A stretch of DNA of 32,000 nucleotides. It comes from Acinetobacter wanghuae. GTDB taxonomy: Bacteria > Pseudomonadota > Gammaproteobacteria > Pseudomonadales > Moraxellaceae. The notes beneath the pieces were generated by a model. That model worked only from the letters and a program-made list of their open reading frames with translations. It was not told where the DNA came from and searched no databases. A program made the position numbers and the translations under genes. This document shows positions 1 to 32,000 of the stretch, piece by piece. Numbering within the stretch: the first letter of the stretch is position 1; every line of letters begins with the position of its first letter. Where the stretch lies: positions 1,440,001 through 1,472,000 of the forward strand of contig NZ_CP045650.1 of NCBI RefSeq assembly GCF_009557235.1, read 5' to 3'.

Positions 1-2
1 CA

Positions 3-437
3 GGACTCTTTTTCATCGTATTTGCTTTTTCTATGATGAGCTTAAGACCAATTACCGGCAAAATTTACGATCAAAAAGGTCCACAATATGTGATTTATCC
101 AGCACTGATTGCCTTTAGTATTGGCTTGTTTATTTTAAGTCAAATTGAAACTTTGACAGGCTTCTTGATTGCAGCCGTGTTTATTGGTTTGGGCTTTGGT
201 AGTGCACAGCCGTGTATTCAAACCCTTGCATTACAACGTGCACCCAAACATCGAATTGGACATGCTACATCGACTTTCTATACGCTATATGATTTGGGTA
301 TTGCGATTGGTTCAACGGTGGTCGGGCTCATGATTGCAGCACAAAGTTATAGTTTTGCTTATATTTGCTGTGGCATTCTAAGTTTAATCAGTGTCTTCTA
401 CTTTAAGTTCTTTGTGCAAGCACGTCCTGCGACCTAG
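3..437 (+). CDS. MFS transporter, C-terminal fragment (gene begins upstream of the window)
   Basis: The reading frame is open from base 3, with no stop before the ATG at 33. The sequence is hydrophobic and TM-rich. Its C-terminus aligns by eye with that of the MFS at 22292-23494 (GLGFGSAQP vs GLGYGNVQS; ATSTF in both). Confidence 0.75.
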   Translation, partial: GLFFIVFAFSMMSLRPITGKIYDQKGPQYVIYPALIAFSIGLFILSQIETLTGFLIAAVFIGLGFGSAQPCIQTLALQRAPKHRIGHATSTFYTLYDLGIAIGSTVVGLMIAAQSYSFAYICCGILSLISVFYFKFFVQARPAT

Positions 438-460
438 TCTAAACCACCTTAAAATGATAA

Positions 461-487
461 AAGGGACGCGATGCGTCCCTTTTATTT
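461..487. terminator. Bidirectional intrinsic terminator between convergent genes
   Basis: GGGACGC (463-469) and GCGTCCC (473-479) form a stem around a 3-nt loop. A-rich sequence lies upstream and TTTTATTT downstream. It sits between the MFS stop (437) and the pilU-like stop (486). Confidence 0.75.
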
Positions 488-1679
488 AAGCAGATTCTTG
501 GTTTTCGTCTTCGTTTTCTTCTTTTTTAGGTTCTTCATACATCGTAAAGGCGGTCGCTGCTGCATCTTGCGAAGCATGCCTTCTTTGCCCTTTGAGTTTG
601 ATCTGCAACCTTAATTCATTGGTCGAATCGGCATTGCGTAAGGCTTCTTCATAAGAAATTGCACCTTCGTTATATAAATCAAAGAGTGCCTGATCAAAGG
701 TTTGCATGCCCAATTCACGTGACTTTGACATAATACCTTTTAGCTCATGGAATTCGCCTTTGAGAATTAAATCTGAAATAAGGGGGGTATTCAGCATAAT
801 TTCAATAGCAGCACGACGCCCTTGGCCATCTTCTGTCCGAATTAAACGCTGTGAAATAATCGCTTTCATATTCGATGATAAATCCATCAATAATTGATTA
901 CGGCGTTCCTCTGGGAAAAAGTTAATAATCCGATCAAGAGTTTGATTTGCATTATTTGAGTGTAGCGTTCCTAAACATAAATGGCCCGTTTCAGCAAAAG
1001 CAATTGCATGTTCCATGGTTTCAGTATCGCGAATCTCACCAATCAAGATCACGTCAGGTGCTTGACGTAAGGTGTTTTTCAGTGCGTTATGCCATGAATG
1101 ACAATCGACGCCCACTTCACGATGCGTAATCATCGACTTTTTGTGTTTATGTACGTATTCGACTGGATCTTCAACGGTAATAATATGTCCTGCTGAATTT
1201 TCATTACGGTAGTCGATCATGGCAGCCAGTGAGGTTGATTTACCTGAACCCGTGCCACCGACAACAAGTACTAACCCACGTTTTTCCATAATTACGGATT
1301 TAAGTGACTCTGGAAGTTTAAGTTTTTGAAAATTTGGAATTTCTGCAGTAATGGTTCGAATCACCATGCCTACATTCAACTGTTGTTGAAACACATTCAC
1401 GCGAAAACGCGATACACCGGGAACGGTAATCGCAAAATTACACTCAAGCTCTGTTTCGAATTCTTTACGTTGCCGTTCATTCATTAAACCATAGGCAAAT
1501 AGCTTGGTTTTCTCCGCGGTCAATGTCTGTTGCCCGAAAGGTTTCATCAAACCTTGATGCTTAATACTGGGTGGAAAATCAGCCGTGATAAACAGATCCG
1601 AACCGCCGTATTCAACCACTTTGGTTAGCATATGATGCATAAAGCGTTGTGCTTCTTCTAATAGTTCTGCTGTAAACAT
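486..1679 (-). CDS. pilU: PilT/PilU-family type IV pilus retraction-type ATPase (PilU-like)
   Basis: Walker A GGTGSGKST and Walker B DVILIGEIRD are present, with the His-box region GHLCLGTLHSNNA. The C-terminal NTPLISDLILKGE segment resembles PilU rather than the PilT AIRNLIRE motif. Similarity to P. aeruginosa PilU runs the full length, from memory. Confidence 0.85.
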   Translation of the reverse strand: MFTAELLEEAQRFMHHMLTKVVEYGGSDLFITADFPPSIKHQGLMKPFGQQTLTAEKTKLFAYGLMNERQRKEFETELECNFAITVPGVSRFRVNVFQQQLNVGMVIRTITAEIPNFQKLKLPESLKSVIMEKRGLVLVVGGTGSGKSTSLAAMIDYRNENSAGHIITVEDPVEYVHKHKKSMITHREVGVDCHSWHNALKNTLRQAPDVILIGEIRDTETMEHAIAFAETGHLCLGTLHSNNANQTLDRIINFFPEERRNQLLMDLSSNMKAIISQRLIRTEDGQGRRAAIEIMLNTPLISDLILKGEFHELKGIMSKSRELGMQTFDQALFDLYNEGAISYEEALRNADSTNELRLQIKLKGQRRHASQDAAATAFTMYEEPKKEENEDENQESA

Positions 1680-1880
1680 GATTTATCCTTTTCATCTGCA
1701 CATCCTAGACGCTCAAATACATGAGTAATCTATGGAAATATCTTATTTATTTCATTGTGCAGGGTTTTAGTAAAACAGACAAATAGAATTGATTTATAAA
1801 GAAAATAATTTATTTTAAATGTGAATTAGATCAAGTAATGAAGGCATTTATTGTTGTTTATCTTATTTTTTTATGGGCAC

Positions 1881-1920
1881 AAAAAGGCTTTCCTCAGCAT
1901 GTCCCCAAGGAAAGCCATTT
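1881..1920 (-). terminator. Intrinsic terminator downstream of the DAHP synthase gene
   Basis: GGCTTTCC (1886-1893) pairs with GGAAAGCC (1909-1916). On the minus strand the hairpin is followed by a U-run (A-run 1881-1885 on plus). Confidence 0.7.
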
Positions 1921-1927
1921 TAACATG

Positions 1928-2977
1928 TTACGCACTACGTTTTAATGCTGTAACACGAAGTAAATCTGCGGTATCGAGCAGTAAAGTTTTAGTTTTTTCC
2001 CAACCTAAACAGCCATCTGTGACAGATTGACCATATGTCATATTGTTTGATATTTTTTGATTGCCATCAACCAAATGACTTTCTAGCATCACACCGCGTA
2101 CATTGCTGTGTGACCGTTCAGCCACAATGCGTGCCAATACTTCTGGCTGCTGCATTGGATCTTTCGCACTATTGCCATGGCTGCAATCAATCACTAATGC
2201 AGGTAATTCCATTTGAGATTTTACCTTGATCTTTTCAATTTCAGCTAAGGCGTAGTTGGGTCCGGTATTTGAACCACGTAAAATTAAATGTGCCTTCGGA
2301 TTACCTGCCGAATTTAAAATACTCGGTAAACCTGATTGGCTCAGACCCATGAATTGATGGGAATGTGAAGCAGATTGAATCGCATCAAGTGCAATTTGAA
2401 TCGAACCATCCGTACCATTTTTGAAGCCAATGCTGTATGGCATATGGCTTGAAATTTCACGGTGAATTTGTGATTCACTGGTACGCGCGCCAATCGCCCC
2501 CCAACTTAATAAATCATCGAAATATGCAGTTGCCATTGGACTTAGAATTTCTGAGGAAATTGGTAAACCCATTTCAATAATTTTTAGGTACAAGGCACGT
2601 GAACGTTCTAGCCCTAATTGCATATCTGAAGAACCATCTAGATTTGGATCGTAAAGGAAACCTTTCCAGCCAACGGTTGTACGCGGTTTTTCAATATATG
2701 CACGCATCACCAATAAGATTTGATCAGATACGTCATGTTGTAATTGTTTTAATTTTTCTGCGTATTCAAGTGCGGATTTTTCATCATGAATGGAGCATGG
2801 ACCTGTAATCACCAACAGGCGATGATCTTTGCCATCTAAAATATCTTGGATGCTTTGTCGTTGATGAGCAATGTGTTGCGCCAATTGCGGAGACAGTGGC
2901 AATTGTGCTTTCAACTGCTCTGGTACAGCTAATGTGATTTCTGTTTGATTTTGTTTTGAAGTATTTACAGTGTTCAT
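1928..2977 (-). CDS. 3-deoxy-7-phosphoheptulonate (DAHP) synthase, class I, divergent paralog
   Basis: GPCSIHD, EKPRTTVGWKG, GARTSESQIHRE, GFKNGTDG and CSHGNS motifs are present. An AGGA-type RBS lies upstream of the ATG at 2977. It is clearly more divergent from E. coli AroF/G/H than the copy at 28400. Confidence 0.9.
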   Translation of the reverse strand: MNTVNTSKQNQTEITLAVPEQLKAQLPLSPQLAQHIAHQRQSIQDILDGKDHRLLVITGPCSIHDEKSALEYAEKLKQLQHDVSDQILLVMRAYIEKPRTTVGWKGFLYDPNLDGSSDMQLGLERSRALYLKIIEMGLPISSEILSPMATAYFDDLLSWGAIGARTSESQIHREISSHMPYSIGFKNGTDGSIQIALDAIQSASHSHQFMGLSQSGLPSILNSAGNPKAHLILRGSNTGPNYALAEIEKIKVKSQMELPALVIDCSHGNSAKDPMQQPEVLARIVAERSHSNVRGVMLESHLVDGNQKISNNMTYGQSVTDGCLGWEKTKTLLLDTADLLRVTALKRSA

Positions 2978-3016
2978 GTCTTTCTTTCCTTGGGACTGAT
3001 CATACAGTCCATACTT

Positions 3017-3121
3017 TTATTTGAGCGTTATGGGTCTTTGTAGCTGCATTGCGAGGTTCATCACCTTGTTAAAGTAAGACCAATAAAAGTTGCTAAAATA
3101 AAAGTAGTTAAAAGTTGTCAT
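3017..3121 (-). CDS. Candidate second leader peptide, 34 aa, aromatic-rich (MTTFNYFYFSNFYWSYFNKVMNLAMQLQRPITLK)
   Basis: The ATG at 3121-3119 is preceded by GGAG with a 6-nt spacer. Ten of residues 4-17 are Phe, Tyr or Trp. The stop lies 40 nt upstream of the DAHP synthase ATG. A GGACUG/CAGUCC hairpin (3010-2993) sits just 5' of the DAHP synthase RBS. Confidence 0.45.
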   Translation of the reverse strand: MTTFNYFYFSNFYWSYFNKVMNLAMQLQRPITLK

Positions 3122-3157
3122 GGCTGTCTCCAAAAAATATTTATAAATCACATGCAT

Positions 3158-3188
3158 AAAAAAACCTGACCAGGGTTGCCGATCAGGT
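3158..3188 (-). terminator. Attenuator terminator (8-bp stem plus U-tract) in the DAHP synthase leader
   Basis: On the minus strand, ACCUGAUC (3188-3181) pairs with GGUCAGGU (3171-3164), including one G.U pair, around a 9-nt loop. Six more U residues follow the stem (3163-3158). Confidence 0.65.
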
Positions 3189-3234
3189 ATTAACTTGGTG
3201 GGCAACCTTTTCTCTGCCCGAACACGTTCAGGCA
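3173..3234 (-). promoter_or_regulatory. Alternative leader RNA helices (anti-antiterminator and antiterminator) of the attenuator
   Basis: Minus-strand helices: UGCCUGAA/UUCGGGCA (3234-3215); GGGCA/UGCCC (3219-3215 with 3204-3200); GGUUGCC/GGCAACC (3207-3201 with 3180-3174). The last is mutually exclusive with the terminator: its 3' arm lies in the terminator loop, and the terminator 5' arm lies in its loop. Confidence 0.55.
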
Positions 3235-3235
3235 A

Positions 3236-3289
3236 CTATCTAAATTGCCAAAAATAATACGCGTTAGTTTGAAGTGATTGCTTTAACAT
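3236..3289 (-). CDS. Candidate attenuation leader peptide, 17 aa (MLKQSLQTNAYYFWQFR)
   Basis: The ORF runs from ATG 3289-3287 to TAG 3238-3236. It carries UAU UAU UUU UGG CAA UUU at 3259-3242. The stop codon directly abuts the first leader helix. Caveat: no convincing Shine-Dalgarno upstream. Confidence 0.55.
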   Translation of the reverse strand: MLKQSLQTNAYYFWQFR

Positions 3290-3322
3290 GTGAATTTGTT
3301 CAAATGGTTATCTCTAAAAAAT

Positions 3323-3351
3323 AAAATACGCTGTATTCGCAGCTTTGACAA
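3323..3351 (-). promoter_or_regulatory. Candidate sigma70 promoter for the leader and DAHP synthase transcript
   Basis: Minus strand: TTGTCA (3351-3346), a 17-nt spacer, then TATTTT (3328-3323). The predicted start is near 3316, about 27 nt upstream of the leader ATG. Such matches are easy to find in AT-rich DNA. Confidence 0.3.
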
Positions 3352-4041
3352 TAGTTTTATACAAAATATAAAACTATGAGTGATACAACTTTGCTTTATC
3401 AATGCTCATGACTTCTACTTAAGCTCATTCTGCTGCCGTATTCCATAACAACATCGATCTATTCGGCATCATGATTTCTAACAACTCAACTCTAAGTTTT
3501 TTTGGGCGAATTCGAGACTCATTTGCTGTTTAAATTTTTCTAAACAAAAAAGATGAGGCGATTTTAAACCTTTCTAAATTTAAGGTTTAACGCATATATT
3601 GCCAAACACAGCTGCTGATCAGAATTTTTACCGGATATTAAATGAATGAAATTTATCCATTTTTAGATAAATATGCTAAAAAATAAATATTTTACAAAAA
3701 GTTACAATCTATGTTTGTGTCATTTAAGTCAACACTAAAAACATTATTTTATAAATATCATTACTTTATATTATGATTAAAAGAACAAACCCACATAATT
3801 ACGCTATTCGTAATCCATTTATGTATTGAATAAAAATAAAGCCTCAGTATGATGAAAAAATAACTTGATCATACTTTCTTAGATTTCATATCAAGAAAGA
3901 ACTAAATGAATCATAAAAGTATTGGCAGATGGATCTGTCATCAAAAATGAAGATCTTTTTTAAACATAGATTCATCTGTTGAACTGTGAAATTGTTTAAA
4001 AATAGGCAATAGGATTGCTTAAAAAATAATGAGGATGTTGT

Positions 4042-5103
4042 ATGAATAAGCTAGCAAACCCTTTAGAGCTCTGTGGATTTGAATTTATCGAATTCGTGTC
4101 TCAAGATGGAGAACTAGATGCAATTTTTCAAACCATTGGTTTTAGTAAAGTCGCAAAACATAAATCTAAAAATGTGTATTTATGGCGCCAAGGTAATATC
4201 AATATCATTCTCAATTATCAGCCTGAATCTTATGCTGCGTTCTTCTTTAAAGAACATGGTCCTTCAGCATGTGCAATGGGTTTTAGAACCAAAGATGCAG
4301 CAAAAGCGTTTAATAAAGCCGTCGAATTTGGTGCAGAACCAATGTATTCGAAAATTGGCCCAATGGAACTGAATATCCCAGCCATTAAAGGGATTGGTGG
4401 CTCACCGATTTTCTTAGTCGATCGTGATATTTATCAAAGTGATTTTATTTTCTTTGATGATGTAGAACTCAATCCTGTCGGTGCGGGTTTAAAAGAAATC
4501 GATCATTTGACCCATAATGTCTATAAAGGTCGTATGCAATATTGGTCAGATTTCTATGAAAAAATCTTTAACTTCCAAGAAATTCGTTATTTCGATATTA
4601 AAGGTGAATATACGGGTTTAACCTCAAAAGCCTTAACTGCCCCGGATGGTAAAATTCGTATTCCATTGAATGAAGATTCCGACAAAGGAAATGGGCAAAT
4701 TGCAGAATTTCTCAATGAGTTTAATGGCGAAGGGATTCAGCACATTGCTTTTATTACCGATGATTTGATTGGCACATGGGATAAGTTAAAGGCTTTAGGT
4801 GCGCAATTTATGACGCCGCCGCCAAGCACCTATTATGATATGTTGCCTGAGCGTTTACCGAATCACGGTGAGCCGACAGAAGAATTGCAAAAACGTGGCA
4901 TTTTACTTGATGGCAATACCGAAGGCGAAGAAAAGCGTCTGCTGTTACAGATTTTCTCTCAAAATATGCTCGGTCCAGTATTCTTCGAGTTTATTCAACG
5001 TAAAGATGATGATGGTTTTGGTGAAGGTAACTTTAAAGCGCTGTTTGAATCAATTGAGCGCGATCAAATCAAACGTGGCGTACTTGATATTTCCAACGCT
5101 TAA
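4042..5103 (+). CDS. hppD: 4-hydroxyphenylpyruvate dioxygenase
   Basis: The length is about 350 aa with two VOC/glyoxalase-like halves. Motifs: EFIEF N-terminus, [15 protein letters not shown], and FFEFIQR...[15 protein letters not shown] at the C-terminus. An RBS GAGGA lies upstream. Confidence 0.9.
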
Positions 5104-5136
5104 TCCTGTTTTAATCTCTTAAATTATACGACCTTC

Positions 5137-5163
5137 AATGTGCATACGCTCTGTATGCGCATT
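5137..5163 (+). other. Stable 11-bp hairpin between hppD and aroP (no U-tract)
   Basis: AATGTGCATAC (5137-5147) pairs with GTATGCGCATT (5153-5163), including one G.U pair, around a 5-nt loop. No T-run follows, so it could be a partial terminator or an mRNA-stabilising or processing element. Confidence 0.4.
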
Positions 5164-5273
5164 GGATGGTTGCATCTGATGAATTGCCTTTTACTAATTT
5201 TTGATTGTGTGTCGATGAATAAAAATAACAAAGAAAATTCATTCATCTTCAAAATAAGCACGATCCAACATGG

Positions 5274-6686
5274 ATGATGATAAAAATGCAGCAGATAGAA
5301 CAAGGAAACCTGAAAAAAGGTTTAAGTAATCGACATATTCAATTGATTGCCCTCGGTGGTTCAATCGGTACTGGACTCTTTCTCGGTATTGCACAGACCA
5401 TTAAATTGGCAGGTCCGTCGGTTATTTTAGGTTATGCCATTGCCGGTTTAATTGCTTTTTTAATGATGCGCCAACTCGGTGAAATGATTGTTGAAGAACC
5501 TGTAAGTGGTTCATTTAGCCATTTTGCTTATAAATACTGGGGCAAATTTGCCGGTTTTATGTCGGGATGGAACTATTGGGTCTTAAACATTTTAGTATGT
5601 ATGGCAGAACTCAGTGCTATCGGACTTTATATTCACTATTGGTGGCCTGAAATCCCGACATGGGTTTCTGCACTCGGCTTCTTTATTTTCATTAATGTGA
5701 TTAATTTACTTCACGTTAAATTATTTGGTGAAATGGAATTTTGGCTCGCGATTATTAAAGTTGTGGCAATTATTGCCATGATTGCCTTTGGTAGTTATTT
5801 ATTGGCCAGTGGTAGCGGTGGCACACAGTCAAGTCTACAAAACCTATGGGAGTTAGGTGGCTTCTTCCCGAATGGTGTGATGGGTTTGGTCATGGCAATG
5901 GCGATGATCATGTTTGCCTTTGGCGGTATTGAACTAGTCGGCATTGCAGCTGCGGAAACTGAAAACCCGCAAAAAACTTTACCGAAAGCAGTGAACCAAA
6001 TTGTATACCGCGTTCTACTCTTCTATATCTTAAGTTTAGTGATTATTTTGTCGCTTTATCCATGGAACCAAATGGCACAAGGTGGTAGTCCTTTTGTCAT
6101 GATCTTTGATTCTTTGGGCAGTCAAACCGTTGCGACCATTTTAAACTTTGTGGTACTGACGGCTGCGGTCTCTGTATATAACAGTACGAATTATTGTACC
6201 AGTCGCATGCTGCTCGGCTTGGCACAACAAGGCAATGCACCGAAATTTTTAAGTAAAATTAATCTGCGTGGTATTCCAGTGAATGCCGTAATGGTATCGG
6301 CATTCTTTACTTTAATTTGTGTGTTAATCAATTACTTATTTCCAGAAAAAGCCTTTAGCTTACTGATGATGCTGGTTGTTGCCGCGATTGTGATTAATTG
6401 GGTCGTCATTTCTTATACCCATTTAAAGTTTAAAAAACATATGCATGCAACGCAGACCCCAACGCTATTTCCAAGTATTGCCTATCCGTTTAGTAACTAC
6501 CTCTGCATTATTTTTATGTTTGGCATTTTAGTCATTATGAGCCAAACACCAGGTATGCGCGTTGCGGTGATGATGCTTCCGATCTGGATTTCTATTTTAA
6601 CGATTGCTTATTTTTTCAAAAATCGCAAAATAACGAACACCAAATTGGCATTAAAAGATAAGATACAATCAGTTCCAAAGGCTTGA
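5274..6686 (+). CDS. aroP: Aromatic amino acid:H+ symporter (APC family, AroP-like)
   Basis: Similarity to E. coli AroP is near-colinear, from memory (NRHIQLIALGGSIGTGLFLG, GEMIVEEPVSGSFSHFAYKYWG, FGEMEFW). It has 12 hydrophobic segments. The start could be any of the ATGs at 5274, 5277 or 5286. Confidence 0.88.
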   Translation: MMIKMQQIEQGNLKKGLSNRHIQLIALGGSIGTGLFLGIAQTIKLAGPSVILGYAIAGLIAFLMMRQLGEMIVEEPVSGSFSHFAYKYWGKFAGFMSGWNYWVLNILVCMAELSAIGLYIHYWWPEIPTWVSALGFFIFINVINLLHVKLFGEMEFWLAIIKVVAIIAMIAFGSYLLASGSGGTQSSLQNLWELGGFFPNGVMGLVMAMAMIMFAFGGIELVGIAAAETENPQKTLPKAVNQIVYRVLLFYILSLVIILSLYPWNQMAQGGSPFVMIFDSLGSQTVATILNFVVLTAAVSVYNSTNYCTSRMLLGLAQQGNAPKFLSKINLRGIPVNAVMVSAFFTLICVLINYLFPEKAFSLLMMLVVAAIVINWVVISYTHLKFKKHMHATQTPTLFPSIAYPFSNYLCIIFMFGILVIMSQTPGMRVAVMMLPIWISILTIAYFFKNRKITNTKLALKDKIQSVPKA

Positions 6687-6716
6687 TTTGTTTAATATAT
6701 AACGAAGGATGCATTC

Positions 6717-7922
6717 ATGTTTCAACATGTAGATCATTATGCAGGTGACCCGATTCTGTCTTTGATGGAAGAATTTGGTAAAGATGAACGCACGCAAAAA
6801 GTGAATTTGAGTATTGGTCTTTATTATAACGAAGACAATATTGTTCCTCAGCTCAATGCCATAAAAACGGCATATAAAAATATTGAGCCGAGCAATGATC
6901 AGGTTAAACTTTACTTACCGATGGATGGTTTGAAGTCTTATAATCAAGCAACACAAGCCCTTGTTTTAGGTGAAGATAGTCCTGCACGTCGTGATGGACG
7001 TGCTGTAACCATTCAAACCTTAGGTGGTTCAGGCGCACTGAAAGTGGGCGCGGATTTCCTGAAAAAATATTTCCCTGAATCGGACATTTGGGTGAGCCAA
7101 CCGACATGGGAAAACCACATTGCGATCTTTAATGGCGCTGGCATTCAATCTCATTTCTATCCGTACTTTGATGCCAATACCAATGGTGTCAATGTGGCAG
7201 CTATGCTTGAATGCTTAAACCAATTGCCTGCCAAGAGCATTGTATTATTGCATCCATGTTGCCATAACCCCACAGGTGCCGATTTAGTCCCTGCCGAATG
7301 GGATCAAGTGATCGAAGTCTTAAAGCAACGTGATTTAATTCCATTCCTCGATATTGCGTATCAAGGTTTTGGTCAAGGTTTAGAGCAAGATGCGTATGCA
7401 ATTCGTGCTTTAGATCGTGCTGGCATGAATTTTATTGTCAGCAATTCGTTCTCTAAAATCTTCTCGCTTTATGGCGAACGCATTGGCGGTTTAACCTTTG
7501 TTTGTGATGATCAAGCGACAGCGCAAACCGTATTGGGACAATTAAAAGCGACTGTGCGCCGTATTTATTCAAGTCCAGCGACCACAGGTGCCTTACTTGT
7601 CAATAATGTGTTGAATGATGCTGAACTCACTGCAGAATGGCAGGCTGAACTGACTGAAATGCGTGAACGTATTATTCGAATGCGTCACCTTTTAAATGAA
7701 AAATTAAGCCAAGCGTTGCCTGAACGCGACTTTAGCTATTTGGTCAAACAACAAGGCATGTTTAGCTATACGGGTTTAAGTGCTGAACAAGTAGATATCT
7801 TAAAATTACAATACGGTATTTATTTGGTTCGTAGTGGTCGTATGTGTGCCGCGGGACTGAATTTAAGTAATATTGATTATGTTGCTGACTCAATTGCAGC
7901 CGTGCTTCAAGCGACAGCTTAA
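6717..7922 (+). CDS. tyrB: Aromatic-amino-acid aminotransferase (class I PLP enzyme)
   Basis: [23 protein letters not shown], the [18 protein letters not shown]-lysine motif and SGRMC are present. It is colinear with E. coli TyrB/AspC. The AGGA RBS lies at 6706-6709. Confidence 0.88.
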
Positions 7923-7932
7923 TCTATCCAAT

Positions 7933-7961
7933 AAAAAAACGGGCTGAATGCCCGTTTTTTT
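7933..7961. terminator. Bidirectional intrinsic terminator (tyrB / adhC convergent)
   Basis: An A-run (7933-7939) precedes CGGGC (7940-7944), a 5-nt loop and GCCCG (7950-7954). A T-run follows (7955-7961). Confidence 0.85.
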
Positions 7962-7977
7962 ATGTCTTCCAACTTAA

Positions 7978-9129
<1,152 letters not shown>

Positions 9130-9214
9130 CTAACAGTAACCGCTTTCTATTCTTTGATTCAACCATTAACATCAAAATATAACGAAGAAAAAGTCCTTAA
9201 CTTACGGAACTTAA

Positions 9215-10771
9215 ATGACAAAACTGAAGTTTTGCATGCTCACTTATCTGACATGTTTAGTTTTTCTATTATCGGGGTGTGATTTAGCTGCCAACACAGC
9301 ACAAAAATCCGCTGAAACAAAAATGCAGACTGAGCATTGGATTACTCAAAATGAGTCACGTCAAAAATTTGCTTTAGGACAAACGGCTTATTTACCGCTT
9401 TTTGATGGCTTTATGAGTATATCATCGCGTCTTTATTTGATTAATCATGCGAAATATACCCTCGATTTACAATATTACATTTGGCGAGATGACTATATTG
9501 GCAATTTAATGCTAAGCCAATTACTCAGTGCCGCAGATCGTGGCGTTAAAGTTCGTTTACTTATTGATGATCAAAATGGCAATCAACTCGATAAAAAATT
9601 AAGTGCTTTAAGCCAACACCCCAATATCGAAATCAGAATTTTTAATCCCTATTACTTTCGAGATTTCCGTGTACTAGATTATGCACTGCGTTTTAAACAT
9701 ATCAATCATCGCATGCATAATAAACTCATTGTTGCCGATGGCGCGGTTGCTGTTACAGGTGGACGTAATATTAGCAGTGAGTACTTCGATGCCAGTTATC
9801 AATTTCAGTTTACTGATGTAGATATTTTCTTTGCCGGTCAAGCGGTGAAAGCCGCCAATCAAAGCTTTTGGCAATTTTGGAATGACCCTTTAAGTTATCA
9901 AATTAATGGGCTCATCAGTACGCCGCAAAATTCACGTCATTTGGTCGAATTACGTAAGTTTTTTATAAATGCACGTGGTTCTCAAAAAACACTCAAGAAA
10001 CGTATTGATATGGCTGAAAAAGAATTAGCCAATCACCTTGAACAACGACCAATACAGTGGGCAAAAGCCCATTTTGTTGCGGATCATCCCAATAAAATTC
10101 GAAATAATGCGGCAAAATCGGAGCGTATATATAGCCAAATGCTGAATTTGATGGGTGAACCGAAACATCACCTTGAATTGGTGTCTGCCTATTTTGTTCC
10201 AACCCAATGGGGTGCGGACTATTTAAGCCAACGTGCAAAAAATGGTATTGATATTCGAATTTTAACCAATTCATTTATGGCGAATGACGTAGCGGTTGTA
10301 CATGCCTTTTACCAAAAATACCGTAAACAACTGCTCAAAAATGGCGTTAAGCTTTGGGAATTTAAACCTTATATTGAGCGTGGTGAGCGAACATGGTATG
10401 AGCGCATGACCGGCAATATTATTCCAGCGAAAAACAAAAACAGTTCGAGCTTACATGCGAAATTTTTTGATGTGGATGGGATGGTGTTTATTGGATCGTT
10501 TAATTTTGATCCACGCTCAGCTTATCTGAATACTGAAGTCGGTTTGGTAGTGGAATCTGATCAATTACAAAATGAAATTTCAGCCAATTTAAATCGCTAT
10601 TTACCGCAAGTGGCATATGAACTCAAACTCAATGATAAAGATGAGATTATTTGGCTTGATCATCAAAAAAATGGCACAGTAAAGATACTAACTCATGAAC
10701 CTGAAACGACCCGATTTCAACGTTGGATCATTCATACGGTTGCAAAAACCCCATTTGAATGGATGATGTAA
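9215..10771 (+). CDS. Phospholipase D family lipoprotein (two HKD motifs)
   Basis: A signal peptide with lipobox LLSGC is present. The HxKxxxxD motifs are HNKLIVAD and HAKFFDVD. Confidence 0.85.
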   Translation: MTKLKFCMLTYLTCLVFLLSGCDLAANTAQKSAETKMQTEHWITQNESRQKFALGQTAYLPLFDGFMSISSRLYLINHAKYTLDLQYYIWRDDYIGNLMLSQLLSAADRGVKVRLLIDDQNGNQLDKKLSALSQHPNIEIRIFNPYYFRDFRVLDYALRFKHINHRMHNKLIVADGAVAVTGGRNISSEYFDASYQFQFTDVDIFFAGQAVKAANQSFWQFWNDPLSYQINGLISTPQNSRHLVELRKFFINARGSQKTLKKRIDMAEKELANHLEQRPIQWAKAHFVADHPNKIRNNAAKSERIYSQMLNLMGEPKHHLELVSAYFVPTQWGADYLSQRAKNGIDIRILTNSFMANDVAVVHAFYQKYRKQLLKNGVKLWEFKPYIERGERTWYERMTGNIIPAKNKNSSSLHAKFFDVDGMVFIGSFNFDPRSAYLNTEVGLVVESDQLQNEISANLNRYLPQVAYELKLNDKDEIIWLDHQKNGTVKILTHEPETTRFQRWIIHTVAKTPFEWMM

Positions 10772-10856
10772 TGACAATATCATTGCGAAGATGGATGAAT
10801 TTTACTTGTAGTAACAATAATCGCTTATGTATCATCCATTCCACTATGATTAGAAT

Positions 10857-10890
10857 ATGACTCTATCTTGATGAAGGGAGTCATCATTTT
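10857..10890 (+). terminator. Possible terminator after the PLD gene
   Basis: ATGACTC (10857-10863) pairs with GAGTCAT (10878-10884), followed by CATTTT. The loop is long and the T-tract short. Confidence 0.4.
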
Positions 10891-11006
10891 AGATAGCTCT
10901 TATTATATTTAAATGAACTCAAAACCTGCAAAGATTTTACCTGAGCGGCATATTGCTCTAAAATTACACTTTTCATGTATTTTGCGATTATTCTCGCCCA
11001 TCTCCC

Positions 11007-11444
11007 ATGCAATTTTTTGATCTCAATCGTCAGTTTAAACTCAGTGATATTCTCACACCCTATAAAACTTTAAATGAACTTGCCGAGCAAGAATGGTTTT
11101 TAGCCAAAGTTCGTGTTGAACATAATTGTTTATCGGATTCAGAGGTCGTTGAAGGTCAAGTCGTTTTAAAATCGAATCAAAATATTCAGATTGAGCTCGA
11201 ATGGCTCATTCAAGACACTGGTTTTGAGTTGCAAGTTTTATTCAAAGGTATTGAAACGGCTGCCTGTGAAGAAACATTGGTCGTGGTAAAAAGCGCTCAA
11301 TTGGTGGATGACGAGCAACAATTGATTTCTTCACAAGTATTAAGTCTTTGGATTGACGGTACTTTATTGCCTTTACTGCCTCATATTCGTAAAGAAATTA
11401 AAGCACGTTTAAATTTGTGGGATTATGTTGAATACGATGGCTAG
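11007..11444 (+). CDS. Hypothetical protein, acidic, no recognisable motif
   Basis: A 145-aa ORF with no competing ORF. I do not recognise the family. Confidence 0.5.
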   Translation: MQFFDLNRQFKLSDILTPYKTLNELAEQEWFLAKVRVEHNCLSDSEVVEGQVVLKSNQNIQIELEWLIQDTGFELQVLFKGIETAACEETLVVVKSAQLVDDEQQLISSQVLSLWIDGTLLPLLPHIRKEIKARLNLWDYVEYDG

Positions 11445-11552
11445 ATATGATGCGTTCTATCACATAGATATGCTGGCTCTAAAGAGCATTCGAATACTTT
11501 TCATAGAATCTATTGGATGATTTGCGTCAAATGACTCAGGAAACATAAAGTT

Positions 11553-12143
11553 TTAAAGCAATCCGATTTCTTTAAATAAAGCTCGATAGGCTGCAGCTTT
11601 TAGCTCAAGTTTTAAAGGATATGCTCTTGATGAAGACGGCATACGGTGCAAGTTGATCCTGCGATTGGCAAAATAAGTTTCAGTGCTTTGACCAATACTC
11701 GGCTTCAAGGTATCTAAAGACATACTTAGCATTAAAGTATCTGTGGCTTTGTCACCTGTTGTCATGATATGGCTACATTCAGGCATTTTCTTCAGTAGCA
11801 TGTCTAAGTCAGTAGGCGTGACTATTTCTAAAAATTTATCTGAAGCATTGCCTTTTAAACGTTTAATTTGGTACGCCGTATCAAAAATGGCGATGCCTTT
11901 TTCATTCAAAAAATCACGAATATTTTGTTGATGAAATTTTTTATTGGCGATATCTAAAAAGTAGTCTTTATTGTTAAAAAAGCAAAGACCAAAAATCCGC
12001 CACATATCATTTTGATAATTCGGATAGTAAAAGCGCATTTTCCATCGCGATTCAGCAGGTGGAAAGCTACCGAGCATAAGCAGCTTGGCATGCACAGGTG
12101 TAAATGGTTCTAACGGATGCGTTTCAATCGCAATTTCAGTCAT
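11553..12143 (-). CDS. Uracil-DNA glycosylase superfamily protein (deoxyinosine/hypoxanthine-DNA glycosylase-like)
   Basis: The N-terminal LMLGSFPP...FYYPNYQNDMWRIF and C-terminal MPSSSRA motifs resemble UDG family 6-type proteins, from memory. Length is 196 aa. Confidence 0.55.
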   Translation of the reverse strand: MTEIAIETHPLEPFTPVHAKLLMLGSFPPAESRWKMRFYYPNYQNDMWRIFGLCFFNNKDYFLDIANKKFHQQNIRDFLNEKGIAIFDTAYQIKRLKGNASDKFLEIVTPTDLDMLLKKMPECSHIMTTGDKATDTLMLSMSLDTLKPSIGQSTETYFANRRINLHRMPSSSRAYPLKLELKAAAYRALFKEIGLL

Positions 12144-12249
12144 TGATACGATGCATCATTAATTAAATTAGATATATTTAAACATTATTTAAAAGAAAAA
12201 TGAGATGTCATTTCTTTAAAATAAAGCCCTGCTTTGGATGAGCTGCTGC

Positions 12250-12375
12250 TTATTTATCTTGATCCATGGAATGTGGTGTTGTGGACTGATCTTGTTGATT
12301 GGTATCAGTATCTCTTTTTTGGCACGCGGTTAAACCCAACATTAAAACTAAACTAACAATTGCAATGGCTTTCAT
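12250..12375 (-). CDS. Small lipoprotein, 41 aa (MKAIAIVSLVLMLGLTACQKRDTDTNQQDQSTTPHSMDQDK)
   Basis: The internal ATG at 12375 yields a canonical signal peptide with lipobox LTAC. The longer 61-aa version adds a Cys-rich, non-signal-like N-terminus. Confidence 0.5.
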   Translation of the reverse strand: MKAIAIVSLVLMLGLTACQKRDTDTNQQDQSTTPHSMDQDK

Positions 12376-12470
12376 GAGATTGATCTCGTTAAGTACGCAT
12401 AGACAATGAATGTAGCAAAAGTTAGGCGACTGCAATGTTGATTTTCTGCAATGTTATATATCTAGATCGC

Positions 12471-13181
12471 TTAATCATACGATGTAATTTTATCTGCCAC
12501 CGCTTTTGCCCATAGCGCGTATACCGCTTTACTCGGATGAAATCCATCACTTGCCATGTCTAAATTGAGTTGCTGATATTGTTCAATATCATATTCTATC
12601 CACTGCATATTCGACTTTTCACGGACTAATTCTGCTAATTTTTCATTCATTTTTTTCGCATATTGACCAAACAACCAAGCTAAAGGATTAGGTAATGCCG
12701 GAAACATATCCATAGGTGGCACACCCGTGGCAATGATCAATTGTGGAGTAAATTGCTGTTCAACATATCGATAAAGTTCACGCTGTTTCTTTATCCATTG
12801 GTTGGGACACATCAGTTTAGTGACGTCATTTACCCCTACTGAGCTAACAACGACATCATAATGTTGTTGTTCAAGTTGCTTCACGGCTTGAATGATTTTT
12901 GCAGAATCATGGCCAGTTTTTGCATGCAGCTTCCATGTGATTTCAAATTTTGTTGCTAGTTCTTCTAAAAGAGCGCCTGATAAGGCATCTGCTTGATGTT
13001 CAACCCCAACACCGGCAGCAGCAGAATCGCCAACAATTAAAATGGAAAGCACTGGTCCTGTTCCAACATGCCCTTCACGTGCACCTTGCGGTTCAGGCAA
13101 TACAGGTGTCTTTTTCTTCACTTGATAACCTTGAATAATAAGAATAGGAAGCAGTGCAATGGTCGAGAGCTTTAATAACAT
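12471..13181 (-). CDS. SGNH/GDSL-family hydrolase (lipase/acylhydrolase-like)
   Basis: Block I GDSAAAG and block V DGFHPS are present. The N-terminal segment is hydrophobic. Confidence 0.75.
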   Translation of the reverse strand: MLLKLSTIALLPILIIQGYQVKKKTPVLPEPQGAREGHVGTGPVLSILIVGDSAAAGVGVEHQADALSGALLEELATKFEITWKLHAKTGHDSAKIIQAVKQLEQQHYDVVVSSVGVNDVTKLMCPNQWIKKQRELYRYVEQQFTPQLIIATGVPPMDMFPALPNPLAWLFGQYAKKMNEKLAELVREKSNMQWIEYDIEQYQQLNLDMASDGFHPSKAVYALWAKAVADKITSYD

Positions 13182-13294
13182 GATTTCAGATGCATGGATG
13201 GTTCAGTTGGATTCTATCTTTGAATCAAAGACTTGTCATCCAAATGAATGCTTATATGAAAATGCGTAAATTGGGATGTATTCATTAACAGATA

Positions 13295-13324
13295 TAAAAA
13301 AATCCCACATAAAGTGGGATTTTA
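13295..13324. terminator. Bidirectional intrinsic terminator
   Basis: An A-run precedes ATCCCAC (13302-13308), a 5-nt loop and GTGGGAT (13314-13320), followed by TTTTAAAAA. It lies downstream of the desaturase stop on the minus strand. Confidence 0.75.
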
Positions 13325-13333
13325 AAAATAGCT

Positions 13334-14396
13334 TTATTTGGCTTTAATGTCGTTCCAACGATTCATCCGTTTAAATGTACCCAAATCATTAAAGCGTACC
13401 CCGACTTCTTTCATCACTTTATGCGCCGTTTTTGCGGTCATCTGACGAATATAAAATGGTTCTTTCACCACAAAATGATGAATCGCATGGGTTGCACCAA
13501 AATTAAAACAGAAAATTTGAAATGGTGTCAGCCACCACGGTGTTAAGACTTGGGTTTGTTTAATCACATTACGTGGATCAATATCGCCATAGTAGTGCAT
13601 ATTGGAACTGACAAACTGCAAACTAAAAGAACGTACGAAATTGGGTAAAATCCAAATGACTGCCAATAGATTCACAATAGGCATTACCTTAATAATGCTT
13701 GCTGCCCATAATACGTCGTAGCCAAACATCGCTGTTGTCGCATTCGCAATATGATAGATCGCAAATAGATACATCAAGCCATAATAGATAAAACTGAGCG
13801 GAATAAAGCCGAGCAATTGTGAAAGCATGACGGTTTTACGTTCAATTTTCTGGTTGTTTATCCAAATATGCATGAATCATTTTGAACATCTGTATTGGGC
13901 GTAAATACACAGACATGAGTTGGTCACTAATCACTAAAATGCGACGTATTCCCCAAGGCATACCATTACTAATGCCACGTTCTTCTAAATCGTGTTCAGT
14001 ACCTGAGTATTTATGATGATGTAAATGCATGCGTCGACGTGTCCACGGACTAATCGTATTGGGGCGCGCCAGCCATACCAGTGCTAACATCAAATGATGT
14101 GCCCATGGTCTTTTCTTAAAATACATATAATGAATTAAATCATGTTCAAGTTCATGAGTTAATGAAGCAAAAATCGCAACTAAAGGAATAGTCAGCCATG
14201 CATGAATATGTCCATAAATATAAGCTAAAGCTGTCGCAATCATGCCCATCCACGCAAAAGCCAATATACTCGCACCGATGAAATTTTGATGTTTGAGTAT
14301 TGGATAGCGCTCACGGAGATCATCGCCGGCCTGCATCACAACTTTTCTGACCTTAGAAATTCGCTGCTGATCAGTCATCTCTGAAGATAATGACAT
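13334..14396 (-). pseudogene. Fatty acid desaturase family gene split by a frameshift
   Basis: The upstream ORF (14396-13842) carries His boxes HELEHDLIH and HLHHHKYSG. The downstream ORF (13873-13334) carries the third box HAIHHFV. The two ORFs overlap by 32 nt in different frames. Removing one base near 13842-13849 would fuse them (…DKQPENERKTVMLSQLL…). Confidence 0.6.
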
Positions 14397-14644
14397 AGGG
14401 ACAACCTTTAATTTATAGACAGTTGTACATTAAAGGAAATTGAAAAAAAAAGAAGATCAAAATTCTAGATTTGAGCGAGTATGCATAAGGAATGAGCGCT
14501 TTTTACATTTAAATGCTCAGTTTAAAAAAGAATGGATATTTTATGCAGTAAATGGTCGTGTAATTTATAAATGCTGCTTAATTAATCCTTATAAATTTGT
14601 TAAAAATAGAACATCTTAATGACAAAAATAGCGCTATCTGGATT

Positions 14645-14670
14645 AAAAAAGCCCCAATAAACGGGACTTT
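14645..14670 (-). terminator. Intrinsic terminator after the small secreted protein gene
   Basis: On the minus strand AGUCCC pairs with GGGGCU (one G.U pair), followed by UUUUUU (A-run 14645-14650 on plus). Confidence 0.65.
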
Positions 14671-14688
14671 TGAATATCTCATGAGCCA

Positions 14689-15030
14689 TTAACGACGCAT
14701 ATTGGGTTTAAAAGTGATGTCGCATTTGCCCGCGATATTTTTACCATCTACTTTGACAACAGCAGCTGTTCCTTTTGCTTTACCTTTACAAGTATTTTGA
14801 ACCGCAGGATTACGCATTGCACCACGTTCTAATGCTTGAGGATTATTGGCTTTAAAACCAATTTGACAGCTTCCCTCAATCGTACGATCACCATGCTTTG
14901 ATACAACTTTGCTATTCAGTGCTTTGCCTTGGCAGAGTTTAGACATATCTGGACGCTTCGCGTCGGGTGCTGCATGTACAACAGTGATCGCCGTTAATAG
15001 TGTTGCAATAGCAAGCGCAATTTTTTTCAT
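14689..15030 (-). CDS. Small secreted protein with an internal two-Cys tandem duplication
   Basis: The signal peptide is MKKIALAIATLLTAITVVHA. Two repeats of about 32 aa align: CQGKALNSKVVSKHGDRTIEGSCQIGFKAN and CKGKAKGTAAVVKVDGKNIAGKCDITFKPN. Confidence 0.65.
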   Translation of the reverse strand: MKKIALAIATLLTAITVVHAAPDAKRPDMSKLCQGKALNSKVVSKHGDRTIEGSCQIGFKANNPQALERGAMRNPAVQNTCKGKAKGTAAVVKVDGKNIAGKCDITFKPNMRR

Positions 15031-15270
15031 AAGGATTCTCTTTTATATGAGATTGATTATCGTTTGATATTGTATTTGAGAATTGTGGAGAAATTCGTGA
15101 GATTCCAAAAAGAATAAAATGATAAAAGAAAATGCGATTGGCTCGACATTAATGGTGATTTTAACCAACCAATTCATAATACATATACCTGATTTTTAAC
15201 AATATTTATATTTATTATTCATAGCAAAGCTTCTAATCTTATTTATACATGGGATGAAGAAGCCAAGACA

Positions 15271-15960
15271 ATGACAACAAATAAAGCGATACCTCCAAAG
15301 AAAGCCAATACTTTAACTGCTTCGAATTGGCTCAAAAGCATTCAAAAACAGAATGATAGTCTTGAATTTCGTACCAATGCACAGCAGATTTTTCAGCAAA
15401 TTCGGCAGCAACCAAGTATTGAGCAACAGCAAAATGATTTACGTGAGAACTTTGAATTGCTCTCACAGCGCCCCTTGATTCGTTTGCAAACTCAACGTTT
15501 ATTTCATGATTATGTACAGCAACAGCAAAACTTAGAGCAGACATTTTCGAGTTTTCAAACCATATGGAATGAACAGCTTGTCATCCATTCAAATACGTTA
15601 AAACAAATAGATCCAAACTATATTAGCCCAAGGTTTGCCAATGCTGATACTTCGCGCTATAAGCAATATCTCATTCAGTTGATGTTTATTCTGCTGTCTA
15701 TCAATCCTGTTGAAATAAATGCACCGCAATATTTGGCGAATTTTGTGGAATGGATGAATGGTATTGCCCAAGCCAAAACGACGGCAAAAGTGACGTTACG
15801 CATCAAGCCTGATATTCAAAGTGATATGCTAATTGAATTGCCTAAACATGCCATTGTGAACGTCTACTCAGATGAAAATACATTATGGAAAAAGATCCGT
15901 TTCAGCAATGACAATCAGGAAAGCTTTGGCTATGTGATGTCTGCATATTTAAAGTTTTGA
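15271..15960 (+). CDS. Hypothetical Gln-rich protein with a C-terminal bacterial SH3-like segment
   Basis: A 229-aa ORF. Its C-terminal ~60 aa (VTLRIKPDIQSDMLIELPKHAIVNVYSDENTLWKKIRF...GYVMSAYLKF) look like an SH3b domain. Confidence 0.55.
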   Translation: MTTNKAIPPKKANTLTASNWLKSIQKQNDSLEFRTNAQQIFQQIRQQPSIEQQQNDLRENFELLSQRPLIRLQTQRLFHDYVQQQQNLEQTFSSFQTIWNEQLVIHSNTLKQIDPNYISPRFANADTSRYKQYLIQLMFILLSINPVEINAPQYLANFVEWMNGIAQAKTTAKVTLRIKPDIQSDMLIELPKHAIVNVYSDENTLWKKIRFSNDNQESFGYVMSAYLKF

Positions 15961-16021
15961 TTTATTAGTTTTTACGGATTTTTGATACTTATTGATATGA
16001 TTTATTTAGGTTTTTAAAAAT

Positions 16022-16044
16022 AAAAAGCCCCTTTCGGAGCTTTT
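16022..16044. terminator. Bidirectional intrinsic terminator
   Basis: AAAAAGCCCCTTTCGGAGCTTTT has an imperfect GC stem with a TTTC loop, flanked by A and T runs. It lies between convergent genes. Confidence 0.7.
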
Positions 16045-16058
16045 GAATCAATCAAACA

Positions 16059-16802
16059 TTAACCTAATTTATTTACTAGTTTTAGCGGTAATATTTTCAT
16101 CGCTAAACCAAGCGGTAACCACGGCCATTTAGGTACATAGGCTTTCACGGGCGCTTTTTCAATTTCAGCAGCCAATAAGCGCGAACCAGTTTCCACATCG
16201 ACTTCAAACGGTAGTTTTTGTGCACCTTCATTAATTTCGGTACGAATATAACCGGGGAAAATAGTCGTCACTTTGATCGGTGTATGCAGTAATTCTGCAC
16301 GAATCCCCTCTGCTAAATGCGCAACGCCTGCTTTACTTGCACCATATGCGGTCAAATGCTTTGGCATACCACGCATGGCACTCATGGATGAAATCATGAC
16401 TAAATGTCCGGCATTTTGTGCACGGAAAATTTCTACGGCAGCTTCACATTGTGCCAATGCAGAAATAAAGTTGGTTTCAACCGTGGCTTTATTAATGGCA
16501 AAGTTGCCTTTACCAATACGACGTCCTTCCCCCACACCCGCATTGACAATAACGCGATCTAATTGACCAAAGTCTGCTTTAAAAGCACGAAATACCTCAA
16601 ACACTTGATCGTAATCGGTGACATCTAAAGTTTTAGCAATAACCTGAATACCATGTTGGCTTTCCAATTCTTGTTTTAATGCATCAAGGCGTTCCATACG
16701 ACGTGCGCAGATCGCAAGGTTATAGCCCTTTTTGGCAAATTCACGTGCCATTCCCGCACCAATGCCTGAACTTGCGCCTGTAATTAATATTGTTTTTGCC
16801 AT
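16059..16802 (-). CDS. SDR family oxidoreductase
   Basis: The TGASSGIGAG cofactor motif, NAG, and the YGASKAG catalytic YxxxK motif are present. Confidence 0.85.
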   Translation of the reverse strand: MAKTILITGASSGIGAGMAREFAKKGYNLAICARRMERLDALKQELESQHGIQVIAKTLDVTDYDQVFEVFRAFKADFGQLDRVIVNAGVGEGRRIGKGNFAINKATVETNFISALAQCEAAVEIFRAQNAGHLVMISSMSAMRGMPKHLTAYGASKAGVAHLAEGIRAELLHTPIKVTTIFPGYIRTEINEGAQKLPFEVDVETGSRLLAAEIEKAPVKAYVPKWPWLPLGLAMKILPLKLVNKLG

Positions 16803-16830
16803 GCTTTTATCCTTTTCATTCTTATTGCAA

Positions 16831-17529
16831 TTAAATCCATGTCAATAAATCAGGTTGTTTTGCTTTTATAAAATGATGTTCATTTAAACTCAATAATTGT
16901 GCTTCATTTCCAACTAAGCGTAGTGTCGTTAAACTGGTATTGGCAATTGCCCAATTCAATGCAAAGGTTTTTTCAGGGCTTAAGCCCAATAATTTTCCAA
17001 CGGCAACCGAAATGACGCCACCCGAAGTAAATACCACGGCATAACGTGGCTGCGTGTTTGCCAATTCATCACATAGATGTTGCAGACCATTTTCGACACG
17101 TGCCTTAAATTCAGGCCAAGATTCTTCATATTCATGGTGATAATCCCCACCCGTCCAACGTTCAATGGCACCTTCAAAAATTTTGCTTAAATAGGCACGT
17201 GGGTTTTCGTGCTGTGCAACATCCGCTTTAAGTAATTCAGGCTGATTAAAACGTGGTTCATATTGGGCAAAAACTTGCTGATGATTAAACTCATTCCAAG
17301 CAGGAATGGTCACAATCTCACTTTCGGGAAAGCATTCAGCTAAACAAATTTTTGCGGTTTGCTGATGACGCTGCATCGAACCTGCGACAACATAAGGTGC
17401 TTCTTTTAAGATGTCATCCAAATATTGACCTAAAAGTTTGGCTTGTTGTTCTCCATTCGGAGAAAGTTTGTCATAACTTTCAGCACCAAAAGATGCTTGA
17501 CCATGACGGACTAAATAGATGGTGGTCAT
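16831..17529 (-). CDS. Histidine phosphatase (phosphoglycerate mutase-like) family protein
   Basis: The N-terminal IYLVRHGQ (RHG motif) is present. Its start overlaps the stop of the upstream kinase-like gene by 4 nt. Confidence 0.8.
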   Translation of the reverse strand: MTTIYLVRHGQASFGAESYDKLSPNGEQQAKLLGQYLDDILKEAPYVVAGSMQRHQQTAKICLAECFPESEIVTIPAWNEFNHQQVFAQYEPRFNQPELLKADVAQHENPRAYLSKIFEGAIERWTGGDYHHEYEESWPEFKARVENGLQHLCDELANTQPRYAVVFTSGGVISVAVGKLLGLSPEKTFALNWAIANTSLTTLRLVGNEAQLLSLNEHHFIKAKQPDLLTWI

Positions 17530-18647
17530 TTTGGCATTAACTCTTTAAATTTGGCGATATATTTTTGTGCGACTTCGTTGGCTTCAAGCTTTTGTTGTCC
17601 AATCAGTTTAAGCGCACGAATGTGTAAGGCGTGAATGACAATCCAAAAGTCCTTAAAAGCAGGATTATTGGTTTGCTTATGATAATAACGATAATAAATT
17701 TGCTGTGCGATGACGGCTAAGCGGAAAACACCAAACACTTCATAGAAAGTCCAATTTGAAGGATTCAAACCTGTTTTCTCAAGATAATAATCCACAACTT
17801 CTTTACGCGTGAACATGCCTTTTAAATGGGTGGGTTGACGACGTGTCGCTTTAAAAATCGCGTTGTCGCTCTCTTCGACCCAATACGCAAGTGCTGAACC
17901 TAAATCCATCAGTGGATCACCCAAAGTCGCCATTTCCCAGTCCAATACACCAATGACTTGAGTCGAATGGTTTGGATCTAAGATGATATTGTCAAAACGC
18001 CAATCATTATGAATAATGCAGGTTTTTGAGTCAGCAGGAATATGTTCTTTGAGCCAATTTCGGACGTATTTAAAGGATGGTACATTGATGGTCTTGGCTT
18101 TATCAAAACGTGCATCCCAACCTTCGACTTGACGCTGGCAATAGCCTCCACCTTTACCGAGTTTCTCTAAATCTGTGCCTTCATAAGGCACTTGGTGTAA
18201 CTCAATAAGTTTATCGAGAACATTGGTACACAACTCACGCACTTGTGTTTCATTAAAATTAAGTTCTCTTGGTAAATTTGCTCGTGGAATAATCCCTTCA
18301 ATGCGTTTCATGACGTAAAAGTCACAACCGATGATAGATTCATCCTGACAGAGTAATACCATTTCAGGTACGACAGGATAAAAATCAGCAAGCGTTCGCT
18401 GTACATGGTATTCACGTGCCATATCATGTGCTGACTTGGCTTTTGTGCCTTTTGGTGGACGACGCAAAATATAATCGGCATTTTCATACTTTAAACGATA
18501 GGTCCAATTTGAAGCACCACCTGAATATTGAGTGACTTCGACTGGTCCTGAAATTTCTTCGCCGTGTTCAATCAACCAATTACCAACTGCACGAACATCG
18601 AGTTCTTCACCCTCACGTACCGATCCACCAAGATCAATCACTGACAT
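17526..18647 (-). CDS. APH-like phosphotransferase family protein (ACAD10/11 N-terminal kinase-like)
   Basis: The catalytic loop IIHNDWRFDNIILD and metal-binding VLDWEMATLGDP are present. The N-terminal YSGGASNWTYRL resembles the nucleotide-lobe motif of ACAD10/11 kinase domains. Confidence 0.8.
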   Translation of the reverse strand: MSVIDLGGSVREGEELDVRAVGNWLIEHGEEISGPVEVTQYSGGASNWTYRLKYENADYILRRPPKGTKAKSAHDMAREYHVQRTLADFYPVVPEMVLLCQDESIIGCDFYVMKRIEGIIPRANLPRELNFNETQVRELCTNVLDKLIELHQVPYEGTDLEKLGKGGGYCQRQVEGWDARFDKAKTINVPSFKYVRNWLKEHIPADSKTCIIHNDWRFDNIILDPNHSTQVIGVLDWEMATLGDPLMDLGSALAYWVEESDNAIFKATRRQPTHLKGMFTRKEVVDYYLEKTGLNPSNWTFYEVFGVFRLAVIAQQIYYRYYHKQTNNPAFKDFWIVIHALHIRALKLIGQQKLEANEVAQKYIAKFKELMPK

Positions 18648-18757
18648 GCTGTTCTTCCTAAATCTTATAAATTATTTAATCTTTTCAATTCTGTACTATC
18701 TAAGTTTATAACATGGCAAATCCTGACTTGCCATGCGTATACGTATATGACTCAATC

Positions 18758-20002
18758 TTATTTTTGACGACGTGTGCTGTAGCCTCGTTTTGCCAATTCT
18801 ATTTTTGCAATCATGCCTTTATGCACTTCATCAGGACCATCCGCTAAACGTAAGGCACGTGCTTGAGCAAAGAAACCTGTCAGTGGTGTGTCGCGTGAAA
18901 CCCCTGCACCACCATGAATTTGAATAGCCATATCGACTACTTTTTCAAGCACACTTGGTGCAACGACTTTAATGGCTGAAATTTCGGCTAAGGCAGCCAT
19001 ATTGCCGAAGGTATCCATTTTATATGCTGCATACAATGTCAATAAACGTGCTTGATCAATTGCAACACGTGCTTCTGCAACACGTTCTAAGTTACCACCC
19101 AGTTTCAGGATTTCTTTGCCAAATGCAGTACGACTCATCCCACGGTCAATCATCAGTTCTAAGGATTTTTCTGCTGCGCCAATGCAACGCATGCAATGGT
19201 GAATACGACCAGGTCCCAAACGCCCTTGGGCAATTTCAAAGCCTTGCCCTGCGCCACCAATAAAATTGCTGAGTGGTACACGGACATTGGTAAAACTCAC
19301 TTCGCCGTGGCCATGCGGTGCATCATAATCACCAAACACAGGCAGCATACGTTCAATTTTGACACCTACAGTATCGATTGGAACAAGAACCATCGAGTGT
19401 TGATGATGTCGATCTTTACTTTCGTCTGGCGTATGTGCCATAAAAATCATGATTTTGGCATTGGGATCACCTAAACCTGACGACCACCATTTACGACCAT
19501 TCAATACAATTTCATCGCCGTCGATGATCGCCGTCGCTTGCATATTCGTGGCATCACTTGATGCAACATCAGGTTCAGTCATACAAAAAACGGAACGAAT
19601 TTTTCCTTCCAATAATGGCATAAGCCACTGTTGTTTTTGCTGTTCAGTGCCATAACGCCAAAGGACTTCCATATTTCCGCTATCTGGTGCATTGCAGTTA
19701 AATACAATGGGTGCGATGAGACTACGTCCTGTTAACTCGGCAATATGTGCGTACTCTTGGACAGAGAGTCCTTGACCCAATTCAGGACAGGGTAAAAACA
19801 TATTCCAAAGCCCTGCTGCTTTGGCTGTGGCTTTTAATGTTTCAAGCGTTTCTGGCCATTGCCATGTGGTCCAATTACCACCCGAATTTTGCGCATGTAC
19901 GTCATGCCAAAATTCAGCTTCAATTGGTTCAATTTCATCATGAATAAATTTTTGAGTGCGTTCAACAAAGTCTTGTGCACGTGTTGATAATTCAAACATC
20001 AT
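18758..20002 (-). CDS. Acyl-CoA dehydrogenase family protein (ACAD10/11-like)
   Basis: It shows the layout of the ACAD fold and is 414 aa long. GLWNMFLP, CMTEPDVASSD and the C-terminal DGPDEVH motifs are present. Confidence 0.85.
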   Translation of the reverse strand: MMFELSTRAQDFVERTQKFIHDEIEPIEAEFWHDVHAQNSGGNWTTWQWPETLETLKATAKAAGLWNMFLPCPELGQGLSVQEYAHIAELTGRSLIAPIVFNCNAPDSGNMEVLWRYGTEQQKQQWLMPLLEGKIRSVFCMTEPDVASSDATNMQATAIIDGDEIVLNGRKWWSSGLGDPNAKIMIFMAHTPDESKDRHHQHSMVLVPIDTVGVKIERMLPVFGDYDAPHGHGEVSFTNVRVPLSNFIGGAGQGFEIAQGRLGPGRIHHCMRCIGAAEKSLELMIDRGMSRTAFGKEILKLGGNLERVAEARVAIDQARLLTLYAAYKMDTFGNMAALAEISAIKVVAPSVLEKVVDMAIQIHGGAGVSRDTPLTGFFAQARALRLADGPDEVHKGMIAKIELAKRGYSTRRQK

Positions 20003-20089
20003 ATGACCCTTAATATTTATATTTAATCCTTTACAGCACCATAACCTGAAATTTACTATGCATAAAATGATTATTTTTTATAAAGTACT

Positions 20090-21007
20090 ATGAATACTAT
20101 TCATGATAAAAACCTGGTAGACCTGAGCCTTTTTTACAAAATTGATATTAATTTATATCCTGTTTTTATCAGTATTTATGAACAGAAAAATATCTCAAAA
20201 GCAGCGCAAATACTAAATGTGAGCCAGTCGGCTGCAAGTCATGCCTTAAATCGTTTGAGACATCTTTTACAAGATCAATTATTTATTCGATCTGGGCATC
20301 AGATGGTAGCAACCCCTTTCGCTGAACAGATCTATCCTCAAGTGGTTCAGGCACTAAGAGCTTTACAACAGATTTCTATTCCGCAGCAAACTTTTGATCC
20401 TCATCAAATTAAACAATTGCGTATTGCGGTACATGATGAAATTGAACCGATGATTTTCCCCCAATTGGTTCAACACTTTCATTCACTTCATTTAGATATC
20501 GAATTAATCAGTGCCAAATTAGATCGTAAAAATATGCTTGCTGAACTGTGTACACAGCAAATTGATTTTGTGATCGATTTAGAAAATATGGTGAGTGATC
20601 AATTACAGTTTGATGCACTCATTCAAGATCGTTTTGTGGTCTGTACACAACAAAAAGACATGAATCAGCAAATTTATTTTTCTTCATCGCATATTGGGGT
20701 TTCATCTCGGCGTACAGGTGTATTGGTCGAAGATGTCTATTTGCAGCGTAAACAACTGAATCGAAATATTTTTTTACGTTGCCAACATTATTCAACCGCC
20801 CTGCAAATTTTGCAGCACTATCCAGAAGCGATTTTAACTGTGCCAAAGAGTGTAATTCAGTATCTACCTCTAGCTAAAAAGCTCAATATTTTTGAAGTTC
20901 CTGTTGAACTGCCTATCTTAAGTCTAGGAATGTATTGGTTGAGAGATTTAAAATTAAATAAAAGACATGATTTTTTGCGAAGCGAAATTTATAAAATTTT
21001 TGCTTAG
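20090..21007 (+). CDS. LysR family transcriptional regulator
   Basis: The N-terminal HTH ISKAAQILNVSQSAASHALNRLR is present. Length is about 300 aa. It is divergent from the ACAD operon. Confidence 0.85.
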   Translation: MNTIHDKNLVDLSLFYKIDINLYPVFISIYEQKNISKAAQILNVSQSAASHALNRLRHLLQDQLFIRSGHQMVATPFAEQIYPQVVQALRALQQISIPQQTFDPHQIKQLRIAVHDEIEPMIFPQLVQHFHSLHLDIELISAKLDRKNMLAELCTQQIDFVIDLENMVSDQLQFDALIQDRFVVCTQQKDMNQQIYFSSSHIGVSSRRTGVLVEDVYLQRKQLNRNIFLRCQHYSTALQILQHYPEAILTVPKSVIQYLPLAKKLNIFEVPVELPILSLGMYWLRDLKLNKRHDFLRSEIYKIFA

Positions 21008-21016
21008 GCTATTTTA
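21002..21016 (+). repeat. Short intergenic motif, copy A (GCTTAGGCTATTTTA)
   Basis: An exact 14-nt match to copy B lies 31 nt downstream. It overlaps the LysR stop codon. Confidence 0.6.
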
Positions 21017-21033
21017 ATGATGGTAGTTTCCCA

Positions 21034-21047
21034 CTTAGGCTATTTTA
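21034..21047 (+). repeat. Short intergenic motif, copy B (CTTAGGCTATTTTA)
   Basis: Exact direct repeat of 21003-21016. Confidence 0.6.
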
Positions 21048-21185
21048 TACGGACGATTTGACACCAATTGTTGCTTTAATCTACAAATACGGTGTATCCG
21101 CTGATTTAATAACCGCTGTGGTTTAAGGATGTCATTTAAAATTTGATCACTCTTTTTTGTTCAATATTTTGGACAGTGATCTTTT

Positions 21186-21734
21186 ATGCTTACACTCCCG
21201 CTTGCTGCAAAAATCATTTTGGTTTTGGCGGCTATTGTTCTTGTTTTTTATGTCGTCAATAAAATCACGGTATTTTTAAGAGATTTATTTAAGCCCTTTA
21301 AAAAAGGTAAAAAATATTGGTGCCGCGTGAAAGCAGTTAGTGACGGTGATACCCTCACCTGCTACCGATTTAATGTACGTCGCTCTGAAACCAAGCTTCG
21401 TTTTGCCTATGTTGATGCCCCTGAATCGAGCCAAGCTTACGGTAAAGAATCACAAAAAATGGTGAGCAAATTAATTGGTGGCAAACTTATTCGGGTACAC
21501 ATTACCGATATTGATCGTTATGGTCGCTGTGTAGGTGTGATTTATCGCTTTGGTACAAATATCAATGAAGAAATGGTCAAACGTGGTGCTGCGTGGGTCT
21601 ATGAAGATTACATCAAAGATGCCAATCGCTTGAAATATATGATGGGACTACAAGAAAAAGCCAAGAAACAGAAAAAAGGTTTATGGCATGGCACTAAACC
21701 CATGCGTCCAAGCACTTATCGAAAACAGAAATAG
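21186..21734 (+). CDS. Thermonuclease (staphylococcal nuclease) family protein with an N-terminal membrane anchor
   Basis: The N-terminal hydrophobic helix is LPLAAKIILVLAAIVLVFYVV. SNase motifs VSDGDT, RFAYVDAPE, DRYGRCVG and GAAWVY are present. Confidence 0.8.
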   Translation: MLTLPLAAKIILVLAAIVLVFYVVNKITVFLRDLFKPFKKGKKYWCRVKAVSDGDTLTCYRFNVRRSETKLRFAYVDAPESSQAYGKESQKMVSKLIGGKLIRVHITDIDRYGRCVGVIYRFGTNINEEMVKRGAAWVYEDYIKDANRLKYMMGLQEKAKKQKKGLWHGTKPMRPSTYRKQK

Positions 21735-21839
21735 ATTGCTCTACATATTTTAAGCTATTGATCCACAAGCCGTTACATAATTTTATATGTGTGCTTATTG
21801 ATCAATTTAACGCTTAGGCGTATCTTTAGCACATTATAG

Positions 21840-21852
21840 TTAACCTGGTTAA
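21840..21852. promoter_or_regulatory. Palindrome TTAACC-T-GGTTAA, candidate MarR operator
   Basis: A perfect 6+1+6 palindrome ends 6 nt upstream of the TTG start at 21859 (12 nt upstream of the ATG at 21865) of the MarR gene. Confidence 0.35.
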
Positions 21853-21858
21853 TTAGTT

Positions 21859-22299
21859 TTGGATATGTCCTCCCGGTTTCGTTTCACATTATTGCGCTGT
21901 GCACGCTTAATGAGTGATGAAATTAATACCGTTTTACTCCCCCATCAACTCAACTACTCACTTTGGCAAACCTTGGTCATTCTTCATCTAAATAAAGATT
22001 GTACTGCACTCGATATTGCCAAAGAGCTGTCGATTTCAAAGCCCGCTGTGACCAAAAGATTAAATCATTTAACTGATTTGGGCTGTATTCAACAGATTCC
22101 ATTGCCAGATAAGCGTCAAAAACAACTGAGCCTATCTGAATTTGGTGAGCAGCTCTTTCAAGAGTGTTCACAAGAGATCGACGATTTAGAAGTTGAGCTG
22201 TTAAAGCCATTTGATCGGTCTGAACTGAAGCAAAGCCATCAATTTATTTCGCAACTGTTAAATTCACTTCAACACAGAAAGGAGCCTATCCATGAATGA
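21859..22299 (+). CDS. MarR family transcriptional regulator
   Basis: The winged-HTH segment is DIAKELSISKPAVTKRLNHLTDLGCI...DKRQK. The start is either TTG 21859 or ATG 21865. It overlaps the MFS start by 8 nt. Confidence 0.8.
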   Translation: MDMSSRFRFTLLRCARLMSDEINTVLLPHQLNYSLWQTLVILHLNKDCTALDIAKELSISKPAVTKRLNHLTDLGCIQQIPLPDKRQKQLSLSEFGEQLFQECSQEIDDLEVELLKPFDRSELKQSHQFISQLLNSLQHRKEPIHE

Positions 22300-23494
22300 G
22301 CAGCAACCTGCATTATGGACGCGTAATTTTATTCTGGTCAGTTTGATGAATTTCCAATTGGTGTTGGTTTTTTATCTGTTGGTTGTGGTGATTGTCGGTT
22401 ATGTAGTGGCAGAACTGCATGCTTCTACGGCGCAAGCGGGCTTGGTTTCAGGTTTATTTATTGTCGGCACACTGATTGGTCGTTTACTGGTCGGTAAATT
22501 TCTGAATCGTTTTGGTCGTAAAACCACACTTATTGTTGGTTTAAGCGGCTTTTTGATTTTCTCAGGCTTATATTTTATTCATATGAGCGTTGGCGCATTA
22601 CTGTTTGTCCGTTTTTTCCATGGCTTTATGATGGGCGTGGCATCGACGGTACTCGGTACAGTCATTGCACAGATTTTACCGCCAAAACGTCGTGGTGAAG
22701 GGATTGGCTATTACAGTATGAGTAGCACGTTAGGGACAGCCATTGGACCATTCTTAGCGATTTGGATGATGCTACATGTCGGCTATACTGCCATTTTCAC
22801 CCTTTCAACGCTTGTTTCAATCAGTTGTCTTCTTGTCGCGTTTATGGTGAATATTCCCAATAGTTTACAAGGCAATAAAAATTCTCAACCCACCACTACT
22901 AGCAATAAGCCGAGTTTCATTTCACATTTCATTGAAATAAAAGCACTTCCGATTGCACTAATTATGCTTTTTGCATCCATCTGCTATTCAGGTGTACTGT
23001 CTTTCGTCAACTTTTATGCCAAAGAAATTGATTTGGTTCAGGCAGCATCTTTATTCTTTTTAATGTATGCAATTGCGATTTTATGTTCTCGTCCATTTAC
23101 CGGTCCATTGATGGATCGTAAAGGCGAAAATATCATTATGTACCCTGCTTTTTTGGTCATGGCGATTGCGTTATATCTGTTAAGCCAAGCAGAAAGTTCC
23201 ACGATGTTACTCATCTGCGCTGCTTTATTGGGACTCGGTTATGGCAATGTGCAATCTGTATGTCAAACGGTTGCAGTGAAAAGTACCACGCTAGACCGCA
23301 TGGGATTTGCGACATCTACCTTCTTTATTTTCCTTGATGCCGGTCTTGGTTTTGGACCTTACTTTATTGGAATGGCATTAGACTTTATTGATTATCGCCA
23401 GTTGTATATGTACAGCGCGATTGCATCCCTCATCTGTATTGGATTGTATTACGTCTTACATGGACGACATGCCACACAGAAAATAACTGCATAA
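22292..23494 (+). CDS. MFS transporter (12-TMS type), probably an efflux pump controlled by the adjacent MarR
   Basis: Twelve hydrophobic segments and the GRLLVGKFLNRFGRK loop motif are present. It is translationally coupled to the MarR gene. Confidence 0.85.
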   Translation: MNEQQPALWTRNFILVSLMNFQLVLVFYLLVVVIVGYVVAELHASTAQAGLVSGLFIVGTLIGRLLVGKFLNRFGRKTTLIVGLSGFLIFSGLYFIHMSVGALLFVRFFHGFMMGVASTVLGTVIAQILPPKRRGEGIGYYSMSSTLGTAIGPFLAIWMMLHVGYTAIFTLSTLVSISCLLVAFMVNIPNSLQGNKNSQPTTTSNKPSFISHFIEIKALPIALIMLFASICYSGVLSFVNFYAKEIDLVQAASLFFLMYAIAILCSRPFTGPLMDRKGENIIMYPAFLVMAIALYLLSQAESSTMLLICAALLGLGYGNVQSVCQTVAVKSTTLDRMGFATSTFFIFLDAGLGFGPYFIGMALDFIDYRQLYMYSAIASLICIGLYYVLHGRHATQKITA

Positions 23495-23495
23495 T

Positions 23496-23524
23496 AAAAA
23501 AGCGCCCATCAAGGCGCTTTTTTA
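23496..23524. terminator. Bidirectional intrinsic terminator
   Basis: AAAAA precedes AGCGCC (23501-23506), a loop and GGCGCT (23513-23518), followed by TTTTTT. It lies between the convergent MFS and alkM genes. Confidence 0.85.
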
Positions 23525-23526
23525 AT

Positions 23527-24732
23527 TTAGGATGCAATCCCATATTTTTGGTAAATTTCTTCTCGTTTTGCCGGATGAATATTGGCACGTGTTAAGTCAC
23601 CCTTGTAATGTGCAACAACACGTTTATCCATCATTTTATACCATAACGGTGGGATTAATGCCGGAATCAACATGGTCGCATAACCACTCGGTAATACGGG
23701 TGCTTCTTTAAAGTTACGCAGTGCTTGAAATGGTCGGCTCGGAAACGCATGATGATCGGAATGACGTTGCAACTGATATAAAAATAGATTGGTCACAATA
23801 TTGTTATTGTTCCAACTATGCTCAGGCAAAGTACGTTCGTACTTTCCATCCGCCTTTAGCGTACGCTTTAAGCCATAATGTTCAATATAGTTAATAATTT
23901 CAAACAAAGAAATGCCGTAAAAAGCTTGGGTAATGGTGTAAGGAATGACCTTCTTGCCATACGTTTTGAGCATCAAAGTATGATACGCCGCACTCATACC
24001 CCAACCATGGAATAATTCATTTTCCTTCACAAAGAAGCCTAAACCTTTACGTTTCAGACGGCGTTGTTCAATCTCAATGGCAGATTTAATGCCCCCAAAA
24101 ACGGTACGCGGCCAAAATTTATAGAAGGATTCACCCATTTGTGAAGATGCTGGATCTTCTGGTGTCGCCACACGTTTATGATGTCCATAAGGATGTTCGA
24201 CCCTGAAATGGTTATACACCAATGGCATAAGCGTAGCATGAGACCAATAATGATCTTTTTTCTGCGGTCGATGACTGAGTTCATGTGCGGTATTGACTGC
24301 AACACCATTGATTGCGCCCATCGAAATACCCAATAGAACTTGATCGAATAAAGAGACCTCTTTACGTGTCACCACATAGCCTGCAAATGCGTTGGCTGCC
24401 ATTTGTAGTGGAATAAACATTTTGACGATACGATCATAATAAGGATCATCAACTAAAACTTTGATCTCATCATCGCTTGGATTATTTTCATCATCACCGA
24501 CCAAGGCATCCAATGTTGGAATAACCACGTGTAGTAATAATGGTCCACCCAAAGCAAAGAGTTTTTTGGTGGCTTTCGGACCAAAATGATAGCCTGCCAA
24601 AATACCCATACCAATCACGGGTAAGCCGGGGCTCAGTAACCAACCAAAGCGTTTTTTATCAATCTTCGCGCCTTGCATACGTGCAGCATCCGGCTGCATT
24701 CCAAGTTTTGTTATTTGTGCAGGAGCATTCAT
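23527..24732 (-). CDS. alkM: Alkane 1-monooxygenase (integral-membrane di-iron AlkB family)
   Basis: His boxes HELSHR, EHPYGHH and LQRHSDHHA are present, plus NYIEHYGL. It is divergent from an AraC-type regulator, as in the Acinetobacter alkR-alkM arrangement. Confidence 0.9.
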   Translation of the reverse strand: MNAPAQITKLGMQPDAARMQGAKIDKKRFGWLLSPGLPVIGMGILAGYHFGPKATKKLFALGGPLLLHVVIPTLDALVGDDENNPSDDEIKVLVDDPYYDRIVKMFIPLQMAANAFAGYVVTRKEVSLFDQVLLGISMGAINGVAVNTAHELSHRPQKKDHYWSHATLMPLVYNHFRVEHPYGHHKRVATPEDPASSQMGESFYKFWPRTVFGGIKSAIEIEQRRLKRKGLGFFVKENELFHGWGMSAAYHTLMLKTYGKKVIPYTITQAFYGISLFEIINYIEHYGLKRTLKADGKYERTLPEHSWNNNNIVTNLFLYQLQRHSDHHAFPSRPFQALRNFKEAPVLPSGYATMLIPALIPPLWYKMMDKRVVAHYKGDLTRANIHPAKREEIYQKYGIAS

Positions 24733-24920
24733 TGCGACCTTCCTGTTTTATGATACCCTGCAGTTATAGTTCAATATTTGGGCATGCAAAAACAGTTTTA
24801 AACGTCCAAATTAGCTATGTCAGCGTCCTTGTCACATTTGGCTTGATTCTGTCCTTTGCTGACAGATAAAAGTAGAATAGCATTGAATTTAAACACGAAA
24901 ATCAAATAAGAATTGAAGAA

Positions 24921-25856
24921 ATGGATGCCTTAAGTAAAATTTTTGATGATATTCATTTGGCAAAATCTGAATATATTTATTTAAATGCGCATCATCAATG
25001 TGCATTTCACTATGACAATGAGCCCTCGATGTTGGCTTATGTGGTACTGCATGGTCAGGCAGATTTAAAATTTGCAGAATGCGATGCCATTCCTTTAGAG
25101 CAAGGCGATTTATTTTTAGTCCCTGCAGGTAAAAGGCATCAGATTTTTTGCCCGCGTATGTCGGACTTTCAGACCTCTATTGCCATTAATGCCTTTTTTG
25201 AGAGCCACGCGCAACAAACGGTTGAGTTAAATCAGCATGATGAGCAATCTGAACGCACATTTATTCTCGCGATTCGCTCAAAGCTCGATGTCCACATGGC
25301 AAAACCCTTACTCAGTGCGCTGCCCCATTATCTTCATATCCAGCATATTTCTGATGCAACCGCACCCGAATGGTTACAAGTCGGTTTGCAATTTTTGGCT
25401 TTAGAAACCCTAAGTACGCGCCCAGGACGCGATAAAATCTTAGATCATTTGGTCAGTATTTTACTGATTGAATGCGTGCGGGATTATATTTTAAGTCTTG
25501 AGCATCATCACACTTGGCTCAGTGCGATTTCACATCCTGAGCTTTCTAATGCCTTAGCTGCAATTCATGGGCAACCTGAACAAAGTTGGACCGTCGAATC
25601 GTTGGCAGAACAATGTCACATGTCACGTTCTAAATTCGCGCAGCTTTTTACCCAAATTGTGGGCGAAACGCCACTGGCGTATTTACAGCAGCATCGCTTA
25701 CGTTTAGCGGCTCAATATTTAAGAAATGGTGGCTTTAGCGTGCAACAGATTGCCCATTGGGTTGGATATAGTTCTGAAACTGCGTTTAGCCAAAGTTTTA
25801 AAAAACAGTTTCAGATGACGCCAAGTCAATATCGGCAACAATCACATATTATTTAA
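24921..25856 (+). CDS. alkR: AraC/XylS family transcriptional regulator (AlkR-like)
   Basis: A cupin-like N-terminus and the C-terminal double HTH (VQQIAHWVGYSSETAFSQSFKKQFQMTPSQYR) are present. It is divergent from alkM. Confidence 0.8.
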   Translation: MDALSKIFDDIHLAKSEYIYLNAHHQCAFHYDNEPSMLAYVVLHGQADLKFAECDAIPLEQGDLFLVPAGKRHQIFCPRMSDFQTSIAINAFFESHAQQTVELNQHDEQSERTFILAIRSKLDVHMAKPLLSALPHYLHIQHISDATAPEWLQVGLQFLALETLSTRPGRDKILDHLVSILLIECVRDYILSLEHHHTWLSAISHPELSNALAAIHGQPEQSWTVESLAEQCHMSRSKFAQLFTQIVGETPLAYLQQHRLRLAAQYLRNGGFSVQQIAHWVGYSSETAFSQSFKKQFQMTPSQYRQQSHII

Positions 25857-25862
25857 AGATTA

Positions 25863-25875
25863 GCTTAGGCTATTT
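25863..25875 (+). repeat. Short intergenic motif, copy C (GCTTAGGCTATTT)
   Basis: A 13-nt exact match to 21002-21014. It sits in the 17-nt gap between convergent alkR and lpxB and overlaps the lpxB stop codon. Confidence 0.55.
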
Positions 25876-27043
25876 ATAGAATATTGAGAATCGCATCGAC
25901 TGGATTTTCACTATTGCCTGCAAGCAGCTGCTTATGCATTGTTATATGTTGCATGGCTTGAATCTGTGCGGTTTCTACATGCATTAAAGCTTCAATTTCA
26001 GCTGCTAATTTTTCAGGTGTGGCATCGGCTTGGATCAATTCTTGAATCACTTTTTTGCCTGCAATAATATTCGGCAAAGAATAATATGGAATTTTAATTA
26101 AGAATTTCACCACATGATAAGTGAGCCAATTCAGCTTATAGAAGGTTACCATCGGACGGTGCAATAGCATGGCTTCTAGTGTTGCTGTGCCAGATGCCAA
26201 GGCAATGATATTGGAGGCATTCATCACCTGACGACCAATTTTAGATTCAGTATCACGATTTTCAAGGACCCGGATCTGATCTTGAAGGCTCTGCGGATAA
26301 GACTGTAACAGTGCATCAATTTGTTGTTTACGTGCATCATTAATCGCAGGAATCAAGAACTGATAGTTCGAATATTTTTGATGCAAAATTTGCGCAGCAT
26401 CGAGCACCAATGGCCCTAATTTTTCAATCTCACCACGGCGACTTCCGGGCAACAGCGCAATATGTTTTTGCTGCAAATCCAATCCGAGTTCTTGCTTGGC
26501 GTCATCAAGGGCATTTTCTAGAGGTAACTGTCCTGCCAAAGGATGACCCACGAAAGCTGCTGGCACTTGCCATTTCTGGTAGAACGCTTTTTCAAATGGG
26601 AATAAACACAGAACCAAATCAATAGTGGCTTTGATGCCATGTACGCGTCCTTGACGCCACGCCCATACCGATGGACTGACATATTGCACCGTTTTAATCG
26701 GTAGGTGTTTTCGTTTTAAGCTTTTTGACAACCGTAAATTAAAATCAGGTGCATCAATACCAATAAAAATATCAACGGGGTCTTTGCTCCATGTCTCCAC
26801 AAGACCATCACGTACAGCAAAAAGCTTTTTAATATCTTTTAAAACTTCGACAATGCCCATCACCGATAAAATATCCATCGGATAATAACTTTTAAAGCCT
26901 TCAGCGAGCATTTGTGGCCCACCAATCCCTTCAAATTCTGCATCAATGCCTTGCTCTCGAAAACTACGGATCAGTTTTGCTCCTAGTGTATCACCTGATA
27001 CTTCGCCGACCACGATTCCGATTTTAAGTTTCCGATTTTGCAA
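25874..27043 (-). CDS. lpxB: Lipid-A-disaccharide synthase
   Basis: The N-terminal IGIVVGEVSGD motif is present. Length is about 390 aa with a GT-B layout (SPSVWAWR, LLPGSR). Confidence 0.88.
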   Translation of the reverse strand: MQNRKLKIGIVVGEVSGDTLGAKLIRSFREQGIDAEFEGIGGPQMLAEGFKSYYPMDILSVMGIVEVLKDIKKLFAVRDGLVETWSKDPVDIFIGIDAPDFNLRLSKSLKRKHLPIKTVQYVSPSVWAWRQGRVHGIKATIDLVLCLFPFEKAFYQKWQVPAAFVGHPLAGQLPLENALDDAKQELGLDLQQKHIALLPGSRRGEIEKLGPLVLDAAQILHQKYSNYQFLIPAINDARKQQIDALLQSYPQSLQDQIRVLENRDTESKIGRQVMNASNIIALASGTATLEAMLLHRPMVTFYKLNWLTYHVVKFLIKIPYYSLPNIIAGKKVIQELIQADATPEKLAAEIEALMHVETAQIQAMQHITMHKQLLAGNSENPVDAILNIL

Positions 27044-27120
27044 TTGAATTCCCTTTTAAATATCTCATACAGCTTTAATTTTATCATAGTCATTCTATGA
27101 AGATACTTTTGTATGAAAGA

Positions 27121-27135
27121 GCTTAGGATATTTTA
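27121..27135 (+). repeat. Short intergenic motif, copy D (GCTTAGGATATTTTA, one mismatch)
   Basis: It matches copy A at 14 of 15 positions. It lies in the lpxB / TauE divergent intergenic region. Confidence 0.4.
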
Positions 27136-27402
27136 AACTTTTTAATGACAATCATCATTTGAATAGCATTCTCTATTTATTCACGAGCATCCATATCGTT
27201 CTCTCAATCCCAATGATTACCTTGCATTTTCTGATCTTAAGTTCAGTTTCCTACTAAAAATTAGAGTCCAAAAACCTTTGGAAAAATATCTTTTCAGTTC
27301 TGCTTTATCTTTTTTTTGCATAAGCAATTCTATAATCAAGACAACGACTTATCTTTAAAAGTCATAAGATATCCGCGTTTTTAGATATTGGCATAGATAT
27401 AC

Positions 27403-28293
27403 ATGTTGGGTTCCATCGAGTTTATTTTAGCGGGTGTGTTGGTTGGTTTTTGTGTGGGCGTAACGGGTGTCGGTGGTGGTTCTTTGATGACCCCCATTTT
27501 AATTACACTGCTTCGTGTCGAACCCCATATCGCAATTGGAACAGATTTGTTGTATGCCGCTATTTCTAAATTCTGTGGATCATTAGTGCATGCTAAAAAA
27601 ATGAATATCGTGTGGCCGATTGTGCTGTGGTTAGCTGTGGGCAGTATTCCCGCATCTTTTGCGACGCATTGGGTACTTGAGCACTATTTAAGTCAGTCAA
27701 CCCACTATAAAGCCACTTTAACGATGGTCTTGGGCTTTATGTTGACCCTGACTGGGATCTCCATTTTAATGCGCACTCACATTGAACGCTTCTTTAATAA
27801 ACATCGTAAGCAAGAACTCTCTGACCTCAGCTTAGATATGGACAAGGTCAAACAACAAGCCAAAGATAAACGTGTCTTAATTATTATCATGGGAATTGTG
27901 CTTGGTGTTTTCGTGACGCTTTCATCTGTCGGTGCAGGCGCATTCGGCATTATGGCACTCATTTTGATGTTCCCCAATTTACCGATGATTCGAATTATTG
28001 GCTCAGACGTGGTACATGCCGTGATGCTGACTTTAGTGGCAGGTCTGGGTCATATGAGTGCAGGTAACGTCGATTTTGTCTTACTCGGCTGGTTATTATT
28101 GGGCTCAATTCCTGCGATTATTGTCGGAACCTTATTGAGTTCACGTATGCCTGAAAAACTGATCCGTAAGATTTTAGGCGTGACTTTATTCTGTTTAGGC
28201 GTGAACTTTATTGTGAATCCTGTGAAATCAAAACCGGCTCAATCAGTAGAATCTGCCATGATGATTCAAGCTGAAAAATCGCAGTCCGTTTAA
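27403..28293 (+). CDS. Sulfite exporter TauE/SafE family membrane protein
   Basis: A polytopic membrane protein with GVGGGSLMTPIL near the N-terminus and a repeated half (SVGAGAFG). A hydrophilic central loop is present. Confidence 0.75.
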   Translation: MLGSIEFILAGVLVGFCVGVTGVGGGSLMTPILITLLRVEPHIAIGTDLLYAAISKFCGSLVHAKKMNIVWPIVLWLAVGSIPASFATHWVLEHYLSQSTHYKATLTMVLGFMLTLTGISILMRTHIERFFNKHRKQELSDLSLDMDKVKQQAKDKRVLIIIMGIVLGVFVTLSSVGAGAFGIMALILMFPNLPMIRIIGSDVVHAVMLTLVAGLGHMSAGNVDFVLLGWLLLGSIPAIIVGTLLSSRMPEKLIRKILGVTLFCLGVNFIVNPVKSKPAQSVESAMMIQAEKSQSV

Positions 28294-28399
28294 TTTAACT
28301 ATACGATTCATCACTTTTTTTTCAAAGATTTATTCATCTTTTTTATAACAAAGTGACGCATCATTCATGTTATATTCGGGCTATTAAACAACCTTTTGT

Positions 28400-29512
28400 A
28401 TGATCGAACCAGTGACGGCAATGAATACACTACAGTCAAAAACTATTTCACAATCCGATATCGATGATGTGAATATCCAAAGCATGATTCCACTTGTAAC
28501 CCCTGCTGATTTAAAAGCAGAGTTACCTTTGACTGATACTGCTTATCAAACCGTACTGAATGGTCGTGAAACGATTCGTAAAATCTTAGATGGTGAAGAT
28601 AAACGCTTATTTGTGGTGATTGGTCCTTGTTCTATCCACGACACAGCCGCAGCGCATGAATATGCACAACGTCTGAAAGTGTTAAGCGAACAAGTCAAAG
28701 ATACACTGTATATCGTTATGCGTGTTTATTTTGAAAAGCCACGTACCACTGTGGGTTGGAAAGGTCTTATTAACGACCCTGACATGAATGACTCGTTCAA
28801 TATTGAAAAAGGTTTACGTATTGGTCGTAAACTATTACTCGAATTGAATGAATTGGGCTTACCGTGTGCGACTGAAGCGCTCGATCCAAACTCACCACAG
28901 TACTATCAAGATCTGATTTCATGGTCAGCAATTGGCGCACGTACTACGGAAAGCCAAACGCATCGTGAAATGTCATCGGGTCTATCATCACCTGTGGGCT
29001 TCAAAAACGGCACAGATGGTGGTTTAACTGTTGCAACCAATGCGATGCAATCGGTAAAACATGGACATAGCTTCTTGGGTTTAAACGATCAAGGTCAAGT
29101 CTCTGTCATTCGTACTTCGGGTAACCCGTATGCACACGTGGTTTTACGTGGTGGTAATGGCAAACCAAACTATGACGCAGGTTCAGTGGCAGATGCAGAG
29201 TTTGCTTTAGCCAAAGCAAAAGTCAGCAACAAAATTATGATTGATGCCAGTCATGCTAACTCGAACAAAGATCCGTATCTACAACCATTGGTCTTAAAAA
29301 ACATTACAGAACAAATTGTTGATGGAAATAAGTCAATTGTTGGTATTATGGTAGAAAGTCATCTAAAAGGTGGTCGTCAGGATATTCCGACCAACTTATG
29401 TGATCTTGAATATGGCAAATCAGTGACCGATGGATGCATCGATTGGGAAACCACTGAAAAAACCTTGCTGGATATGCATAACGGTCTGAAGGATATTCTT
29501 CCAAACCGCTAA
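28400..29512 (+). CDS. 3-deoxy-7-phosphoheptulonate (DAHP) synthase, class I, canonical paralog
   Basis: It is strongly colinear with E. coli AroF/AroG ([59 protein letters not shown]). The start is ATG 28400 or 28421. Confidence 0.9.
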   Translation: [370 protein letters not shown]

Positions 29513-29520
29513 GTATCACG

Positions 29521-29552
29521 CAAACGCCATCGATAAGATGGCGTTTGTATTA
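29521..29552 (+). terminator. Intrinsic terminator after the second DAHP synthase
   Basis: An 11-bp perfect stem pairs CAAACGCCATC (29521-29531) with GATGGCGTTTG (29537-29547) around a 5-nt loop. TATTAT follows. Confidence 0.7.
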
Positions 29553-29575
29553 TAACGATAGGAAAATTTTATCTG

Positions 29576-30100
29576 ATGAATGAAATTGAAACTGCACTCA
29601 GTCATATTGAAAATTTTCAATTTATCCATGAGCATTTATTTAGCTCAGCTCAGCCGACGAAAGCAGAATTAAAACTGATTAAAGAATATGGCATTTCTAC
29701 CATCATTAATGTGGCGGTCAGTGATACAGAACAATATTTAGAACATGAAGATAAAATTTGCCTTGATTTAGGCTTAAATTACATCCAATTGCCCATTTCA
29801 TGGGAAACCCCATCAGACGATCAATGTTTGTTGGTATTAGATATGATCGACCATTTGGTTGAGCAACAAAGTGTTTGGGTGCATTGCAGCCAGAATTTTC
29901 ATGTCAGTAGTTTGATGTATTTATATCGTCAATATTATATGGATATGGACATGCCAACGGCGCAAGAACTATTGCATCAAATTTGGGAACCTAACGCCAC
30001 ATGGACGGGTTTAATCCATGCCGTTGCCCTACAACTTCAAGGTCGTAAAGCAACCCAAGAATTACAGCGCTCGCTCATTAGCCCTGATCATTTTGCATGA
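29576..30100 (+). CDS. Protein-tyrosine/dual-specificity phosphatase-like family protein (degenerate P-loop)
   Basis: The layout is PTP/DUF442-like ([24 protein letters not shown] ... [13 protein letters not shown]). Cys is present, but no Arg follows within the P-loop. Confidence 0.5.
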
Positions 30101-30576
30101 GAAATCAATACAGTCGCTGTTGACATGATTCCTTCTTGACGACCCGTAAAGCCTAATTTTTCAGTGGTCGTCGCTTTGATACTAATTTGTGTCACCTCGA
30201 CGTTTAACACATCTGCAATTGATTGACGCATCGCTAAATTATGCGGTGCCAATTTTGGCCGTTCACATGCCACAGTAATATCAGCATTATTGAGCACATA
30301 ACCACGATCTAAAATCAGTTGATAAACATGTTTTAACAGCACACGACTATCCGCCCCTTTAAAATTGGGATCGGTATCAGGGAAATGCTGACCAATATCA
30401 CCCAAAGCCAAAGCGCCCAATAAGGCATCTGCTAAGGCATGTAAAACTACATCACCATCAGAATGCGCTTTGAGTCCGTGCGTATGTGGAATTTGAATAC
30501 CGGCTAAAGTAACAAAATCACCTGCTTCAAATGCATGCACATCCAAACCTTGACCAATACGAATTTGTGCAACCAC
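30088..30576 (-). CDS. ispF: 2-C-methyl-D-erythritol 2,4-cyclodiphosphate synthase
   Basis: [12 protein letters not shown] and [18 protein letters not shown] motifs are present. I place the start at GTG 30576, preceded by AAGGA at 7 nt, giving about 162 aa. The ORF track start at 30618 is also GTG and adds 14 non-conserved residues. Confidence 0.85.
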
Positions 30577-30676
30577 TGTCTTATCCTTTGAAATATAACC
30601 GTTTGAAATCTTGTACACAGCGTTTCGATTTCGCTATAGTTAGCACATTCGAAACGAATAGAAAGTATAAGCGATC

Positions 30677-31318
30677 ATGTGGCTGAAAACTGATATAAAT
30701 ATGTTGAAAATCACTGGGCTTTTGTTTGGTTTAGGCTTTTTTTCGACACCAACAAGCTTTGCAAATCAAGAACTGTGTACAGCGACGTCCGCTCAAATGC
30801 GATGTTCACCACAGCTTGAAGACTTTCGAGTTAAATTATCAGAACAATATTTTACCGCTTATTTAATTACCGATGCGCCTTTGCGTTTATTGCAAGACAC
30901 CCAGCAACTCTGGTCGTATCGCTTAAATCAATGCAAAAAAATTGCCTGTTTTCAGCAACAATTTGAATCGCGCTTAGATGAAATCAACATTTTTATTTCA
31001 TTGAATCAAAGTTTAACGCAGCATTATTTAAAATATGAAAATGGCAAGATTGCCCGACCTGCGGTACATCTTAAGGTTCATCAACTGGGTAAAGACAAAA
31101 TCAAGATTGAAGGAACGGCTTATCGTAGCCCTAAAAATCGACTTGAAACCCAAACGATTCCTTTTCTAGCCTATACCACCCCGGATGAAAAAGCGGAAAT
31201 CACCAACAATGAAAATGATTGCAAGTATCACTTTAACTATGAAAAAGCCATTTTATCTGTGAGTAGTTCACAACAAGGCTGTGAACGATTTAACGGCATT
31301 TACCGTCTGTATGATTAA
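30677..31318 (+). CDS. Secreted hypothetical protein with a DUF1311/LprI-like Cys-framed N-terminal domain
   Basis: A signal peptide ending SFA-NQ is present. The pattern C...C...L..Y.....Q.LW...R...C (CTATSAQMRC...QQLWSYRLNQC) is seen. The start may be the ATG at 30701. Confidence 0.55.
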   Translation: MWLKTDINMLKITGLLFGLGFFSTPTSFANQELCTATSAQMRCSPQLEDFRVKLSEQYFTAYLITDAPLRLLQDTQQLWSYRLNQCKKIACFQQQFESRLDEINIFISLNQSLTQHYLKYENGKIARPAVHLKVHQLGKDKIKIEGTAYRSPKNRLETQTIPFLAYTTPDEKAEITNNENDCKYHFNYEKAILSVSSSQQGCERFNGIYRLYD

Positions 31319-31339
31319 TCTATCAAACTCCGTCAATCT

Positions 31340-32000
31340 TTAGATTAGCAGCGTTAACACCAATGGCAAAGTAAACGCAGCCACCACCGTTTGCAAACTA
31401 ATAATACTTGCCATCAACTCAGCATCTCCGCCATACACACGTGTCAGCACGTAAGAAGCAGATGCTGTCGGTAATGCAAAGAACAGCACCATGACTTGAG
31501 TCACAAGCAGCGACACCGCAAAGCTGCGACATAATGCATAAGCAATAAGTGGCATCAATAATAATCTGAGCACCGTATTCAATAAAATCGGTTTAATATC
31601 TTGATGTAGCTTATGAAACTGCAAAGCCGCGCCAACACACATTAATCCAAGTGGTAAACTGCAAATGGCAAGCAACTCAATAAATTGCTCAATCCCTGTC
31701 CACATGGTTAGCCCAGAAAAGTTATAAACTCCCCCTAAAATGCAGCCTACAATCAGCGGATTCTTCAGTAAGCTCAACAGCACTTTTGATATTTTTAAAT
31801 TATCATGATGCGTCAATGCTAAAACCGAGATGACATTGACTAAGGGAATACACAGCACCAGTAAAATAGCGAAAATGGTCATGCCAGCAGACTGAAATAA
31901 ACTACTGACCACTGCTAAGCCAATATACGTGTTAAACCTTAAAATGCCTTGCACATAGACACCAAAGCGTGCAAAGCCCATATTGTGATATTTTTTAAAA
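31340..32000 (-). CDS. AEC (auxin efflux carrier) family transporter, C-terminal part (N-terminus beyond the window end)
   Basis: The frame stays open upstream of the ATG at 31981 to the window edge. The sequence is polytopic and hydrophobic, typical of AEC-family permeases. Confidence 0.6.
   Translation of the reverse strand, partial: FKKYHNMGFARFGVYVQGILRFNTYIGLAVVSSLFQSAGMTIFAILLVLCIPLVNVISVLALTHHDNLKISKVLLSLLKNPLIVGCILGGVYNFSGLTMWTGIEQFIELLAICSLPLGLMCVGAALQFHKLHQDIKPILLNTVLRLLLMPLIAYALCRSFAVSLLVTQVMVLFFALPTASASYVLTRVYGGDAELMASIISLQTVVAAFTLPLVLTLLI

Follow-up and report, generated by a model that had tools for sequence, protein, structure and literature searches.

Attenuation by leader peptides is a textbook mechanism, and to our knowledge nearly all described cases combine one leader ORF with one terminator. 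Translational attenuation by sensory upstream ORFs (uORFs), as in the ermC and cat leaders, is known mostly from antibiotic resistance genes. In Corynebacterium glutamicum, the leader peptide aroR is located upstream of the DAHP synthase gene aroF, an example of a DAHP synthase that is controllable in this way (PMC11802643). In the case of Escherichia coli toiL (topAI), a stalled uORF ribosome was proposed to remodel the pairing at the downstream ribosome-binding site and so to lift the repression of translation; termination by Rho may follow from this secondarily (PMC12121999). A uORF that opens a downstream ribosome-binding site was also described for mgtQ (PMC8092293). The Salmonella mgtCBR leader carries two short ORFs, mgtM and mgtP, one of them rich in the codons of a single amino acid and each affecting downstream expression; these tandem attenuators respond to different signals (ATP and proline), both act on transcription, and they were described as a singular example (PMC3641672).

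The window analysed here, a stretch of 32,000 nucleotides from Acinetobacter wanghuae, carries on its minus strand a class I DAHP synthase gene of the AroF/G/H type (1928..2977, 349 aa). The product matched NCBIfam TIGR00034 (413 bits) and PRK12755 (476 bits) and was 100% identical to the A. wanghuae protein. Upstream of this gene, and on the same strand, a promoter-like site, a first leader ORF, an intrinsic terminator, a spacer, a GGAG motif, a second leader ORF (ORF2), a hairpin termed P2, an AAGGA motif and the synthase AUG follow each other in this order. The promoter-like site, a putative promoter found by a consensus scan, consists of TTGTCA, 17 nt and TATTTT (3323..3351), and TTGTCAA recurs in many relatives at the same relative place.

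Leader ORF 1 (3236..3289) encodes MLKQSLQTNAYYFWQFR followed by a stop, contains the regulatory run Y-Y-F-W-Q-F and is kept in relatives. It was seen as MLKQP.ISNAYYYFWQFR in every locus with enough upstream sequence (locus L060 was too short). The alternative hairpins of attenuator 1 occupy the region 3157..3231, as given by a terminator scan and RNAalifold. They comprise an antiterminator, in which GGUUGCC (3207..3201) pairs with GGCAACC (3180..3174), and an intrinsic terminator with its stem at 3188..3164 and a T7 tract reaching to 3157. RNAalifold of 31 species yielded a consensus fold of -31.9 kcal/mol for attenuator 1 with all stems conserved. Because the terminator is present and all stems are conserved across the 31 species, the leader 1 element was regarded as an ordinary attenuator, and it is predicted to belong to the classical kind with mutually exclusive antiterminator and terminator pairings.

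Downstream of this terminator, a conserved Shine-Dalgarno motif GGAG (3131..3128), preceded by a U-rich tract, is followed after 6 nt by the ATG at 3121 that was noted in the preliminary description of this DNA. This start codon opens ORF2 (3017..3121; 34 codons plus UAA), which encodes MTTFNYFYFSNFYWSYFNKVMNLAMQLQRPITLK. Codons 4-17 (FNYFYFSNFYWSYF, 3071..3112) form an aromatic codon cluster, the presumed stall zone, and the count of 5 Phe, 4 Tyr and 1 Trp reported earlier for residues 4-17 was reproduced. The window comprises, over its six frames, 262 small ORFs of 20-80 aa, and of these ORF2 contained the densest aromatic 14-residue stretch, with 10/14 aromatic residues, and the runners-up had 9 and then 6. 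The aromatic richness of ORF2 exceeds chance, and what counts above all is its in-frame conservation in 107/107 related loci. Longer forms of ORF2, beginning at the in-frame ATG 3157 or TTG 3235, were rejected; a ribosome-binding site is missing there and the upstream frame is unconserved in relatives. The ATG at 3157 is moreover disfavoured by its position inside the terminator T-tract.

The position of ORF2 relative to the synthase gene was borne out as well, whereas its stop was counted to lie 39 nt, and not 40 nt, from the synthase ATG (2977). Hairpin P2 (GGACUG-loop-CAGUCC, 2993..3010) lies about 6 nt past the ORF2 stop and is followed 1 nt later by AAGGA (2991..2987), which together with the spacer AAGAAAGAC and the AUG makes up the initiation region of the synthase (2975..2991), as read from the sequence. 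In agreement with the preliminary description, no U-tract terminator follows ORF2: the only minus-strand terminators in the scan were 3188..3164 (T7 tract), upstream of ORF2, and 1916..1886, which lies past the DAHP synthase gene. The short motifs that had been proposed to pair, GGUCUU (3081..3076) and AAGACC (3038..3033) as well as GGACUG/CAGUCC (3010..2993), were all found in the window, and so were three copies of (A/T)TAAAAGT on the plus strand.

A species-level genome collection was scanned with the synthase, and the best 80 of 180 relatives, all of them Acinetobacter with 73-82% protein identity, were compared; this 80-locus sample is without A. baumannii, A. baylyi and other Moraxellaceae. 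The 80 loci and the window gave 81 ORF2 copies, representing 58 distinct nucleotide versions. Metagenomes were scanned with an ORF2 peptide profile, which revealed 27 further loci, all 27 with identical architecture and the same downstream gene. ORF2 with its GGAG and ATG was present in 80/80 genome loci (the best 80 of 180) and in 27/27 metagenome loci, invariably located after the terminator and ahead of the synthase. The consensus of the peptide is M.T.NYSYFSN.YWFYFSQ.MT...QSIRPITLK, and the Y, F, Y, W, Y and F positions of its core (YF..YW.YF) are invariant or nearly so in the 58 versions.

Frame 0 was open in 58/58 versions, and each of the other five frames contained stops in 58/58. ORF2 was only 81, 96, 102, 105 or 108 nt long, so that its length changes in multiples of 3; the surrounding spacers took any length, from 27 to 47 nt upstream and from 33 to 45 nt towards the synthase. 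GGAG (GGAA in 3) preceded the ORF2 ATG by 6-8 nt in 56/58 versions. Pooled pN/pS was 0.43 for ORF2 and 0.26 for the aromatic core, compared with 1.54 and 0.94 for the shifted sense frames and 0.18 for the synthase. Column entropy summed per codon position amounted to 15.9, 18.5 and 25.2, the third position being the most variable, and synonymous variation was seen at Tyr (UAU 33, UAC 25), Gln, Asn, Ser and Leu codons, while Thr used all four codons. These results demonstrate that ORF2 is a real, selectively maintained coding frame, and from the purifying selection we infer that it is translated.

The comparison of synonymous with non-synonymous change suggested in the preliminary description thus came out for the reading frame and not for the nucleotide repeat. 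Relatives that keep the TAAAAGT repeats and break the frame had been named as evidence against the ORF; the opposite was found, namely that relatives keep the frame and the aromatic codons but only one of the three repeats. Because the coding ORF2 follows a genuine attenuator terminator, the synthase gene has two tandem aromatic-rich leader ORFs, as had been proposed, and both are conserved in series in relatives. The same three aromatic residues, Phe, Tyr and Trp, which are the end products of the pathway, occur in leader 1 and in ORF2. Neither ORF2 nor leader 1 matched a Pfam-A or NCBIfam family at E <= 10, Rfam 15 gave only chance-level matches (E >= 0.25) over 2700..4100, and no description of an Acinetobacter DAHP synthase leader was found in full-text literature searches. 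ORF2 is almost never annotated as a gene; its profile had 4 matches among 5.8 billion catalogued proteins.

Constraints beyond the peptide were also apparent. Synonymous divergence was lower in ORF2 (pS 0.415) than in the synthase gene (pS 0.68). Phe in ORF2 is almost always encoded by UUU, where the genome uses UUC for 29%, and one Tyr is always UAU, where the genome uses UAC for 19%. The 3' end of ORF2 (3017..3037) is a tail of rare codons, AGA CCC AUA ACG CUC AAA UAA, with AGA accounting for 4%, CCC for 11%, AUA for 4%, ACG for 18% and CUC for 10% of synonymous usage in this genome; these codons were identical in 45-56 of the 58 versions. The best complement of the tail in the whole leader is the attenuator 1 linker CUGAACGCGUUCGGGCA (3231..3215), with a mean duplex energy of about -11 kcal/mol. 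Single-sequence shuffles matched this duplex 3-14% of the time, and the comparison of cognate with non-cognate pairs gave p = 0.017; being only marginally above chance, the linker was set aside as a partner of the tail.

The GGACUG/CAGUCC hairpin suspected from the window sequence proved to be conserved, with 98.5% of cells paired across the 58 sequences and a free loop sequence. P2 folds with -9.1 kcal/mol (z = -3.1), and its GGACU and AGUCC arms are 7 to 15 nt apart, depending on the version. Its interpretation as a dispersed repeat was rejected because there is one copy per locus. A U-tract after P2 is absent in the window and in all relatives; CAAGGAAAG follows instead.

Pairing between ORF2 and the synthase start was assessed in the 58 versions. 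Codons 12-15 of ORF2 (UUAUUGGUUU) paired with AGACCAAUGA, which contains the synthase AUG, with a mean probability of about 0.47 over the 58 sequences; the lwoffii group has instead a helix of 14 bp between codons 6-10 and UUAAAGUCAUGAAUA. The duplex of codons 5-20 with the start region had a mean energy of -13.8 kcal/mol, compared with -11.2 for synonymous recodings and -8.8 for shuffles, and its strength exceeded that of 95% of shuffles in 35/58 sequences. Cognate ORF2-start pairs were stronger than non-cognate ones (-13.85 vs -12.95, permutation p < 5e-5), also when 35 distinct start regions were considered (p = 0.002), both statistics ignoring relatedness. In the window itself, ORF2-start complementarity was at chance: 23% of recodings and 44% of shuffles equalled it, and the cognate start ranked 40th of 58. 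The segment with the Trp codon has the synthase start as its partner in the majority clade and the ORF2 tail in the clade of the window. The preliminary description had offered both possibilities for GGUCUU (inside the UGG-UCU-UAC codons); its pairing with AAGACC is part of the minimum-energy fold of the window and is significant in the window's clade, whereas complementarity to the start region is at chance in the window itself.

No long-range helix was conserved genus-wide among the 58 ORF2 versions. Three explicit helices were 84-91% paired but sequence-invariant, with essentially no compensatory changes, and RNAalifold predicted P2 alone in the ORF2 region; on these grounds one conserved RNA switch was rejected. 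Fold z-scores averaged -1.2. In a thermodynamic model, a ribosome mask on codons 9-17 lowered the mean cost of opening the synthase start by 2-3 kcal/mol, several species reaching 5-6 kcal/mol, a mask on codons 27-31 raised it by 1.3-1.8 kcal/mol, and a mask at the ORF2 stop lowered it by 4.3 kcal/mol on average, which was the largest effect in the scan. The gains are modest and hinge on the chosen boundaries. When the segment from the ORF2 stop to the gene was folded alone, the synthase Shine-Dalgarno motif and AUG were unpaired; because the start is free in this fold, any repression must come from ORF2.

A regulatory role of ORF2 is likely, and we infer that it involves ribosome stalling and a link to the output of the synthase. 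About an even chance is given to the reading that ORF2 is a second leader peptide which serves as a stalling sensor with translational output on DAHP synthase. The aromatic codons are conserved better than the rest of ORF2 and correspond to the amino acids that the pathway finally makes; for this reason, the most likely signal read by ORF2 is the availability of charged Phe-, Tyr- and Trp-tRNA, as for leader 1. With no terminator behind it, ORF2 cannot act by intrinsic termination, so that the signal would have to pass via RNA refolding or via access of Rho or nucleases. According to this model, ORF2 would be carried only by transcripts that have read through the first terminator. A shortage of charged Phe-, Tyr- or Trp-tRNA would stall the ribosome in codons 4-17, where it would cover the U-rich aromatic segment, which would otherwise be base-paired with downstream RNA, in most Acinetobacter probably with the synthase start region (AGACCAAUGA or UUAAAGUCAUGAAUA). 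The synthase start would then be left open and the enzyme translated; continued translation may also keep Rho or nucleases off the mRNA. With ample amino acids, the ribosome would reach the stop, the aromatic segment would refold and leaky read-through transcripts would be poorly translated. The net result would be a two-stage control of one gene, transcriptional and then translational.

The stalling sensor agrees with the finding that conservation falls on Phe, Tyr and Trp, the end products of the pathway, as in leader 1 in front of an intact attenuator 1. It is further favoured by the mean ORF2-start pairing, which is stronger than that of recodings, shuffles and non-cognate pairs, by the lower opening cost under a mask on codons 9-17 and by the local fold that leaves the start open, and it has precedents in toiL (PMC12121999), in mgtQ (PMC8092293) and in the tandem mgtCBR attenuators (PMC3641672). 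Several observations weaken it: the partner of the masking helix differs between clades and its pairing is at chance in the window, the predicted energy gain is modest and is similar for a ribosome at the stop that melts P2, and U-rich codons pair readily with an A/G-rich ribosome-binding site. Furthermore, it leaves the rare-codon tail and the conservation of P2 at sequence level unexplained.

Several readings compete with the stalling sensor. An incidental frame, in which a conserved T-rich DNA or RNA element (a protein site, bent DNA or the TAAAAGT repeats) would create the Phe and Tyr codons, appears extremely improbable. The three (A/T)TAAAAGT copies of the window and the extra constraint at the synonymous sites of ORF2 would fit such an element. 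However, of the three ACUUUUA copies in the ORF2 of the window, relatives keep a single one, ACUUUUAU (AAC UUU UAU), their consensus having ACAUUUAAC and UAUUCAUAU in place of the other two. The repeats, which the preliminary description had put forward as an alternative, are thus peculiar to the species of the window, whereas the frame, its start, Shine-Dalgarno motif and stop are kept in 58/58 versions with the other frames closed, indels occur only in multiples of 3, and third codon positions vary most. A DNA site was rejected on this basis, and the incidental-frame reading is, to judge from the comparative data, already contradicted. Conservation of the peptide would equally be expected of a free-standing small protein that acts in trans and merely shares the transcript, and leader peptides with functions in trans exist, peTrpL reportedly being one. 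We consider this very improbable for ORF2, which occurs in a single context in 107/107 loci, 27 of which were retrieved with nothing but the peptide motif, lacks a hydrophobic or any other recognisable domain, matches no family, and is nearly absent from catalogued proteins (the 4 matches among 5.8 billion mentioned above). Equally slim chances are given to Rho-dependent polarity, one of the modes of control suggested earlier, in which stalling in ORF2 would uncouple translation and Rho would terminate transcription before or within the synthase gene. The RNA of ORF2 is G-poor with a relatively C-rich tail, and an intrinsic terminator after it is lacking, as this mode would have it, but the direction is wrong for a biosynthetic gene: starvation would shut the gene just switched on by the first attenuator, and only about 40 nt separate ORF2 from the synthase start. 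By analogy, Rho as an amplifier downstream of start-site masking would be compatible with the stalling sensor (PMC12121999).

Translational coupling would dispense with sensing altogether. ORF2 would be translated as a constitutive helper, whose terminating ribosomes would melt P2 and then pass on to the synthase start or initiate there anew; its translation may in addition protect the long leader from Rho and nucleases once the first ribosome is gone. The geometry is favourable, with the stop 33-45 nt from the synthase AUG and P2 beginning about 6 nt past the stop, where a ribosome that terminates on ORF2 can still reach it. Conservation of the strong GGAG site also fits, the rare-codon tail would keep ribosomes near the stop for longer, and the mask at the stop produced the largest drop in opening cost. 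In the mask model, the start is opened to a similar degree by a stalled ribosome and by one at the stop, which melts P2; this keeps the coupling model alive, and we regard it as unlikely rather than remote. It leaves unexplained why conservation is strongest at the Phe, Tyr and Trp codons (pN/pS 0.26), it would cut synthase output during stalling under aromatic starvation and so oppose the first attenuator, and the Shine-Dalgarno motif and AUG are already unpaired with P2 formed. A different kind of sensing is known from TnaC and SpeFL, which detect Trp and ornithine, respectively, inside the ribosome. The nascent ORF2 peptide might likewise act as an arrest peptide, with free aromatic amino acids as its ligands and a stall near the end of the ORF. 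This would account for the conservation past the aromatic residues (S8, S11, N12, S19, Q20, M22 and T23, the last with four Thr codons used), for the conserved [RS]-P-I-T-L-K end with Pro in 57/58 versions and for the conserved rare-codon run ahead of the stop. It is nevertheless improbable, given that the Trp-Pro spacing varies from 13 to 16 residues (16 in the 34-codon and 13 in the 31-codon forms) and that the Pro is not at the stop, four more codons following. Moreover, a good part of the conservation outside the aromatic residues concerns nucleotides, the codon itself being retained (pS 0.415 vs 0.68 in the synthase), known sensors of this kind induce catabolic genes, and no similarity to any curated family was found.

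In Acinetobacter, as sampled by the best 80 of 180 relatives, an additional aromatic leader ORF that is longer than the first is maintained past the terminator, which bears on the annotation of small ORFs and on shikimate pathway engineering in Acinetobacter hosts. If ORF2 gates translation, the locus would show how two serial ribosome sensors sharpen the control of the entry step of the aromatic pathway, and an amino-acid-responsive case would be added to translational attenuation. The hypothesis is readily testable, as Acinetobacter is genetically tractable.

Compared with the known systems, ORF2 resembles trpL, pheL and aroR in being short, in having its own ribosome-binding site and in placing a cluster of end-product codons in the 5' leader of a biosynthetic gene. 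Unlike trpL and pheL, it has neither a downstream terminator and U-tract nor competing antiterminator and terminator pairings, and unlike the ORFs of classical attenuators it is located downstream of a complete attenuator and is, with 31-35 codons, twice as long as leader 1. It shares with TnaC its conservation, a Trp and a conserved Pro near the C-terminus and the lack of an intrinsic terminator after it, but the Trp-Pro spacing varies, the Pro is not at the stop and the regulated gene is biosynthetic. In most Acinetobacter, the aromatic segment of ORF2 is complementary to the synthase start and may mask it in the manner of ermC and toiL; the candidate masking helix is not conserved genus-wide and is weak in the window, and the cue would be amino acid supply instead of antibiotics. 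The mgtCBR leader likewise has two short ORFs in series; in Acinetobacter, both are conserved and may each affect downstream expression. The second Acinetobacter ORF differs from that precedent in having no intrinsic terminator, and both ORFs carry the same three aromatics. We tentatively propose, at somewhat less than even confidence, that the main DAHP synthase of Acinetobacter is controlled by a two-stage sensor made of ribosomes only, in which the terminator-free second leader would gate initiation, or the peptide and its tail would form a nascent-chain sensor of aromatic amino acids. If this is true, the locus would represent a new series wiring of leader peptides for an amino acid pathway in the Gammaproteobacteria.

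The synthase gene (DAHP synthase; 1928..2977, minus strand) is preceded by a first leader, the aromatic leader ORF MLKQSLQTNAYYFWQFR, which together with a chain of alternative hairpins and a terminator occupies 3157..3289 on the minus strand. This arrangement is a well-formed attenuator. Among the relatives compared (80 Acinetobacter loci, the best 80 of 180), it was kept in every one whose sequence extends far enough to include the first leader. None of the Rfam families matched it at E values up to 10.

The second aromatic leader ORF (ORF2; 34 codons, 3017..3121, minus strand) lies between this terminator and the synthase start. In frame with it on the minus strand are an ATG at 3157, within the T-tract of the terminator, and a TTG farther upstream at 3235, and mechanical ORF lists accordingly contain ORFs of 46 and 72 aa starting at these two positions. 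A longer ORF2 from either codon was rejected: neither is accompanied by a ribosome-binding site, and the relatives do not conserve the frame upstream. In the Acinetobacter ursingii locus L073, around 2870..2880, a GTG replaces the usual ATG of ORF2 at the normal distance from the GGAG Shine-Dalgarno sequence, the context being GGAGAUGUGCC GUG UAU AAC UUG AUG. ORF2 in this species probably starts at the GTG rather than at the internal ATG, from which the ORF as extracted for comparison begins.

Ahead of its stop codon, ORF2 carries a run of rare codons, AGA CCC AUA ACG CUC (3017..3037, minus strand), with shares of synonymous usage of 4%, 11%, 4%, 18%, and 10%, respectively. Identical codons were retained in this tail throughout the genus, among the Acinetobacter relatives compared. 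The tail (3017..3040) is also complementary to the linker and loop of the first attenuator, CUGAACGUGUUCGGGCA (3215..3231, minus strand), located about 200 nt upstream. The duplex between tail and linker had a mean of -11 kcal/mol over the relatives, which is only marginally above chance overall. In one species (L056), both sides were changed and pairing was restored in a shifted register.

Reading of the alignments by eye revealed a pattern common to both leaders, ...UGG...UUUAG.{1,2}AA: the first leader reads UAU UUU UGG CAA UUU AGA UAA (3236..3262, minus strand), and ORF2 reads UUU UAU UGG UUU UAC UUU AGU CAA in most species (3068..3094, minus strand). From this impression, ORF2 might be a duplicate of the first leader.

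Elsewhere in the window, a very Phe-rich ORF of 47 aa (MRPFYLSRFLVFVFVFFFFRFF..., 471..614, plus strand) runs antisense to the 3' end of a PilT/PilU-type ATPase gene and probably arises as a side effect of the opposite strand, which encodes a Lys/Glu-rich tail.

Divergent from the synthase leader, on the plus strand, lie the genes for a 4-hydroxyphenylpyruvate dioxygenase (4042..5103) and an AroP-like aromatic amino acid permease (5274..6686), which places the synthesis of aromatic amino acids next to their uptake and breakdown here.

Follow-up and report, generated by a model that had tools for sequence, protein, structure and literature searches.

A probable ribosome-mediated attenuator related to sRNA P15, followed by a second aromatic-rich leader ORF, upstream of a DAHP synthase gene in Acinetobacter

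Entry into the shikimate pathway is controlled in E. coli by the TyrR and TrpR repressors, and the locus described here raises the question of how Acinetobacter controls the same step. A sequence-only reading of a 32,000-nucleotide stretch of Acinetobacter wanghuae DNA (the window) had placed a ribosome-mediated attenuator, with a leader peptide mixing Tyr, Phe and Trp codons, upstream of a gene for DAHP synthase. Our analysis makes it very probable that the first part of this leader, stage 1 (3351-3158), is such an attenuator and a diverged homologue of the Pseudomonas RNA P15, with a second leader ORF, ORF2, most likely forming a further checkpoint. On the minus strand, the elements run from a promoter through leader ORF1, five overlapping helices and a terminator to ORF2 and the DAHP synthase gene (Table 1).

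Table 1. Features of the DAHP synthase leader and transcription unit, in window positions.
Feature	Position	Strand	Sequence or detail	Basis
Sigma-70-type promoter	3351-3323	minus	-35 TTGTCA 3351-3346, 17-nt spacer, -10 TATTTT 3328-3323	consensus scan
Leader ORF1	3289-3236	minus	17 codons, MLKQSLQTNAYYFWQFR, then stop (...YYFWQFR)	translation
Helix A:B	3249-3243 with 3237-3231	minus	GGCAAUU with AGUUGCC	MFE fold and RNAalifold consensus
Helix B:C	3234-3227 with 3222-3215	minus	UGCCUGAA with UUCGGGCA; -10.6 kcal/mol	
Helix C:D	3219-3214 with 3205-3200	minus	GGGCAG with UUGCCC; -9.0 kcal/mol	
Antiterminator D:F	3207-3201 with 3180-3174	minus	GGUUGCC with GGCAACC; -9.3 to -10.1 kcal/mol	
Intrinsic terminator E:G	3188-3181 with 3171-3164	minus	ACCUGAUC with GGUCAGGU; U-run 3164-3158 (7 nt)	terminator scan
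ORF2 Shine-Dalgarno	3131-3128	minus	GGAG	read directly
Leader ORF2	3121-3017	minus	MTTFNYFYFSNFYWSYFNKVMNLAMQLQRPITLK, then stop; 10 aromatic codons, one Trp	translation
Hairpin	3010-2993	minus	GGACUG-UAUGAU-CAGUCC	sole consensus structure of leader 2
DAHP synthase translation start	2991-2975	minus	Shine-Dalgarno AAGGA 2991-2987, ATG 2977-2975	read directly
DAHP synthase gene	2977-1928	minus	class I (AroF/G/H-type) 3-deoxy-7-phosphoheptulonate (DAHP) synthase, 349 aa	NCBIfam profiles
Intrinsic terminator ending the DAHP synthase transcription unit	1916-1886	minus	12-bp stem and T-run	terminator scan

The product of the regulated gene is 100% identical to an A. wanghuae protein and scores 413 bits against NCBIfam TIGR00034 and 476 bits against NF009395, and its Shine-Dalgarno sequence is kept as AAGGA or AGGA across the Acinetobacter loci. 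The sigma70-like promoter proposed earlier is present and conserved in sequence and position in 48 Acinetobacter loci, with TTGTCA in nearly all of them and mostly TATTTT as the -10 element. A consensus scan of the interval between the terminator and ORF2 finds no second promoter. A TyrR-type operator at the promoter was considered and rejected, its matches being no better than chance. The Acinetobacter set comprises L001-L080, L081-L084 and the window, and includes A. baylyi and the calcoaceticus-baumannii complex among the loci with the leader. ORF1 is reached in 79 of L001-L080, giving 84 loci in total; L060 ends short upstream, with ORF2 visible and ORF1 beyond its reach. Detailed pairing, promoter and folding work covers 44-48 of these loci.

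Translation confirms the 17-codon aromatic ORF of the earlier reading, and ORF1 is kept in all 84 loci that reach it, with the pattern MLKQP..SNA[YT][YF]YFWQ[FY]x. Five aromatic codons fall within its final seven sense codons, with the regulatory codons UAU UAU UUU UGG at 3259-3248 and an extra UUU at 3244-3242. By itself, this aromatic run lies within chance for an AT-rich genome, as 32 kb contain nine stop-free 6-codon windows with at least five aromatic codons against 5.0 ± 2.8 after shuffling. The N-terminal codons (2-10) vary chiefly at third positions (entropy 4.1/1.6/7.5), a coding-type substitution pattern, and the Pseudomonas counterpart, ending in ...YF(F)YGYWFS..., is preceded by a GGAG Shine-Dalgarno. 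Both features argue that ORF1 is probably translated, with caution urged by its Shine-Dalgarno in Acinetobacter, whose weakness had been flagged at the outset and where a GAACA/GAAGA-type purine patch alone stands before the ATG.

Helices B:C, C:D and D:F and the GGCAA-UUGCC pairing of A:B all lie where the sequence-only reading had drawn them. Helix A:B (-8.1 kcal/mol) links the Trp-Gln codons to the segment directly after the ORF1 stop, with 98.7% of cells paired across 44 species. Pairing amounts to 99.1% in B:C, which carries a single compensatory pair (G-C in 34, G-U in 7 and A-U in 3 of the 44 Acinetobacter species), and to 98.5% in C:D, while the antiterminator D:F is paired at 98.4% in Acinetobacter and 92.6% over both genera. 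The E:G terminator proposed earlier is likewise present (99.8% paired, 44 Acinetobacter species), but its extent needed correction, the full stem measuring 10 bp (3188-3179 with 3173-3164; -13.5 kcal/mol) around a CAACC loop and the U-run ending at 3158. Segment F is common to D:F and to the loop and inner pairs of the terminator, and E sits within the D:F loop, flush with one arm and 2 nt away from the other. This shared geometry, with a barrier of ~14.7 kcal/mol from D:F to the terminator, bears out on folding the proposed mutual exclusivity of D:F and E:G.

Every helix change within Acinetobacter is pair-compatible, and both alternative sets of helices are ~99% paired in 44 species. The 3253-3158 part of the stage 1 RNA is unusually invariant genus-wide because each nucleotide joins two alternative helices, and this near-invariance in turn leaves minimal covariation within the genus. 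Comparison with the Pseudomonas homologue adds three compensatory pairs in the terminator, and 0 of 500 shuffles reach the observed covariation score, the cross-genus figure being a comparison of two clades. Among orthologues, the small ORF, its aromatic codons and the helices are all kept. The fold z-score of the single window sequence is only -2.1, so the reality of the element is argued from its conservation and not from single-sequence statistics.

The transcript would start ~27 nt upstream of ORF1. With a ribosome at the UAG stop, or with none, B would be masked or paired with A, so that C:D forms and F stays free, whereupon the E:G hairpin and U-tract would end transcription near 3158. 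A ribosome stalled on UAU-UAU-UUU-UGG would instead cover A, leaving B to pair with C and releasing D, which would pair with F once F emerges; E:G would then be sterically barred and the polymerase would read through. The choice between these folds would be kinetic, set by the order of folding, and not thermodynamic.

Folding of nascent transcripts is consistent with this scheme. When a ribosome occupies any one of the three leading aromatic codons, or the Trp codon, D:F is predicted with a probability of 0.93, and the stalled-ribosome value exceeds 0.5 in 46 of 48 species; with the ribosome on the stop codon, or with none, the prediction is 0.49-0.55. Masking of the aromatic codons brings helix B:C to a predicted probability of 0.78-0.92. 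In Acinetobacter and Pseudomonas alike, the ORF1 stop falls on segment B, and the predicted structures of the Pseudomonas versions switch cleanly as the model demands, with C:D forming when a ribosome stands at the stop. Together with the genus-wide conservation of ORF1 and the helices and with the Pseudomonas homologues, the difference between 0.93 and ~0.5 sustains the reading of stage 1 as a ribosome-mediated attenuator and the direction of its switch.

The partition by ribosome position is less simple than first drawn. The helix energies form a graded ladder with refolding barriers of ~14 kcal/mol, and at equilibrium the full-length leader adopts the terminator fold for any ribosome position. 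For the nascent transcript of the window itself, all ribosome states favour D:F (0.96-1.0), and the termination branch would therefore rely on a kinetic trap, its "off" state depending on folding order rather than equilibrium stability. Stage 1 has a six-segment, his-leader-like layout that would read Tyr-, Phe- and Trp-tRNA charging jointly in the control of DAHP synthase. Its anatomy, conservation and pairing, the kinship with P15 and a short Pseudomonas RNA are observed; the ribosome positions, the kinetic choice and a response to aromatic supply are inferred.

A GC-rich version of the leader architecture is present upstream of the orthologous DAHP synthase in six Pseudomonas-group loci, where the nucleotide sequence has almost wholly diverged from that of Acinetobacter and ORF1 retains its Tyr/Phe/Trp tail. 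These Pseudomonas-group leaders score 83-104 bits against Rfam RF00627 (sRNA P15), whose consensus structure is the A:B, C:D and terminator state. A scan of the window against Rfam, the search suggested for leader models, returns no family at gathering thresholds. Its match to RF00627 (3163-3263, minus strand) is full-length and scores 14.8 bits with an E value of 2.7, below the gathering score of 70 bits, and becomes meaningful only in the light of the Pseudomonas loci. The one match to an Rfam amino-acid leader, among families including Phe, His, Leu and Thr, is Trp_leader at 3318-3393, which lies outside the element and, at 14.7 bits, below gathering. In the reciprocal direction, a covariance model built from Acinetobacter alone ranks the P15 site first among full-length matches in 6/6 loci (E 1.5e-4 to 0.047). 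The reciprocal model, gene context and architecture together support homology of the window RNA to P15 despite the sub-threshold score.

P15 yields a ~180-nt product with multiple bands on Northern blots (Livny et al. 2006, PMC1524904), and in PAO1 a 1092-nt ORF of DAHP-synthase size follows 221 nt downstream on the same strand (PMC1524904). In the most fitting reading, P15 is what remains when transcription of the PA2943-type DAHP synthase gene of Pseudomonas terminates in the leader. The two RNAs are homologous, but the catalogue entry for P15 is that of an sRNA gene with no assigned function and not of a cis-acting leader. Our literature search found no paper calling P15 an attenuator, an earlier in-silico prediction in subscription journals being possible, and no Acinetobacter Term-seq study. 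The locus goes unmentioned in the available portions of the Acinetobacter transcriptome and sRNA papers PMC6182133 and PMC11472050. Shikimate-pathway metabolites are raised in delta-miaA P. aeruginosa, an effect ascribed to trpL in that study and neutral for the reading of P15.

The sequence-only reading described the first half of the leader correctly and missed the second ORF (3121-3017) of what is a tandem leader. ORF2 is kept in all Acinetobacter loci, and a 31-34-aa Tyr/Trp/Phe ORF is present in the six Pseudomonas-group loci. The UUGGAG preceding it is kept in the leader alignments, with GAGGA as the Pseudomonas counterpart in 5/6 loci. Its aromatic cluster, spanning 10 of 14 codons, is unique within the window, where 0.03 clusters of at least 9 in 14 are expected. 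ORF2 is never annotated as a gene in Acinetobacter, and ORF2, ORF2' and ORF1' match no Pfam or NCBIfam family at E values up to 10.

The hairpin that follows lies 6 nt 3' of the ORF2 stop and 1 nt 5' of the DAHP synthase Shine-Dalgarno. Its loop varies in length and sequence and its stem covaries, with mostly A-U, G-U in L052 and L083, and G-C in A. baylyi. Across 48 Acinetobacter and 6 Pseudomonas loci the arrangement of stop, 0-7 nt, stem, 1-3 nt and Shine-Dalgarno stays constant, the Pseudomonas stems (-17 to -24 kcal/mol) being unrelated in sequence. Neither the terminator scan nor the consensus structure reveals an intrinsic terminator 3' of ORF2, and in both genera one invariant hairpin alone is found, with no conserved alternative structure for ORF2. 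Two further candidates were set aside: a long-range helix between the ORF2 aromatic codons and the stop region is strong in the window and unrecovered by RNAalifold, and a fusion of ORF2 to DAHP synthase by stop read-through or frameshift would be in frame in the window, but the offset differs between species (-124 to -153 nt).

ORF2 most probably adds a further checkpoint after initiation, one that would read the same signal and act on DAHP synthase translation or mRNA fate. More tentatively, the Pseudomonadales leader may be a two-stage aromatic sensor, a P15-type attenuator followed by a terminator-less uORF working via a stop-adjacent hairpin, whose output would be coupled translation, the exclusion of Rho or processing of the mRNA, a combination unlike any described attenuator design.

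One possible form of this checkpoint, offered with reserve, is a translational coupler or sensor, in which the hairpin blocks a standby site and ribosomes on ORF2 unzip it and permit initiation, or themselves reinitiate; DAHP synthase translation would then perhaps follow ribosome flow through ORF2. Such coupling would fit the geometry held constant in both genera by unrelated stems, the covariation of the hairpin and the strong, conserved Shine-Dalgarno of ORF2. Precedents include the intergenic uORF of mgtB, which acts through structure by the downstream ribosome-binding site that its translation unmasks (PMC8092293), and a reinitiation hypothesis for leader ORFs (PMC4833913). The polarity, however, looks wrong, as stalling on aromatic codons would cut DAHP synthase translation while stage 1 raises transcription, and the Shine-Dalgarno itself lies outside the hairpin.

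It is rather unlikely that ORF2 serves to shield read-through transcripts from Rho, its translating or stalled ribosomes keeping the factor from a C-rich, G-poor loading site as at tnaC and speFL. In both genera ORF2 shows a C/G ratio of 1.5-2.6, whereas the gene taken whole stands at ~1.0 and ORF1 lies mostly at 1.0-1.4; the opening 300 nt of the gene are likewise skewed (1.2-1.7). ORF2 has no intrinsic terminator after it, and in its absence the 180-nt stretch from terminator to gene would go untranslated. A stall at codons 4-17 would nevertheless leave the 3' half, the richest in C, bare, which makes the polarity uncertain, and the skew itself may come from Thr, Pro, Ser, Gln and Leu codons.

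An ermC-type translational attenuation, in which the aromatic block of ORF2 base-pairs with the ribosome-binding site of the DAHP synthase gene until a stall frees it, is improbable. In roughly three of every four Acinetobacter species, folding predicts pairing between this block and the ribosome-binding region; a ribosome mask at the Trp codon lifts the accessibility of that region from 0.33 to 0.51, and the duplex energy is -11.0 against a shuffled mean of -8.4 kcal/mol. This signal, however, reaches significance in only about one third of the species; it does no better than chance in the window (-9.2, compared with -8.5 and -9.2) and worse than chance in several others. Conservation does not extend to the spacer of the ribosome-binding site, and the six Pseudomonas versions show no effect. 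The composition controls and the absence from Pseudomonas largely refute such occlusion as a general mechanism.

Two alternatives bear on stage 1 itself. That its RNA is chiefly a trans-acting sRNA with ORF1 incidental, or has a dual role like Sinorhizobium rnTrpL, appears more doubtful still. In its favour, P15 has an sRNA-gene entry in Rfam, a discrete ~180-nt RNA accumulates, and trans-acting leader peptides as well as sRNAs derived from attenuators are on record (PMC7968998, PMC7298713). Against this, the element lies always in cis, on the same strand and directly 5' of DAHP synthase in two families, its ORF1 keeps the Tyr/Phe/Trp tail despite near-total nucleotide divergence, and its stop codon falls on segment B in both genera. 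A trans role beside the cis one may nonetheless exist. A protein or small-molecule ligand (TRAP-like, T-box or riboswitch) setting the switch in place of the ribosome is very improbable: the invariance of 3253-3158 could reflect a binding surface but is accounted for by the two-helix use of each nucleotide, Rfam gives no riboswitch or T-box match even at permissive settings, and the conserved aromatic ORF and the placement of its stop would go unexplained.

The attenuator reading places stage 1 beside well-known leaders. E. coli trpL, pheL and hisL (segments A-F) each combine an ORF with end-product codons, a stop overlapping the first switching segment, successive mutually exclusive helices and an intrinsic terminator, and stage 1 shares all four features. 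Unlike these leaders, the Acinetobacter peptide mixes Tyr, Phe and Trp, the gene encodes the common-pathway DAHP synthase and not a terminal-branch operon, and a second sensing ORF lies past the terminator. Trp and phe attenuation is summarised in PMC11802643, which also describes the aroR-aroF operon of C. glutamicum, where a Phe-Tyr-Phe leader peptide attenuates DAHP synthase (Neshat et al. 2014, per PMC11802643); aroR has no Trp codon, and Tyr supply is reportedly ineffective (PMC11802643). The logic is the same in a different phylum, with no sequence kinship expected, and no second uORF-hairpin module of the Acinetobacter kind is described there. With aroR-aroF already known, stage 1 is not the first of its kind; the novelty implied by the sequence-only reading was overstated in view of this operon and of the catalogued Pseudomonas relative P15. 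Stage 2 is the more novel part of the leader.

Two short sensing ORFs in series also occur in the Salmonella mgtCBR leader, a single long leader containing mgtM and mgtP (PMC3641672). The mgtCBR ORFs read different signals and each picks between stem-loops, whereas ORF1 and ORF2 share the same three amino acids, and a choice of stem-loops is predicted for ORF1, with no alternative structure found for ORF2. Other uORF or arrest-peptide systems, secM-secA, ermCL, tnaC and speFL, work via structure at the ribosome-binding site or via Rho. ORF2 resembles this group and mgtB in ending a few nt before a stable hairpin at the main ribosome-binding site; it differs in that the Shine-Dalgarno lies outside the hairpin, no arrest motif was identified and the sensor codons lie far 5' of the stop.

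For Pseudomonas, the homology gives the 20-year-old orphan P15 a probable function as the terminated leader of a PA2943-type gene and would correct its cataloguing in Rfam. Two conserved small ORFs, so far unannotated or labelled hypothetical, are brought out, and ORF2 with its hairpin, conserved in two bacterial families, offers a compact system in which to study how a sensor of hungry codons might work in the absence of a terminator. The leader is also relevant to engineering the production of aromatic compounds in A. baylyi and Pseudomonas. For Acinetobacter, including the calcoaceticus-baumannii complex and A. baylyi, it provides an account of how carbon flow into the shikimate pathway would be set, through the charging of all three aromatic tRNAs as opposed to the TyrR and TrpR repressors of E. 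coli.

The DAHP synthase leader comprises two stages, the first built of a promoter, a short aromatic ORF (ORF1), alternative helices and a terminator, and the second of another aromatic ORF (ORF2) followed by a hairpin. The promoter, ORF1, the pairings of segments A to G (A:B, B:C, C:D and D:F) and the E:G terminator with its U-run were all recovered at the positions proposed in the sequence-only reading, which had interpreted them as a ribosome-mediated Tyr/Phe/Trp attenuator. The MFE fold of the free leader holds A:B, C:D and E:G together, the predicted termination state. As that reading had expected, the antiterminator D:F and the terminator E:G are unable to coexist, because E lies in the D:F loop directly adjoining F, and the F-G gap is just 2 nt. 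A 72-aa TTG-initiated ORF returned by the ORF finder (3017-3235, minus), its TTG immediately following the ORF1 stop, was dismissed as an artefact, since ORF1 and ORF2 share a frame by coincidence in the window and their frame relation varies in other species. The DAHP synthase encoded in the window is 100% identical to that of A. wanghuae. A 1-kb AT-rich gap separates the DAHP synthase gene from the divergent hppD/aroP/aminotransferase cluster; between the leader promoter and this catabolism and uptake cluster (4042-7922, plus), 690 bp of AT-rich sequence hold no called feature. The genes flanking DAHP synthase differ in other Acinetobacter clades, and this neighbourhood is not conserved.

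Features of the two-stage leader and its neighbourhood in the window
Feature	Position	Strand	Detail
Promoter	3351-3323	minus	TTGTCA-N17-TATTTT
ORF1	3289-3236	minus	translation MLKQSLQTNAYYFWQFR, stop
E:G terminator and U-run	3188-3158	minus	
Shine-Dalgarno sequence of ORF2	3131-3128	minus	GGAG
ORF2	3121-3017	minus	translation MTTFNYFYFSNFYWSYFNKVMNLAMQLQRPITLK, stop
Hairpin between ORF2 stop and DAHP synthase ribosome-binding site	3010-2993	minus	only conserved structure after ORF2
DAHP synthase gene	2977-1928	minus	class I (AroF/G/H-type)
hppD	4042-5103	plus	4-hydroxyphenylpyruvate dioxygenase
aroP	5274-6686	plus	AroP-type permease
Aromatic aminotransferase	6717-7922	plus	

Single-sequence statistics barely exceed chance, with a leader fold z-score of -2.1 and nine stop-free runs holding at least five aromatic codons in six in the window versus 5.0 ± 2.8 in shuffles; the case for stage 1 rests on comparison. 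The comparison covered 80 orthologous Acinetobacter loci plus four representing deeper clades (A. baylyi, the calcoaceticus-baumannii complex, A. junii and one other). ORF1 proved conserved in every Acinetobacter locus reaching the region (consensus MLKQPvISNA-Y/T-Y/F-YFWQF-x), the promoter position is kept too, and the RNA between the Trp codon and the U-tract is almost invariant in the leader alignment. In the 44 non-redundant species compared, pairing stands at 99.1% for the termination helices (A:B, C:D, E:G) and at 98.8% for the antitermination helices (B:C, D:F), versus 15-61% in control registers slid along the alignment. The compensatory changes sought within the genus were found at one B:C pair altered on both sides (G-C 34, G-U 7, A-U 3), but covariation is otherwise almost nil because every nucleotide takes part in two helices. 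Variation in ORF1 codons 2-10 is concentrated at third positions (entropy 4.1/1.6/7.5), a pattern typical of translated sequence. Codons 3-5 (AAG CAA CCN; window 3276-3281, minus; e.g. locus L036 2199-2205) contain a copy of F-segment GCAACC in most Acinetobacter, which in predicted folds of L036 pairs with D when the ribosome is absent, possibly an added safeguard that terminates untranslated transcripts. In the window this sequence reads GCAAUC and the pairing is missing.

The closest non-Acinetobacter DAHP synthase cluster, 55% identical, belongs to the Pseudomonas group, represented by loci of P. kuykendallii, Aquipseudomonas alcaligenes, P. solani, Stutzerimonas nosocomialis, P. oryzae and P. 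boanensis. All six share the stage 1 architecture in GC-rich sequence, each with an ORF1 counterpart preceded by GGAG, ending in ...YF(F)YGYWFS... and placing its stop codon within segment B, with C, D (GGGUCGCC) and a terminator of 13-14 bp coming next. The terminator loop, CGG-Y-AACCC, corresponds to the Acinetobacter F segment. Predicted folds comprise A:B, C:D and the terminator with the ribosome absent, B:C and D:F on nascent RNA with the ribosome at UGG, and C:D without D:F with the ribosome at the stop codon; modelled in this manner, these leaders fold as attenuation predicts without special pleading. Between the genera, the terminator carries three compensatory double changes, its covariation score is reached by 0 of 500 shuffles, and D:F is 93% paired.

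At equilibrium, the complete leader forms the terminator wherever the ribosome footprint lies (probability 0.92-0.98). In the trp leader, too, the terminator exceeds the antiterminator in stability and the decision is taken during transcription; this preference is therefore not decisive alone. In nascent RNA cut just past F, mean D:F probability is 0.93 with the A site on aromatic codons 1-3 or UGG, 0.49 with the ribosome at the stop codon and 0.55 without a ribosome; on the aromatic codons it exceeds 0.5 in 46 of 48 species. The proposed ribosome-position switch thus points in the right direction on nascent RNA over the 48 species, but in the window every nascent state favours D:F (0.96-1.0), so its termination branch would rely on folding order, a weakness of the model there. 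Helix energies in the window are -8.1 (A:B), -10.6 (B:C), -9.0 (C:D), -9.3 to -10.1 (D:F) and -13.5 kcal/mol (E:G), and nested refolding from C:D to D:F, or from D:F to E:G, has to cross a barrier of ~14 kcal/mol; the helix formed first should therefore persist while polymerase passes the U-tract.

An Rfam scan of the window, proposed alongside the attenuator claim, matched stage 1 to no leader family. The Pseudomonas-group leaders are RF00627, the Pseudomonas "sRNA P15" (83-104 bits vs a gathering score of 70); the window scores just 14.8 bits, yet matches full-length precisely at 3163-3263 (minus). A covariance model of 32 Acinetobacter leaders places the P15 site as top full-length match in all six Pseudomonas loci (E 1.5e-4 to 0.047). 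The Acinetobacter leader and P15 are diverged homologues, stage 1 being a homologue and not a scoring member of RF00627 because the window falls under its threshold. P15, located at PAO1 3,299,022-3,299,269, was detected on Northern blots in 2006, giving multiple bands and a size of ~180 nt; a same-strand 1092-nt ORF begins 221 nt downstream (PMC1524904). That ORF is the size of a 363-aa DAHP synthase. The ~180-nt RNA is best explained as the premature-termination product predicted by the model, seen in the homologous system. P15 homologues (about 1180-1311 in each of L085-L090, the six Pseudomonas-group loci) always lie in cis upstream of DAHP synthase, though catalogued as an sRNA gene, a constancy that suggests misclassification. 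No reinterpretation of P15 as an attenuator was found in the literature searched, subscription-journal surveys lying outside its reach.

ORF2 and the hairpin after it fall outside the interval covered by the sequence-only reading and do not figure in it. ORF2 lies with its GGAG, a strong Shine-Dalgarno sequence, 36 nt beyond the terminator U-run. Its 10 aromatic codons form a dense cluster unique in the window except for 495-540 (plus). That second cluster, in which aromatic codons fill at least 9 of 14 positions, runs antisense to the 3' end of a PilT/PilU-type ATPase gene (486-1679, minus), whose sequence composition probably accounts for it. Every Acinetobacter locus keeps ORF2 (consensus M.t.NYSYFSNFYWFYFSQ.M......RPITLK), and all six Pseudomonas loci have a counterpart of 31-34 aa (e.g. 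MISYRTYATYYRNSDWRFSRFAAALTPLNRTPS), preceded by GAGGA in five. The pattern Y-Y/F-x-N-x-x-W-x-F/Y is common to both genera despite almost completely different nucleotides, which argues for selection on the aromatic codons. In both, ORF2 RNA is C-rich and G-poor (C/G ratio 1.5-2.6). Pfam and NCBIfam contain no family for either peptide; the Acinetobacter ORF2 is never called as a gene, and that of Pseudomonas is annotated solely as "hypothetical protein". At 3020-3030 (minus), GCUCAAAUAAA, comprising the last two codons, the stop and one base, shows little or no nucleotide variation, even at third positions: CUC and AAA recur in nearly all species and UAA in 48/48. This nucleotide-level invariance points to an RNA-level constraint besides coding, such as recognition of an A-rich single-stranded stretch by Hfq, RNase E or an sRNA.

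Neither the terminator scan of the window nor the consensus structure of the leader revealed a terminator downstream of ORF2. The Acinetobacter hairpin begins 6 nt past the invariant UAA and ends 1-3 nt upstream of the DAHP synthase Shine-Dalgarno sequence; its stem covaries (A-U, G-U, G-C), with a compensatory G-C pair in A. baylyi (L081). The same slot in Pseudomonas holds a hairpin unrelated in sequence and much stronger (-17 to -24 kcal/mol). Read on the plus strand, 2993-3010 has a terminator-like score (stem plus ATACTTTTAT), probably incidental, since no plus-strand gene converges to end at this site. A ribosome terminating on ORF2 would have to unzip the 3010-2993 hairpin. Partial support exists for three candidate functions of stage 2, namely coupling of translation through the hairpin, Rho exclusion, and processing or stabilisation of the mRNA, and each meets a polarity problem. 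Masking of the DAHP synthase ribosome-binding site by the ORF2 aromatic block was rejected, its controls failing in the window and many species and the effect being absent in Pseudomonas.

Conservation, nascent-RNA folding and the Pseudomonas-group outgroup support the attenuator interpretation. Stage 1 follows the logic of the trp, phe and his leaders, nearest to the six-segment his design, and does the same job as the Corynebacterium glutamicum aroR-aroF attenuator (PMC11802643). Because that DAHP synthase attenuator exists, stage 1 is less novel than originally claimed; it also has a catalogued Pseudomonas relative under a different interpretation, as an sRNA. The Salmonella mgtCBR leader likewise has two sensing uORFs in series (PMC3641672), but differs in that its ORFs read different signals, each with alternative stem-loops. 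In A. baylyi, ORF2 (L081 2369-2461) has lost its Trp codon (…SNVDYFYFNQ…) and retained Tyr and Phe codons, a natural variant that could help to identify the amino acids sensed by stage 2.
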